From a virus (Duplodnaviria; Caudoviricetes), in IMG/VR virus record IMGVR_UViG_3300033075_001196, positions 1 to 64,000 of that record: 64,000 nucleotides of DNA; one strand, 5' to 3'. Positions 1 to 64,000 of this stretch are shown piece by piece. The position numbers and the translations under genes were made by a program. Each line of letters begins with the position of its first letter. Within the stretch, counting starts at the first letter, position 1. Under the pieces are notes generated by a model. The model made no database searches and was not told the origin of the DNA. It saw only the letters and a program-made list of their open reading frames with translations.

Positions 1-36
1 CAAAGTGTTATATGTTACCAATTACACCACGAGTCA
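1..36 (-). tRNA. tRNA-Gln(TTG), 5' half only (cut by window edge)
   Basis: Minus strand TGACTCG-TG-GTGTAATTGGTAACAT-ATAACA-CTTTG: acceptor, D arm and start of the anticodon loop. Confidence 0.7.
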
Positions 37-47
37 ATAAAAAATAA

Positions 48-123
48 GGGTGAACAAGGAGCAATGATCTCCCACCTCCTAGAATCACAATCTAGAGCTC
101 TGCCAATTAAGCTATGTACACCA
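48..123 (-). tRNA. tRNA-His(GTG)
   Basis: Cloverleaf with anticodon arm CTAGA-TTGTGAT-TCTAG; atypical T loop ATCATTG. Confidence 0.85.
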
Positions 124-128
124 TGTAA

Positions 129-290
129 TTACTTGTTTAAATATTTAAACATTTCTTCTTTAAATGATTCACCAAATTTTTGTTCAAATTCTTTAGTTAA
201 CTGCTCCTCATAGAATGGTGATTTCGGATTAGTAACAGCATCTATATCTTGTCTGAGATCTATATTCCATACTGCTTTTAATTTTTTCAT
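129..290 (-). CDS. 53-aa small protein resembling a segment of T4 gp23-type major capsid protein
   Basis: ATG at 290 to TAA at 129: MKKLKAVWNIDLRQDIDAVTNPKSPFYEEQLTKEFEQKFGESFKEEMFKYLNK; absent from the supplied ORF track. Confidence 0.55.
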   Translation of the reverse strand: MKKLKAVWNIDLRQDIDAVTNPKSPFYEEQLTKEFEQKFGESFKEEMFKYLNK

Positions 291-311
291 AATAAAGTCA
301 TTTGTTTAATT

Positions 312-343
312 AAAAAAGCCCTTCCGTCACTACTATTGGGAGG
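312..343 (-). terminator. Intrinsic terminator within tRNA cluster
   Basis: CCCTCCC...GGAAGGG hairpin followed by a T6 run on minus. Confidence 0.5.
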
Positions 344-410
344 GATTGTCACAACAACCTTCATTTCTTAAGTAAGTAGGAGATTTAAAAATCTCTGTTG
401 TGTTCAATTG

Positions 411-480
411 TCCGGGTGATTGTCACGACACAACATCTTCTATGTCCCAAACATAGTGCTTTGCTTTAAGCTACACCCAG
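411..480 (-). tRNA. tRNA-Pro(TGG)
   Basis: Acceptor CTGGGTG/CACCCGG; anticodon arm CTATG-TTTGGGA-CATAG; degenerate T arm. Confidence 0.8.
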
Positions 481-550
481 TTGGTCCAGGTTCCTAAACT
501 TACTCCGCATGGAGTATAAAATCTTCGCTGGAATGATTTTTCTTTATAAA

Positions 551-625
551 GGCGAGAATAGAAAGCCACGATCTCTCAACCTTCGGGTTTGGAAGCCGAC
601 GCTCTGCCAGTTGAGCTATATTCCC
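551..625 (-). tRNA. tRNA-Trp(CCA)
   Basis: D arm TAGCTCAACTGGCAGAGC; anticodon loop TTCCAAA; T loop ATCGTGG. Confidence 0.85.
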
Positions 626-631
626 ATTAAT

Positions 632-1237
632 TTATTTTTTTATAATTCCTAATTCAGATAATTCCTTACCAGTTAAAATTAGTAATTGATGTGGAAAATA
701 TTTCCATTTTGCTTTATCTTTTTCAGTTACATAACCTTTTGTTTCTATATAACAATCTTCTTTAATTAGATAAAAATCTGGAATATATTGCCTTATTTTA
801 TTATCCCAAAGATATGGAAATAATTTTGTATTTCTAATCCATGCAATTTCACATTTATCTAGATATTTGGCATATTCTAATTCATATGAACTATCAAGGA
901 ACACTTTACCGGCACTGGGACTAATATACCAGGATTTCTTCCCTCGTCCGGAACCTTGTCTATATCCTCCTGAATTAGGATTTTTTTTCATTGAATTAGA
1001 TATTTTAATGCGCCTATCAATTTCTTTAATATTAGTTTTATTCCATTCATTGGAATTCTTTCTATTTTGTATTGATAATGATATTTTACTTCTCATTTCG
1101 GATGCATTTTGACCATAAATTTCTTCGTATGACTTTCCCTTTCTAGAATTAGAATGTGGATTTTTTATACAATTATTTACATGTCCTCCGATTTTAAATC
1201 GTTCAAATTCAGCATTACAAAATTTACATTTATACAT
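632..1237 (-). CDS. Free-standing PD-(D/E)xK (TnsA-like) endonuclease with N-terminal zinc finger, probable homing endonuclease
   Basis: CKFC...H..NC finger; SSYELEY...YIPDF...YIETKG motif; sits between tRNA genes. Confidence 0.75.
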   Translation of the reverse strand: MYKCKFCNAEFERFKIGGHVNNCIKNPHSNSRKGKSYEEIYGQNASEMRSKISLSIQNRKNSNEWNKTNIKEIDRRIKISNSMKKNPNSGGYRQGSGRGKKSWYISPSAGKVFLDSSYELEYAKYLDKCEIAWIRNTKLFPYLWDNKIRQYIPDFYLIKEDCYIETKGYVTEKDKAKWKYFPHQLLILTGKELSELGIIKK

Positions 1238-1314
1238 TTATTCTATTTAAAAATAAATATAATTTAAATGTAAAAATCAAGAGTGTGTATCTAACATTTC
1301 ATATAAAATAAAAA

Positions 1315-1400
1315 GGAGGAAGAAGGAAGTGTCGATCTCCTACCCTTTCAGGCACATCCCGGCTTTCAAAGCCAGTTGCTAGGCCGCTAGCGCTTCTTCC
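1315..1400 (-). tRNA. tRNA-Ser(TGA), long variable arm
   Basis: Acceptor GGAAGAA/TTCTTCC; anticodon arm CTGGC-TTTGAAA-GCCGG; variable arm GCCTGAAAGGGT. Confidence 0.75.
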
Positions 1401-1442
1401 AATTATGGATATTCAACATTTCAAAGAACATTTATTTGATAG

Positions 1443-1515
1443 TGGAGATATCGGAGTACGATCCCGAATTATAAGTGTGCAAAACTTATGTGTTATCCAT
1501 TTATCACTATATCCC
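1443..1515 (-). tRNA. tRNA-Ala(TGC)
   Basis: GGGGATA/TATCTCC with G3:U70; anticodon loop TTTGCAC. Confidence 0.9.
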
Positions 1516-1529
1516 CAAATAAATTATTG

Positions 1530-1600
1530 TGGAGAAGGAGATAATCGAAATCTCATGCAAATGTTTTACAGACATGGCCTACTACCCTGGTATCTTCTCC
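1530..1600 (-). tRNA. tRNA-Tyr(GTA), compact atypical
   Basis: GGAGAAG/CTTCTCC-A; loop CTGTAAA; T arm GAGAT-TTCGATT-ATCTC; no long variable arm. Confidence 0.7.
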
Positions 1601-1615
1601 GAAATTATTAACAAT

Positions 1616-1650
1616 AAAAAAGCCTTAAAAAAACTTCTTCTTTAAGGCTT
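1616..1650 (-). terminator. Attenuator terminator upstream of tRNA operon
   Basis: AAGCCTTAAA/TTTAAGGCTT 10-bp stem plus T run, just upstream of tRNA-Tyr. Confidence 0.8.
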
Positions 1651-1678
1651 GATATATTTGAATTTTGTTTAAATTAAA

Positions 1679-1786
1679 TTACAACAACATATCAAGCCTG
1701 TTTCTTCCCGCAAATAACACACAAATCGGAAGATTATTCCAATACTGGTTATAAAGTGGGGACGATATTTGCTTACTATGTTTCAT
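1679..1786 (-). CDS. 35-aa putative leader peptide
   Basis: MKHSKQISSPLYNQYWNNLPICVLFAGRNRLDMLL; lies between promoter and terminator; last codons overlap the antiterminator strand. Confidence 0.7.
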   Translation of the reverse strand: MKHSKQISSPLYNQYWNNLPICVLFAGRNRLDMLL

Positions 1787-1816
1787 TTTAATAATACAAT
1801 ATTTCAATTTCTTATC

Positions 1817-1850
1817 ATAAAGGTAAGAAAAGATTTTCAATTGACCAAAT
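1817..1850 (-). promoter_or_regulatory. Bacteroidota-type (-33/-7) promoter driving tRNA cluster 1
   Basis: TTTGGTCAATTGAAAATCTTTTCTTACCTTTAT; related copies at ~12048, 13381, 14424, 15842, 17775, 31247, 34293, 37549, 40342, 43590, 53599, 59600 (minus) and ~17895, 20188 (plus). Confidence 0.8.
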
Positions 1851-1902
1851 TTATTTTAAGTTTTTTAATAAAAATATTTATTATATAATTATTATCGGGA
1901 TT

Positions 1903-1910
1903 ATATTTAT
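1903..1910 (+). promoter_or_regulatory. Putative late promoter motif ATATTTAT
   Basis: Same octamer just upstream of genes at 6353 (plus) and 1253, 9592, 9905, 10890, 40883, 42443, 48876, 51640 (minus). Confidence 0.55.
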
Positions 1911-1921
1911 AATAAAAATAA

Positions 1922-2245
1922 ATGAAAGAATTTCTTAAATGGTCTGATATTCGTATAGGAACATGGAATTCTAATCCATTTACATGGGATGATGTTGCAC
2001 TAATTGAAGAAATTGAAGTAGTTGGTGGAGGTAATTTAGATAGCTCTTTGGCTTATGTTAATAAATTACCCAAGAAAAGAAAACTACAATTAATAAAAAT
2101 TATATTAACATTACAAAATAAGGAATTTATTGAGACAAAATATAAAAATAGTAAACATATTAAGATCAATATTGACGATATTAAGCTGCTTTTAGAAAAT
2201 AAACCCAAGGTAACTGCCATCGTTAAACTTAAACCCAAAGACTAG
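1922..2245 (+). CDS. Hypothetical late protein
   Basis: 107-aa ORF after late motif, first of a structural operon. Confidence 0.7.
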   Translation: MKEFLKWSDIRIGTWNSNPFTWDDVALIEEIEVVGGGNLDSSLAYVNKLPKKRKLQLIKIILTLQNKEFIETKYKNSKHIKINIDDIKLLLENKPKVTAIVKLKPKD

Positions 2246-2247
2246 TT

Positions 2248-3810
2248 GTGCCGAATCAATATGATTTAACTAATGAATATGTATCATCAACATACGGGCG
2301 AGTTCTACAAATTGTAAGTTCTAGTTTATATGATGGATTTGGTAATCCTGTATTTATACATTCTGGTAGCAGTTTGCATATTCGGGAAGAAGTTACTATT
2401 ACACAGCAGACATCTAGTTATAACTATTCTTTATTACAAGGAGCCCAATCTGGATCATCTGTTGAAATATACTATAACGGTCAATTATTAAATTTAACAT
2501 CCTATTCTAATATAGGACCAGTATATACACTAGATTCAAATTTTGAAGTATATGTTGGTGATGTTTTAACATTTATATATTATGTAAATAATACCTCTGG
2601 ATCTGGAGGAGGATCAAGCGCATCATCCAGCTATGCAGATTACGCCGCTACAGCTTCATATTTATTAGGATCAATTTCAAGTGCATCATATTCTACTTAT
2701 GCAGAAACTGCTAGCTATGTAATTAGTAGCTCACATTCAAATAACTCAGATCAAAGTATTAGTTCTAGTTATGCACCAGCTCAGCCAACTAGTAGTTATT
2801 CATTAATGTCTTTATCTGCATCTTGGGCACCTGGTGGAAGTTCAATAAGCAGTAGCTATTCAAATAATAGTTCAACTAGTGATAATTCAATATCATCATC
2901 ACACTCAATAATCTCCGATACAGCTAGTTATTTTAATGGGAATGTAATAACTTCAAGTTATAGTGTCAGTTCTAGTTATTCAAATAGAACTTTATCAGCA
3001 TCATATGCACCAATGCCAGACACATCAAGTTATTCAATTAATTCTTTAAGTTCATCTTGGGCTCCTATACAAATTAGTAGTAGTTATTCAGTGTCTTCTT
3101 CATATACTGTTTCTTCAAGTTATGCACCGGCACAACCAACTAGTAGTTATTCAATAAATTCATTGACTGCAAGTTATGCAAAAACAGTTGATGTACAATC
3201 AACGGCTAGTTATTCTATTAGTTCAAGTCAAACTGATTATGCAAATACTGCGTCATATTATAATGGTAGTGTTGTTAGTTCTAGTTATTCAAGTACTTCA
3301 AGTTATTCAGATAGAACCATTTCAGCTAGTTATGCTCCATCCCAACCAACTAGTAGTTATTCAATAAATTCAAGTACATCAAGTTATAATATCAGCTCTA
3401 GCCATGCGCTTCTAGCTGATTCCGCATCATCTGTAATTAGTTCCAGTTATAGTACAACATCATCATATTCAGTGTTTAATCCATATATTGTAACTATTGG
3501 ATCAAGAATAAGCACTGAAGACACATATATAACTGCAGGATCAAAGGGATATAAACACATTGGATATCCATGTACTATAGTTAAAGCAAGGACTATAACA
3601 GGTGGAACTGGCAGTATTGATATTAATATAAAGAGGAATGGAAGTTTATTAGGAAATATTAATATAACAAGCAATACAGGATCGTATGATACTGCACTAG
3701 TTGGGTGGACTACTCAATTAGATACAGATGATTTAATAGAATTTTATGTTAGTGGTTCATCAGTGTATATAACTGATGTCACTATATTTATAGATATAAA
3801 GGCAAGGTAA
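2248..3810 (+). CDS. Ser-rich repeat virion fibre/decoration protein
   Basis: Many SSSYS/SASYA/TASY repeats between globular N- and C-terminal domains. Confidence 0.7.
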   Translation: MPNQYDLTNEYVSSTYGRVLQIVSSSLYDGFGNPVFIHSGSSLHIREEVTITQQTSSYNYSLLQGAQSGSSVEIYYNGQLLNLTSYSNIGPVYTLDSNFEVYVGDVLTFIYYVNNTSGSGGGSSASSSYADYAATASYLLGSISSASYSTYAETASYVISSSHSNNSDQSISSSYAPAQPTSSYSLMSLSASWAPGGSSISSSYSNNSSTSDNSISSSHSIISDTASYFNGNVITSSYSVSSSYSNRTLSASYAPMPDTSSYSINSLSSSWAPIQISSSYSVSSSYTVSSSYAPAQPTSSYSINSLTASYAKTVDVQSTASYSISSSQTDYANTASYYNGSVVSSSYSSTSSYSDRTISASYAPSQPTSSYSINSSTSSYNISSSHALLADSASSVISSSYSTTSSYSVFNPYIVTIGSRISTEDTYITAGSKGYKHIGYPCTIVKARTITGGTGSIDINIKRNGSLLGNINITSNTGSYDTALVGWTTQLDTDDLIEFYVSGSSVYITDVTIFIDIKAR

Positions 3811-3813
3811 TTT

Positions 3814-6174
3814 ATGAAAGTAGCTGTAGAGCACACATTTACAGGAGCAACAGGATCTCTAAGCGGATCATATGATGCAACAAAAACAATGTTGGGTACA
3901 TTAATAAAACAATTTAGTGGATCATTATCTACTGATAAGTATGTTAGTGTTAATCCACCAGTTTTAATGAACATGACTGAAATTGCGGGATTTTCTTTCG
4001 TTTCACCACACGTTTATAAATGGTCGTCAAATATTTATTGGATATTTGTGTCAGCGAATGCCGCCGCCGCAGTAACACGAAATATAGGATTATTTGAGTA
4101 TAATTATTCAGCAAATACTATTACTTGGAAAGGATATATAACTTTATCGGGTACTACAATTGCGGGTGTAAAAATTATTAGAGGATTTCGATCATATGTA
4201 TACAAACATACAACAGGTTATGTATCAACTGGTGGATCAACATCTACGGTTGTGACAGGATCTGGTACACAATTTGTAACAGAACGAATTGCCACTGGCG
4301 CAAGAATTGGGTTTGGGTCAGCTGATCCAAATAGCATCTCTACTTGGTATGATATATCTAGTATTGCTAGCGACACAGAATTAACACTAAGTGGTGCTGT
4401 TTCGGTACCAGTTAGTAGTTCATATGTTATAGAAGAAATTCGTTTGGCAATTAATTGTACCAATGCGACATTATACAATGGTGGGGTGCATCTTATCAAA
4501 GGATTAAATTATGGAACATTCGCGCTTGGTGGCACTGTAATTTCGGAAGCAACAACCGTTGATAATGTTAGAGCATCATATCTATTACGGGATATTGCAC
4601 CCGCAACTTGTACTATACCAGTTGCAACGCCAGCAGTTGTTACTAAAGTAGGGCATGGATATGTTGCAGGAGATTTAGTATCATTTTCAACCACTGGTAC
4701 ATTAACAGGTCCAACAGTGAATACAACATTTTATGTAAGTGCAACGGGGTTAACGGCTGACACATTTCAATTCTCAGCAACATTAGGTGGTGCATCTGTA
4801 GCATGCACTGTATCGTCTGGAACTCATACACTATATTCCGGGTTATTAAACAATGGAATGGGTATTACGGCTGATGATTTTATTAGTAATACTCAGCAGT
4901 ATGCGTATGTATTGAATAGTGATAATGCTACAACAACTCGTATTCATAAATTTAATTTGAGGGAGGCGTTGACTGTAGCCGGGGGAATATCTTATAGTGC
5001 TTGGACGCTTAAAACTCTTGGGCTGACGACAGTTGGAACCGTCCAACAACAAGGTAATGGGCGAGTATTTAGCGTCTCCCACGGAGCAGCATCAGGAATT
5101 AAGAGCTTATATTTTGTCACAGCAACTAGAGTATATCGATGTGCTATTTCAGATATTACTGCGGGTAGTTCAAATTGGCTGTCGGATTCTATGATAGAAA
5201 ACCCGCCCGGATCTGTTACCACTAATTTGGGTACCAATGCATTTTTACAAGTAGATTATAGTGCAATGCTGGATAGACTGTTAATATCATGTACATTGGC
5301 TGGTAGACACGGCACGTATATCGCGCAATATGATCCATCTAATCCACAATTTGAAAAACTCTTCGGGCAGATTACTAATAGAACTAAACTTACCACATCA
5401 GCCGTCGGAAGTGTTGATGCGATATTTTCACCAGCTGCATTAACTATGTGGACGGAAGACGGGATATTATTTGCTGCTCCGAATATTTTAACTTCTGGAT
5501 TAAATTGGTTAGCAGTATTACCAATTGGTGCAGATGCATATTATGCCGCTAGTACTAACCAAAAGATAATTACCCCTAAATTACCAACTACAAATGCGAC
5601 TAAATTATATCGGGCATATGTGCATACAAATCATTATACTGGTGATTTCAATCTAGGATATACTCCAGAACCAATTAGGTTGTTTTATAGAACATCTGGG
5701 ATTGATGATAATTCAGGAGCATGGACTGAGACAATATCTGGAGATTTAACTGCAATTACACCAAGCACATACATACAATTCATGGTGTATTTAGATATAT
5801 TGGGAGAATTTTGCGTTCCTAGGAGAGTATATTCAATTTGCTGTGTATATGAAGATGGATCGCAGGATTCTCACTATGAACCATCGTTGACATATTCATC
5901 CGCTCAAAATAGGCAATTTACGTGGAGACAAATTACTGCTTGGGGATCTAGTATTCCAAATCTTAGATTACAATTATTTAATGTAGCAAATGGCTTTTCA
6001 GTACTGGATGATGATATAACTTCATCTTCTAGTGGTACATGGGAATATTCAACAGATGCAGTAACTTGGTTATCGTGGAATAGTGCCCAGGATGTAATTG
6101 GGAATTATATTAGATACACTGCGACAACTTTACCTAATAATATCACCGTTAGAGCATTAATCACACAGGCATAA
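3814..6174 (+). CDS. Large beta-rich virion structural/tail-associated protein
   Basis: 786 aa, T/S/G-rich; VTGSGTQF and HGYVAGDLVSF fibre-type modules. Confidence 0.7.
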   Translation: MKVAVEHTFTGATGSLSGSYDATKTMLGTLIKQFSGSLSTDKYVSVNPPVLMNMTEIAGFSFVSPHVYKWSSNIYWIFVSANAAAAVTRNIGLFEYNYSANTITWKGYITLSGTTIAGVKIIRGFRSYVYKHTTGYVSTGGSTSTVVTGSGTQFVTERIATGARIGFGSADPNSISTWYDISSIASDTELTLSGAVSVPVSSSYVIEEIRLAINCTNATLYNGGVHLIKGLNYGTFALGGTVISEATTVDNVRASYLLRDIAPATCTIPVATPAVVTKVGHGYVAGDLVSFSTTGTLTGPTVNTTFYVSATGLTADTFQFSATLGGASVACTVSSGTHTLYSGLLNNGMGITADDFISNTQQYAYVLNSDNATTTRIHKFNLREALTVAGGISYSAWTLKTLGLTTVGTVQQQGNGRVFSVSHGAASGIKSLYFVTATRVYRCAISDITAGSSNWLSDSMIENPPGSVTTNLGTNAFLQVDYSAMLDRLLISCTLAGRHGTYIAQYDPSNPQFEKLFGQITNRTKLTTSAVGSVDAIFSPAALTMWTEDGILFAAPNILTSGLNWLAVLPIGADAYYAASTNQKIITPKLPTTNATKLYRAYVHTNHYTGDFNLGYTPEPIRLFYRTSGIDDNSGAWTETISGDLTAITPSTYIQFMVYLDILGEFCVPRRVYSICCVYEDGSQDSHYEPSLTYSSAQNRQFTWRQITAWGSSIPNLRLQLFNVANGFSVLDDDITSSSSGTWEYSTDAVTWLSWNSAQDVIGNYIRYTATTLPNNITVRALITQA

Positions 6175-6175
6175 T

Positions 6176-6343
6176 ATGGCATTAACTGATATATTATTTG
6201 CAATAACTGGATCAGCTGTTGGTCCAACATATACTATTGAATTGCCATTTTCTGGATCAGCAGGCAGTCCTATATTAATTGAAGCTCAAACGGTATTATT
6301 TGAAAAAAAATTATTTGGATCAGAAAATAAATCAGTATTTTAA
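6176..6343 (+). CDS. 55-aa structural-operon protein
   Basis: ATG directly after upstream stop: MALTDILFAITGSAVGPTYTIELPFSGSAG...ENKSVF. Confidence 0.6.
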   Translation: MALTDILFAITGSAVGPTYTIELPFSGSAGSPILIEAQTVLFEKKLFGSENKSVF

Positions 6344-6382
6344 TATTACCATATATTTATTAATAAATAAAGGAATCATCAA

Positions 6383-7153
6383 ATGTCATTAAGTAAAATC
6401 AGGGCATATAATCAAATATTATCACAGTCCATTACACCTGCTGAATTGAGTTCATCAATAGCTGGTAATGGATTAACAGGCGGTGCTGGCTCTGCACTGA
6501 GTGTAATATATGGATCTGGAGCGAACCAAGCGGCACAAGGTAATACTAGTTTATCTTCAAGAGGAACAGCTCGCCAAATTACTGTGGCATCATCATCTGC
6601 AATTACGGCAGGTTCTGGTGGTGAGATAACCTATTCCATTCCAGCAGATTTTGCAAATACTTCAGGTTCATTCCAATATATTTCAGGATCACAAGCTGTA
6701 ATAGGATCTGGGTCATTTCAATTTTTATCTGGTTCATATATTGCTGCACCAACAGCATCATTTGGAGTACTAAATGCGACAGTATTTAATCCAGCTAATA
6801 TTAGTACAACTAATGTTACAACCACTTCAGCTTCTATAACTTCTGGATCAATTACGGAATTAAGAGTAACACACATCAATAGAGCAGATTTATTTGCTCA
6901 ATATGTATTTAATTCCACATTAATTTTCAGTAGTTCAGCAACATCATTATCTCGTTGGTACATTAACAACACCCCAGTATTTGGTGGAAGTGAAATGATA
7001 TTTGTTAATGGAATGCTACAAGATAGTGGATCTACAAATGATTATACTATTGATTTACAAACTGTGTCTGGATCTTTAAGAACTGTATTTATATTCAATT
7101 ATGAAGTTCCAGGTGATTCTAAAGTTAAATGTTCATATATTCCTATATCATAA
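6383..7153 (+). CDS. Virion structural protein (fibre-like)
   Basis: SGSF repeats, AGNGLTGG motif, C-terminal FVNGMLQ...DY domain. Confidence 0.7.
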   Translation: MSLSKIRAYNQILSQSITPAELSSSIAGNGLTGGAGSALSVIYGSGANQAAQGNTSLSSRGTARQITVASSSAITAGSGGEITYSIPADFANTSGSFQYISGSQAVIGSGSFQFLSGSYIAAPTASFGVLNATVFNPANISTTNVTTTSASITSGSITELRVTHINRADLFAQYVFNSTLIFSSSATSLSRWYINNTPVFGGSEMIFVNGMLQDSGSTNDYTIDLQTVSGSLRTVFIFNYEVPGDSKVKCSYIPIS

Positions 7154-7161
7154 TAAATTAA

Positions 7162-8481
7162 ATGTCTCAAACTACAATTAAGGGCACTCAAGTTTATGAT
7201 CAAACAATTGATCCTTTATACGATCTAAAATTACCTACTGGATCCAACAGTGCATCAATAGCATTACTTGGTGATGGAACTTGGGGAACACCTCCCAGTG
7301 CAAGTTATGCAGTAAGCGCTTCATGGGCGCCTGGCGGAAGTTCGGTTTCTTCATCATATGCTAATTCAAGTAGCTGGGCAAATAATGTTATATCTGCCAG
7401 CTATGCACAGACTGCTAGTTATGCGGACCAATTAAATAGATCTGCTTCTATATCGGTGATGAATTATCAATTAACCGATCAAGCTACAAATAATCTGGTA
7501 CCCAATTACTATTCATCATTTGGTGTATTATCATTAAATAATATAGTAAAACTTAATGCTGAATCATTTATGCGCGGTATCACTGGTATAATGTCTCAAT
7601 CTATAAATACTAAATTAATACTTATAAATACAGGATCAAATTCAATATACATAACTGGAGAACATCCCAGTTCATCGGCTGCCAATAGAATTTTATATCA
7701 TGAAGATATTATAATATCACAATATCAATCAGTTGAGCTTTTTTATGATGTAACATTAGCTAGATGGTTGGTCACAAATTATTCACCCAAATCTACATTT
7801 AGGATATTATCAAATATTGCCAATCCTGGAACAGTTACAGCAGGTGATGCAGGGCACTATGGATTTTTGGCAGTTAGTGGTGGCGCAGTTGCTAATAGCG
7901 AGGCAGAAATTTCAAATATAGGTACAGCCTGGCGATTGGCAACTGGTACCACTAGTGCTAAAGGTGCACAAATTATATATTTAAATAAAGCATTTGGATC
8001 CGCAGGTACAGTTGGAGCACACCATTTGTCTGCAGAGGCAACTGTTGCTGTAGATACATTATCAACTGGGGCACAGGGATATATGATTGAAGTAGGATTA
8101 TGTGCGGCCGCCGCTGCAGCAGTTGGTATATGTCCATCATCATCTTGTGGAATTAGATATACTGATATATCATCATCTGGAAATTTTGAGGGATGGTCGC
8201 ATGGTAATGCATCAGCCATTAACTATCCTATTAGAATTGATCTAGGTGTTCCAGTTGTTGTTAACACTGTATATAATTTAAGAACTGAAATCAGTAGAAA
8301 TAGAGAAGTAAGATTTTATATTAATGGCGACCTGAAGGGAGTTATAGCTGCAGATATATCAGACTCTAAATACATGCTAACAGGCGGAGCTGCAGCCAGG
8401 GCATCAATTACTAAAACTGTAGGGACATCTAATAGATTTTTATATGTATCTCAGTTACATGGAAGAGTATTATTAAAATAA
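7162..8481 (+). CDS. Virion fibre-like protein
   Basis: LLGDGTW motif; SASWAPGG/SASYA repeats shared with 2248..3810; beta-rich C-terminus. Confidence 0.7.
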   Translation: MSQTTIKGTQVYDQTIDPLYDLKLPTGSNSASIALLGDGTWGTPPSASYAVSASWAPGGSSVSSSYANSSSWANNVISASYAQTASYADQLNRSASISVMNYQLTDQATNNLVPNYYSSFGVLSLNNIVKLNAESFMRGITGIMSQSINTKLILINTGSNSIYITGEHPSSSAANRILYHEDIIISQYQSVELFYDVTLARWLVTNYSPKSTFRILSNIANPGTVTAGDAGHYGFLAVSGGAVANSEAEISNIGTAWRLATGTTSAKGAQIIYLNKAFGSAGTVGAHHLSAEATVAVDTLSTGAQGYMIEVGLCAAAAAAVGICPSSSCGIRYTDISSSGNFEGWSHGNASAINYPIRIDLGVPVVVNTVYNLRTEISRNREVRFYINGDLKGVIAADISDSKYMLTGGAAARASITKTVGTSNRFLYVSQLHGRVLLK

Positions 8482-8494
8482 ACAAAGGATTATT

Positions 8495-8920
8495 ATGGCA
8501 ACTAGGAAAGAACAAACATCATATGCCACTTCATTGGCGTTAAAAAATGCTTTGAATTCAAAGGGTATGAATACTGATGTGATGGTAGATCAAGTGTTTT
8601 ATGAATCAAATGCTAACACATAACATTTAGCTATTTCACAACAAGGTGATGATACATATAGGGTAGTAACAATTGTATCTGGGGTATCTTCCTTCGATTT
8701 CGTTTCTAAAACAGATCCATTACTAGTTAGAATGTTAACACGCAGGGAACTAGAAATTGAAATAAATAATCTTAATAATATACAAGAATCATCATGGGTT
8801 CTAAATGGTAGTATATATACTTATACCATTATTAAAGATAATGTCACATACACTGCAACTGATACTAAACTTGTTGACGCAATGTGTAAATGTTATAAGA
8901 AAGTGGTAGATTCTTTATAA
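8495..8920 (+). pseudogene. 141-codon frame interrupted by one in-frame TAA (8621-8623)
   Basis: MATRKEQ...NANT*HLAISQQG... continues in frame into the 8732..8920 ORF. Confidence 0.65.
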
Positions 8921-9014
8921 TCTAATTTCTAATTTTACTAAGATGTACAAGGTGTAATTTGACTGGTATATATTTATATACCTTTATAAAGATCTCTTGT
9001 TAGAGCTAAGGATA

Positions 9015-9572
9015 TTAAGTAATATCGATATTCTTTAAGGCTGTGGTAACACCATTTAAAACATTAGGTGAATCTGAATCAATATTGAATTTTTTAACGC
9101 CTTCTGAAGTTATTTTCTTTATCAATTTAATATTTTCTTTAACATTAATGAAACTAATATTATTTTTCTTAAATTGTTCTGTTAAATAATTGACAAATGT
9201 AGATGGTGTAGTTTGGCTGTTTTTAACTTGAGTAACTTCAACTATAGGTTTATTTGATTTTAATGTTGGTTGGACAACTTCTGCGGTAACTTTTTTACTT
9301 AACTTAGCTTCATATTCTTGTTCCCATGGGGTAAAGAATGTATCTTCAGCGATTACTTCTAATTTTATTTTACCAGTATCACCTTCTTTGAGAATTGATT
9401 TTAAAGGCGAGATTGGTACTCTAACATTACCATTTTCTATTTTACCTTCGAAAAGAAAAGAATAGTTTTTACTTTCAATAACCAACCTACAAATTGAATT
9501 GGTTGAATCTGCACCTTCGATTTGGATCGATGCCTCAAATATTTCTGGGTTGTCTATATAAATTTTATACAA
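9015..9572 (-). CDS. Hypothetical phage protein
   Basis: 185-aa ORF after late motif. Confidence 0.7.
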   Translation of the reverse strand: MYKIYIDNPEIFEASIQIEGADSTNSICRLVIESKNYSFLFEGKIENGNVRVPISPLKSILKEGDTGKIKLEVIAEDTFFTPWEQEYEAKLSKKVTAEVVQPTLKSNKPIVEVTQVKNSQTTPSTFVNYLTEQFKKNNISFINVKENIKLIKKITSEGVKKFNIDSDSPNVLNGVTTALKNIDIT

Positions 9573-9618
9573 AAAAATCTCCTAATTTATAATAAATATA
9601 AACTAGATCTAGAAAAAA

Positions 9619-9897
9619 TTAATTCAACTCAGGTTCAATACTGAATTTAGATTCATGTGCTTTAAAACTATCAACCAATACATAATGCGCAGTTGTCATC
9701 ATGCCCGATGGAAGATGTTTTTCAAGTTCAATGTATTCTGGGACTCCCATTGATCCAATTGGGCCAATATCTGTTATTGATAAAATTTGAATTATATCTT
9801 CAGATTCTTGATCTTTTCGAAAATATATTGGAAAGGGAATAGAATCTTGACTTTTTTCTTCTAACTGTTCTTCAGTAAAAATATCCATCTGAGCCAT
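9619..9897 (-). CDS. Hypothetical acidic protein
   Basis: ORF after late motif. Confidence 0.6.
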   Translation of the reverse strand: MAQMDIFTEEQLEEKSQDSIPFPIYFRKDQESEDIIQILSITDIGPIGSMGVPEYIELEKHLPSGMMTTAHYVLVDSFKAHESKFSIEPELN

Positions 9898-9926
9898 TTT
9901 ATATATAAATATAACTCAGTTAGAAA

Positions 9927-10205
9927 TTATCCATAAATTAAAGCAGTTATATATCCTCCTGTTAAACAACCTGCTGTTCCACCCAACCCATAAATTATTC
10001 TATGTTTCATATCACTGAATACAATAGATGTGACATTTAATGTCCACATAAAGCTAATCATGAATCCAAAAATAGCCATTCCTGTCCAATGATGGGTATT
10101 GATTTGGTAAACATTAATTGTCACTAAATTTACTTGGAAGAAACAAACTAAAAATGTACCAACATATGTCGACGTAAATCTTTTCCATTTTTCATTATGA
10201 ACCAT
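9927..10205 (-). CDS. Small multi-pass membrane protein
   Basis: Three hydrophobic segments. Confidence 0.65.
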   Translation of the reverse strand: MVHNEKWKRFTSTYVGTFLVCFFQVNLVTINVYQINTHHWTGMAIFGFMISFMWTLNVTSIVFSDMKHRIIYGLGGTAGCLTGGYITALIYG

Positions 10206-10707
10206 AAAACTTTTTGTTTAGCTCGACATCATCAATCCATTCAACAATATTGGTCGGAATGTCTTTAATTTTAATTTTTTTAAGATCACGCATTATAAAT
10301 GATAATACATATTTTCTAGCTGAAACAATATATGCATCCATTGATCTTTTCTTGATAAATCCTAAAGATTTACCAATATTAATAGCATATTGTTCAGCAT
10401 CGTATTCAGATAAATAATCAAATTTGTATTTCTTTGATGAATACTTAATATGTCCTATTTCATGTACCGCAACAAGAAATTTTTTAGGAGAATCAATTTT
10501 TTGTGGAATTCTAATTACACGTTCTGCTGCAATTGCTTCTCCTATAGCGGTCTTATATTGCCTATCATCTTCTTCAATATCAAAACATCTCATGAGACCA
10601 TGTACAATTGATTCGGCACCTTCAGTATCCCATGGTAGAAATTCTCCCAAATCTATCTTCTCATCAGGTAATTTTCCACGAATTGTAGGTAGAGTTGGTG
10701 TTAACAT
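10195..10707 (-). CDS. HExxH zinc metallopeptidase-like (ImmA/IrrE-type)
   Basis: AVHEIGH followed by E..A motif (SEYDAEQYA). Confidence 0.65.
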   Translation of the reverse strand: MLTPTLPTIRGKLPDEKIDLGEFLPWDTEGAESIVHGLMRCFDIEEDDRQYKTAIGEAIAAERVIRIPQKIDSPKKFLVAVHEIGHIKYSSKKYKFDYLSEYDAEQYAINIGKSLGFIKKRSMDAYIVSARKYVLSFIMRDLKKIKIKDIPTNIVEWIDDVELNKKFYGS

Positions 10708-10906
10708 GAATCTCCTTTTGTTTTTAATATCCGTATGAACTCAACAGATCATCATGATCATCAATATCATCATTAACATCTTCAAACAGTTTTGTTTGTT
10801 TTAATAATTTTTTATTGATTTTCATTGTTTCACCGGAATCTTCTTTGATGTCATTGATTGCTTCAATTGACTCATCGGGGGTTATATACATAAATATAGA
10901 TTTTAA

Positions 10907-11359
10907 TTACAAAATTCCAAATTTTGATAATATTTCTCTCTCAGTTTCTGATAAATTATTAAAGTCAACTTCTTTATCATTTATTGAAATTGAAATAGAG
11001 GTTTGTACTGTAATTTCCGGAGGCTGTACAGATTCAGGAATTGGTGACACATCATTTGTTACAGGCTTAGGAGTAGGCTGTGCATCCCATAGCGGAGTTC
11101 TTGTCTTCATGACGGCATCTAATTCAAGATATTCCGCCAATGTGTCAACTATCCATAATTTTTGAATGTCTAAGTCATCACTAGTTGAATTCTTAAGAGT
11201 TTTTTCATCCCATTCTGGATATGCCTTAATTAATGGTCCGCCATTTTCAAATGACAGGTAATGTCCTCCCAAATTTTTATTATAATGAGTGGTAAAAACT
11301 CGACCATTCTTAGTAATCCCTACTAGACCAGAGGTCATGATATACTTTTTCTTTGTCAT
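10907..11359 (-). CDS. Hypothetical protein
   Basis: 150-aa ORF in minus operon. Confidence 0.6.
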   Translation of the reverse strand: MTKKKYIMTSGLVGITKNGRVFTTHYNKNLGGHYLSFENGGPLIKAYPEWDEKTLKNSTSDDLDIQKLWIVDTLAEYLELDAVMKTRTPLWDAQPTPKPVTNDVSPIPESVQPPEITVQTSISISINDKEVDFNNLSETEREILSKFGIL

Positions 11360-11569
11360 AAAATATTAATTTAAAATTTGATTTGCAATGTCTATTATTG
11401 TTTTCGCAACAATTCGTTTGTTTTTATAAGGTATCTCGAATTTCTGCGCCAATTCTTTTACTTCCCAATTATTGGTTTTCATGATACTGTTATAACAATC
11501 AACTGGGTGATAGTTTTTAAATATTGGCAATGTTTTCACCAACTCCTCTTGTTCTTTTGTAAACATTTT

Positions 11570-12025
11570 CTAAAATTTATGTACTAAAATAATATTGATT
11601 TTGATTTTGGGTTTGTTGTGTCTATTATAGTTATCATCATATTCACTGTCACGTCGCGGATATGAATTTGGAACTTCATCATATTCATAATCATCATTTC
11701 TATCTCTTAAAGGAGGCTCATATCCCCGATTTGTATCCAAATATACTCTTAATGTTCTTCTTCCTGGGTGGATTGAATTGACCACTCTTACTACAAGATC
11801 CGCGTCCCATATATCTTGGACGAAGAACCAATTATCACAACCATTTCTAGTTCTAGACCTGCCGGCTTGGTGTCTATAGGAAACATAATGGACACATATA
11901 TCAGCTTGCCAAGCGTTCTGGGTATATATAATGTCATACTCTGCTTTGCACTGTTCACCTGTAACAAATATTCTTTGGCTGAATATTGGGCCTGATAATA
12001 TTAAGAATAACAATATTTTTTTCAT
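11570..12025 (-). CDS. Secreted DUF6150-like protein
   Basis: Signal peptide MKKILLFL; repeated AD..V..V and NWFFV units (family recalled, not searched). Confidence 0.55.
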   Translation of the reverse strand: MKKILLFLILSGPIFSQRIFVTGEQCKAEYDIIYTQNAWQADICVHYVSYRHQAGRSRTRNGCDNWFFVQDIWDADLVVRVVNSIHPGRRTLRVYLDTNRGYEPPLRDRNDDYEYDEVPNSYPRRDSEYDDNYNRHNKPKIKINIILVHKF

Positions 12026-12149
12026 ATACTTTTGTTTTTAATTATACATAAAGATAAAATGTATAATTCATATAACCAAATTTTAAACATAAAAAAAGGG
12101 AAGATAAACTAATATCTCCCCCCTCGTAATTAAAAATCAAAGTATGTAG

Positions 12150-12620
12150 TTATAATCTTAATCCAATACCAATTCTCACACCAAGTGAATTTGTTCTGTT
12201 TCCGCCTCCAAAATCTGAGTGGGCAAATCCTACAGATGGTTCTATATATAAAACGCCATCTTGCCTTAAAAATTTAGTAACCCCAACATTAACATTAGTG
12301 ACATTATAAGAATCTGATAGACTGATTCCAATACCCAATTGGGCAAATGGTTTCACGGTTTTAAAAACATTTTTTGTCGGATAATACTTACCATATACTT
12401 GGTACCAATCATACGTTGGGCCAGTGGTAGTGGAGTTTACTGAAATGCTAGCTCCTAATTGAACATTGTCAGTTACTTGATATCCAATAGATGGATTAAA
12501 AGAAAAGTCAACTACTCGTCCTTGGAGTTGTGAATATGTTCCAACTACTAAATCGCCCTTTGTTTGGGCATCAATAGTTGTCAATGTCAATAAACATAAT
12601 AAAAAAAAGAATTTTTTCAT
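12150..12620 (-). CDS. Outer-membrane beta-barrel protein
   Basis: Signal peptide from MKKFFF; FNPSIGY and IEPSVGF strands; C-terminal GVRIGIGLRL. Confidence 0.75.
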   Translation of the reverse strand: MKKFFFLLCLLTLTTIDAQTKGDLVVGTYSQLQGRVVDFSFNPSIGYQVTDNVQLGASISVNSTTTGPTYDWYQVYGKYYPTKNVFKTVKPFAQLGIGISLSDSYNVTNVNVGVTKFLRQDGVLYIEPSVGFAHSDFGGGNRTNSLGVRIGIGLRL

Positions 12621-12945
12621 ATTTTTAAAAAATTTTAGTTTCAAAATTAATATCACCATCCCCAATCTGGGTGGTTTGGATCACAATGATCATGTACTGC
12701 ATTTACTGCATTTGAAATATTTGAATGAATCTTATCACAAACCAAATCGACAAATCTTTTACTTACAACTTCCATCAAATCATGGTGCATAGCCTCTCCT
12801 TGATTATCTCCATCCGATGGATAAAACTGATTACATGCAGAATTGAACTTCTCTTTATCTGATATTAGTTCGGCTAATTCTGCATTGGAACAATGATTTA
12901 ATACATCTAAATACATAATATTGTAATTTAATTAAAAATAAAAAG

Positions 12946-13003
12946 AGCCCATCAGGATTAAACAAATTATATATAATTGAATTTTGGGATGGCCTGATGG
13001 GCT
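12946..13003 (-). terminator. Terminator-like inverted repeat
   Basis: AGCCCATCAGG/CCTGATGGGCT followed by T-rich run on minus. Confidence 0.55.
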
Positions 13004-13009
13004 AAGGGG

Positions 13010-13348
13010 TTAGTCCTTAGAAACACTAGCGTCAATTTTCTTGACACCTTTTGCTGTTTCTAAAACTTTTTGGACCGCTTTAGTAGCTAATCCAGGTTTT
13101 GAGTATTCATTGCTAGCGGCAATGACGAAATTGTTCTTATTAACAACAGCTACGATATTGCTACCATAGTTAGTGTCATTAGAAACTCCTCTGTTTTTAA
13201 TAATGTTCCTAGCTGCAGCTCTTGCTCCACGATATGTGTTAGAGCTTGAAGCATACTGTCTAGAGCCCAATACTGTGGCGCCAGCTAACAATTGAAAATC
13301 TCGGTCTTTAGGATATATTACTATACCCAATTTTTTTGCACTACTCAT
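13010..13348 (-). CDS. YegP/DUF1508-like tandem-repeat protein
   Basis: Two units of VLGSRQY/IAASNEY plus an amphipathic helix. Confidence 0.5.
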   Translation of the reverse strand: MSSAKKLGIVIYPKDRDFQLLAGATVLGSRQYASSSNTYRGARAAARNIIKNRGVSNDTNYGSNIVAVVNKNNFVIAASNEYSKPGLATKAVQKVLETAKGVKKIDASVSKD

Positions 13349-13894
13349 AAGTAAATTTATAAATTAAATAATATAACACAATAAAGGTAAGTTATATTTT
13401 TCAATTAACCAAATTTCTAATTCGAAAATTTTAATTGAGTAGTTATGTTCACCTTAATTGCTGGCTTACCATTAATAAATTGGGTTGGAAATGGAACATC
13501 TTCCATGTCATCACCAATTACAATGTGTGTACCATCAGACAAGGTAGCAGCGGTATAAGTGCTAGGTAGTAATCCTGCAGATGCTGCTTTAGCTCTCTTA
13601 ATTCTACCAGGTTCTAATTGAAGCGCCATCTTTTTAGCTGCTTCAAAATTGCTAATTCTTTGCCCCTTGGACAAAAAATTAATGTCCTTTGTATTTCGTT
13701 TATGCATTCTGATCTTAGTTTTGACTGAATCCTGGCATACCACATGATTCCATTAATGGATTATGTCCCTCAATAGGCTCCGCCATACATTGAATTGCCA
13801 ATAATTTTTTCCCATCCTTTTCGAAGGCTTGGCGCAATCTTTCTAATGCTTCTTGAATTTCTTGTTGATTTGACATACACTTGATTTTTAAAAG

Positions 13895-14401
13895 TTATTT
13901 AATATTGATTCCTAAATTGATTCCTAAAGTGACATTATATTGGATGTTATTCATATTATGCACAATAAATCCCAAATTTGGCTCAATGTAAAATTGCATT
14001 ACTTTGCCAAATGTTCCAGTTACGCCTAAATTCATTCCTATTACACCATATGGATTGATAGAATCTTCAGGATTATCTATCATATATGGAGTAGCTTTAT
14101 GTTTTCTATTTAAAGAATATCCAATATTGTTTTGAATATATGGTTTACACCCATACTTAAACCAATCCTCTCTGGGATAATACTTCAAATATACATTAAT
14201 GTAATCGGCTGTCCTGCCATTTGCTTCACTAACTGCCATATTGACACCTGCTTGAATACTTCTATTAATTTGGACACCAATCATTGGATTGATATTTAAT
14301 GCCACTCCAGGGCCTGCACTTAGGGATCCTCCAAGTCTAACGAATGGTTTTTGAGCCATAACTGCTCCACTAAATAACATTAATAATACTAACTTTTTCA
14401 T
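13895..14401 (-). CDS. Second outer-membrane beta-barrel protein
   Basis: Signal peptide; INPMIG, YLKYYP and YIEPNLGF align with the 12150 protein. Confidence 0.7.
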   Translation of the reverse strand: MKKLVLLMLFSGAVMAQKPFVRLGGSLSAGPGVALNINPMIGVQINRSIQAGVNMAVSEANGRTADYINVYLKYYPREDWFKYGCKPYIQNNIGYSLNRKHKATPYMIDNPEDSINPYGVIGMNLGVTGTFGKVMQFYIEPNLGFIVHNMNNIQYNVTLGINLGINIK

Positions 14402-14694
14402 ATACTTTATTTTTAATTACCTCATAAAGATATTGAATCTTATTGAAATAACCTAGAATTTCTTGATATATTTTTTAGTATAATATATAATACACTGATT
14501 ATTATTATTTTAAAAGATTGGGGGTTTGTATATTGTGTACCAGTACTGGTTTATAATAGACAGATGGCCTTCCACCCGCCATTTCTTCGCGTTTGGTTTG
14601 TTCTGTTACTGCAGTTTGAGCCTCTTGCTCATCTCCAGTAGCATAAATAAAATCAGTGTCTCTAGACAAAACTACAAAAGCAATTATATTCATA

Positions 14695-15294
14695 TTAATG
14701 ATTTATCCGAATTACTCCTGCCTTCTTACAATGTTCACACCTACATGGAGCAGGTTTAATCCCATCTTCTCCTTTCCATCTCCAGCGATCCTCTGCACCC
14801 ATCAAAGCTACATATCCAGATTCTTTAGTCACGCCTGCAAAATCGTAGCGTCCGGCAAAATGTTCATATCTACTGACATATTGTTCAAATGAATTTAATG
14901 CTTCTTCATCTGTTTGTCCAATATCAAAAGTATAATGATTAAACCATTGTAATAACCAAGTTTCATCTGGTTTTCGTATCACCTCTATTTCCAGATCAGA
15001 AATATTTTTCATGATCAACTGATGTCTCTTTTCATCTTTTTGATATTCTGCATTTTTAAATTCGACATAATGAAGAAATTGATCCTTTGCCCATTCCTTC
15101 AACACCGTTTCATCTTGCTCTTCTCTAAACATTTTAGTATCTGACATTGAATTTCTCATACGACCATCAGGAAGCCATTTAAAAGAATGTTGAGTCTTGT
15201 CCCTAACCTCATCTTTAGGATTAATGTCGTCTTGCACCCATTTCCATGTGATCTGGTATATTGGATACTTAGGATCTGAACTCATAATTATCAT
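14695..15294 (-). CDS. Hypothetical protein with C-terminal CxCxxC
   Basis: LMGAEDRWRW...PCRCEHC. Confidence 0.65.
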   Translation of the reverse strand: MIIMSSDPKYPIYQITWKWVQDDINPKDEVRDKTQHSFKWLPDGRMRNSMSDTKMFREEQDETVLKEWAKDQFLHYVEFKNAEYQKDEKRHQLIMKNISDLEIEVIRKPDETWLLQWFNHYTFDIGQTDEEALNSFEQYVSRYEHFAGRYDFAGVTKESGYVALMGAEDRWRWKGEDGIKPAPCRCEHCKKAGVIRINH

Positions 15295-15483
15295 TTAATT
15301 TTAAAATGAAATAAACTAATAAGCTAATAATTGTTACAGCTCCTACAAATAAAACTGCAGCAAATACTAAAAAGAAAATTGCATTGTTGGGAGTTACTGG
15401 ACAGCCTTTATATATTAAAAATATATCATAACCCGCCATTAATAATACAATTATTGCAATTGTGGTTGGTAAAAAATATTTTT

Positions 15484-15819
15484 TCATAATTTGATTATTT
15501 GTCCGGTAATGTTATCTACCAGTGTGAATAGAATACAATCTTCTGGTGTTTCCAAATCCGTGGATTCCTCAATCCTATCAAATATCCAAGTAAATTGATT
15601 GGTTACAATAGAATTTGTTTCAATTGAAGGTTTAAAATCTCCTGGATTGGTCTTAAAAAAGAATCCATTTAAATGAGATCGCCCTATAATGGTATTGGCA
15701 TTATGCCTAACGATATAAGGACTTGCGGTAAAATTGATTCCCAATTCCTCAAGACGAAATTCCGCTTCGTCAATTGATTTTTGGATATCCAAAATTTCTA
15801 AATCACTTAATTCTAACAT
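15484..15819 (-). CDS. Hypothetical early protein
   Basis: Directly after promoter cassette. Confidence 0.6.
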   Translation of the reverse strand: MLELSDLEILDIQKSIDEAEFRLEELGINFTASPYIVRHNANTIIGRSHLNGFFFKTNPGDFKPSIETNSIVTNQFTWIFDRIEESTDLETPEDCILFTLVDNITGQIIKL

Positions 15820-16565
15820 ATACTTTCTTTTTAATTACGTCATAAAGATAAATATGGTAGTTCAAATAACCTAATCTTTTTGGATATTTTTTTAATATTA
15901 ATATATAATCCGTTGATTATCAATATATTAATACTTTTCCATTTTGAAAAAGTATTTTTTTGGTTTTGAAATAGGTTGTTTCTCTTTATTCAGCCAGGCA
16001 GTGGGGGGAGCATATTCAATGAATCCATCTGCAATTCGGACTTCATGTGTTACCATATATCCATTATTCCATAAATTATCAGATAAATAGCTTACAGGAA
16101 TTGTGTCCAATGGTGGCTGAATTTGTAATAAGATTACTAGTAATAAATTATTCATATTTATATAAATTTTTTTCCAAATCTTCAATATTTGTAGCTTTAC
16201 CTCTTCCAGTACCATCATAATCAACGAAGACAAAATGATTATTCCAGGATGTTACTATACCAAATTCCTGTTTATGTGGAGTAGAATAAATAACAGGAAG
16301 GCCAATTTGTAAATCACTTCTATTCATTTTTAATATACCTTACAACTGCAGACTTTATTATATATTTGATAATTATCAAATTCCTCCCATTCATACGTAC
16401 CGCGTTTATACCTTCCATATGTAGCTGATATCACATCGCCGACTTGTATACACATATCATTGCAATGCTTCATAAAGAACATCATTCTTTTTTCTTGAAG
16501 AAAGATTACTAAATTTATTTGCTATATCTTCAGCTGTATAAAATTTTTCTGCCATAACTTATTTG

Positions 16566-16850
16566 TTAGAATCTATACATTTTTAGTGCTTCATCATCAC
16601 AAGGTACAAGTTTTTGAATATTCTGTCTATCTCTAACTTTATCACCATTAGATAAAACGAAATCCAATCCAAGATCAGCCCAATAACAATATATAGCCCA
16701 ATCCCAGATCCCACCTCTCTTGGCAGCCCACATCAATTTTTTACCTATATCATTATTAGTCATAAATAGACCCTCGGGTGAATTCTCAATCTCTCCAGAA
16801 GCAAATACTGTTCCTGGTGGCATAGCTTTTAACATTTCTACAGTTAGCAT
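16566..16850 (-). CDS. Hypothetical protein
   Basis: KRGGIWDWAIY...GDKV. Confidence 0.65.
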   Translation of the reverse strand: MLTVEMLKAMPPGTVFASGEIENSPEGLFMTNNDIGKKLMWAAKRGGIWDWAIYCYWADLGLDFVLSNGDKVRDRQNIQKLVPCDDEALKMYRF

Positions 16851-17189
16851 AAAATTATAGTTTTATCTTGTTAATACGCATTGTATGTTTATCAATTACT
16901 TTACACTTATTATTTTTACACACCATTTGATATCTTCTTTCGTTGATTGGTGGCATTTGTACTGGCTCAACTATTATTTTAATCATTTTCAAAGTTAGTT
17001 TTATAAAAGGAAGGAACTTGACTATAGTTCATTGTAGGAACAGTTAAGCCCTTCCCCAGTTTACGTATTTCCAATTTAAATAAGGGCGCAATATAGGTAA
17101 TTAAAGTTTAAATAAGAGGGGCTATATGAGCTCAAATTTGGTCAACTATAAAAATTCACTAAGTGTCCCTTTAATATTAAACCCATCTT

Positions 17190-17395
17190 ATATAATATAA
17201 GTAATATCTATACCCTCCCCTAGTATCTATAGTGATTCGCAGACCCACCCTGATATATAAGGGTTATCTATAGACCCACCCTATACTAGTATACATATAC
17301 CTTTACCCACCCTATTAGCCTGCCTAGGCCATTAGATCTTTATTATGGTATATCTTTATATACCTTTGATGTTATCTATTGGCAGACCTAACCTA
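17190..17395. repeat. Non-coding region with ACCCACCC and CTATA direct repeats
   Basis: ACCCACCCT at ~17243, 17274, 17305; TATCTAT and TATACC repeats; no ORF. Confidence 0.55.
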
Positions 17396-17752
17396 ATACC
17401 CAGCGGCAACCATATCATTTAATAAATGTATTACTCGATCCTTTATTACTGGTTCAGTATACCCATTAATGTTATTATTATTATTAACGGATACAATACT
17501 GGCCCAATATCTGGCATTATGTACTTCTTTTAGATACTTGATACTGGCAGTTCTGATGGGGATATCTGCAGTTAAATTGTCACTACAATTATCACTAGAA
17601 TAGTCTGACGGGTTATCTGATTGTAACCGTTTGATATGTCCTATAGCACAACATCTACCTTCACCATCAGTAAATAATTGTGTGATAAACTCTTCTTTGG
17701 GAATTGGTGTTAATAACCTTAATGCTTCTTGAGCGATCGTTTCTTTTGACAT
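17393..17752 (-). CDS. Hypothetical early protein
   Basis: GRCCAIGH; follows promoter cassette. Confidence 0.65.
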   Translation of the reverse strand: MSKETIAQEALRLLTPIPKEEFITQLFTDGEGRCCAIGHIKRLQSDNPSDYSSDNCSDNLTADIPIRTASIKYLKEVHNARYWASIVSVNNNNNINGYTEPVIKDRVIHLLNDMVAAGY

Positions 17753-17774
17753 ACTTTTTATTTTTAATTATGGC

Positions 17775-17926
17775 ATAAAGGTAAATGGTGTTATTGATAC
17801 TACAAAGCCTTTTTTGATATTTATTTTCTAATAATATATAACTAATTGATTATCAATATACTCCAAAAAAACAAAAAAATATATTAAAATTTACTTGGTA
17901 GTTTCAACTATAGTATTTACCTTTAT
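17775..17926. promoter_or_regulatory. Back-to-back divergent promoters around a palindromic operator
   Basis: TACCTTTATG on both strands with ATTGATTATCAAT (~17845-17857) between. Confidence 0.7.
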
Positions 17927-17949
17927 GGCATAATTTTAAAAAATCAAGT

Positions 17950-18543
17950 ATGATAGTAATCAATTACAAAAACAAGTTCTATCCAGCTAAGCTAATCGGC
18001 ACAACTAGCCGGTATATTTCTATGGCCGGCCACAGGTTAGATAATCCATTTATTATTGCATATAATAAGGCCTTTGTTAAACTATACCCAGATGGCCGGC
18101 GTAAAGGAATCATGTTTGAATGTGATAATCCCCAACTAGTACTAGAAAAGATGGGGGCCACATATAGTGGCCTTGAATATACTTCAATACAAATATCAAA
18201 TAAAACGGTACGTCTATTTAAAGTCAATCCAAATATAATGTATATCAATGGGTATGGATTGAATCTATTGAATCTGGCGGATCCCGCCGCTGAAATATGT
18301 GGATTTAAAGCTGGAAAAACACTAGCTAAATCAGCACTTAGTCACTATATAATGACTGGCAAAATTGATCCAATATTAATTAAGAAAGGAGTTTTGGGAT
18401 ACAATGTTTCTCCAGTATCAAACAACTCAATAAAAATTGGGTGTACTACATTTACTAATAATGACAGACTCGCGTTAAAGAAAGCTATTGAAATGAATAT
18501 AGCTAAGCAGAAGGATGGCGAGTATTTATCAATCAAAAAATAA
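17950..18543 (+). CDS. Hypothetical early protein (paralog of 18550..19134)
   Basis: NPFIIA, KIGC, C-terminal EYLSI. Confidence 0.7.
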   Translation: MIVINYKNKFYPAKLIGTTSRYISMAGHRLDNPFIIAYNKAFVKLYPDGRRKGIMFECDNPQLVLEKMGATYSGLEYTSIQISNKTVRLFKVNPNIMYINGYGLNLLNLADPAAEICGFKAGKTLAKSALSHYIMTGKIDPILIKKGVLGYNVSPVSNNSIKIGCTTFTNNDRLALKKAIEMNIAKQKDGEYLSIKK

Positions 18544-18549
18544 ATTTAT

Positions 18550-19134
18550 ATGATCAAGTATGGAAAGTATTATCTATTTACTTTAAACGGAGAGTCTCAA
18601 ATAGGTGAGGCAAAATATAGCTACATTAAATTTGCCAATCATAAAAAGAATAATCCAATTATGATTGCAATGCATAAAGCCGCGCCAGACTCTAATGGAA
18701 TATTCCCAGCCATGGCTATACAAGACTTACCGCCATTTCTAAAAAAAGCGGGCATTACATATAAACCTCTTCCATCAATGAAAGTGTTTCCACGTAGGGA
18801 AGAATGCATATCATATTGTGGTCCAACTAATACACTATTAGTCCCAGGCGCTGCACCCATTGATTTATCAGAGAAGACACCTTTAACTAGATTTATTTTA
18901 GATGACGTCCCAATACAAGAAACTTTTAGAATTGGAGATAATAATTTATATCCTTCAGCGGAAATCATTAATGGTCGGCCAATATGTACAAAAATAGGAT
19001 GTCAAACCTTAACTCCTGATATAATGAATAATATTAGAGCATTCATTGCTAAACATTCTAAACCAATAGTTAAGAAACAATCGAGTCGGACAAAACAAGT
19101 TAAAGATAACTATTTAAATATCAAACCAAATTAA
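18550..19134 (+). CDS. Hypothetical early protein (paralog of 17950..18543)
   Basis: NPIMIA, KIGC, C-terminal NYLNI. Confidence 0.7.
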   Translation: MIKYGKYYLFTLNGESQIGEAKYSYIKFANHKKNNPIMIAMHKAAPDSNGIFPAMAIQDLPPFLKKAGITYKPLPSMKVFPRREECISYCGPTNTLLVPGAAPIDLSEKTPLTRFILDDVPIQETFRIGDNNLYPSAEIINGRPICTKIGCQTLTPDIMNNIRAFIAKHSKPIVKKQSSRTKQVKDNYLNIKPN

Positions 19135-19347
19135 ATGACAGAATCAAATCCATCAAAACCACTATGTTATACATGTGTACATAGAAGAACAATACCAGGT
19201 GATTGTCATTCAAGTTGTGCAGCTCCCAATGGGACTATAGTTAAAGGAGATACACATGGAGTAAAAAGTGGTTGGTTCATGTATCCTTATAATTTTGATC
19301 CAATTTGGTTAATGGAGTGTAATAGCTATTTACTTAAACCAAATTAA
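19135..19347 (+). CDS. Small Cys-rich phage protein
   Basis: CYTCVH...HSSC...GWF.YP.NFDPIW..EC. Confidence 0.7.
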   Translation: MTESNPSKPLCYTCVHRRTIPGDCHSSCAAPNGTIVKGDTHGVKSGWFMYPYNFDPIWLMECNSYLLKPN

Positions 19348-19421
19348 ATTTTCATCCGTCGGCGGGAGATCTGAAAAAGTTAATTGTTTTCATATTAATT
19401 CACCAAATAAAATTAAAGTAA

Positions 19422-19781
19422 ATGTTACAAATACCTGTTTTGCAAATTGTTTTAGAAATGTATGAGAATGCTGCGAAACTATATGATGAAGGTTATCTCC
19501 CAAATTTTGTGGAGTATGTGTCACAAAAATCTATGAATTATGGGCTATGCAACGCATTAACCGAAGCTGCTGGATTAAATTTCTCCGGAGCTTATACGTA
19601 TATTGGTAATTTAATTGATGAAGTTGCAGAAAAATTGAGTATACCATCATATAAAGGCCCATATATAGCTGTAACACCAGAACATTTTGATAATAAACTA
19701 GCGAATGCCGCCAGGATAAAAGAGGGTATTGACATTAGAATTAAAGTATTAAAGTACATGATTGAAAATAAAATAGTATGA
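19422..19781 (+). CDS. GLC-family paralog 1
   Basis: YGLC...RIKVLKYMI. Confidence 0.7.
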   Translation: MLQIPVLQIVLEMYENAAKLYDEGYLPNFVEYVSQKSMNYGLCNALTEAAGLNFSGAYTYIGNLIDEVAEKLSIPSYKGPYIAVTPEHFDNKLANAARIKEGIDIRIKVLKYMIENKIV

Positions 19782-20122
19782 TAGAATCCATTACCAAAGA
19801 AAAATTAGAGAATGCAATTAAACTGTATAAGCATGCAGATGTAATAGTTAATAGAAGGTTATTGAATGATTATTTGAATTCAAATTGTATGCAGTATGGT
19901 CTATGTCAATTATTATTAAGAAGTCCTAAGACATCTGTAGAAGAGATGGATCAATTATCTAAATATATAGAAGAGATTTGTATTAAATTAGACATACCAT
20001 TTACATTTATAGAGTTTGGAGTCTTTTATGTAGGTGATGGGCCATTAAATAGATCGATTTATCAGGAACGGGATATTAAGTACAGAATTCAAATCCTCCA
20101 ATATATGTTGGAACAAAATTAA
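19778..20122 (+). CDS. GLC-family paralog 2
   Basis: YGLC...RIQILQYML. Confidence 0.7.
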   Translation: MIESITKEKLENAIKLYKHADVIVNRRLLNDYLNSNCMQYGLCQLLLRSPKTSVEEMDQLSKYIEEICIKLDIPFTFIEFGVFYVGDGPLNRSIYQERDIKYRIQILQYMLEQN

Positions 20123-20377
20123 ATTTGTTCCTTATCGGCGACAGATTTAAAATCGTACTATGTTTTTTATATTTTTTCTTATGATAAATTTGGTTATATG
20201 AAATAAAGGCAATATCTTTATGTGGGAAATCAAAGTGCAGCGCAGCTGTTGTTATATGGTACATGTAATAAAAATTTTTTATAAATTTAAAAAAAGGCTT
20301 ACTGAACTAGACTGCTCTCCATTACTAGATTCCTCCTTTCTTAAAATATATGTTAATGAATAATAAACATTTTACTT

Positions 20378-20710
20378 ATGAATCATAATATTAATTCACT
20401 TATTGAGTTGCGTGACAAATATATTAAAGCATTGGAATTAAAGAATCGGGACTATTGTATTATTAATAATTTGCAATTTGGATTATGCAAATGTATTAAT
20501 CATTTACCAATATCAGCGGGATTAATGGATGATGTACAATACCTATTATATAACTGGGCAACAGACACTGGATTGAAGAAATATAATACTGCTTATTTTT
20601 GGCCTACCCCATGGGAATGTGATTTTGAAGATATCATTAGCGACGCAATTACCCCGAGAATAAATTGTCTTAAAGAACTAATTAAAATAGTAAGTGATGG
20701 AACAGAATAA
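20378..20710 (+). CDS. GLC-family paralog 3
   Basis: FGLC...YFWP...PRINCL. Confidence 0.7.
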   Translation: MNHNINSLIELRDKYIKALELKNRDYCIINNLQFGLCKCINHLPISAGLMDDVQYLLYNWATDTGLKKYNTAYFWPTPWECDFEDIISDAITPRINCLKELIKIVSDGTE

Positions 20711-21071
20711 TGATTTATTAGAAACACTAAAAAATCTTCGGGATCAGTATATAGAAGCTACTAAAATTTTTCATGAAGATCAATTAACCTTTTGCAAATT
20801 ACGCCAGTTGCAAGAGGGATTGTGTCTTCCATTATTAGAACCACTTTCAAAATATACTGATGATTATTATGAGATGGCAACTCTTATACACACTTGTGCT
20901 AAAGAATTAACACCGGGTGGTAAATTTAATCTTTTATATTATTGGCCTGCTTTGTGTCATGTTACATCAATTGATTATAATCGTCTTTGTTTACTACCCA
21001 GAATTGAATGTCTTAATTTAATGATTGAAAGCCTATCTGATGATACTGAATATTTAAATATTATAAAATAA
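20694..21071 (+). CDS. GLC-family paralog 4
   Basis: EGLC...YYWP...PRIECL. Confidence 0.7.
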   Translation: MMEQNNDLLETLKNLRDQYIEATKIFHEDQLTFCKLRQLQEGLCLPLLEPLSKYTDDYYEMATLIHTCAKELTPGGKFNLLYYWPALCHVTSIDYNRLCLLPRIECLNLMIESLSDDTEYLNIIK

Positions 21072-21076
21072 AGTAT

Positions 21077-21499
21077 ATGAATAAATTATCATTCCTAATT
21101 AAAAGAATCCTTCGTGGAGCTCCACCTATACCACCATCAGATGTGGTTTTGGAAGAGAGCATAAAATTATCTTCTGATGTTTACAAAATATTGCAGTCAT
21201 ATGCTTCCGGAGAAAGAGAGCCTGGAACCATTGGACTTTGTTTGTTAATTAGCGATAATGTGTCAGCATCAAAGGAAACTAAACAGTATTTATCACTTCT
21301 ATTAAAATGGCATCGCCCAATTGGAGTCATATTTAAAGAATGTTGGCCTTATTATTTTCCTTTATTGGAATACACACTAGATTGGAATCCAAGTCGGGTA
21401 GTAATAACTAATACACTTGAATCAATACATCCTAGAGTTAAACTCATACAAGAAATTTCACACTATTTAACAGAATTTGAAAAGAGTATCAATGAATAA
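21077..21499 (+). CDS. GLC-family paralog 5
   Basis: IGLC...YYFP...PRVKLI. Confidence 0.7.
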   Translation: MNKLSFLIKRILRGAPPIPPSDVVLEESIKLSSDVYKILQSYASGEREPGTIGLCLLISDNVSASKETKQYLSLLLKWHRPIGVIFKECWPYYFPLLEYTLDWNPSRVVITNTLESIHPRVKLIQEISHYLTEFEKSINE

Positions 21500-21886
21500 A
21501 GCATCTTATTTAATTAGAAGAGTCATTCGGGGACCAATACCCTGCCCATCCGATTATTGTTGTAATTGGAATGATATGAAACCTATTGAACGATTGCAAG
21601 TTAGTGGTAATGCATCAACTGAAGCTGAAAGAGTATTGAATGTGTTAACTGCTTTGGGCAATGGTGGAACAAGTTTTTCAAGCCTGGTGGGTTATGCCAC
21701 ATGATTAATGATTATTATTTATTAGCATTGCTAAAATGGTTTGCTCCTTTATTTCATGAACCATATTACTTTTCACATATACGTTGGAATTATGCTCACC
21801 ATACAGTTGGAAATGTAAAGGAAAGTATTGTTCCCCGAATTAAATTAATGAATGAGATTATAAACTATTTAAAATTTGGTATATAA
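21492..21886 (+). pseudogene. GLC-family paralog 6, split by a -1 frameshift
   Basis: MNKASYLIRRVIRG matches paralog 5; KPGGLCHM..LLKW..PRIKL is in the -1 frame. Confidence 0.65.
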
Positions 21887-22435
21887 ATGGAAGTTAAAGA
21901 TTGGATAAAATCCCATATCAAAATAGATAGATATCCCGTTCCTGGTGAATTTGAATTCAATAAATGTCATCACGACATTAATGTTATTGTTAATGTCTCT
22001 GATGAATTTTATCTAAATACAACAGGTGCACAGGCCTCGAAATTTTCATATTATTTTCCAATGAGTGAGATGAATGATAATATTGGGCTACATTCAATGT
22101 TTGGTGCATTGCATGTACTTCATACTATTTGCACCCAACAACCCGAACTTAAAGTATTATTGCATTGCCACTCTGGAGTTAATAGAAGTCCAACTATTTA
22201 TGCTGCATTTTACTATATGATGACTGGAGAACATTCTACTAGTTCATTTAAAGGTGGAAAGGAATATTTTACAAATAAATTAAAGATTAATTGTGAAGAT
22301 GGACATCTACCTAAATTAGAATTAATGGAATTGTGGCTGCAAAAATGTAAATTTGCATTTGATAATCAAGATAGATTTATTGGAGGAATGTTAGATTGGA
22401 CACTAAAAAAATCGGGGTTGAGTCCTAAGATCTAA
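21887..22435 (+). CDS. Dual-specificity/PTP-like phosphatase
   Basis: HCHSGVNRS matches HCxxGxxRS. Confidence 0.85.
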   Translation: MEVKDWIKSHIKIDRYPVPGEFEFNKCHHDINVIVNVSDEFYLNTTGAQASKFSYYFPMSEMNDNIGLHSMFGALHVLHTICTQQPELKVLLHCHSGVNRSPTIYAAFYYMMTGEHSTSSFKGGKEYFTNKLKINCEDGHLPKLELMELWLQKCKFAFDNQDRFIGGMLDWTLKKSGLSPKI

Positions 22436-23258
22436 ATGATCACCAAATAATGGAAGTGTTGGATTAGAAATTATCTCTTCTATTGGATGTGTATATACAA
22501 ATGTATGTTTTAAATTTATCCCATACACATAAAACATTAATAATTTCGTCCCATCTCTTAATTTAGAATATCCCAAACTTCCAAATCCTTCACAATATTG
22601 GGATTTATATTGATTGGGATCCATATGATTGAATAGATCCTCAAATGAAAATGCAGGAACTATAGATGTATTTCCAATCATTTCTAAATATTCTTTACTA
22701 TAACCCATTTTCCTTAGTTCTGTCGTTAGTTAATTTTCGTTGATATATTATATAAGGTTTGATTAGATCTCTTGTCCTACATTAAGAGATTAAGCCAAAT
22801 GATAATTTATACTAATATACAAATAGCAATGAATGCTATTATAGCCAGGCACCATAATAACCAACTTCCTACAGACATTATTTCATCTTCATATCCATAT
22901 TGAAGTTGTAATTGGTGCATTTCTTCAACACAATCAAGTAATTGTTTTTTGATCTTCAATAACTTAATATATTTTGGTGTTTCTATAAACACTCCATCAT
23001 TCGATTCATGAAGTTTTATTTCTTCCTGGATATCGCGATCTAATTCGTCTATTACATTTTGTGTTTTATCTAATAATCCAAACATAAATTAAAATTTTAG
23101 TTTTTCAAATAATATTATGCTCCAATATACTATGAATATTATCAATACAGGAATTAATATAAAGAACATCATGAAAAATACAGTAATATTTGATTCCCAA
23201 ATACCACTAGCATTTGATTTATGTTTCCAAATTGGGTATTGAATCCAAATGGTTACAC

Positions 23259-23493
23259 CTAAAGTAATTGCAATGTATATAATCCACCAAACCATACTTT
23301 TTCTATTTTATGTCTGTATTGAATAAATCCTTTATAATTTCTACACCACCCTTTATTTTCATTCCTAAATCCTTTTAACAACTCTCTGAGAGTTGCTTGG
23401 CCTTTAACATGCATTTCATATTCCACATGATCCATTGCTTGAGCACAATGTTCAAAGGGACTGGCATGAAAGGGAACTTGAACATTTCTGCAA
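23259..23493 (-). pseudogene. C-terminal remnant of phage ThyX/Thy1-like gene
   Basis: HASPFEHCA...CRNYKGFIQYR; N-terminus replaced by the cassette island. Confidence 0.6.
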
Positions 23494-23527
23494 GGCAAAC
23501 CTGCTCATATACCCACCGTTATGTGCC
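23494..23527 (+). repeat. attC-like right half-site
   Basis: GCAAACCTGCTCATATACCC identical to 26751-26770, then GTTATGT. Confidence 0.7.
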
Positions 23528-23530
23528 ATT

Positions 23531-23770
23531 TTACAGATACCACCTAAAATTTATGAAACATACACTTATCCATAATCTTCTGTCTTGTGGCTGCCAAAAC
23601 ACACCGAATAAACTTCTATCAGTTTCCATATTATCAAACGTGAGCAACGCTATTCCTATGCTCATATACTTGTTCAGCCACAAGTCAAACAAGTGAATTT
23701 GGTAATCAAAACGGCACATAACACAGTATTTGCGTAATGCCTTTAGTCTTTCAATTAAACTTTTCTGCAT
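23531..23770 (-). CDS. Cassette hypothetical protein starting inside attC-like loop
   Basis: MQKSLIERLKALRKYCVMCR is encoded by the hairpin. Confidence 0.6.
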   Translation of the reverse strand: MQKSLIERLKALRKYCVMCRFDYQIHLFDLWLNKYMSIGIALLTFDNMETDRSLFGVFWQPQDRRLWISVCFINFRWYL

Positions 23771-23836
23771 ATTATTAAATTTAGTTTTTCAATTAATCAT
23801 TCGTTAGGCACTACGCAAATACTCGTAACGTTATGC
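23716..23836 (+). repeat. attC-like hairpin
   Basis: ACATAAC-ac-AGTATTTGCGTAATGCCT ... AGGCACTACGCAAATACT-cgtaac-GTTATGC. Confidence 0.75.
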
Positions 23837-23842
23837 ACAAGT

Positions 23843-24901
23843 TTAAGAAAACAGCGTCTGTTCATTTATTCGCTGTTCTGCTATTTTGAAATATTGCTCG
23901 TCTTTCTCAATACCGATAAAAGAACGGTTTGTATTTTTACAGGCTACTCCAGTTGAACCACTCCCCATAGTCAAATCAACTACTAAATCATTTTCGTTGC
24001 TAAATGTCTTTATCAAATCTTCGAGCAATAAAATAGGCTTTTGTGTTGGATGATAATTATCTCTATCTCGTTTGTATTCAAAAACATTATCTTTATATTT
24101 TCCACCTTGCCAAAGGTTAAATGTGCTTCCATACAATTCGGTTTGTTCTTGTAAATGTTGTTGTTGGTATTCATCAAATATTTTTACAATTTCGTCCTCC
24201 GTTTTATCAAAATTGAAAAATTCATTTAATACCTTGTAATGCTTTTCAGTTATCTTTTGTATTTGCACATAGTTCCAGTCAAGTTTATGTTGGCAAATAA
24301 CTTTTGCACTTTGTATGTTTTTAGCTATACCGCTTTTCAAATACGCTTCATGTAGTCGGTTATCATTCCAAAATATTCCAACTCTTTCTTGTGTGTCTTT
24401 TAGCCACTTTCTTATTGGGTGTTTTAATTCTAAATCGTGCTTTGGGTTCATTTTACTAAATATCAAAATATCCTCTGTTCTATAAAGTAAAGCACTTTTT
24501 GAACGCATAAAACTGCCAAGTGTATCTTTTAGCCATATAGCTCTATAATTGAAAGGTAAGTTTGGTATTGCTTTATTTATCAATTCCCTTGTAAATGGTT
24601 CTTGTGCAAAAAGTATCATTTTTCCATTTTTACGGAGTATTCTATTTGCAACTTCCATTATTTTATCAGTATCTATAATGCTATCCCATTCGTGTTTTTC
24701 TTGTCCATTGTGGTATATACCTGTTTTACTTTGCCCTTCCATTGTTCCGTAAGGCAAATCAGTAAGTATCAAATCAACTGAACCGCTTTTAATGTGTTCA
24801 TGTTGCTCCAAACAATCACCTAAAAAAACCTGTGCATAACAATCGCTATAAGTAATGGCGGGTGTAGTGCTATTTTGTGAGTTTGTGCTTTCTATTGTCA
24901 T
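23843..24901 (-). CDS. Site-specific N6A/N4C DNA methyltransferase (beta class)
   Basis: DLILTDLPY, HPTQKP, DLTMGSGSTG; likely start MTIEST within the attC-like loop. Confidence 0.9.
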   Translation of the reverse strand: MTIESTNSQNSTTPAITYSDCYAQVFLGDCLEQHEHIKSGSVDLILTDLPYGTMEGQSKTGIYHNGQEKHEWDSIIDTDKIMEVANRILRKNGKMILFAQEPFTRELINKAIPNLPFNYRAIWLKDTLGSFMRSKSALLYRTEDILIFSKMNPKHDLELKHPIRKWLKDTQERVGIFWNDNRLHEAYLKSGIAKNIQSAKVICQHKLDWNYVQIQKITEKHYKVLNEFFNFDKTEDEIVKIFDEYQQQHLQEQTELYGSTFNLWQGGKYKDNVFEYKRDRDNYHPTQKPILLLEDLIKTFSNENDLVVDLTMGSGSTGVACKNTNRSFIGIEKDEQYFKIAEQRINEQTLFS

Positions 24902-24962
24902 TTTTGCTAAATTTAAAGTGAGTAGTTCAAAACCGCCACTACTCATAGCGGAACCGTTATGT
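24834..24962 (+). repeat. attC-like hairpin
   Basis: GCATAAC-aat-CGCTATAAGTAATGGCGG ... CCGCCACTACTCATAGCG-gaacc-GTTATGT. Confidence 0.75.
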
Positions 24963-24967
24963 GCCAT

Positions 24968-25510
24968 TTAAAGAGCGACACTACTCTCAACTTCATTGCC
25001 CCAAGCATCCCAATTTTCTACTTTTTCTCGAGCAAATAATTCTATCTTGCTTCTATTCCCTAAAAGGTTCACAATCCTTTCTCTTACTTCGTTTGGTTTT
25101 CTGCTGTGTATTGTTCTTTCTGCTTGTACAAGTTGCTTTATGCTCTTATCAATTCTCCAACTATTTGGCTTTCCTTTTACTCCAAGTATGCAAAGTTCAA
25201 CATTCCCCATAGTCCACCGCCCAAGGTTGCTAACCAATTTCCCTTTATTTGTGTACTTACTCCAAACAAAAGCAACTGTTTTGTACTTAAAGCCCCAATC
25301 TTCTAAAACCTTTATACCTTCATCAAGTAAAGGGCTTGTTACCCACAAAAACAAACAGCAATCTTTATTGGCTATTTCTTTTACTGGCAATTGGCTTATC
25401 CATTGCTTACTTTGGGTTTCGTACTCGTGGTCTAAACTAAAACTGTGTCCAGCCATTTTATCGTTATAGCTCCACGGTGGGTCTGCATAAATTACATCGT
25501 ATTTCTTCAT
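24968..25510 (-). CDS. MT-A70 family adenine methyltransferase
   Basis: VIYADPPW, LFLWVT, WGFKY, HSRKP, IELFARE, WDAWGNE. Confidence 0.92.
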   Translation of the reverse strand: MKKYDVIYADPPWSYNDKMAGHSFSLDHEYETQSKQWISQLPVKEIANKDCCLFLWVTSPLLDEGIKVLEDWGFKYKTVAFVWSKYTNKGKLVSNLGRWTMGNVELCILGVKGKPNSWRIDKSIKQLVQAERTIHSRKPNEVRERIVNLLGNRSKIELFAREKVENWDAWGNEVESSVAL

Positions 25511-25590
25511 AATTAAAATTTTAAAATTCCCTCCCTAAAAAAATAAAAATGGGAGCATTAGTTCATTTATTAAACATTGTCGGTTATTGT

Positions 25591-25622
25591 CGCAACTATT
25601 CATACCACTATTCGTTATGACC
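25591..25622 (+). repeat. Degenerate attC-like right half-site
   Basis: CATACCACTATTCGTTATGACC at the cassette boundary; no left arm found. Confidence 0.4.
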
Positions 25623-25644
25623 AATACTACATTATACGTTCTAA

Positions 25645-26589
25645 TTAAGATTTTGTTTCAAAACTTTTTAAAAATCCCACGTTTTTTTGATTAATCCATT
25701 TATTATAGTCAATTTTATGAATTTTCTTTATAAATTCTTTTGGTATTTGCTTCATCAATGCAAACCAAGTTGAATTATCTTTCATTTTTTGACCTTTCCA
25801 CAAATATGGATAACCATCCCATCTGTCTATTTTATTATTTGGAATTTCAAATTCAATCACATATACATCACCATTGTCGTTGTCTGGATGTGCGTGGAAT
25901 AAAGCACTTTCAAAATCAGTTGATACCATATACCACCCTTGATTATAACCAGATTTATCAATTAACCCATTATTTTTAATATCATTAACAAATTTAGGTT
26001 TTGTTCCATGATAAACTTTTATAATATTATTTTTTGATTCATTAATTAAATGATTTGTTTTATATAAATTAAAAATATATCTATGAAACTCATCATAACC
26101 CATATTTGGTGCTATTATCTTTATTGGATTAACTTTTATTTCTAAATTAACATTAAGCGGTTTATTTAAAATTTTAGCTGCCATATATCTATGATGTCCA
26201 TCTTCAATATAAAAACCCCTTTTATGTTTAGTATCTTCCCAATATGAAACATCAATTGGTTCTGATAAATTCACATTAGAAGCCCACTGTTTTGGTGATA
26301 ACCCACTTTTATTAATTTCCCATTTAACATTTTCTAAATCATCTTTCCATTTTATTTTTAATTGGTTTGGAATAAGTGTTTTAATATCTTCTTCAGAAAA
26401 TCCGTGTGCTAATCTATCTAAAGTTTCAATAGATATTCCACCATTTCTTAATAGTTCCTCACTTGTTTTAAATTTAGATAACTCACTCTTCAAATCATCA
26501 ATATATTCATACTTTATTTTTAATTCATTATTTACATTTTCATTCAGATATTCTCTGATGATTGTTTTTATAATTTTTCTTAATTCCAT
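25645..26589 (-). CDS. ParB/Srx-like domain fused to ADP-ribosyltransferase-like domain
   Basis: IEDGHHR; KVYHGT..GL..GWYMVST..A..YVIEF; likely start MELRKIIKTIIREYLNE. Confidence 0.65.
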   Translation of the reverse strand: MELRKIIKTIIREYLNENVNNELKIKYEYIDDLKSELSKFKTSEELLRNGGISIETLDRLAHGFSEEDIKTLIPNQLKIKWKDDLENVKWEINKSGLSPKQWASNVNLSEPIDVSYWEDTKHKRGFYIEDGHHRYMAAKILNKPLNVNLEIKVNPIKIIAPNMGYDEFHRYIFNLYKTNHLINESKNNIIKVYHGTKPKFVNDIKNNGLIDKSGYNQGWYMVSTDFESALFHAHPDNDNGDVYVIEFEIPNNKIDRWDGYPYLWKGQKMKDNSTWFALMKQIPKEFIKKIHKIDYNKWINQKNVGFLKSFETKS

Positions 26590-26687
26590 AATATTAAATA
26601 CTTTTATTCTATATATATATATTATAATTTTTAAAAAGTTTTGTTCAGTGGTTCTAATGAAGTTTTGTGATAAATAAACCGTACTGG

Positions 26688-26781
26688 CTATAACAAGGTG
26701 TATAAGAAAGTTTGCTATCAAGTTTAGTGCTAATTTGAAAGTTCGTCAAAGCAAACCTGCTCATATACCCAACCGTTATAT
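26688..26781 (+). repeat. attC-like hairpin
   Basis: CTATAAC-aa-GGTGTATAAGAAAGTTTGCT ... AGCAAACCTGCTCATATACC-caacc-GTTATAT. Confidence 0.75.
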
Positions 26782-26801
26782 GCAAGACTAAGTTTGTGCA
26801 T

Positions 26802-27641
26802 TTAATCAGCTTTATGCGTATCATCCGTAAAAGAAAAAAGCCCACGCTCTTTTGCTTTTTCAAAGCAATTAGGGTTAATGTCGCAACCAATAAAGTTTCG
26901 TTTCAAGTCCTTACATACTTCAGCAGTTGTAAAACTTCCCGAATAAAAGTCTGCAACTAAATCGCCTTCATTGCTACTTGCTTTTATTATTCGTTCAATC
27001 AATGCTTTTGGTTTTTGGGTATCGTAACCTAATCTTTCTTTTGCTGTTGGTTGTATATGTTGCATTTCCCAAACATCGTGTAATGGTACACCCTTATTTT
27101 CAGTTTCACGTTTTTTATAACTTCCATCTTCATTTTTCAACCTTACTAATTTACCATCAATCACGCCCCTGATTGTATCTTCAATTTCATTTGGCTTTGC
27201 GTAATCCTGATATTGAATATTAAATTTTGATTTATCTTTTGAATAGAATAATATTACATCGTGCATTTTTTGAAAACCAAATGAAATATTTGACCATCTT
27301 TTATACCACCAACTTATTTCGTTTCTAAATTTATCATACCCAAAAACATCATCCATTATACACCGCATCCAATGGTTTATTCGTGTGTCCATCTGCAAAT
27401 AAATACTGCCTGTGTCCTTTAATATTCGGTGCATTTCTTTTATTCGTGGAATGTAGTGGTTTTCAATTTCACTTCTTATCGGTTTTAAATCTTGGTAGTC
27501 TTTAAATTTCCTACCAGTTCCGTAAAGTATATCACAATAAATTAAGTCTATCGTGTTATCTTTAATTTCTGCCATCAATTCTAAATTGTCGCATATTCTA
27601 AGGTCTAAAAACCCCTCCCCATTTTTTTCTTTTACTTTCAT
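26802..27641 (-). CDS. N6A/N4C DNA methyltransferase (beta class) with variant motifs
   Basis: DLIYCDILY, FRNEISW, TQKPKALIERII, DFYSGSFTT. Confidence 0.85.
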   Translation of the reverse strand: MKVKEKNGEGFLDLRICDNLELMAEIKDNTIDLIYCDILYGTGRKFKDYQDLKPIRSEIENHYIPRIKEMHRILKDTGSIYLQMDTRINHWMRCIMDDVFGYDKFRNEISWWYKRWSNISFGFQKMHDVILFYSKDKSKFNIQYQDYAKPNEIEDTIRGVIDGKLVRLKNEDGSYKKRETENKGVPLHDVWEMQHIQPTAKERLGYDTQKPKALIERIIKASSNEGDLVADFYSGSFTTAEVCKDLKRNFIGCDINPNCFEKAKERGLFSFTDDTHKAD

Positions 27642-27664
27642 TCGTTCATTTAATTAAGTTTCTA

Positions 27665-27913
27665 CTAATTTATCCGCCCAGCATATAACACGTTATATAT
27701 GTCAGTTTTGCCAATTATCTTTTGTAAGTTGAATCGGAGTATGCGCGTGGCAAATCCATCATGATTATCATGTATTGTAAAATTTTTCCACATTGAAAAC
27801 CCCATCAACAATTGTTCACCATCAGTATTTCTATAAGCTGTTGGGCAAGGTTCGTCAAATTTTAAATCTTTTAAAGCCAAGGCTTGTTCATAAGGTATAA
27901 AGTCTCTATACAT
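27665..27913 (-). CDS. Resident hypothetical gene fused to attC-like sequence
   Basis: FIPYEQALALKDLKFDEPC start; C-terminus read through the hairpin. Confidence 0.55.
   Translation of the reverse strand: MYRDFIPYEQALALKDLKFDEPCPTAYRNTDGEQLLMGFSMWKNFTIHDNHDGFATRILRFNLQKIIGKTDIYNVLYAGRIN
27683..27754 (+). repeat. attC-like left part, truncated
   Basis: ATATAAC-ac-GTTATATATGTCAGTTTTGCCA ... TGGCAAA, then resident sequence. Confidence 0.55.
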
Positions 27914-28608
27914 TATTTTAAAATTTTAGGTGTAAATCCACCTTGATAACATCCAGGAATTGGAATTAAAGTATCCCCAACATTATCTGGGCAATTTTGG
28001 GTGATAGAATTATACCAAGTTGATTTATATTTTGAATCAATTAATTCATGTTTAACTAAAATATGACAACCACCTCTTGTTTGTATGCATGTAACCGCCT
28101 CATCATTTACACATCCTCTGATATATCCTAATAATCTTCTAATAGGATCATCAAAACTAGATTCAGTAAAATCAAAATCAAAATCAGTATATACTTTTCT
28201 ACCAATAGATTTTTGGATATTACTCATTACATGTTGATGTGGATTATATCCAGTAGCACCGTTTGCAATTAATGTGCTTAAAGTAATTAATGATTTATGA
28301 GCAGCCTTAATAAAATGTCTAGGATTAATGCTGATATACACCGCGAGAGCTTCCTGAGGTACTGGAGTTTCTTTTTGCATATATGATCCAATTGGGCATT
28401 CCAATTGTTTAAGTTTCTGTATTAGATTTTCTTTATTGGTAGTAAATCTTTTTAATTGCGCCTTGTCAGATTTAATGTGAGTTAACGCCTTACAGTATTT
28501 ATTACGAGCAAATAAACATACATAATAACATTCATTCTCCTTTAAATCTGGTAGAATATTATTAACAAAGTATTCTAATTCAGTTTGATCTGTTATTATC
28601 TTATACAT
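27913..28608 (-). CDS. Hypothetical protein, possible AEP/Prim-Pol-like fold
   Basis: DFDFD and TRGGCH; likely start MYKIITD. Confidence 0.5.
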   Translation of the reverse strand: MYKIITDQTELEYFVNNILPDLKENECYYVCLFARNKYCKALTHIKSDKAQLKRFTTNKENLIQKLKQLECPIGSYMQKETPVPQEALAVYISINPRHFIKAAHKSLITLSTLIANGATGYNPHQHVMSNIQKSIGRKVYTDFDFDFTESSFDDPIRRLLGYIRGCVNDEAVTCIQTRGGCHILVKHELIDSKYKSTWYNSITQNCPDNVGDTLIPIPGCYQGGFTPKILK

Positions 28609-28771
28609 TATCTGGATCTGGTGTTCTAAAAAGTAATACCCATTTATCTTTTTGTGGATGTTTACAAAATGAAACAATTTCAAAGTTTCTTTCACTGTAT
28701 TCATCACATACTGTTGGTATATTATAATATTCTACTTCAACTGTTGTATGTATATATTTAGTCATTGTATC

Positions 28772-29155
28772 TTATACATATAATGGTTTACATAAAATTC
28801 TTTTAGGATATTTTCCTCCAAACACAAACAAAGTAACTGGGCATAACCAAATTAATTTTGTCATTATATCCGATATTCCAGATTCAACATTATAAGTTGC
28901 ACCAGATACTAAATTTACTATTGGTATTGATATTTGTCGCTTCAATAATATATAACCATCTTCAACATGATTTATATCCTTGCTAATAGAACATATGTTA
29001 ATACTAATATAAGGTTTACCTTTGCTCAATTCTGATAACAAGGTGTCAGCTCCAGCTACCATCGCTAATGCAGATTTGGATCCGCCTTGTTCTATATATT
29101 TTGGTAAATCAATATACCAATCATTTATGCCTTCTCTATAGAAATGCAGGATCAT
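28772..29155 (-). CDS. DUF6717-like hypothetical protein
   Basis: WYIDLP, MVAGADTLL, WLCPVTLFVF..YP. Confidence 0.6.
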   Translation of the reverse strand: MILHFYREGINDWYIDLPKYIEQGGSKSALAMVAGADTLLSELSKGKPYISINICSISKDINHVEDGYILLKRQISIPIVNLVSGATYNVESGISDIMTKLIWLCPVTLFVFGGKYPKRILCKPLYV

Positions 29156-29368
29156 TTGTTCTTTTTTATTTTTAAAATTAACTCACTAACCTTCATCTTG
29201 GGCTTGTTAATTTTCATTAACCATTCATGAAATTTTAGTTTTCCTTTTTTCTTTTTCGCCATTCTAAATAAATAAGTTTTAAAACAACTATTATTTTATA
29301 TATCGCATTATACACAGCCCAAGCCATGAAGAGTAATATAATAACTGTCAGTATTGGATTAAGCATAT

Positions 29369-29800
29369 TTAAAATTCTTGTAATAAAATATTTTTGGATT
29401 CATTTTCAGCCCTAACTAAATACATAGCTTGCTCTAATATATTCATGGCTTGTATAAATCCAGATCTGTCATCCAAATAAACATTACAATATGGTTTTGT
29501 ATTATGGCCAAATGGCAACTTAATTGGATTCTTATTAATACCATCCATTTCAATGCCATTATTTTTACAAAATCCTAATATATCATCATATCTACCAGGA
29601 TCACAACAAGTATATACAATTGTATATGCTCCAGTTTCTTTAGCCTTCTGGATTAATTTAATACATCTCATTATGTCCTCATCATTTTCAATGGTTGGAT
29701 ATGGGCTAATCGTTGAATCAAAATCGACTCCAATTATTATTTTACCGTGTTCCATCCATTCATTGAATAGACGGTTAACATATTTTGTTATATCGTTCAT
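29369..29800 (-). CDS. HAD-superfamily hydrolase
   Basis: GVDFDST...KPYCNVYLDDR. Confidence 0.8.
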   Translation of the reverse strand: MNDITKYVNRLFNEWMEHGKIIIGVDFDSTISPYPTIENDEDIMRCIKLIQKAKETGAYTIVYTCCDPGRYDDILGFCKNNGIEMDGINKNPIKLPFGHNTKPYCNVYLDDRSGFIQAMNILEQAMYLVRAENESKNILLQEF

Positions 29801-30174
29801 AATCTCATTTTAGTTATTGGGTCATTATTATATGCTTCAATCGTCAATTTCATTAAAACAAATCTTTTTTCATAATCATCAATTAATTTAGTTTTTACTT
29901 CAAGTTCAGTTTCCTGCATTGCAATGGTCCTCTCATGTGAACTGATTAATTGCTTATAAAGATCAACCATTTCAGTCAATATTCTATTTTGTTCCTCTAG
30001 ATTTTCCATATTAATGCGGATTCATTGAATCCGCATAAGTTTTCATATATTGAGCATTTGATATTGCATCTTGCCTTAAATCATATATGATTTTCTCCTG
30101 CTTGGCTATTATTCCATTCAACACCTCAATCTGAAGCTCCAATGCTTCCACCAATTCTACTAATTCATCTGGCA

Positions 30175-30519
30175 TTATCCTACTTCTTCCTCCTTAACAA
30201 CTTGATCTAATACAGGATATATGTAATCAGGTGTCCGATCCTTAACTGCCAATTCGGTCCTAGGCCATTTAGGTTTTGGTGATCCTTTTCTATAAGCCTC
30301 CCATTCATTAAATCTTTGCTCTCTAGTTAAGCCAATCAATTTCATTGCTCTGAGCAATGATAATCTTCTTCCCGTTTCTCGGCAAAAGTTGTCTGCCCTT
30401 GAACATTTGGCTCTTGCACCAATATATACATCCTCTTCTGTTGGAATGATACATTCTGTTAGGCCGGCTGTTCTGTCATGCCTAAATTTGACTTGTAAAT
30501 TATGTAATTTTGTAAACAT
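30175..30519 (-). CDS. Phage hypothetical protein
   Basis: AKCSRADNFCRETGRRLSLLRA. Confidence 0.65.
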   Translation of the reverse strand: MFTKLHNLQVKFRHDRTAGLTECIIPTEEDVYIGARAKCSRADNFCRETGRRLSLLRAMKLIGLTREQRFNEWEAYRKGSPKPKWPRTELAVKDRTPDYIYPVLDQVVKEEEVG

Positions 30520-31710
30520 TTTATATTATTTTTAATTAATTTCTAATAATTTATCTGTATCATATTTTAAAATTTATGTGGTATAGGGTCAAGTGCCCAA
30601 TCAAGATATTCGTTGAATGCTTCTTCTAAGTCGTATTTGTGTGGATTGAATAAACCTAATGCTATAGCTTCTAATGCTTTATGGTAAGGCAACATTTTTT
30701 GCATTCCATTTTCACAATTAGTAAACACCAATTGCGGAATTAATATATCTGTCCCATCAATTGAACATGGTTCTTTTGTAAATGTCAAATGAACATTATC
30801 TGTAGGCTTTGGTTTTGGTGGAAGATTCATACGAATATACATTGTGCTAGCATCTATATCCAATAACTTAAAATGCATTTTATTTAATCTAAGCTTGGAC
30901 TTATAGACCTTATAAATCAATATGCTTAAAAGCACAATATTTATAAACAATTCAATAATTAATATTGTTGAATTCATATTACATTATTTCTTTTTTAAGC
31001 CACTTAATAGTAACATGGTTTGGAGTACCCACTGCTCTTTCAAATAATAATTCAATTTCAGTGCCTGCCTCTGGGGGTATTCCATTTCCAGTTACTTGAA
31101 ACCATTTAAAATTTGGGTGTTCTCCACCAGCTAGTGGATGTATTTCTACCAACGAGGTAAACGATCTATTTAATGCAGCCATTGTTGCTGGATCAAGCAA
31201 CATATGTTTTTGTATTCTAAAAAACGCCATATTTACTATTTATACTATAAAGATATATTATATATTTCAATTAACCAAATTTATTCTTAAATATCAGAAC
31301 CAATCCATAGCTTGATTGTATTTGTTTCCTGTTCCGCTTCTGATAGTTTATTATGCATTTTGATATGTACCCCATTCAATCTTTCAAAATGGACAACACC
31401 TGATCGATGTTGTATTAATACATTGCCTCTACAATTGACTCTACCACAATGATTGCACTGTTTATTCTTTACACCACAATTTTCATGTTGACATGGATTA
31501 CCATTTAAAATATTCTGGGTTTCTTCAATTATCTTTGATTTTTTCATTTCTTCATGAAATAATTTATTGTGAATGGCAACCAACCAAATATAATAGTCCA
31601 TTTTGCAGCAGTAGTCATACTAGTCTTCATTATATGATTGTTCCATTCACACATTGCCAACATGATGTATCCAATGAATATGTAAATTGAAATTCCAATG
31701 ATTATTCCCG

Positions 31711-32322
31711 TCATGTTTTTATTTTTGGTCTAAAACTTGTTTTTAAATCAAATCCATGAGATTGGATTCTAATATCATCACCACCAATTGGTACAGTAGG
31801 TTCTATTACCATTGAGGCTAAAAATGATGACAGTAAAATCCATATCTCTTTGGGAGGTAAAAAACTAGCTAAATTGAAATGTTCCAGTTTTGGAAATTTA
31901 TATGGTTCATCAGTCAAGTCACCTGTCGGTTTGATTCTATATAATAAAATAGGGCAACCTTCCTTCGAATTAAGATTAGTATCTGTGATAAGCTTATTAA
32001 CAATTATATTATTTCTATACTTAGTATCTGCATCGAAATAGTATAAAATATTTTTAGTCTTATCATATCTGTGGCGACTTAGATAAGTCAGGTATGATTG
32101 GCCCACTGTTGGTGCGTAATCTAATTGATCTAATTGATCTCCATAATAATATGTATTATTTTTATATATGCCTTGGATCATTTTATTTCCAACGCACAGT
32201 GCAAATACTTCATCTGGAACTATTGTGGATCCTTCTCTTCTATCTAAAACTAACTTAGGATCTTCACCATATATTCCGACTAGATAATCATAATAGTCTT
32301 TATACTTAGATATTATTTTCAT
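31711..32322 (-). CDS. Phage hypothetical protein
   Basis: MKIISKYKDYYD...HGFDLKTSFR. Confidence 0.7.
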   Translation of the reverse strand: MKIISKYKDYYDYLVGIYGEDPKLVLDRREGSTIVPDEVFALCVGNKMIQGIYKNNTYYYGDQLDQLDYAPTVGQSYLTYLSRHRYDKTKNILYYFDADTKYRNNIIVNKLITDTNLNSKEGCPILLYRIKPTGDLTDEPYKFPKLEHFNLASFLPPKEIWILLSSFLASMVIEPTVPIGGDDIRIQSHGFDLKTSFRPKIKT

Positions 32323-32324
32323 AA

Positions 32325-32780
32325 CTAGAAATTATAAATATATTCTCCTTTATCATTAGCATGAATGGATTCCAAATGCGCAATGATGTGTCTGATCAAA
32401 TATAGCCTGGGTTCAAGACAATCTTGTACACTTGGCACATCATTGTATATGGGATAAAAATAGAGCTTTCCCATTCCAGGTTGAACTAAAATCATTGGGA
32501 CATGCCTATATACAATATTTTTTGATATTTTTAAAGTCTCTGGAGAATACATATCCTTCATTTGCTCTATTGCTAAACAGAGACCCTTCCGCAAGCTTGG
32601 TAGGATAACAGCCTGTTTAGATTCAATTGCATGAGTATATATTTTCTTTAAATCTTTAAAGATTAATAACTGTTGTAGATATTGTTCTCGATCCATTATA
32701 CTTGGATTATATTCTACAAATGTTGGGCTATCATCCTTCTGAGATGTTATAGAATTCCAGAGTTTTTTAAATATATTCAT
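32325..32780 (-). CDS. GLC-family paralog 7 (dispersed)
   Basis: KGLC...YFYP...PRLYLI. Confidence 0.65.
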   Translation of the reverse strand: MNIFKKLWNSITSQKDDSPTFVEYNPSIMDREQYLQQLLIFKDLKKIYTHAIESKQAVILPSLRKGLCLAIEQMKDMYSPETLKISKNIVYRHVPMILVQPGMGKLYFYPIYNDVPSVQDCLEPRLYLIRHIIAHLESIHANDKGEYIYNF

Positions 32781-32804
32781 AATCTTTTTTATATAATTAT
32801 AAGC

Positions 32805-33986
32805 TTAATCATTTTCTTTTTTAGCTGCAAACAATGTTTCAAAACTCAATTGATCCAATTCTTCCAATCCCATTCCGTTATTTTGCTGCAATATTTCCAT
32901 AAACTCGAATTCTTTGGTATGCCGAACTTCATCATATACTATACCATTTTCTTTAGAAAGGGTATAATATAATTTGACTTTTTCTTTACCTTTACGGTTT
33001 TTTTCAAAAATCATATATCTTTTACCTCTTTCTTTTGGATCCCACAACAATTGTAAGAATCCGGTTGTCATATGTTCCAATCTTTTTGATCCCACATATT
33101 GGCCGGATTTATTTTTTTGTTGAATGGCTAAGAAGGAGGTGTACAAATTTAATTTATTATGTCCTGAATTGTGTTTATTAAATAAATCTAACATATATCT
33201 TTCACCCTTTTTAAAAGAGTTTATGTCTAGATCTTCTTGAATCATTCCTTGGGTTTCATATAATGAATCAAGAACTACTACGTCCCAACCTTGGTCTAAC
33301 GTAGCTTGCAATGCTTGGTATGCTTTAATTTTTTGATTAGGATCTGTGACATACTCGCCTAAGAATAAGAAATCTATTTTTTCTAATCCTGGATAAAATT
33401 GAAGGAACTCTTGTACATCAATCCGAGACATTTCAGCTGATATATATAATACTCTTTTATTAACGTCAGCTTTAACAATTCCAACCAGAATATCCATTAA
33501 ATTGGATGATTTACCAATTCCCGGATCACCGGTTATCATTATATTGGTCGCCGGCAATATTCCCCCAACCCTGCTCCAGAATTTATCTAAATATTTATTT
33601 GTTTTAATTGGTGTAAATAGTCTTGGATCAAATTCCACATCTTCTAGCCGCACAGTTTCAATTACAATATCTTCAATTGGTACTTCCTCAATTGTTTCCT
33701 CATCAATTGTTGAATCTGCTGTGAATTTTCTTAATCCAATTTTCAAATCACCCTCTGCATTGTGTATTTTAATATGCAGTTTTTTGTTTTGAGCTACACT
33801 CCAAGCATGAGGTGTAATATTGGTGCTCAATTCACCAATTTGTAATACCGCCTTTCCATTATTATCAAATTTGAATTTCAATAATGATTCCACGGGATCT
33901 ATTTTTTTACCATTAGTTTGGAATTGGGAACAATCACCAATTTCTGAAAATGGGACATCTGGTCTTAAGTATATTGGTAATTCCAT
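32805..33986 (-). CDS. RadA/Sms-like RecA-fold ATPase
   Basis: Walker A GDPGIGKS, YISAE, Walker B VVLDS, GSKRLEH, KNR. Confidence 0.8.
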   Translation of the reverse strand: MELPIYLRPDVPFSEIGDCSQFQTNGKKIDPVESLLKFKFDNNGKAVLQIGELSTNITPHAWSVAQNKKLHIKIHNAEGDLKIGLRKFTADSTIDEETIEEVPIEDIVIETVRLEDVEFDPRLFTPIKTNKYLDKFWSRVGGILPATNIMITGDPGIGKSSNLMDILVGIVKADVNKRVLYISAEMSRIDVQEFLQFYPGLEKIDFLFLGEYVTDPNQKIKAYQALQATLDQGWDVVVLDSLYETQGMIQEDLDINSFKKGERYMLDLFNKHNSGHNKLNLYTSFLAIQQKNKSGQYVGSKRLEHMTTGFLQLLWDPKERGKRYMIFEKNRKGKEKVKLYYTLSKENGIVYDEVRHTKEFEFMEILQQNNGMGLEELDQLSFETLFAAKKEND

Positions 33987-34460
33987 AATTAAATCAAATT
34001 GTTTTTTGTTAAAAAATCAATTTCTTCCTGCTGTTCTGATTGGAATTCTTCTTCTATTGCAATTTGTGTGGCAACAACAATAACGTGTGATTCAGTTCCA
34101 TTTTTAATTCCCATCAATCTTAAGATTGATTCCAAACTAAATAAACAAGTAATGTGCATTTCTGCTAGATTGGTATTATAATATTGATCATGCCATTTAT
34201 CTATTATGGCTTGGTCATAATTGCCGTCTTTTAGAGCGGCTTCGATTTGGTTTAAAATTGATTTTAACATATGCTTTATTTTTAATTACGCCATAAAGAT
34301 AAATGTATATGTTCAAATAACCAAGAAAATAATCGAATATTTTAGCAGATTCTATAATAGGTTGAGTATCAATGGATTATAACTACTTAAATATCAAGAG
34401 GCTATATTATAATCTTTCAACTATATATAACCCCTTGATCACCAAATATTTCAATGATTA

Positions 34461-36293
34461 TTACTTAAGTACGTTTGCTCTAACTAATTGATATCTATTA
34501 CTTCTATGCAATGATTCTAATGGAGTAAATACATCCATAATATCAATGTCTTTAAAGTTAGTTAAAAATTGCTCAATAGCAGCTGGATTTGGTGGTACCA
34601 TCATAAAATTCTCAATCCCACTAAATTGTTTAATATCTTGGGATGAATTATAAGCAACATCTATTGCTACAATAAATGGTTTAAATCCAAAATACTTTTG
34701 GCATCTTGCAAAGAAATCATTTAATGATGAACTAGCACTTCCCAAATTATTAAAATTTCCATCACTAATCAATGTCCATACTGGGAATTGTTGCAACATC
34801 TCTAACTTATTTGGATCACCACCAATCCATTGATTAATACTATCTGGAATAGAACTAACATTAGTACCATTTCCAGTCGAATGAGCATCCAAAAATGATT
34901 TAAACTCTTTAAGGTTATCCAAGAAATGTTTTTCTGGATTCATTAAAGGTTTTGCAACATCTTTGCTAGTAGCATTTATTATTGCATTTCTTGCATTAGA
35001 TTGTTTGGTAATTGAATTAAACATTCTACAAACATTACTAAATAAACCAACTATTGATCTACCAACATCATCTGGATTTTTCAATAAGCAAATTGAAGCA
35101 ATAAATGCTGCAAACTGTCTAGCACTGAATCCAAATCCACCATAACCAGAATTCATAGATCCTGAATCGTCAACAAATACTAATGTATTATATGGCAACT
35201 TTATTTTATCCAGGAATGGTTGTAATTTAACTTTATCTATAGTTCCATTAATTGTTTCTACAAACATATCTTTGAAATTAATGGCACCTGTAGTTACTTT
35301 AGCTTCCTTCTTAACTTTAACTAATGTCTCAACATCTGTTTCAGAAGCGGTTCCTTGTCTTACCTTTTCTTCTAGAACTCTTTGCTTAGATTGTGCTTCT
35401 ACTTTAGATGTTTCCCAAATTTGAAACCATTTTGCTAAATTAGTCCATTTCTCATTGATGTTTCCTTTGGCATCAAACAACCTTCTCTTAACTCGATATC
35501 TAGCTCCAGCTGGTAATTTATTCAGCCAATTGAGAAATTCTTGCTGATCAAATTCTTTAATTTTACCTGAAGAGAATAATACTGATTCAATATCACCAAT
35601 ATATTCTTTTCTCCAATTATAGTAATCAGTAAATATGGTGAATTTTTCTTTTTGATCATACTTCCAACCAATCTTGTCTGATAATGATTTAATCAATTCA
35701 GCCTTTAAATTGGCTTGAGTTTTGGTGACCGACAATAATTTTTTATGACCTGATCTCTTTGATGTTCTTGGGCGAGTTAGAAATTTAGCTAACAACATCT
35801 TATCAAATGGTGAATTGCCTTTAACAATTTTTGCTAAAAATCCAGAAATATCATCAATTTCAGATTGTTTATAAGCAACTATAGAACCTATTACCTTATC
35901 AGTTTTCCTTTGTGTTTGAACTCGATTTGCTAATAAAATATCAAATGAATTAAATTCATTGAATAATCTAGCATTCATGAATTTTACATACTGTTTGTAA
36001 TTGGTATTTTTAAGCCAATCTACAATTACTCTAAAGGCTGCTAAATTGCTTCCACCACCAGAATCAACTTTGTCTTTACCAAAAATGTTATGGGTTCTTC
36101 CTGTAATATCCCCGATAGAAAATAATAAAGAATAAAACATTTCCTTTTGTTCTAAAGTCTTGCATTCTTTAAGACATGAATCCAACACTCCTTTAGAAAC
36201 TACGCCTTTATTTCCTTCTTGAAACAACTTAAGGCAGTTAGCCATCCCATAAAATGGGTTACTATTTTTTTTATTTAATTCAATTTTCATCAT
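34461..36293 (-). CDS. TROVE/DUF2828-like helical domain plus C-terminal VWA (Ro60-like)
   Basis: MIDAS DDSGSM, GTN, ISDG; N-terminal GDITGR..GGG...FR..WL and LAKFL resemble DUF2828; likely start MMKIEL. Confidence 0.7.
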   Translation of the reverse strand: MMKIELNKKNSNPFYGMANCLKLFQEGNKGVVSKGVLDSCLKECKTLEQKEMFYSLLFSIGDITGRTHNIFGKDKVDSGGGSNLAAFRVIVDWLKNTNYKQYVKFMNARLFNEFNSFDILLANRVQTQRKTDKVIGSIVAYKQSEIDDISGFLAKIVKGNSPFDKMLLAKFLTRPRTSKRSGHKKLLSVTKTQANLKAELIKSLSDKIGWKYDQKEKFTIFTDYYNWRKEYIGDIESVLFSSGKIKEFDQQEFLNWLNKLPAGARYRVKRRLFDAKGNINEKWTNLAKWFQIWETSKVEAQSKQRVLEEKVRQGTASETDVETLVKVKKEAKVTTGAINFKDMFVETINGTIDKVKLQPFLDKIKLPYNTLVFVDDSGSMNSGYGGFGFSARQFAAFIASICLLKNPDDVGRSIVGLFSNVCRMFNSITKQSNARNAIINATSKDVAKPLMNPEKHFLDNLKEFKSFLDAHSTGNGTNVSSIPDSINQWIGGDPNKLEMLQQFPVWTLISDGNFNNLGSASSSLNDFFARCQKYFGFKPFIVAIDVAYNSSQDIKQFSGIENFMMVPPNPAAIEQFLTNFKDIDIMDVFTPLESLHRSNRYQLVRANVLK

Positions 36294-36294
36294 A

Positions 36295-36350
36295 AAAATA
36301 CTTTTTTTAGTTGTTTGAAAAGACAATTTGTTTTAGTTTGTAAGTATCTT
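36295..36350 (-). promoter_or_regulatory. Minimal ACTTACAAA stem element in 5' UTR of the VWA gene
   Basis: AAGATACTTACAAA...AAGTATTTT ends just before the ATG. Confidence 0.6.
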
Positions 36351-36354
36351 AAAG

Positions 36355-36470
36355 TGCCGGAGAGGGGAATCGAACCACCTGTTACATAAATTCACATTTT
36401 ATTTGAAGTTTTATTTGTTTGTAACTATCTTTATGAGTAAGATAGTAAATACCAACATTTCAACTCCGGC
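36355..36470 (-). ncRNA. tRNA-like RNA with insert carrying GTTACAAAC
   Basis: GCCGGAG/CTCCGGC-A acceptor; GGTTCGATTCC T arm; no normal anticodon arm. Confidence 0.7.
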
Positions 36471-36484
36471 ATGTAATATAAAAT

Positions 36485-36598
36485 AAGTCACTTATTTTTT
36501 TGATCATTTATAAGATGATTGCCTAACCATTTGGCTAACTTCCTTTGTAGGAGGTATTGGATTCGAACCAATATTATTGTAGGTTTTGTAAGTGACTT
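36485..36598 (-). ncRNA. YrlA-like Y RNA with permuted tRNA domain
   Basis: 10-bp terminal stem AAGTCACTTA/TAAGTGACTT enclosing T arm, loop-closed acceptor stem, D arm and a hairpin. Confidence 0.8.
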
Positions 36599-36617
36599 TT
36601 TGAGTCTTTAAAAATGA

Positions 36618-36779
36618 TCCGGGCAATTTTTTTCCAGAGCAGAATAAATAGAGCTATTGGTATTATCTCCTAATCCGTCATGTCAGTTGCGCTGACCGAG
36701 GTTCTGATGCACCAGGTTTCCCGTATTTTCATTTTATTTCGCAGAACTATCTGTTATCGGATACTGGTAGTGTTCCGGA
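36618..36779 (-). ncRNA. Unknown structured RNA
   Basis: TCCGG/CCGGA terminal stem, CCAG/CTGG, GTCAG-CGCAA-CTGAC hairpin; GC-rich; no ORF. Confidence 0.5.
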
Positions 36780-36854
36780 CTGCATACTTTAAAATTATTT
36801 TATTGATCATTTAATATCTTAGAATCTTTATTCAAAGATTGTGGTTTAAAAAAT

Positions 36855-36963
36855 GAGTTACTTGAGTTTTAAATTGCGGGAGTTGAACCCGCCTATCATT
36901 CTCCAAAAGTATGTGCCCCACCACGGGGCGAATTTTAACTGTTAGTTATTTTGTAAGTAACTC
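36855..36963 (-). ncRNA. Y-like RNA enclosing a full tRNA-like cloverleaf (TTG loop)
   Basis: GAGTTACTT/AAGTAACTC stem; GCCCC-GTGGT-GGGGC; GCGGG-TTCAACT-CCCGC. Confidence 0.75.
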
Positions 36964-36979
36964 TTTGAATTTTAAAATA

Positions 36980-37081
36980 AAGACACTTAGTTTCACAAGC
37001 TGGAATTGAACCAGCAACATTCTGCTTTGAAGGCGGACGATCTAACCAATTGATCTATTGTAATAATTTTGTAAGTGTCTT
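36980..37081 (-). ncRNA. Y-like RNA enclosing a tRNA-like cloverleaf (TCA loop)
   Basis: AAGACACTTA/TAAGTGTCTT stem; GATC D arm; CTTCAAA loop; GCTGG-TTCAATT-CCAGC. Confidence 0.8.
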
Positions 37082-37093
37082 ATATTATTTTAA

Positions 37094-37528
37094 CTATGCT
37101 TCCATAGTTGCAATTTCTGCTTCTAATTCTTTAATTTTCTCTTCAGGAGTTTTCTTTTCCTCCTTATATTGAGCTAAAATTAATTTTTTATCCTTTAAAA
37201 TTCTAGCATTTTCTTCCTTCACTTCTTTGAATTTTTTAAATCCAATTAGTAAATCCAATAGTTCAGCTTGATTTTTTAATCCAGCTAATTTGGATTGTTG
37301 ATACTCGGTCATTGACCATCTATCTAATTTAGATGTATTTTCAATTTCCTTTGAAGTAGAAATATACAATTTTTGTAAAGTATTTATTGAAGTTTCCTGC
37401 AACAACTGATGGGCATTTAATGTTGTTCCCATTGCTCCTGTTATAGTACCTCCTGAAAATAACATTGCAGTTAATAATGCATCTAATTGAGCTTTATGCT
37501 CTTTGGTAAAAGTAATTTGTTGTGCCAT
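37094..37528 (-). CDS. Coiled-coil hypothetical protein, first gene of the Y-like RNA operon
   Basis: Follows promoter at 37549-37581. Confidence 0.75.
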   Translation of the reverse strand: MAQQITFTKEHKAQLDALLTAMLFSGGTITGAMGTTLNAHQLLQETSINTLQKLYISTSKEIENTSKLDRWSMTEYQQSKLAGLKNQAELLDLLIGFKKFKEVKEENARILKDKKLILAQYKEEKKTPEEKIKELEAEIATMEA

Positions 37529-37582
37529 ATTTTATCTAATTTCTTAATATAAAGGTAAAAAAAGATTTTCAATTAACCAAAT

Positions 37583-37834
37583 TTATTTTTTAATTCTTTC
37601 TATTTTTAAAACTTGGGATGATGGGTATGTTGCAGTAACACAATCACAAATAGAATCTGTATATATCTTGAGCCAGTTTCCTTCTATGTAGTAATCATTC
37701 GCCTGTATAATTACACTATCAACAAGATAAACATCCCAATTATAAGGAGTAACTGGTTCATTATTTTTATTTGGTTTGTTACAACCGATTGTTAAAATTG
37801 CTAAGAAAAGTATACAAATTAATATTTTTTTCAT
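37583..37834 (-). CDS. Putative lipoprotein
   Basis: Signal peptide ending LTIGC. Confidence 0.65.
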   Translation of the reverse strand: MKKILICILFLAILTIGCNKPNKNNEPVTPYNWDVYLVDSVIIQANDYYIEGNWLKIYTDSICDCVTATYPSSQVLKIERIKK

Positions 37835-37847
37835 TTTAATTATTTTT

Positions 37848-37939
37848 TGGTAGGGAGAAATGGATTCGAACCATTACAACAATCCGCCATCCTTGTCGAA
37901 GGGAACGCAGACCCGATATACCAATTCTCGTATCTCCCC
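37848..37939 (-). ncRNA. tRNA-like RNA with extended anticodon arm and encoded CCA
   Basis: GGGGAGA/TCTCCCT-ACCA; canonical T arm; GTCTGC...GCGGAT with inner CCTT-CGAC-AAGG. Confidence 0.7.
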
Positions 37940-37991
37940 ATAAGTTTAAAAATGTGACCCGGAGTCAATATCCTTCGGCCGGGTCACTTAA

Positions 37992-38134
37992 TGTATTGTG
38001 TCTCTTTGAAAGGTTTAAGCTTATTATACAATTGATCAACCGATTAATCTTCCCCCCATTATGGTAAAATAATTTATGGATGGGGGGATGGGTTTCGAAC
38101 CCACTACTTATTGTTTTATTTGCCTTTCAATACA
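37992..38134 (-). ncRNA. Circularly permuted tRNA-like RNA within a long stem
   Basis: T arm, CCCCCCA-TCCA, linker, TGGGGGG, D arm; flanks TGAAAGG/CCTTTCA and TGTATTG/CAATACA pair. Confidence 0.7.
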
Positions 38135-38239
38135 CCGTGTACCAATAAAGATAAACCTAAAGCTCCTGATCAACACTAACTTACGACAATTTGACTGTTA
38201 ATGTAAACATGATGCTAAGGCTATTATCAGTATCTTTTG

Positions 38240-39037
38240 TTACTTACCTTGATGTAAATAACTAAATATTTTTTCTGCTGTTAAAGTAGATTTAATTGAA
38301 TCCACTTCATTTGCAATCTTGAGAGCTTCAATAACTGCAGTCAACATTTTACTACGTCTGGCTAAAATATTCGCTCTTTCTAAGTGGGATGCTTCCCCTG
38401 AAAATCGTTGGAATGTATAATCTCCCAATTCAATTATAGTATCCTTTGTTGCCAATTGCGGTGTATACTTTGCAGCATCACCCAATTTACCAATGTTTGG
38501 ATCAGTAAGAATATATGATTCCTTTTGGGTCGATTTCTCAACACCAACTTGCATTGGAGATTCAAAAATATCTCTTGAAGCATACATGGCATTTGTAGTT
38601 TTATTCCATGTTTCTGAATCACTTCGTACTGGAATATTTTCATACATCTCCTTCAGTGATCCGTTTTCCAATAATCCCTTGAGGCGCAATAATTCCATTG
38701 AAGTTAATTCACCGAAATTAATACCATCAACAACCAATTTTGCCTTTGCAATACCAGATGAATTGGTTTTTTCTTGGGAGAATAGCGCGTCAATATATTC
38801 TGCAGCATTTTCGGCTAAATAATTGAGTTTTTCATTAACTGTGGTAACTACCAAAGTATTAGATCTCTTGCCAGGTACATCAATACTTCCAGGCTTTGGT
38901 TCATATGTGCGCTTTTCACCTTTGAAAGAGCCTTGCGCACCTTTAAAGAACTTGATATATTCTTCTAGACCTTTTTTAAATACTCCAGCCAAATGGTCAG
39001 TCTTGGCGAGCAATACATTTAATTTTAATCCCGACAT
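38240..39037 (-). CDS. Conserved-looking hypothetical protein (DUF7873-like)
   Basis: KLNVLLA, GEKRTYEP, ELLRLK, IPVR..W, FSG, AL..AN (family recalled, not searched). Confidence 0.6.
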   Translation of the reverse strand: MSGLKLNVLLAKTDHLAGVFKKGLEEYIKFFKGAQGSFKGEKRTYEPKPGSIDVPGKRSNTLVVTTVNEKLNYLAENAAEYIDALFSQEKTNSSGIAKAKLVVDGINFGELTSMELLRLKGLLENGSLKEMYENIPVRSDSETWNKTTNAMYASRDIFESPMQVGVEKSTQKESYILTDPNIGKLGDAAKYTPQLATKDTIIELGDYTFQRFSGEASHLERANILARRSKMLTAVIEALKIANEVDSIKSTLTAEKIFSYLHQGK

Positions 39038-39212
39038 AATTTGTAAAGTTTAGTATAATTAATTAGTTAAAAATATTTTCAGAGTTTTACCATCATCCTG
39101 TAAATCTGCTTCCACCTTGACTCCATATCTGACAAGAATTCTACCGTTAGATTCTGGGTCGGTGTGAGTATGATCAATTACTTCAAATCGAGTTACTTTT
39201 TCTAAATTCATT

Positions 39213-40304
39213 TTATTTTTTATTAAAATTCGGAACAGTTGGCATCCAATCATTTTCATCAAAATTGGAATTAAGAATTTGGCCTGCTAATTTTTGGGTG
39301 ATCTTTTTACTGGTAGAACTAACTACCGTATTATATGTGTGACTAGCTAAATCAGTTAGCATATTAATTGCAGCCCAAGCATTAACCGGAGTCGGGCAAT
39401 TTCTTAATTGTCCAGCGGTAGCTTTTTCTAAATCAATTCCTTTTTGTTCATACTTAATTTTCCATTCCTTATCATCACCAATATGACGAATGATTTTATC
39501 AACATCATCTCTCCAGATATTCAATGCGTGAGCTTTGATTTTGTTAAACTCATATACACTAAGCGCTGTTTGCATTGCATTAAGCACTTTATGTTCATAA
39601 TGATCAATAATTTTTTTATTTGGACTCATCAAGTCCCGATATAATGTATTATACCAGGCACTTGGATCACTTTCCCCATTTAATATTACTGGATGATTTC
39701 CAGGAACAATTGCTGTCATACCATTACGACAAACTAATCGTTCAATCAAATCGACGGCCGAAACATCTCCGACCATATCCCATGTGACTTGTTTTCCATA
39801 TGAAATTGTTTCACCTGGCATCTTTAGTGGTATTGAAACATTCCATTTAAGATTAAATGATACTTTAGTTCCACTGTCAGTTATTAAGGTTTGAGTCAAT
39901 TCAACCTTTTCTGTTTTGGTTAAATCCCTTAATAACTGCTCAATTGTGTCAGCTGAAACCGTCACTCCTTGTGCATCTATATTGTATGCAATTCTTACTA
40001 CTGATTGTAACTCTTTATCAATTACTAAAGAAATTTTCTGATTATTTCCTTTAGAAGCAATTGCTTTAGTCAATTCTTTAATTAATAGGAATCCCGCATT
40101 AGGATTCAAAGTTTCATTTAAATGTACCAACATTGCATTGGTAATGCCTGAAATTTTTAATAAATCTTTAAATGCTGTGGGTGTAATTGGAATCGACTTT
40201 CCAGCTACTTCAATCATTTCCTTGTTTCTTGGAACTACATCCTTTAAATTGACGGTATATGTTGATGTGTTTTGCCTCGCGGCTGCCATATCGTCTGTAA
40301 ACAT
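39213..40304 (-). CDS. DUF932-like protein
   Basis: RLVCRNGM; NAWAAINMLTDLASH. Confidence 0.6.
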   Translation of the reverse strand: MFTDDMAAARQNTSTYTVNLKDVVPRNKEMIEVAGKSIPITPTAFKDLLKISGITNAMLVHLNETLNPNAGFLLIKELTKAIASKGNNQKISLVIDKELQSVVRIAYNIDAQGVTVSADTIEQLLRDLTKTEKVELTQTLITDSGTKVSFNLKWNVSIPLKMPGETISYGKQVTWDMVGDVSAVDLIERLVCRNGMTAIVPGNHPVILNGESDPSAWYNTLYRDLMSPNKKIIDHYEHKVLNAMQTALSVYEFNKIKAHALNIWRDDVDKIIRHIGDDKEWKIKYEQKGIDLEKATAGQLRNCPTPVNAWAAINMLTDLASHTYNTVVSSTSKKITQKLAGQILNSNFDENDWMPTVPNFNKK

Positions 40305-40427
40305 TTGGTTGTTTTTTTGATTAATAATTTTTAACTACGCCATAAAGATATGGTGAGATATTGAAATAACCAAGAATTATTTGATATTTTTTTTAGTATA
40401 ATATATAACTTATTGAGAATCAATATA

Positions 40428-40862
40428 TTATTTAATAAAACAGTCACATATCCTATGCCACATTTTTTTTGATCTATTATTATATATGTAGTCTCCACAG
40501 ATTTCTATAGAATTATTATCTAATTGGGATAAATTGGACTTAAAATCAATTCCAATTATATTATCAAATTGTACAATACTATATGTTCCAGAATTTAATA
40601 TTACATTATTATCCAAAATATAATATTTTCTATCATCATTTAACAATAAATCAATTGAAGTGGAATCAAATTCACCAGTCCTCCATTGACCCATTATTTT
40701 TTCTTCAATCTCTTTAGATGATGGGTGGAATCTTGTAATATATTCTGCCGAACATAATGATATATCATCAGGAACGGGAGTTAAAAATTCTAATTCATGC
40801 TTTATACATGATGTGATGTATAATAGTCCAATTATACTTGCGGCTAGTAGTAAATATTTCAT
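40428..40862 (-). CDS. Putative lipoprotein
   Basis: Hydrophobic N-terminus ending ITSC. Confidence 0.55.
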   Translation of the reverse strand: MKYLLLAASIIGLLYITSCIKHELEFLTPVPDDISLCSAEYITRFHPSSKEIEEKIMGQWRTGEFDSTSIDLLLNDDRKYYILDNNVILNSGTYSIVQFDNIIGIDFKSNLSQLDNNSIEICGDYIYNNRSKKMWHRICDCFIK

Positions 40863-40901
40863 TAAACATTCCTTCTTTATTAATAAATATAAAAAAGAAA
40901 C

Positions 40902-41369
40902 TCACTCTCTAAAATACCAGTGCCCATCTCCCTTGAGATATAACTTATGTTTAATTTGATTCATCCATTTTTTATCCTTCCCAATTGTTGGGTTATGGAA
41001 ATAAACCACATCTTCAGGTAGTATACTTCCATATTTCAATAGATATTTTGCAGCTCTTATACTTTCCCTGCCTTTGACACTATTAATAACTTTAAAGTGT
41101 TTAGAATTAATTCCTTTAAATTGATTTTTTTTAAATATTACTCCACTCAAAGTGTTTGGAAAGGCCGAATTCTTAATTCGATTTAATATTACAGAACCAA
41201 CTCTTAATTTTTCTTCGTAGGTTTGACCTATAGATTCACTGTTTATCACCTTGACAAACAGAGTTAAAGTTTTAATATACTTTATATCCCTATAGACATG
41301 AACTAATGGCCTAGAGGGTGTAAACGAGCCAGGGAGTATAATTAATAATAATAACAAATATATTTTCAT
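40902..41369 (-). CDS. SleB/Hydrolase_2 cell-wall hydrolase
   Basis: INSES...VGSVILNR...FPNT...QF...YFHNP...HWYF. Confidence 0.85.
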   Translation of the reverse strand: MKIYLLLLLIILPGSFTPSRPLVHVYRDIKYIKTLTLFVKVINSESIGQTYEEKLRVGSVILNRIKNSAFPNTLSGVIFKKNQFKGINSKHFKVINSVKGRESIRAAKYLLKYGSILPEDVVYFHNPTIGKDKKWMNQIKHKLYLKGDGHWYFRE

Positions 41370-41857
41370 AATAGTTTTCCAAGTCTAATTATCTTATGAA
41401 CAAGATCAGCCAGAGATCCATTGTTATCAATAATTATATCAGCCAATGATTTATCAATATTAAATGAATCTGTAGGTTCTAATGGAAGGTGTTCTGATCT
41501 ATCTACCCAGATTATTAAATCAAATATTTCTTGTTTAAGACATTCAAGAATTTCTTCTCGTTCTCTCATTCCAACATAACAATCGGCTTTTAATAATATT
41601 TGTTTAGCTAGCTTAGCTCGATCTGGTTGATTATAATTTTTTATTAATTCATACCATTCAGATCGATGATTCATTCTGTCAATATAGCATTCTTGAAAGG
41701 TTTTGTAACCATATTTTTCTTTCAATTCATCATATATGAATATTTCAGCTGCTTGTTCCGACGAAGATTTAAATTGATATCCGTACTGTTCTAATAAAAT
41801 TTCAGCTACAGTATCTTTACCATGTCTAGCATGGCCTATGATTAATAGTTTTTTCAA
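41366..41857 (-). CDS. Deoxynucleoside monophosphate kinase-like P-loop protein
   Basis: GHARHGKDT; DIIIDNNGS. Confidence 0.8.
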   Translation of the reverse strand: MKKLLIIGHARHGKDTVAEILLEQYGYQFKSSSEQAAEIFIYDELKEKYGYKTFQECYIDRMNHRSEWYELIKNYNQPDRAKLAKQILLKADCYVGMREREEILECLKQEIFDLIIWVDRSEHLPLEPTDSFNIDKSLADIIIDNNGSLADLVHKIIRLGKLL

Positions 41858-42062
41858 TCAGTGTGCGGTTTAATATAATGAATATTTGTGAATCCATTCT
41901 CTTTAGTTATTATGGAGTCTTCTTCTTTAATACTACCATCTATAGGTAGATTGCTTACACCAATTTTCCAATCAGCATTTCTTTCTGGATGTTCATTAAT
42001 AGGTTCAACAACCTTTTTTAATTTCCCATTCAGATCATAATGTAGAATTCTTCCTGTTTTAC

Positions 42063-42428
42063 TCATTTTAATCGTTTTTTAGATGCAGACATCCGCTTGT
42101 TATAGGCATTAATTTGTTCTGCTGATAAACATTTTAGACTAATCGTTTCTACTTCATCAATCGGCCTTTCTAAAATTATTTTATCACCAACAGCTAATAT
42201 TGGTCTCCAACCGAGTTTAGCCTTATCATTTAAATGACCAGACAAATTATCGCATTTTACTACTTCATATATGATCTTTCCAAATTTTCTTTCTAATGAT
42301 TTGGAACGAGCAATTTGTTGTCTTTCTTTATATTGTTGTTTATTAAATCCATTGTGGTGCCAACGAATATGGTTGGATTTTAATTGCCATTTTGCAAAAC
42401 TTAAATCACATTCTTCACATAAATACAT
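42063..42428 (-). CDS. C2H2 zinc-finger protein
   Basis: CEEC...NHIRWHH. Confidence 0.6.
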   Translation of the reverse strand: MYLCEECDLSFAKWQLKSNHIRWHHNGFNKQQYKERQQIARSKSLERKFGKIIYEVVKCDNLSGHLNDKAKLGWRPILAVGDKIILERPIDEVETISLKCLSAEQINAYNKRMSASKKRLK

Positions 42429-42504
42429 CTATGATCTTTATCATAAATATTTTTTATGTATCAATTTTATAATAGAAATGGTATTTTAAACCATTATTAT
42501 TTTC

Positions 42505-42954
42505 TGGTGGAGGTGTCGAGTTCTGCCGCTCGAGTCTTATAAAATTACATATACCATTTTATTTATAGGTTTAGTTGGTTATTCTAACAACATACCAACA
42601 AAAGAAAAGGGCCGTCTGGAACCTAAGTTCTAAACGCAGATCCACCACTGACCATTTGGTTCAGGCCGTCAGCGCCATCTCTAGTAATTTCACCCCCCCT
42701 GTATATACTAGTGTGGGTAGATGCTTTCGGTCAGCCGTAACTATTAAGGGAGCCACCTACAAATTTGCAACTTTCTGGTTCGAGGTTGTTGCCACCCAAC
42801 AGTTAAGCTGCTACTCTAAGAGCAACTGGAGCTTTTCTGAATGCAAATGTTCTTAACTTGCCTTTTATTGATCATAAATAATTTATTAAGCGGATATTTA
42901 CAGCCACTACCTAAATGATATACTTCACAGTATAATCGATTCTAATTCACCCCC
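42505..42954 (-). ncRNA. ssrA: tmRNA
   Basis: GGGGGTG/CACCTCC-ACCA with G3:U; AATCGA 5' motif; tag frame GKLRTFAFRKAPVALRVAA-stop. Confidence 0.92.
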
Positions 42955-43065
42955 CGATATCAAAGAACATATAATTAAAACAATCCATAGAAGTTTGATA
43001 TTTACAATACCATTACACTAACTATATAGCCGGAGAACTTTACTACGACTTACTTGTTTTAATTT

Positions 43066-43141
43066 TGGCGGCCCATCCCGGTTACGATCCGAGTCCCCTT
43101 ACGCAGACAACGTAGGCTTCTTCCGATTAAATTAATAGGCC
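43066..43141 (-). tRNA. tRNA-Asp(GTC)
   Basis: GGCCTAT/ATGGGCC-GCCA; loop TTGTCTG. Confidence 0.85.
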
Positions 43142-43147
43142 AATTAG

Positions 43148-43223
43148 AGGCGTAGGAGGGATTCGAACCCTCGTCGTTTAGGTTATGAGCCTAAGCTGGT
43201 TACCATCTCCAGTCCACCACGCT
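43148..43223 (-). tRNA. tRNA-Met(CAT), initiator-like
   Basis: Loop CTCATAA; canonical T arm; 1:72 mismatch. Confidence 0.85.
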
Positions 43224-43317
43224 ATTTAAATAAATGGGCCTGAATTTTTAGAAATTCTTATATGATATTTGCATCCAAATATCCAAATTTAAAATTCACC
43301 TAGCCCATTTTATATCT

Positions 43318-43489
43318 TTAATCACAAGTTGTAGATCTAGAAACTGTAGACCTGAACAGCTGTGATTCTTCATTAAATAATATTTTACTGAATCTTGTTC
43401 CATATCCTGCAAATGGATATTTTTTCAAATATTCAGTTTGAAGGGTTATCAGTCCTTCTTTTGTTTTATGCGTTAAGGTTTCGTATATC
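43318..43489 (-). CDS. Small hypothetical protein between tRNAs
   Basis: MIYETL...YPFAGYGT...STTCD. Confidence 0.55.
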
Positions 43490-43500
43490 ATATATTTTAT

Positions 43501-43575
43501 TGAGGTCAATATCGGGTACGATCCGATATCCCTAGATTACAAAGCTAGAATTTTATCCATTTAAACTAATCAACC
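43501..43575 (-). tRNA. tRNA-Thr(TGT)
   Basis: GGTTGAT/ATTGACC; loop TTTGTAA; T loop ATCGTAC. Confidence 0.85.
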
Positions 43576-44021
43576 ATCTAATTAACAACATAAAGATATG
43601 ATCTATTTTACAACTAAACAAATATTTCTTTAAATATTATTTATATATATGCACAAATTCTGATAAATCATTGAATTTCAATAAATTATTCATATCTTGA
43701 TATCATATCAACTGCCTGCTGTTCGAAAGGATGATGGCCTGTCATTATATTAAATTGCGGATCTTGAATAATTCTTTTTTCTGTTATTGGGGTGATTTTA
43801 AAATCAATAAGAAGTTTATCAATCATAAAATCAATATGCCTCAATACAGACCCGCCATCTCTGCGTTGAATTGATGCTACAATTGTTTCAAACGAAACTA
43901 ATTTATTTTTATAATGATGTATATAATTTCTAATAAACTCTAAATCCTGTTGTATAAACTCAGCCGGAGGCCTTGAGCATTTACTGTTAAGCCATGTTAG
44001 TACGTCATTTCTATTCATATA

Positions 44022-44822
44022 TTAACCTCTTGGTGAATGATTTCTATATAATAATTCTGCTTTATCTGATTGTATAAGTTCTCCAGTTTCTAATATGTAT
44101 CCAGTTAATTTTCCTTTCCATCCAGCTCCTGTATCTACATTAACTATATTACATACTTGCAAATTTGGAAACATTTTAATGTAATCTTTTTGCGTTGCTG
44201 TATGGCCAATGAATACTTTATCAAATCCTCCAAATTTCATCTTTTCATCAATTACATTATATCCCTTATTCAACAAATATTGTAAATGAGTTGCTCTTTC
44301 AAACAACCTTCTATCCCAAATTAAACTTTCTGGATCCAATAAATGGGCAGTTTGTAGTTCTGGATACAGAGCAACATCCCAACCTCCATGAACAAATGCA
44401 ATATTATTTTCAATATAATACCACTTCAAACTATTGAAAAACTCTATATGAGCTTCATAATCTGGTTTTGGATCTATAGTAGAAACATATGATTTAAATG
44501 TATTTGCTCCACCTTGATCCCACATATGATCATATCTTCTACGAATGTATGATATGTCACCTTCCACGATTTCTTTAAGATGTGAATTTAATGCGGATCG
44601 TATCCATTGATCATGATTTCCAAATATATAAATGTTTTTTCCACCGCTTAACTTTTGATATTCTATTAAATCATTAATGACCTTTACAGAATCAGGATAT
44701 CCATCTACATAATCACCCATACAAATTAAACGATCATTTTTTGGATCATAATTAGATCTAGCTACTACTTGTTGTAATGCTTTGTGATTACCATGAATAT
44801 CCCCAATTACTATAGTTCTCAT
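44022..44822 (-). CDS. Calcineurin-like Ser/Thr protein phosphatase
   Basis: GDIHG, GDYVD, GNHD, VHGG, GHT, DTG. Confidence 0.92.
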   Translation of the reverse strand: MRTIVIGDIHGNHKALQQVVARSNYDPKNDRLICMGDYVDGYPDSVKVINDLIEYQKLSGGKNIYIFGNHDQWIRSALNSHLKEIVEGDISYIRRRYDHMWDQGGANTFKSYVSTIDPKPDYEAHIEFFNSLKWYYIENNIAFVHGGWDVALYPELQTAHLLDPESLIWDRRLFERATHLQYLLNKGYNVIDEKMKFGGFDKVFIGHTATQKDYIKMFPNLQVCNIVNVDTGAGWKGKLTGYILETGELIQSDKAELLYRNHSPRG

Positions 44823-45394
44823 TACTTGATAACTTTATCAACAATATTTAATTTTAATGCTTCCTTTGCTGTAATGAACCAATCAAATTTTCGTTTCTTA
44901 ATATCTTGCATTTTCTTTTTAGATATTTTAGTTCTAGTCAAAGTAATATTTTCTAATTCCTTTTGCAATCGTGTTGTTTCTTTGAGATCCTCTTTAAGTG
45001 TTTGGACTTGACCATAATGTACATTTGATACAGAATGGTATAATATAGTTGACAATTTATGGGCAAATCTTTTATGTCCTGAAATTAATAACATGAATCC
45101 ACAAGACATTGCACATCCAGTAACAATTGTATGTACTGGGGTTTTACTAGAATCTATAATGGATATTAATCCAAAAATTTGATATACATATCCACCGTAC
45201 GAATCAATGTAGATTTCTATTGGGCTTGGTACATAATTTAAATTATGTGCTTTATATATTTTCTTTAAGTGAGAATCATGTTCATTGATATCTAATATTT
45301 CTCTAGTTAATTGTGATATTGATTCTTGATCAACCTGTTTGGTGAACAATAACTTTCTAGGCAAAGGTACTGGAATTTGTTTTTCTAATGACAT
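44822..45394 (-). CDS. clpP: ClpP-like protease
   Basis: IYIDSYGG, GCAMSCG (catalytic Ser), LYH, DWFITAKEAL. Confidence 0.85.
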   Translation of the reverse strand: MSLEKQIPVPLPRKLLFTKQVDQESISQLTREILDINEHDSHLKKIYKAHNLNYVPSPIEIYIDSYGGYVYQIFGLISIIDSSKTPVHTIVTGCAMSCGFMLLISGHKRFAHKLSTILYHSVSNVHYGQVQTLKEDLKETTRLQKELENITLTRTKISKKKMQDIKKRKFDWFITAKEALKLNIVDKVIK

Positions 45395-46051
45395 TTATAT
45401 AAATTTAATCTTTTAATAAAATTGGACCATTTTTATTTGGCGCTGAGGGTGAAAAATATCTTCTGAATGTTTCAAATGATATTGTAACTTCAACTTCATT
45501 GATTGAATCCTTAGTGTATGACCAAGTTGAATTTAATGGTTTAGATAATGCCATATTACTAGCACCTTCTGGAGTTGTATAAATTATTAATGAGCTCATT
45601 ATTTTTTTACTTTAGATGTTTCAATTGAATGTATTTCTGCCCGTATGGAATTTATGGCTGTTGCTGTTAATTCTAATTCAGATTCTAGAACACCATGCCT
45701 ATATAGAGCCCTTCCCAATTTTTCATATAAAGCATCGATTGGGTCGTTAGAAATGTGTCCTTGTATTTCGTCTTTCATTTTATTCCAATTTGATTTGTTA
45801 AATCAATAATTTTTTGTATATTTATTTCACTATTAAATAATTCTTTTCTAATCTCCAACATCTTCTCAGTTCTATCTGATGGAATTTTTATACCATTTCG
45901 TTGACCCTTTTTAATTAGCTCTTCAATATGTTCAAATCTCAATCCAACACCTGGTGCGGTTTTTGATTGAAACCATAATGAATCAGCCAATCCTGTATAC
46001 ATTGATTTATCAATGATTGGATCATCCATCTTAATTAAGAATTCATATACT

Positions 46052-46600
46052 TCAATTAGATTCATTATAATATCCTTTACATTTTCTGTCTATTGTTTCT
46101 GCTTTTTCGAATACATCATCATACATCAAAAAATAATGATTGTAACAACACAACTCCAAATTTTCTCTGTTGTGATTTTTAAAATCCCCATCCTTCCAAA
46201 TCAATACCAATGGTACTGATCCGTCAGTTACTCTCCTTTCATTAAAGCCACAGTACTCACATTCCTCTAGCATCAACCCCTCCTTAAGTACTTTTCCTTT
46301 TAATTGGGCTGCGGGGAATTCTGGATGTTTACCAGACAAAACATCAACCATTGACACTTTATCAATTAACTTCCCCCTGGCTAAGGTTTTTGTGCCTTTA
46401 TGCCCTTGATTCGAATGTAATTCATATAGCGTTTTGCCAGTAGCACTGTCAACATGCATTTTAGCATACTTAGTATAAGTATTATAATCACACCCAACAA
46501 ACATTGCAGCAGATCGATTTGAATGGGTATGAGCCATTGCAAATCTTATATCTGATTCGGTTAGATTTAGAGCCTTTCTTAATATGTTATACTTAGCCAT
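46052..46600 (-). CDS. HTH plus degenerate HNH-type protein
   Basis: CEYCG...DGDFKNH.RENLELCCYN. Confidence 0.6.
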   Translation of the reverse strand: MAKYNILRKALNLTESDIRFAMAHTHSNRSAAMFVGCDYNTYTKYAKMHVDSATGKTLYELHSNQGHKGTKTLARGKLIDKVSMVDVLSGKHPEFPAAQLKGKVLKEGLMLEECEYCGFNERRVTDGSVPLVLIWKDGDFKNHNRENLELCCYNHYFLMYDDVFEKAETIDRKCKGYYNESN

Positions 46601-46943
46601 ATGAATTTAATCTTCCAAATGTTGCGCTAATTAATTTTTCAAATAAGCTGATGAACCATACTATACATGATCCATAAAATCCATCTAACATATATGAAAT
46701 ATCAATTGATTTAAAATGTGCATAATACCCAAATAAATTATATGATGGTGAAAACCAATAATGTGACAATATAAAACCAACCCAAGTACTAGTACAAATT
46801 GTACATGTAAATAATATGCCAAATGGCTGTGTTATCAAATACTTCAATAAAAATGTTCTGAATGGTTTAAATAACATTGAATCCACTATTATTTGAGTGA
46901 TTCCGTATACTGTTATTATCCAGAAAACTATTAGGTTATTCAT
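46593..46943 (-). CDS. DUF1360-like membrane protein
   Basis: LFKPFR...CTICTSTWVG. Confidence 0.6.
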   Translation of the reverse strand: MNNLIVFWIITVYGITQIIVDSMLFKPFRTFLLKYLITQPFGILFTCTICTSTWVGFILSHYWFSPSYNLFGYYAHFKSIDISYMLDGFYGSCIVWFISLFEKLISATFGRLNSYG

Positions 46944-47439
46944 TTAAATATATCTTCTGTTTTTTTAATAATTGTTACATCCAATTTATGTTCTATTAAT
47001 TTATCTAAAACTTTAAAGGAATTCTCCTTATCCCCAGTAAATATTTTAAACTTCTTGTTCATTCTTATAAGTTCCTCAGCTACTATAGTAGATTGGGTTT
47101 TAGTAAATCCTAATAATTTAATTGAACTTAAAATTAAAGACAATTCTTCAACTAACCAAATTTTTGGCCCTAAATTATTAATATATATTAAAAACCTAGA
47201 ATTCTTACAGTCATTACAATCATCATTTATTTTGGAATCTATGTAACCCATAAATTGCGTCTAAAATTTCTCTATTATTCAATATTGATTCTGTTTTAGA
47301 ATATATAACCGCTTTAATCGGTTGGAAGTTCTTCTTATTCATTATGCCTACTGTAATCAGATAGTTATCTGAATCATAATGACAAGTTCGAATTGAAATC
47401 ATATTATTCCTTTTAAAATAATTATAATTTCAACACCAA

Positions 47440-47751
47440 TTAAATCTGATTTTCTTCTGGATTATCGCTTGGAAGAGGTGTATTTGTTCTAGGCTGAGAT
47501 GTGGTTGCGCCTCTTCTACTATTAGCAAATGATGGTAAGGCGTCTACAAACTTTTCTGATCCGATAAATCCCATAGACCAAATAACAGCTTCAATCAATC
47601 CATTAAATACAAATTCGGCTATCGTTTTATTAAAAAATACATGCCCGATAATAACAACTATCAATAATAATACTAGTAAAAAAACTATAATTCGTTTTGT
47701 AGATATCTTTCCAGATGCCTCTGTTATTGCTTGTTTCATCAATTCCCTCAT
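47440..47751 (-). CDS. Two-TM holin-like membrane protein
   Basis: ISTKR-TM-TM-SEKF. Confidence 0.45.
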   Translation of the reverse strand: MRELMKQAITEASGKISTKRIIVFLLVLLLIVVIIGHVFFNKTIAEFVFNGLIEAVIWSMGFIGSEKFVDALPSFANSRRGATTSQPRTNTPLPSDNPEENQI

Positions 47752-48261
47752 TCTCTAATAATATGTTTAGTTAAGCAAGAAACTGTAATATACTGTCCAT
47801 TTGTATATGTCTTATATTGCACTAATTCTTCATTAATGCTTTCAATCGGGCCACCAGTATTTTTATAAATACTATTTGGATCCATGTTTATAATATATTC
47901 TCCAACGTTTAAGGATTCATTTTTATCCGGATCAATTTCTATATCATCACCAGATTTGGATTTAGATTTATCTTCTCCTTTATCTTTAGATGGTTCCGCA
48001 GGAGGTGCCTCTTCAGGATTCAATTCCTGATTTAGCTGTTCCTTTGTAAATGTTATTCCATCAATTTTTATAGATTCAATTGCTGGGTAGTTGAAATATT
48101 GTGCCTTGCCATCAACATTATATCCAACACCCTTTCTAGGATTTTCAATATCAGACGCATCTGCAATTGTTAAAAATTCCTTATTAACAAATACTTCCAG
48201 GCCCTGATTTGATTCAAGGTATTGTTTTAAATATTCATTATCAAAATAATATGTTATCATA

Positions 48262-48852
48262 TTAATCTATTTTTTTAACAATACCAACATATCCTAATAT
48301 AACTGTATCATCATCCGTCAACGATGGCTCAGCTTCACTTGAATATTTAACTTTTTCACCATTAAGAACTACTTCATATGTATCTCTATATGGTGTATTA
48401 TGATCTACTGAAAATTTCCAATTTAAAAATGCAGTTTGTTTATCTACAATTGGGGCTAACCATCCATGTACTAACATTTCTGATTGACTAAGACCAAACA
48501 TTTTGGACAGTGTTTTATTTGCATATGTACATTTACCTTCCACATCACAAATGAAAATTCCTAGTCCTATGGCGTTCTCAATTATATTTAGTCTCATTTC
48601 ATCCACTAGAATATCCATTCCCTTTTGCTTGATAATTTCCTTTAACACACGACCAGCTTCTTTACCGAAATGTTTTTCAATATCTTTAATAACATGTACA
48701 CCCGAGTTGTTCAAATATATTTGTCCTAAAAAGAATGGGGCTGTTTTTGGCCATATCCATTTAAAAAATGTATATAATCCTCCTATAACTGCCACAACAT
48801 ATGCTATAATAGTGACAACATCCTTTAAAACTTGTAATTGCGCTGGTTCCAA
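48262..48852 (-). CDS. Membrane-anchored PAS-domain protein
   Basis: N-terminal TM; IFICDVEGKCTYAN...GW. Confidence 0.75.
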   Translation of the reverse strand: MEPAQLQVLKDVVTIIAYVVAVIGGLYTFFKWIWPKTAPFFLGQIYLNNSGVHVIKDIEKHFGKEAGRVLKEIIKQKGMDILVDEMRLNIIENAIGLGIFICDVEGKCTYANKTLSKMFGLSQSEMLVHGWLAPIVDKQTAFLNWKFSVDHNTPYRDTYEVVLNGEKVKYSSEAEPSLTDDDTVILGYVGIVKKID

Positions 48853-49313
48853 ACCTTACCCTTTTTAATTTATAAATAAATATAAACTATCAGTAAGTAA
48901 CAAGAGTATATTTGGAAATTTCAGTCAGAAACTTTTCTATTGTCCAACTTTTATTAGAAGAATCTTTAATGATTATTGTTTCTAATAATTTTTTTTTATC
49001 ATTTTTAACTAAGCGATTCAAAACATTCCAAGCATATCCTGCATGAAATGATTTTGATGACACTTCCCCTAAAATATTATGATCGGTAACAGTATCTCCG
49101 GATTGTCCTGGAGTAATTAAATAAAATGTCATTCAGTTGCTTTTATAAATTCTCCACAATCAGTGCATATAAATCCATTGGCACAAGAACCAGTTCTGAA
49201 TTCATAATATCCAATAAAAAATTCTTTATGTTGGCACGATTTTCTAATTTCTTCTAACCTTGCTTTTGAATCTGCTATTATTTTATATAGAGATTCACAT
49301 TCTTCTTTTATAC

Positions 49314-50744
49314 TCATCTTCTTAATCTTGATTGATATTCTTCATTATCAACATGAATTAGTGTATTAGTCATCTCTTCATTATTAGAAATTTGTACAAA
49401 TAATGATCCCAATTTAAATGTTCCTTCTGTAGATTTCTTATTCAATAAAGTATCTTGTACAATTTTAGGAAGTAATTGCAAATATTGATATTCATCATTT
49501 CCAAAATGGTTACCATCTATTGCAACTGTCACTGATGGAACCAATCCTTGATAATTAAATTTCATTCCTAAATCAAAATCAGTATACTTTGATTCCTTAT
49601 CACAATATTCTTTCAGTAATTTAGGATCTAAATCACATCTAATTAAATCAGCCCATGGTTCAATTAATTCTATTAATGATTTGGTACAATTTATTATATT
49701 ATATCTTGTATAATATTTAGGAGTAATAATTGGATCCATTAATGGTGTATGCTCAACGAAGCTGCCCCATTTTCTTATAAAGTTTCTTGCTGATCTAATA
49801 TTATGTGCCTCCCATTCTAAACTATTAGTTCCAGGTGTAGTTAATGTTGGATTGAATCTTGAACCTCGGCAGGTGATATGATATACACAACCAACCCACG
49901 TTTGTACAAATTTACATCCATTTAATTTGAAACGGTTAAATATATCCGAATCCTCTTTCGACTGTGGGCGATATAAAGGATCATGTCCACCAATTTTTTT
50001 AAAATCTTCAACAAAGAAAGCCCACGGTGCAAAAATACCATTTGTATATGGTGGGCTATATTTTGGTTTATATCCATCTCTATACCAGTTTAAAAATTCT
50101 TTCTCATTAAATTGATCAGGTTCCGTTCCCCAATCTGCTAGATACTTTTCTGGTCCATCTGGATGTAGTGGAGGTTCTATTCTTGTTAATGATACTATTG
50201 TTTTATAATTTGCAGTAACGGGTAATATCCATCCACTCCAACATAAATCAGTTGTACCATCTTCATTTGTTGTAATGTATGAACCAGAATGCTGTTGTAT
50301 TCTAATTTTAGTATTATTGATATTATCATTTATAAAGGTTTCAGTTATTTTATCCACTTTATATTTATAACTCTCTTCATAATTAATAGGATCTTCAACA
50401 CGCATAGATGTATACATCAACTTTTCAATCTCATCTAAAGCCCCAGGACATAAATACATATCTGCATGATATATAATTGCTATATCGGTATGCACTAACT
50501 CATTAATTATACGATCATACAAAATAGTATGCCCAACTCTATTGGGGCCTGGATTAGTTATGTATGAAAACTTTGGATCGATTTGAGCCAACCAATGAAA
50601 ATGTTCTGTTGCACCATCTGTACTAGCATCATCTGCTGCACATATAAATACTTCATGATCACCTTGATTTTTTCTGATTGAATTATATGCCCATTTAAAA
50701 TAGACTAAATTATTCCGACACGGAATTACGAAACTAAGCTTCAT
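49314..50744 (-). CDS. GT2 glycosyltransferase
   Basis: FVIP, DDASTDG, HAD, EDSD. Confidence 0.88.
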   Translation of the reverse strand: MKLSFVIPCRNNLVYFKWAYNSIRKNQGDHEVFICAADDASTDGATEHFHWLAQIDPKFSYITNPGPNRVGHTILYDRIINELVHTDIAIIYHADMYLCPGALDEIEKLMYTSMRVEDPINYEESYKYKVDKITETFINDNINNTKIRIQQHSGSYITTNEDGTTDLCWSGWILPVTANYKTIVSLTRIEPPLHPDGPEKYLADWGTEPDQFNEKEFLNWYRDGYKPKYSPPYTNGIFAPWAFFVEDFKKIGGHDPLYRPQSKEDSDIFNRFKLNGCKFVQTWVGCVYHITCRGSRFNPTLTTPGTNSLEWEAHNIRSARNFIRKWGSFVEHTPLMDPIITPKYYTRYNIINCTKSLIELIEPWADLIRCDLDPKLLKEYCDKESKYTDFDLGMKFNYQGLVPSVTVAIDGNHFGNDEYQYLQLLPKIVQDTLLNKKSTEGTFKLGSLFVQISNNEEMTNTLIHVDNEEYQSRLRR

Positions 50745-51307
50745 TAAAAATAAATATTTATTGTCCCTATTATAAAACCAATTGATAACATGGTACCAGA
50801 TTCTACAAATTCTCCAGTATCACAATTTGCTGCATCATAATTCATAAAATGAAATCCGATCAACAAATCATCGAAATTAAAAAACTCTACTTCAACACGC
50901 ATTTATTATTATTTTATTCTTGCAATAATAAATTTACTGTCATTTGTTATTAATGTTGTGTCAGCTATAACGATATGCTGTCTAGGATCGTTAACAAAAT
51001 TTGCTGGATCAATTAATGCATCACTATATAATGCCGCGAACCAATACTTCTTACCTTTATACTTTCCTTTTTTAACAACTCCAGGAATTACTGTACCTTT
51101 TACTACTTTTAGAGTGTCTCCCCAAACTACGTTTTGTAGACTATCACATGGAGTAAGTGACATTTGAATTGGAATAGAAGTTCTGGCTAATAATTGATCA
51201 TTGGCTAAACTATCATCTTTCTGACAGAATGTTAGGAATATACTAACCAATGCAATTGTGCATATTGTTAATATAGTTGAATTTTTTTTATTTAATTGTA
51301 TCATAAT

Positions 51308-51616
51308 TTATTGTTCTATTTGTTGTTCTTTACTAGCTTCTGGTTTATATCTAAATTTACCTAAAATGTTTCTAATTGAATTCATCGTCATTCGAGCCAT
51401 TTCTGGATCCTTAGATTGCATTTTAGACAACCATCTATATAGATCCGATTTCATTGATTCTGGATTCATCCAATGCTGATCAATGTTAGACACTAAAGGA
51501 TCTTCATTTACAGGTTCTGTTGGTTCTTGTACTTGTTTTGGTTGAGGGGGTTGAACTTGTTGTGCTTGTTCTTCCTCTTCTTCTAACAATCTTTTGTATA
51601 TTTTTGAAAATTTCAT
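51308..51616 (-). CDS. Possible internal virion protein
   Basis: Late motif; MKFSKIYKRLLEE. Confidence 0.5.
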   Translation of the reverse strand: MKFSKIYKRLLEEEEEQAQQVQPPQPKQVQEPTEPVNEDPLVSNIDQHWMNPESMKSDLYRWLSKMQSKDPEMARMTMNSIRNILGKFRYKPEASKEQQIEQ

Positions 51617-51650
51617 TAAAGCTCCAATTCCTTTTTATAATAAATATAAT

Positions 51651-51917
51651 TTAAATGAAATAATCATTAGGAATCTTTTGTATATCTTTTTTCTTTAATA
51701 CCTTTGCCTTCAAATTATACCGGCCATAAATATTAATTAATATCAATGCACTCGACAATGTAGCGTGGCTCCAATTTGATATCAAATAATCATACCAAAT
51801 CCAACCAATATCTCCAATGATCCATATATACAATGCTAAAACATATTGCTTTCTAGCATTTAATGCAAAGCCCACTAATATTGCAACTGTACATGCCCAG
51901 CCTAAAATTTGTATCAT
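51651..51917 (-). CDS. Small PnuC-like membrane protein
   Basis: Three TM segments; WIIGD..W; NIYG. Confidence 0.5.
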   Translation of the reverse strand: MIQILGWACTVAILVGFALNARKQYVLALYIWIIGDIGWIWYDYLISNWSHATLSSALILINIYGRYNLKAKVLKKKDIQKIPNDYFI

Positions 51918-52852
51918 AAATTATCTAATTGTTCTGTAAATATATTCTTCATTCTTGGTGCAAAGTGTCTACAATGGAAATATCTATCATATATTTCTTT
52001 AGATTGTTCTGATATATGATGATGTAAAGAATCATTTTTTAATATTGTTATTTTATTAACTGCTGATTCAATATCATCTACATCTACAGATAAATCTGGA
52101 AACAATATTCTCTGAGTATCTACTTTAATATTTCCAATGCATGGTATTCCTAAATAACCACAATTTAAACTAAAAGTGCCGGCAGCTACTGTGGGCATCA
52201 TATGTACTCCTATTTTAAAACTACTTAGATTATGAATCCAATCTCTCCAATTCATATAAGGTAAATGTTTTAAATCAGATATTTGTTCTTCCCCAGCAAC
52301 TTTTCTTCCCATCGATGGAGCATATATTGGTTGTTTATAATTTTTAGCTACAAGATATGAAACCATACCACCATACCAAGCACACATGTTTCCACCTATA
52401 ATAACACCTGACCGGTGGGTTGATGGTTTAATTTGCATTAAATTAAGACCATCTTCCACCATTACTGATGGCATTATGTATACTCTGTTTACTAGTCCTT
52501 TATAGTATTTTAAATCCGATTCATTGTGGCATAATATAAAATCAGCCTGTTTAATTAAACTGAGATATTGAATTTGATTTGGTAATGAATAATCTGCCCA
52601 ATAATTACATGGACCTTCCTGCATGATCGCAACTTTGTGGCATAGCTTCTTTATTTTTTCAAATGGAACATCTATCTTATTCTTCGGTACAATTATAATT
52701 CCAATATCATATTTAATGGATTCAGAAAATTCATACATATAATAATGATCTGCATCCAATAAATGGATCCATGCAAGATCAGTTCTCATGTTTGGGTTGT
52801 TTCTATCAACCTTTCCATAATATCTTCCTTCAGTAAAAAATGCTATTTTCAT
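51914..52852 (-). CDS. GT-B fold glycosyltransferase
   Basis: AAGTFSLNCGYLGIPCIG. Confidence 0.7.
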   Translation of the reverse strand: MKIAFFTEGRYYGKVDRNNPNMRTDLAWIHLLDADHYYMYEFSESIKYDIGIIIVPKNKIDVPFEKIKKLCHKVAIMQEGPCNYWADYSLPNQIQYLSLIKQADFILCHNESDLKYYKGLVNRVYIMPSVMVEDGLNLMQIKPSTHRSGVIIGGNMCAWYGGMVSYLVAKNYKQPIYAPSMGRKVAGEEQISDLKHLPYMNWRDWIHNLSSFKIGVHMMPTVAAGTFSLNCGYLGIPCIGNIKVDTQRILFPDLSVDVDDIESAVNKITILKNDSLHHHISEQSKEIYDRYFHCRHFAPRMKNIFTEQLDNL

Positions 52853-53370
52853 TTATTTTTAGTTATTGCAATGCCATCAATATTAATATCCTTAAATTCA
52901 ATTTCGCTTACTCTATATCCAGAAGGGAGATGATTTTTTGCAATTTGCCTATATATCATATTTTTTTGATCATCTCCTGTTAATTCCCCCAATTTAGAAA
53001 TAGAACCAACACAGTATATATTTTGATATGCTGATAATTTACTATCATTTTTTATTATAGTTTCAATTATTATATCAGTAACAGTCTTTAGTATTTTAAT
53101 CAAATATTTATAGTCTGATTTTCTATACTGAGTATCTTCGCCTGAAATAGAATATTGAATATTATATCCTATTATTTCTTTAGTATTAATCAAAACTGGA
53201 GGATATTTGATTGATCCTTCAAAATCTTCTATTTTTTCAAATGATACTAAAACTTTATCTAATTCAGATTCGAATTCAGTCGTCAATGAAACTACATTAA
53301 ATGGATATGATTCAATTTTAGTAAAATCAATTGTTTCTAATAATAGTTTACTTAATTTTTTTATTTTCAT
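52849..53370 (-). CDS. Hypothetical protein
   Basis: MKIKKLSKLLLE N-terminus. Confidence 0.6.
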   Translation of the reverse strand: MKIKKLSKLLLETIDFTKIESYPFNVVSLTTEFESELDKVLVSFEKIEDFEGSIKYPPVLINTKEIIGYNIQYSISGEDTQYRKSDYKYLIKILKTVTDIIIETIIKNDSKLSAYQNIYCVGSISKLGELTGDDQKNMIYRQIAKNHLPSGYRVSEIEFKDINIDGIAITKNK

Positions 53371-53918
53371 ACTATCATTAATATTTTTTTATGCACAATT
53401 GCTGCCCATTCATATAATTCATTTTTGGCCAAAACTTCTCTGAATGCGATTAACTCTTCCTTGCAAGTTGCTAATGCTAAAAATTCATAGAATTCTTCAT
53501 CACAAGAAATTAATGCTCCAGGATCATCCAATAACATTTGGTATGAGTCTTCAAGATCCTCAATACTAAATCCTTCTTCAAAAAAATCATTATCAATCAT
53601 AAAGGTAAGTTATAGTTTTCAATTAACCAAATTTATTCAACCAAATGATCAACAAATTTTATCATTTGACCGTGGGTTTCGGATTTGTCAGTCCAATCGC
53701 GTATATTAATCATATTGTTCATTTCATATACTAAAACCTTTTTCCACATTTTTTCTATAAGTAAAGCATCTCCCTTAACTTCAACAACTATTCCTGTTTT
53801 TTCCTTTAACAATGCAGCCAATGCTTGAGTAAATACTAGAGCTGAATATAATCTTTCGTCCGTAGTGTCCACATCTTTGTCTGGTCTACAATAATTTTTA
53901 CCTAGTGTTTTGTTCATA

Positions 53919-54593
53919 TTACATATCTTTTATAAATGAATGTTCTAATTTGACACCATTAGATAATTGTCCAATTAAATTTCTACAATAATTAAAAAAG
54001 TTTTCATTCCATGCGTTATCATGTCTCCCATGAATATGAGATAATATAAATAAGTTTGCACCCATTCCAGGAAATTGGTTTGGAGGAAAATAGTCTGTTA
54101 CATTGATCGTTCTACAAGGCCATAACAAATTATTATTATGTGTTGGGTGAATTACTGCAATTTCAAATTCATTACCAATAATCCTTGCAGAATTTCTTGA
54201 AGTTAACCAACCTGGAGATTTCCAAATCTTTGGTGTAAGATCACATTGCCACCACTCTTGTTTGATTTGATAAACTAATTCTGATATTTGGCTTGGAGAA
54301 TTTTGTTCTGCAAATTCACATTCACCCCAAATATTTTGATCTGAGGTATTATGATAATATCCATGGGCTCCGAATTCAATGTATGGTAATGATTTTAATT
54401 CATTGATCCATTCTTTATTTTCAGATAATCTTGCACCACCATGATGGTTTGCTGGGACAAATAATGAAATCTTTACACCAAATTCATTATGTAATTGTGA
54501 CAAATATTTTTCTGTTGGTTCTCCCAAAATCCGCCATCCTTTTTTTGGATTGGCGTCATCGATAGAAATGTTTAGTTTATATAAATTTTCCAT
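53919..54593 (-). CDS. Polysaccharide deacetylase-like (CE4/DUF2334)
   Basis: ISIDD, HGYYH, KSPGW. Confidence 0.8.
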   Translation of the reverse strand: MENLYKLNISIDDANPKKGWRILGEPTEKYLSQLHNEFGVKISLFVPANHHGGARLSENKEWINELKSLPYIEFGAHGYYHNTSDQNIWGECEFAEQNSPSQISELVYQIKQEWWQCDLTPKIWKSPGWLTSRNSARIIGNEFEIAVIHPTHNNNLLWPCRTINVTDYFPPNQFPGMGANLFILSHIHGRHDNAWNENFFNYCRNLIGQLSNGVKLEHSFIKDM

Positions 54594-54594
54594 A

Positions 54595-55203
54595 TTAATT
54601 AATCAATGATTTTGGTATTTCATCTTTTAAAATAGTTTTCTTGAATACTAAATTACCAGCAACATGAAATATTACAATTCCTTCTGGTTTCATAAATCCT
54701 GGAGATGCATAACTTCCATGAAGTTCTAATTGTTTCAAGACTTCATCAATTTTAACAGTATCAAACATTCCCCTATATATTTCTGGCACTACATGGCAAC
54801 AGGATGGCCTGGTATCGGTTCCAGAATCTCCCCATCTAGAAACATTAAATAAACTAAATCTCTTTTCTCCTTTTGGCAAATCATAACCACATTGAATTCC
54901 AGATCCCCACCATTCACCAAAATGGTGACCTTCACCTAAATTAAATAAATCATCTGAATGCGCTGCACACCAAGTGGCAAATCCATGATTATCATCTTTT
55001 GGAGTTATCCATTTAGTTCTGCTTCCTATTCTCATAGTATACCCATCCTTTCTCGCGATTATTTCAGGGGAATCAGCAACAGCCACTTCCTCTAAATCTA
55101 TATGCTGAATGAAGATAGATGCATTTGTACCATCTATTTTTTCAGTAATAATCATTTCCCTAGTTAATCTAGGCATCTTTGGAAATTCTCTAAATTTTAT
55201 CAT
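54595..55203 (-). CDS. ATP-dependent RNA ligase (Rnl2-like nucleotidyltransferase)
   Basis: EKIDGTNA, GSR, FGEW, EGIV, terminal KK. Confidence 0.85.
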   Translation of the reverse strand: MIKFREFPKMPRLTREMIITEKIDGTNASIFIQHIDLEEVAVADSPEIIARKDGYTMRIGSRTKWITPKDDNHGFATWCAAHSDDLFNLGEGHHFGEWWGSGIQCGYDLPKGEKRFSLFNVSRWGDSGTDTRPSCCHVVPEIYRGMFDTVKIDEVLKQLELHGSYASPGFMKPEGIVIFHVAGNLVFKKTILKDEIPKSLIN

Positions 55204-56171
55204 ATGTATTTTATAATTGACCCGTCATTTTGATAATATGTTACTCCTTTTATAGTAGTTTCTCCAGTACCAATTCTGTGAGTTGCCACATAATGTTCTG
55301 AGTATCGTGCTATTGTATCATTAAATCCAGATTGATAAGATATGTTAAATTTTGCTTTAGATTTAATATACCATTGAGTTCTTAAATCACAGTTTTCTAT
55401 ATGTTTAAAATTTATAAAAGTTTCTGGGCTTATATTAAATATATCTGCCCAATAAGTTTCTTCAATGGGAAATGATGAATAATAAAATATTGGATAATCT
55501 TTATTGAATCCCTTTTCTTTAATTGTTTTAATTAAATTTTGAATGCTTTTATCATTCTTATCCCAACAATGATTTAAATGTTCTAATCTTGAAGCAAATA
55601 ATATACACCCAAATTCTCTTCCATTTGTATGTTGGTGAATTATAGTGTTGCCATGCAATTCTTCCTCGGGACTAAAATATATATTTGGTCTAGTGTCAAC
55701 TGAATTAATTTCTTCATCACTGAATCCAAAGTATCTCAAAATTTGCTCAACTAAAGGCTCATTTTCAAACCTTTGACATCTTTCATGATCGCAATAAACA
55801 CTACTAAATTGCCCAGGTTCTAATGGTTTAACATATGGATTATTTTTAAATACTAAACTAACACTTTCGGCTGGATCAGATCCTTCATATGTCCAATTTT
55901 TAGATTCAGGAAATGTTTTTCTAATCCAATTTGGAGTTGGAATATAACAATCCATATTAGGATATTTAACTTTCAATACCTCAGGCAGTGCAGATATTAT
56001 GCCCCAATCACCAATACTAAAACAACATCTTGTAAATGGAAAGTATTTACTACTTTGAAGCGCTTCCTGAATTGTTGGGCTAGCTAAATTTGGATATGAA
56101 ATTCCTAACTTGTCTACATATCCATGTGCTACTACACCATCGTTTTCTATTGTATACCGTACCATCGTCAT
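55200..56171 (-). CDS. GT9-like glycosyltransferase
   Basis: IGDW...LK.KYP; NNPYV; SGF. Confidence 0.55.
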   Translation of the reverse strand: MTMVRYTIENDGVVAHGYVDKLGISYPNLASPTIQEALQSSKYFPFTRCCFSIGDWGIISALPEVLKVKYPNMDCYIPTPNWIRKTFPESKNWTYEGSDPAESVSLVFKNNPYVKPLEPGQFSSVYCDHERCQRFENEPLVEQILRYFGFSDEEINSVDTRPNIYFSPEEELHGNTIIHQHTNGREFGCILFASRLEHLNHCWDKNDKSIQNLIKTIKEKGFNKDYPIFYYSSFPIEETYWADIFNISPETFINFKHIENCDLRTQWYIKSKAKFNISYQSGFNDTIARYSEHYVATHRIGTGETTIKGVTYYQNDGSIIKYI

Positions 56172-56673
56172 TCAATTTTAATTTATAAAGTAATGAAGTT
56201 GCCTTAACAATATCTTTATACATTCTTCTAAAAATTATTTTTTTCTCAACTAGTTTAAATCCCAATTTCTCGTATATGTGAATCGCTCTAAAATTAGTAG
56301 ACAACACTTCTAACCATAGTTCTTTTCTTTTGGTAATAGTATATATAAATGGAAAGAACTCTTTGTAGGCCCTCTGAGAATAGCCCAGACCTTGAAATTT
56401 TGGTTCAATATCCATACCAATATATAATTTATCATCTACAATAGAAGTTCTGATATATCCAATTGGATATTTTGTGTGTAATCCAACTCCGATTCTGTGA
56501 TGTATATAAATTATATACCACTTCAATGAATCCTTATTTTTAAGATACCACTGCTCAACATCAGAATAAGAATATATTGTTGGGTCATGTAAATATTTTG
56601 CAGTAGCCCTTCTGACTTCGGCGATATAATTTAAATCATTATACTCTATTAATTTAAATGATATATCATTCAT
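56080..56673 (-). CDS. GNAT N-acetyltransferase (PseH-like)
   Basis: FQGLGY; LEVLSTNFRAIHIYEKLGF. Confidence 0.85.
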   Translation of the reverse strand: MNDISFKLIEYNDLNYIAEVRRATAKYLHDPTIYSYSDVEQWYLKNKDSLKWYIIYIHHRIGVGLHTKYPIGYIRTSIVDDKLYIGMDIEPKFQGLGYSQRAYKEFFPFIYTITKRKELWLEVLSTNFRAIHIYEKLGFKLVEKKIIFRRMYKDIVKATSLLYKLKLNDDGTVYNRKRWCSSTWICRQVRNFISKFS

Positions 56674-57418
56674 ACATTGCTTGTAATTTTGGATATATAA
56701 TATCAGTCAAATCTTCTGCATGTTGTTGAAAATATCTGAAATTTGAAATTAATTGATTTCTATCAACTAGGTGTTCAACTCCAAATAATTTAGCTTTGTC
56801 AGATTCTGGAATTCTATCTTGAATTTGTAATTTTCTTTTAATTATTGATTCATTGAATGGAGAATATCCATACCAACAAATTAAACAATCAGTAACATTC
56901 TTTTTAGTAAAATGTCTTCCTGTTGGATAGAATGGCATATTTAAATGTAATGATCTGGCTTTTCTAATTAGAAAGAATTCTTCTTCCCTATTTATATTAA
57001 TACCATTCATTCTTTGACCAACCAACGATTCTCCAGGAAATTCTAATTCTGTAAATTCATTATTTATTGAATCAATCATTGGATAGACAGGAATTAGGTA
57101 TTGATCCCAATCATAAGTTTCAATCATTTTTTTAACATTACCTACTAAAAATTCTGTAATAGTTAATGCAATTTTATATCCCTCGGTTGCCCATTCAATT
57201 CTAATTACTTCTTCATCACAGTTCTTGGCATTAAATTCTTTATTAATGCTAGTAATGATATTTTCCTTTGGATAGTGTTTTAATATAATTTCATTTGATC
57301 TATCTGTTGAATGATGATCAATGAATATTATGTTATCAAATATTCGTTTATGATGTTCTATCCAATAAGGCAATAAATATTCCTCATTATAGTAATGACA
57401 GATGCAAGTTAATTTCAT
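56666..57418 (-). CDS. GT2-like glycosyltransferase
   Basis: YNEEYLLPYWIEHH; IDHHSTDRS. Confidence 0.75.
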   Translation of the reverse strand: MKLTCICHYYNEEYLLPYWIEHHKRIFDNIIFIDHHSTDRSNEIILKHYPKENIITSINKEFNAKNCDEEVIRIEWATEGYKIALTITEFLVGNVKKMIETYDWDQYLIPVYPMIDSINNEFTELEFPGESLVGQRMNGININREEEFFLIRKARSLHLNMPFYPTGRHFTKKNVTDCLICWYGYSPFNESIIKRKLQIQDRIPESDKAKLFGVEHLVDRNQLISNFRYFQQHAEDLTDIIYPKLQAMYE

Positions 57419-57419
57419 T

Positions 57420-58646
57420 TTAGTTTCTTACCTCTACTTTTGGAAAATATTTAATATAAAGATCCCTTGCGTCAACACTTCTAACTTGCATAATTCTTTT
57501 TTTAATTTCATCATAAAAATTCCAAGCTAGAGGTATTATAATAACTGGATCATTATTTTCTTGTTTCAATTTATCAATTCCATATATTGGAATATTTCCT
57601 CCTGGAGTATATAAACCTTGTTTTAATTCATTATCATCTATTATATAATCCAATTTTAATCCGAAATAATTTAAAGCAGTCATACCCTTTGCTGCAGCAC
57701 CATATCCAATAAATCTTCTATTTCCATACATTTGTGTTACGCCAATTAAATCACCTTTAATTTTAAAAACATTGTTGGCATACTTATGATATGTATTAAA
57801 ATCATATAATCCAGAGGCTGCTTCCAATTTTAATAAATTATCAACCCGATACCAATTGTCTTGTTTCTTTTTAATAACAAATATATAGGAATTACCATGA
57901 ATTGGAGTTTTAATAACATCAACTAAACATAATGTTTCAGTTCTACCAATTAATGTGTTCATTGAATTGATATTAAAGAATGAAATATGTTCATGATATA
58001 TTGTATCGAACTCATTATTCTTTATCATATCAGCCTGAGATACTTGTATATATAATGTACCATCACAGTGAAGATATTGTTCACATTTCTTTAAGAATTC
58101 TAAAGGATTTGAATTATGAGCAAATACATTTTGTGCTATAATACAATCAAAATGCCAAAAGTATCTTGATCCATTTGGTTTAGTAAATTTAAAATCTTTA
58201 TTAAAATATTGACTTTCAATATAATGTCGTTTAAGAGCAGCAACGGAGGCCAAATTTTTTGATGGCTCAATTCCTACAATTGTTCTAACTTTATTCTTTG
58301 CAAATTCATCCAATTGGCTTCCATCATTACATCCAATATCTAAAACAGTTTCAATACCTGGATTTTCAGTCAATACATAATTCGCAAACCATTTGAAATA
58401 TTGTTTTAAAGTATCAGTTGTTCCACTAACATACTTATAATCTGTAAACATTAGTTCAGGATTAACTGCAATGGATAATTGGCAATGGAAACAATTCTGG
58501 CATACATTTAATTGTAATGGATACTTTGGTAGTTCCTTTGTATTGTCATGAAAATTATTAGCTAAAGGTTGATCTCCTAGATTAATAACCTCCTTCAGAT
58601 CTTCTGATCCACAACATAAACAATTTTTTAATTCTACGAAGGCCAT
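57420..58646 (-). CDS. NDP-hexose C-methyltransferase
   Basis: Zn finger, LDIGCNDG, FDTIYHEH, HG.S, YGAAAKG, LAWNF. Confidence 0.92.
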   Translation of the reverse strand: MAFVELKNCLCCGSEDLKEVINLGDQPLANNFHDNTKELPKYPLQLNVCQNCFHCQLSIAVNPELMFTDYKYVSGTTDTLKQYFKWFANYVLTENPGIETVLDIGCNDGSQLDEFAKNKVRTIVGIEPSKNLASVAALKRHYIESQYFNKDFKFTKPNGSRYFWHFDCIIAQNVFAHNSNPLEFLKKCEQYLHCDGTLYIQVSQADMIKNNEFDTIYHEHISFFNINSMNTLIGRTETLCLVDVIKTPIHGNSYIFVIKKKQDNWYRVDNLLKLEAASGLYDFNTYHKYANNVFKIKGDLIGVTQMYGNRRFIGYGAAAKGMTALNYFGLKLDYIIDDNELKQGLYTPGGNIPIYGIDKLKQENNDPVIIIPLAWNFYDEIKKRIMQVRSVDARDLYIKYFPKVEVRN

Positions 58647-59596
58647 ATAGAGTTTTTTAATTCAGATTTTAATATATCATTACATAAATCACGCCATAAA
58701 AGATGATCTTCACTAAATGATTGAGATGTTGGATGAACAAACTTAGTAAGAAACTTCATATGATTAATTTTAAAATCATATGGAATGTTTTTTGATTTAT
58801 CAAAATCAGTAGGATTGTGTATAATTACGTCTTTAACATTAATATTCAGTGAAATTAATGTATATGCTACATTTTTTGCTATATTCAATACAGTATCATT
58901 AGTTGAAGCAACATTATATATTCCACCCAAATTTGGATTATCATTATATAATATGCATTTAATTCCAACTATTAAATCTTGCATTGCAAGAATTGGTCTA
59001 TGTACATTTGGATTAGTTACATGAATGTTTCCTGACTTAACGGCCGATTTAACCATTGAATTGGCCATTAAGTCCCACCGCATATTTGGAGAATATCCAT
59101 TTACTGTACCAAATCTGAGCCCATATATTTCAAAACAATTCATGTATCTTGACGCAATAAGATCTCCCATCTGCTTAGTAGCATCATAATTATTAATAGG
59201 GTTTCCTAATAAATCGGATTCATTTGAATATGTTGATTCATTATATTGACGTGCAGAATACACTGATGAACTACTAGCATAAATTAATTTAATTCCACTA
59301 GAGTCAATTTTGTGCAATAACCTTTGGAATTTAGCTACATTTTGATTATAACTTTCATTAAAATCTGCACAAGATGAGACTGAAGAATTTCCTGCCAATA
59401 ATATTATAGTATCAGCCCATTTCAATTGAGTTATTAACAAATCATCATAATCTGATACTATAGTTTTTATATTAGTTTTTGAAGATGGTGGATATCTATC
59501 ACACCCCATAACTTCAAATTCAGAACTTAATGCTTCAGCCAAAGCTGATCCAATATAACCATTAGATCCTATAATTAAAACTTTTTCACTTTTCAT
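58634..59596 (-). CDS. NAD-dependent epimerase/dehydratase
   Basis: GSNGYIG, ASSSSVY, YDATK, LRFGTV.G. Confidence 0.9.
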   Translation of the reverse strand: MKSEKVLIIGSNGYIGSALAEALSSEFEVMGCDRYPPSSKTNIKTIVSDYDDLLITQLKWADTIILLAGNSSVSSCADFNESYNQNVAKFQRLLHKIDSSGIKLIYASSSSVYSARQYNESTYSNESDLLGNPINNYDATKQMGDLIASRYMNCFEIYGLRFGTVNGYSPNMRWDLMANSMVKSAVKSGNIHVTNPNVHRPILAMQDLIVGIKCILYNDNPNLGGIYNVASTNDTVLNIAKNVAYTLISLNINVKDVIIHNPTDFDKSKNIPYDFKINHMKFLTKFVHPTSQSFSEDHLLWRDLCNDILKSELKNSIWPS

Positions 59597-59829
59597 AATA
59601 TAAAGATATAATTAAATATTCAATTAACCAAATTATTCTTCTAAATCGATTTTCTTATTTTTTTGTCTATTATACTTACTAATACAATATGAACAACGAC
59701 AATTTTCTTCTACCTGATGATTTTTTAATTTTCCAATCATTGGCTCATCCATCCAATCTGTAGATTTGAGAGCCTTGAGTCTTTGTTTTTGTTTTTTCTT
59801 TGCAAGTTCGTTTCGCTCACCCTTGTCCA

Positions 59830-61032
59830 TTACCAGCCACTTTTAATTGTGTTAGAAATATATTCTACTTGTTCTGGTGTAACCCACCATCCAACTGGAA
59901 TGCAGATCATATCTTTAGTTACCATTTCCAAATTTGGCAAATTATCAGAATGAATATTATATTGTTTTAATCCTGAATGTAAATCATTTCTTTCATGAAC
60001 CCTTGACGTGATTATTCCCGCATCATGCATTTTTTTCATAAATCCAGCTCTATTACCAACCCTCATTGTATATAACCAATATGATGATTTTCTATCAGGT
60101 GCATTTTCTAATAAAGTGACGCCTGCAGTATTTTTTAATGATTTATTATAAAATTCAGCATTGAGTTGATGTTTACTAACTATAGTTTTCATGTTCTTTA
60201 AATTTTCAATTCCAATTGATGCATTGACATCATTCATATGAAATTTAAATCCAATTTCTGGAATATCTTGTTCACATCTAAAATCAGTCCGAGGCGTATC
60301 TCTATCAATACCATACCATCTAATCAATTTAGCGGCTTTAGTAAATTCAACAAATGGACTACCTATGAATCCACCATCTACTGTTGTAAGATGCTTTATT
60401 GCTTGTGTACTAAATGTAGATAAATTTCCAGTAAATCCAACATTGTAATCTTTATATGTTGATCCAAATGCATGAGCACAATCCTCAACAATTAAAATTT
60501 TATGTCCAAAATGTTTTTCTGCCTTATTAACTATTGATGACAGTTTATCCATATCAACTGGATATCCACCCCAATGTACAATTGTTATAATTCTAGTATG
60601 TTCATTTATTAATCGTTCAACTGATTCCAACGATATATTCATTGTCATCGGATCAATATCCGCCCATATTAATTTTAAATTATTATGTAGAATTGGCCAA
60701 TTTGTAGCAGTGCACGTCAATGGAGTAGAAATTACTTCACTTTTATGATCTAATCCACCCCATTTAAAATCTGTTGATGCATATTCATAATATGTTGTCA
60801 ATTTTCTATCCTTTTTCAACATATGATATATCAAATGTTCAGCTGACGTTGCAGAATTACATGTAATAGTATCATATATACAAAACGGTTTTGAAAAGTA
60901 ACTATTTAAATCCTTTTCAAATTGTTTTACTTTTGGTCCTTCACCAATATAACCACTGTTTAGAACGTCAAAAGCGGCAGCTGCTGCAGCTGAAGACATA
61001 TATACTTTAAATAATGGAATTTCATTTTTCAT
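59830..61032 (-). CDS. DegT/DnrJ/EryC1/StrS sugar aminotransferase
   Basis: EDCAHAFG; QAIKHLTTVDGG. Confidence 0.92.
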   Translation of the reverse strand: MKNEIPLFKVYMSSAAAAAAFDVLNSGYIGEGPKVKQFEKDLNSYFSKPFCIYDTITCNSATSAEHLIYHMLKKDRKLTTYYEYASTDFKWGGLDHKSEVISTPLTCTATNWPILHNNLKLIWADIDPMTMNISLESVERLINEHTRIITIVHWGGYPVDMDKLSSIVNKAEKHFGHKILIVEDCAHAFGSTYKDYNVGFTGNLSTFSTQAIKHLTTVDGGFIGSPFVEFTKAAKLIRWYGIDRDTPRTDFRCEQDIPEIGFKFHMNDVNASIGIENLKNMKTIVSKHQLNAEFYNKSLKNTAGVTLLENAPDRKSSYWLYTMRVGNRAGFMKKMHDAGIITSRVHERNDLHSGLKQYNIHSDNLPNLEMVTKDMICIPVGWWVTPEQVEYISNTIKSGW

Positions 61033-61727
61033 TTTGAAATATTTAAATAAAAATTATTTTGTTTAATTTGCTTTGCAAATGTCTTTTGATGTATTAAGCT
61101 GAATTTTCTATTAGATGTAACATCTTTAATATCTGCTGTTCCAATTACAGTAGCCCGTTTATAACCTGTTATTTTTTCATGGACATGTCCAGTCCATTTA
61201 ATTCTTTTTAAATTTTTAAAAATCCTCAGTTGTAAATCAGGCCAATTTATAATTGGTTCACCTTCATATTGATTGGAATGATCTACATTCCATCCAATTG
61301 ATTGGGCATATGATAACTCTAAATTAGAAACTGTATTGACTCTTGGTAACCAAAAGGCTTCAATATCTGGATTTTCTTGTATTATATCATGAATTAATAA
61401 CAAATATGTTCCTAAATTTTCATCAGCATCAATCTGGAAAATATATTCCTTCGTACATTCTAATTTTAAATTGTTTTTAAAAGATGCAAAATCCCCATTA
61501 AGTGGAAACATAATGTGAGATATAAATGGATATTCATGTTGTAATTCTTCTATTAATTCTCTAACTTTTAAAGTAGAATTCGTTTCATCAACCTGAATAA
61601 CTATTTCATCATGTTGTTTGACAAATGGAATCAATTGTTTTATCAATGATTTTAATTCATCATGTTCATCACACACCGTAATTGCAAATGATATGGATGG
61701 TATTTTATTTTTGATCATCTTCTTCAA
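61029..61727 (-). CDS. GT2 glycosyltransferase
   Basis: IDADE, WPD.Q.R, VHE. Confidence 0.85.
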   Translation of the reverse strand: MKKMIKNKIPSISFAITVCDEHDELKSLIKQLIPFVKQHDEIVIQVDETNSTLKVRELIEELQHEYPFISHIMFPLNGDFASFKNNLKLECTKEYIFQIDADENLGTYLLLIHDIIQENPDIEAFWLPRVNTVSNLELSYAQSIGWNVDHSNQYEGEPIINWPDLQLRIFKNLKRIKWTGHVHEKITGYKRATVIGTADIKDVTSNRKFSLIHQKTFAKQIKQNNFYLNISK

Positions 61728-62205
61728 CTAAACTATTGTATAAATCAAATGCCTCTTCAAATTGTATTTTATCAAAAACTTTAATGGGAACATTATTTAC
61801 TTTAAATAGACCCATTTCTTCTTTTCCATTTACTACGATTGGCAGATTAACCACAAAATGCGTGTTAATATCTTCTTTATCTTTCAATTTTTCTACTTTT
61901 GATACACCCCATTTGAATCCTTGAATTTGATCAGCAATTGGAAATAGTACCCCGGAATGTTTAAACGCCAAGATTGGATACCATATATTACCAGTAACAG
62001 TATCAATGAATTTAAATGGTAATATGTATGCAGGCAATTGATTTTCCAATTCCTGAATGGCTTCTGGTGAATTAATTGTCCACACATCTTTCATGTTTTG
62101 GTAACCTGTACCTAAATCCATTCTATATGAGTCCTCAACTAGAACGGTTAATTCTCCAGTTATTGGAGAAAACTCATCGAATGAATCCTTTACTTCTTCT
62201 CTCAT
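61705..62205 (-). CDS. Hypothetical protein
   Basis: 166-aa ORF within GT operon. Confidence 0.65.
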   Translation of the reverse strand: MREEVKDSFDEFSPITGELTVLVEDSYRMDLGTGYQNMKDVWTINSPEAIQELENQLPAYILPFKFIDTVTGNIWYPILAFKHSGVLFPIADQIQGFKWGVSKVEKLKDKEDINTHFVVNLPIVVNGKEEMGLFKVNNVPIKVFDKIQFEEAFDLYNSLVEEDDQK

Positions 62206-63509
62206 TGTTCTTTAAATTCTGGTATTTTGAATGTTGTTAATTCTGGGCTAGAAATTAATTTAGTTTCTTTAAATTGATCTAAATTATTAAAAATATCCTC
62301 TATTTTATTTTTCATCATTTCTAATGAAAATTTATTTTTTGTTATATTAATATGTTTTTTGGAAGTATCCAAAAATTTCGCATACAATTTATGACATGAA
62401 TCTAAAATTTGTGAAGCGTATGTATAGTTTACTGTGAACCAACCACTTTCAGCCATTATCCAATTATTAACTGCTGATGGTGCTACCTGAGTTATTTGTC
62501 CTGGTAATAAATAACAAGCTTCTTGATTAAGAAAATCCAATTGACCTGACCATCCTGACGCAATGACTGGTTTGCCAGTTGCAGTAAATTCTAATAATGG
62601 CCTACCAAATCCTTCCCCCTTAGTAAAGGATACCATTGCTTTAATTTTTTCATGATTGTATAATGAATTCATTTCATTGTCTGATAATTCTCCGTGAATT
62701 ACATAAACATTTGGTAATGACCCCTCATGCCCCTGATCTTTAATCAATTCACCAATTGTTTGTATTTTATTTTGTAGAGATAACAATTCCAAATTGCTAA
62801 AATTTGCATGAGATGTTTTTAAAACTAATGCAGGTCTGTTTTGGGGTGCCTTTCTTTTAAATGTATTATAGAATGTATGTATTAGCATACCTATATCCTT
62901 TCTATCAGCACCCAAATCTCCTTGTAACCAATGCCCAACAAACAAAAATGCATAGTCCTCGGTAACTGTTTTCATTAATGAATTTACTGTAGAATCATTG
63001 CAAGTTATCTTTTTAAATATGTTGGTATCAATACCTTCAAACAACACCTCACAAGGAGCTGTTAATTTTAATACTTCGATAACTACATCAGATCCTTCAT
63101 TTTTCTTTTCAAATATAGTTGATTCGAATACCCGCTTTGAATGTTCTGACGATGTTAGCACTAAATGCATTCGATTACAACCTTCTATCCATTCAGGTTT
63201 GCATAATGTTGTTTCTATTCCTGCAGTTAATCCAATATTATAATCTCCAACCGCTTGAAATTCATTTGGTATTGTACATTGGATCCAAATCTCTGGTTTA
63301 TATGTTAATTGAGGAATTATCCTTTCATGAATGGCTCTGTGTTTAGGATCAGTCAACACTAATGCTGTTTGGGGAGTATCTCCCCATGGTGTCGCTATGA
63401 TATCAACATCATAACCCAAATCTATTAATGATGAAACAAAATCTCTAGACCTTGCACCGTAACCGCTTAAAGTTCTTACTGGTGCGGCGATTGTAACTTT
63501 TTTATTCAT
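62202..63509 (-). CDS. GT4 glycosyltransferase
   Basis: SGYGARSRD; GEGFGRPLLE; WSGQLDF. Confidence 0.88.
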   Translation of the reverse strand: MNKKVTIAAPVRTLSGYGARSRDFVSSLIDLGYDVDIIATPWGDTPQTALVLTDPKHRAIHERIIPQLTYKPEIWIQCTIPNEFQAVGDYNIGLTAGIETTLCKPEWIEGCNRMHLVLTSSEHSKRVFESTIFEKKNEGSDVVIEVLKLTAPCEVLFEGIDTNIFKKITCNDSTVNSLMKTVTEDYAFLFVGHWLQGDLGADRKDIGMLIHTFYNTFKRKAPQNRPALVLKTSHANFSNLELLSLQNKIQTIGELIKDQGHEGSLPNVYVIHGELSDNEMNSLYNHEKIKAMVSFTKGEGFGRPLLEFTATGKPVIASGWSGQLDFLNQEACYLLPGQITQVAPSAVNNWIMAESGWFTVNYTYASQILDSCHKLYAKFLDTSKKHINITKNKFSLEMMKNKIEDIFNNLDQFKETKLISSPELTTFKIPEFKEQ

Positions 63510-63512
63510 ATA

Positions 63513-64000
63513 TTATACTATTCCAATTTTTGTAACTTTTTTCTTAGGTTGCACTTTAATGATTTCTACCTTTGGTTTAGGTGTAAAAGTGTCTAGACAT
63601 ATATTGATTGCATCTGCCATTTTTGAGCTCATTATTTTACTTTCCATTCCCGCAGTTGTAATTAACCATTCTCTGCCTATTGAACCTGCTAATTTCCTTT
63701 CTTCTTTCGTTTTATTATACCAATATGATATTCCAGCAGCAACATCTTCAAGTTTGGCCCTATCGTCAAAAATATAAGGTGTTTCCAATGATCCTTGTAA
63801 TGATCTGTTTGATGGGATTATTGGATATGCCCAAGGACCATGATTTTTTAATATACCTGTATGGTTGGTAGTTAAATCTTCGGTTGGAAAGAATTCAGTG
63901 CCATCATCATTTTTATATCCTAATTGATCTTGCAATCCTCCAGTAACATTACTAATAATTGGTGTGCCTGCCATTAATGATTCAGCGGATGATAATCCAA
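63513..64000 (-). CDS. GT4 glycosyltransferase, C-terminal part (starts beyond window)
   Basis: GLSAAESLMAGTPIISNVTGGLQDQ; frame open at the window edge. Confidence 0.8.
   Translation of the reverse strand, partial: GLSSAESLMAGTPIISNVTGGLQDQLGYKNDDGTEFFPTEDLTTNHTGILKNHGPWAYPIIPSNRSLQGSLETPYIFDDRAKLEDVAAGISYWYNKTKEERKLAGSIGREWLITTAGMESKIMSSKMADAINICLDTFTPKPKVEIIKVQPKKKVTKIGIV

Follow-up and report, generated by a model that had tools for sequence, protein, structure and literature searches.

A candidate ribosome-mediated transcription attenuator ahead of the main tRNA array of an uncultured wastewater phage

The leader locus and the tRNA genes behind it

The window analyzed here (the whole stretch of DNA under study, 64,000 nucleotides) represents the beginning of a viral record of 124,387 bp from an uncultured wastewater phage. 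The record has a G+C content of about 31% and is estimated to be 69% complete. Metagenomes of wastewater, activated sludge, and freshwater, drawn from 11 studies, contain near-identical DNA. The locus is on the minus strand. On one side of it a plus-strand gene begins at 1922, and on the other a minus-strand tRNA array extends to the contig end. The whole control element measures about 240 nt and is self-contained and sharply bounded. Two plus-strand ORFs of 29 and 39 amino acids also span the region and were rejected for lack of support. The features are as follows, in the order in which they would be transcribed.

1817 to 1849, minus strand: promoter, consisting of TTTGGTCAATTGAAA, an N9 spacer, and TACCTTTAT
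1787 to 1816, minus strand: inferred 5' UTR (with an inferred transcription start), A/T-rich and without a Shine-Dalgarno sequence
1679 to 1786, minus strand: putative leader ORF of 35 codons, with ATG at 1786 and TAA at 1681-1679
1771 to 1782, minus strand: predicted segment 1 (anti-antiterminator), on codons 2 to 6, which pairs with segment 2 in the MFE fold of the naked RNA
1703 to 1765, minus strand: predicted internal stem-loops between segments 1 and 2, which hold most of the rare G+C-rich codons
1686 to 1699, minus strand: predicted segment 2 (antiterminator 5' arm), on codons 30 to 34 and reaching to 5 nt before the stop codon
1645 to 1658, minus strand: predicted segment 3 (antiterminator 3' arm), of which 1650-1645 is also the base of the terminator 5' arm
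1612 to 1650, minus strand: intrinsic terminator, whose 13-bp hairpin spans 1650-1620 and whose U tract spans 1619-1612
1529 to 1600, minus strand: tRNA-Tyr(GTA)-like gene with a weak D arm, beginning about 12 nt past the U tract
1443 to 1516, minus strand: tRNA-Ala(TGC), bona fide (43.5 bits)
1315 to 1400, minus strand: tRNA-Ser(TGA), class II, found at the relaxed ARAGORN threshold and also in strain contigs
632 to 1237, minus strand: endonuclease gene within the array
553 to 625, minus strand: tRNA-Trp, part of the array
411 to 480, minus strand: tRNA-Pro(GGG), part of the array
49 to 121, minus strand: tRNA-His, part of the array, after which the contig ends

An earlier note, made from the sequence alone, had claimed a promoter on the minus strand, and one is present at 1849-1817. 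Its 33-nt motif has six copies in the 124-kb genome, all of which are on the minus strand and lie 19 to 42 nt before an ATG; the window holds four exact pattern matches versus zero expected. The leader ATG is 30 nt past the motif, a spacing that matches the genes at the five remaining copies. The promoter resembles the Bacteroidetes type, with TTTG at -33 and TAnnTTTG at -7. Upstream regions of gene starts in this phage are rich in A and lack a Shine-Dalgarno signal, which agrees with a Bacteroidetes-type promoter motif, and the host is probably a member of the Bacteroidetes. The same note had placed an intrinsic terminator before the tRNA genes. Such a terminator indeed lies between the ORF and these genes: the hairpin at 1650-1620 is followed by TTTTTATT and is the only terminator-like site in positions 1-3000.

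The first gene behind the terminator had been described as tRNA-Tyr, and this identification stands in part. A tRNA-like gene with a GTA anticodon, a perfect 7-bp acceptor stem, and a TTCGATT T loop does lie at 1600-1529, but it scores below the default thresholds of both ARAGORN and Rfam. ARAGORN calls it only at the relaxed setting -ps80. It was missed by default ARAGORN and by Rfam RF00005 (29 bits), and the only match was one of 13.7 bits to the tmRNA clan. We regard the sequence as tRNA-like and its functional status as uncertain.

For comparison, we assembled a strain set of ten contigs from different samples, which were found via exact-protein look-ups of the neighboring 107-aa gene. 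The tRNA-Tyr-like gene is conserved in eight of the nine strain contigs that extend this far. Where 10-kb flanks are available, strain contigs carry 11 to 17 tRNA genes over 5 to 9 kb behind the leader. These arrays are mixed with differing homing-endonuclease genes and other minus-strand genes, and their order varies.

The main tRNA array appears to depend on passage of the terminator, as judged from the distribution of promoter motifs. The copy at 1849-1817 is the only one on the minus strand within window positions 1-2100, and no second promoter-like motif was found in the window between 1849 and the contig end. Likewise, the leader promoter is the sole such motif in the 10 kb that hold 17 tRNAs in one strain (L082). 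At 43.5 kb, a separate tRNA cluster (Thr-Met-Asp) is preceded by a promoter-like motif that ends 16 nt before the first tRNA, with no leader. A 200-nt leader is therefore not needed merely for tRNA expression in this phage.

A metatranscriptome (X17) includes a contig over 1404-1577, which covers tRNA-Ala and part of the tRNA-Tyr-like gene, and none over the leader. This is uninformative either way, given that assembled contigs show neither RNA ends nor levels, stable tRNAs accumulate, and DNA carry-over is possible.

A terminator/antiterminator pair and its predicted folding

The most distinctive feature of the locus is a complementarity between the end of the leader ORF and the terminator. 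As had been pointed out from the sequence, AGGCTTGATAT (1699-1689) is exactly complementary over 11 nt to ATATCAAGCCT (1655-1645), and the match overlaps the 5' strand of the terminator, of which it occupies 6 nt. When the 150 nt upstream were subjected to dinucleotide shuffling, a complement of at least 11 nt overlapping the terminator 5' arm arose in 2 of 5,000 shuffles (P ~0.0004). The genome has 16 compact terminator-like hairpins; the complements at the others do not exceed 9 nt, and most measure 4 to 6 nt. The 11-nt complement is not a chance occurrence. The predicted antiterminator pairing extends to 14 bp around this perfect core, and the resulting hairpin is calculated at -17.9 kcal/mol, compared to -13.5 kcal/mol for the terminator hairpin with which it is mutually exclusive. 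The leader stop codon sits between segments 2 and 3. We consider a terminator/antiterminator switch at this site to be well supported in silico.

Segment 2 has a second predicted partner. In MFE folds, segment 1 (1782-1771) pairs with segment 2 (1697-1686) through 11 pairs with one mismatch and one G-U, and the calculated stability of this duplex (-11.0 kcal/mol) is at the level expected by chance (P 0.18). The leader as a whole is more stably folded than its shuffles (z = -2.57). For the naked full-length leader, the combination of the 1:2 pairing with an intact terminator is computed at -45.0 kcal/mol versus -42.0 kcal/mol when the 2:3 pairing is forced. In the latter fold, what is left of the terminator is a helix made entirely of A-U and G-U pairs that uses up the U tract.

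Co-transcriptional folding had been suggested as a check on the attenuator proposal, and we followed the predicted best fold of the growing chain. As the chain grows, the best fold begins with 1:2, changes to 2:3 once segment 3 has emerged, and changes again to 1:2 plus 3:4 once segment 4 has emerged. At the stage when segment 3 is out, the 2:3 fold is favored at -35.8 versus -31.5.

We then modeled the effect of a translating ribosome by masking a 28-nt footprint at each codon and computing the mean pairing probability of the base of the terminator stem. Under this model, whose folds are equilibrium calculations such that the real outcome hinges on kinetics and ribosome queues, the terminator probability is 0.96 for naked RNA, 0.07 to 0.18 with the P site at codons 1 to 7 (where the antiterminator is at about 0.9), 0.11 to 0.19 with the P site on codons 12 and 13, and about 0.95 at codons 27 to 35, stop included. 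Stalls at codons 8 to 11 and 14 to 35 still yield the terminator. The combination of terminator in the naked RNA, antiterminator with the ribosome at the start, and terminator with the ribosome at the stop was found in 0 of 700 shuffles. In the model, then, the antiterminator 5' arm is covered by a late ribosome and left free by an early one. The predicted folding is the 1:2, 2:3, and 3:4 attenuator layout, as in a classical leader-peptide attenuator.

These calculations suggest the following mechanism. A transcript that starts at the promoter at 1849-1817 would carry the 35-codon ORF and could fold in two ways. In the terminating fold, segment 1 would pair with segment 2, and segment 3 would pair with segment 4 to form the terminator. 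In the read-through fold, pairing of segments 2 and 3 would remove the G+C-rich base of the terminator, and the U tract would instead be partly paired. If a ribosome has reached the last codons or the stop codon while the polymerase makes segments 3 and 4, segment 2 would be covered, the terminator would form, and the tRNAs would be off. If the ribosome lags or stalls early, it would hold segment 1 and leave segment 2 free, so that the antiterminator would form and the tRNAs would be transcribed. Because early stalling would give read-through, slow decoding would raise the supply of phage tRNAs.

We give an even chance of being right to this reading, in which a ribosome-mediated transcription attenuator heads the main tRNA array of the phage. 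Three parts of it are inferences: translation of the ORF, coupling of transcription to translation in the host, which is probably one of the Bacteroidetes, and the nature of the signal that slows the ribosome. To our knowledge, tight coupling has not been established for the presumed host group.

Translation of the leader and variation among strains

The earlier description of the ORF, with 35 codons, 28 of them distinct, and 18 amino acids without Glu or Thr, was confirmed in full on the minus strand. It is a short ORF just behind the promoter with a credible translation start. An ATG-initiated ORF of at least 35 codons arises in 3.7% of shuffled leaders (P 0.037). The start context of ATG 1786 scores 3.6, which is about the median (43rd percentile) of real starts in the phage, and only 2.5 to 3% of other or intergenic ATGs match it. 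The start codon looks real on these grounds.

Other properties of the ORF are less gene-like. Its codon usage resembles that of spurious ORFs and lies below 99.8% of real-gene windows, and gene callers reported it on none of the strain contigs. A search of the 35-aa peptide against 1.8 billion proteins gave no credible homolog; the only matches were to long repetitive proteins and were rejected as low-complexity. In the window sequence, the reading frame is open from TTG 1840 (53 aa). We rejected this longer frame as a gene, given that an 8-nt insertion (ATTATATA) between 1797 and 1796 in the 5' UTR, present in 8 of the 10 strain contigs, breaks it. The ORF, if there is one, therefore begins at ATG 1786. 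Each piece of evidence for translation has a P value between 0.03 and 0.06.

The ten strain contigs represent four leader haplotypes, all of which retain the 35 codons and both predicted folds with similar energy gaps. Substitutions within 1610-1921 fall at 1685, 1686, 1699, 1700, 1706, and 1709, and one more lies in the promoter, where it gives the majority form of the motif. The six variable sites in the ORF are clustered within 25 nt (P ~1e-4), and four of the six substitutions are synonymous third-position changes (P ~0.05). The 12-nt core of segment 2 (1698-1687) is invariant across strains, with variable sites directly on both sides of it. A1699G retains its pair as G-U. In one strain (L071), substitutions at 1709 and 1706, both synonymous, move a G run such that its pairing with a C run is kept. 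No strain contig differs in segment 3, and the terminator is identical in the nine of nine that reach it. This pattern, in a small sample, fits a constraint acting on the peptide frame as well as on the pairing. The leader is no better conserved than its flanks among strains, and since strain divergence is only about 1%, conservation has little power.

We searched for more diverged relatives by several routes, and only strain-level variants of the element were found. A 786-aa neighboring protein has a relative with 85% identity in one viral contig, and this contig has no DNA resembling window positions 1-2300 and no tRNAs. The 107-aa neighbor has homologs at 18 viral and 36 metagenome loci, with 33 to 45% identity in the best segment over most of the protein. 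None of the 50 distant loci that were scanned has tRNAs beside the homolog, and the arrangement is absent from them. Three further short matches to the 107-aa protein have higher identity. Exact-pattern scans of viral contigs with a 25-mer from the tRNA-Tyr-like gene and with the promoter motif gave nothing, as did a back-translated search with the 53-aa frame. A blastn search against 50,697 phage records returned just a generic tRNA-Trp match and one 116-nt match.

Comparisons with known RNA families were also carried out. No Rfam cis-regulatory family matched at gathering thresholds, and no T-box, riboswitch, or protein-binding leader family matched positions 1-2300 at E values up to 10. The only cis-regulatory match at E up to 10 was to His_leader (RF00514), at 19.7 bits and E = 3.3, which is below the 49-bit threshold. 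Weak matches to miRNA, snoRNA, and other families that make no biological sense at this locus (mir-3047, mir-7918, DdR17, and RsaJ) were rejected as hairpin or composition artifacts far below threshold.

A simpler account is that the promoter drives a plain short transcription unit that ends at a leaky terminator, with the tRNAs made by constitutive partial read-through. The short RNA might be untranslated or might encode a 35-aa peptide, and the 2:3 hairpin might be coincidental or might serve RNA processing or stability, for instance as an RNase III site or by protecting the 3' end after RNase P cutting. Such a unit would agree with the noncoding-like codon usage, with the chance-level 1:2 pairing, and with a leader that is conserved no better than its flanks among strains. 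Furthermore, the placement of tRNA genes behind a terminator-like structure is not unique to this locus, as tRNA-Arg at 37939 lies directly behind a hairpin and T run that end the upstream gene. A leaky terminator does not, however, call for a stem-destroying 11-nt complement (P ~0.0004) that the other terminators do not have. It also leaves three further features to coincidence: how long the ORF is, how good its start context is, and where the stop codon falls, just past segment 2. In addition, the Thr-Met-Asp cluster demonstrates that, in this phage, a promoter can sit immediately ahead of tRNAs. We judge this account to be possible, if somewhat unlikely.

A second alternative keeps the conditional terminator and removes the ribosome. 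The decision between the two folds would fall to an RNA-binding protein of phage or host, to a small RNA or a tRNA, or to the speed of the polymerase, and the ORF would be incidental. This idea draws on the terminator/antiterminator pair, which is the statistically strongest feature of the locus, on the excess structure of the leader relative to shuffles, and on the evidence for translation being weaker than that for the pair. It is at odds with the Rfam comparisons, in which known leader families of the riboswitch, T-box, and protein-binding kinds all failed to match even at E values as high as 10, and with the synonymous bias of the strain substitutions, which points to translation. Moreover, segment 1 falls on codons 2 to 6, segment 2 falls within the last six codons, and the stop codon falls between segments 2 and 3, a layout required by a switch that a ribosome operates and of no use to one operated by a ligand or protein. 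We find this alternative improbable.

What the leader would sense and how it compares with known systems

If a ribosome does operate the switch, the signal to which it responds has to be considered. No run of codons for a single amino acid was found in the leader ORF, and it has no regulatory codon cluster for a controlled amino acid. Under the attenuator reading, the leader might act as a translation-speed sensor, whereby host tRNAs that are cleaved by defense nucleases, depleted, or mismatched to phage codons would make ribosomes lag in the leader ORF with its many rare codons and so lead to activation of the array of 11 to 17 genes. Viral tRNAs would then be expressed on demand. We view this extension as rather unlikely to prove correct.

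The earlier note went further and proposed that the leader samples most codons, such that loss or cleavage of almost any host tRNA would stall the ribosome and turn on the phage tRNAs. This pan-codon sensor is a sub-case of the ribosome-mediated attenuator explanation. Its appeal comes from the composition of the ORF: 28 distinct codons in 35 place it in the top 0.5% of real-gene stretches and the top 1% of spurious stretches of 35 codons, 18 amino acids place it in the top 1 to 5%, and 13 of the 35 codons are used fewer than 10 times per 1,000 in phage genes. Taken across strains, the array tRNAs cover 17 amino acids, with Asp, Glu, and Thr missing; of these three, Glu and Thr are also absent from the leader. 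Phage tRNAs are also known to counter tRNA-cleaving defenses (PMC10264068, PMC11555353).

Several results argue against so broad a sensor. In the equilibrium model, the antiterminator forms only for stalls at codons 1 to 7 and 12 to 13, and the codon usage is like that of spurious ORFs; the claim that loss of almost any host tRNA would be sensed is supported by neither. The codon-diversity statistic was also picked after the sequence had been seen. The codons TCG, CCG, GCG, and AGG had been singled out as unexpected in such AT-rich DNA, and the codon diversity does reach the top 1%. However, the rare G+C-rich codons TCG, TCC, CCG, GCG, and AGG sit in predicted stems: TCG-TCC-CCA would pair with GCG-GGA, CCG is in the predicted central hairpin, and AGG is in segment 2. 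RNA structure therefore explains these codons equally well as codon sampling. Of the broader reading, in which general rather than single-amino-acid stalling is sensed, the attenuator architecture is supported (by the complement, the mask model, the start context, the ORF length, and the ORF being intact in four haplotypes), whereas the sensing of stalls at almost any codon is not. The pan-codon sensor appears decidedly unlikely to us.

A further idea, that the leader codons mirror the tRNAs of the array, was rejected, since spurious ORFs in a genome so rich in A/T match the array about as well, both for residues served by array tRNAs (33 of 34; P 0.22) and for codons read by them (26 of 34; P 0.39); relative to real genes the values are more unusual (P 0.011 and 0.10). 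This outcome also counts against the pan-codon sensor.

The ribosome-mediated attenuator proposed here has its clearest structural counterparts in the attenuators of amino acid operons (trpL, hisL, leuL, thrL, and ilvL), which have been modeled previously (PMC1183508). Like leaders of the trpL/hisL type, the phage leader has a short promoter-proximal ORF, an intrinsic terminator, and a predicted antiterminator that overlaps the terminator 5' arm. An ORF-internal segment could likewise sequester the antiterminator, and a ribosome at the ORF end would mask segment 2. In contrast to these leaders, the phage leader is without a run of codons for a single amino acid and precedes tRNA genes rather than genes for biosynthetic enzymes. 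Its spacer between segments 1 and 2 is also long (23 codons) and predicted to be structured.

The nearest functional analogs may be the uORF attenuators that sense translation stress, such as the vmlR leader of B. subtilis (PMC9226507) and the mycobacterial whiB7 uORF (PMC10274678). In these systems, as proposed for the phage, a slowed ribosome in a short uORF shifts the choice between terminator and antiterminator. However, vmlR and whiB7 control cellular resistance or stress genes, some such systems need drug-bound ribosomes or specific codons such as those for alanine, and they have no sequence similarity to the phage leader. T-box riboswitches resemble the proposed mechanism in that a shortage of charged tRNA turns a terminator into an antiterminator, but they bind uncharged tRNA via Stem I and the T-box sequence, need no ORF, and control synthetases and transporters.

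In our literature searches, neither an attenuator ahead of phage tRNA genes nor a uORF attenuator in a phage came to light. If the proposed attenuator is real, this phage would gauge decoding performance and make tRNAs on demand. Leader-peptide attenuation would then extend beyond amino acid and resistance genes to the translation machinery, and also to viruses, and the leader would provide a compact part that senses translation stress for Bacteroidetes-type hosts. Phage tRNA arrays have been studied as a means of counter-defense and codon supply, in papers that treat tRNA function rather than conditional transcription (PMC10264068, PMC11555353). The array behind the leader is like those described there in being large, interspersed with homing-endonuclease genes, and variable among strains.

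Substitutions and gene content around the leader

All six substitutions that separate the strain contigs (L070-L083, near-identical DNA from different metagenome samples) within the 200-nt leader preceding the main tRNA array are confined to 25 nt around segment 2, the 5' arm of the antiterminator (window 1685-1709). Such clustering has P ~1e-4 if the substitutions are independent, and the 12-nt paired core of segment 2 carries no substitutions across the strains. Recombination may have brought in the cluster as one tract; alternatively, these positions could tune the switch, or constraint on them could be relaxed.

Behind the leader, the content and order of the tRNA array vary among these strains despite flanks that are ~99% identical. 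An endonuclease gene (PHROG 15137; window 632-1237, minus strand) lies within the array; in other strains it is missing or swapped for different endonuclease genes (DUF559, others). In contig L074, a DUF559 gene immediately follows the terminator, at the position where tRNA-Tyr and tRNA-Ala would stand.

Highly divergent sequences are also found in a 786-aa protein (window 3814-6174) among strains that are otherwise ~99% identical and, in L071 only, at the end (3550-3810) of a 520-aa Ser/Tyr-repeat protein. Neither protein has a match in Pfam or PHROG, and their variability is the pattern that would be expected of receptor-binding or tail-fibre proteins.

Promoters and terminator-like hairpins

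A 33-nt promoter motif (TTTGGTYAATTGAAA, a 9-10 nt gap, then TAYCTTTAT) occurs six times in the genome, each time on the minus strand and immediately 5' of a gene start.

Copies of the promoter motif (window positions unless stated)
1817-1849, minus
13381-13413, minus
31249-31279, minus
37549-37581, minus
53599-53631, minus
90653-90683 (genome, outside the window), minus

These copies probably constitute a single temporal class of phage promoters recognised by a Bacteroidetes-type sigma factor. Elsewhere, a promoter-like TTTG-N20-TATCTTTA (window 43591-43622) ends 16 nt upstream of tRNA-Thr, and the smaller Thr-Met-Asp cluster therefore has a direct promoter, without a leader.

Besides tRNA-Tyr with the leader terminator, tRNA-Arg(GCG) is a second tRNA located immediately behind a terminator-like hairpin. 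This G+C-rich hairpin and T run (GTGACCCGG ... CCGGGTCAC ATTTTT; window 37940-37990) ends 9 nt upstream of the tRNA and has no obvious alternative pairing.

Atypical tRNA genes

D or T arms are unusual in the tRNAs of this phage. Three genes were missed by ARAGORN under default settings, and Rfam also misses two of them.

tRNA genes missed by default ARAGORN (window positions)
411-480, tRNA-Pro GGG
1315-1400, tRNA-Ser TGA
1529-1600, tRNA-Tyr GTA

A further tRNA, with anticodon TCA (window 36990-37064), is called "SeC" by ARAGORN and scores 56 bits with the Rfam tRNA model. It may be a TGA suppressor; even so, long ORFs read through as usual under table 11. The gene adjoins tRNA-Gln, downstream of a 144-aa gene.
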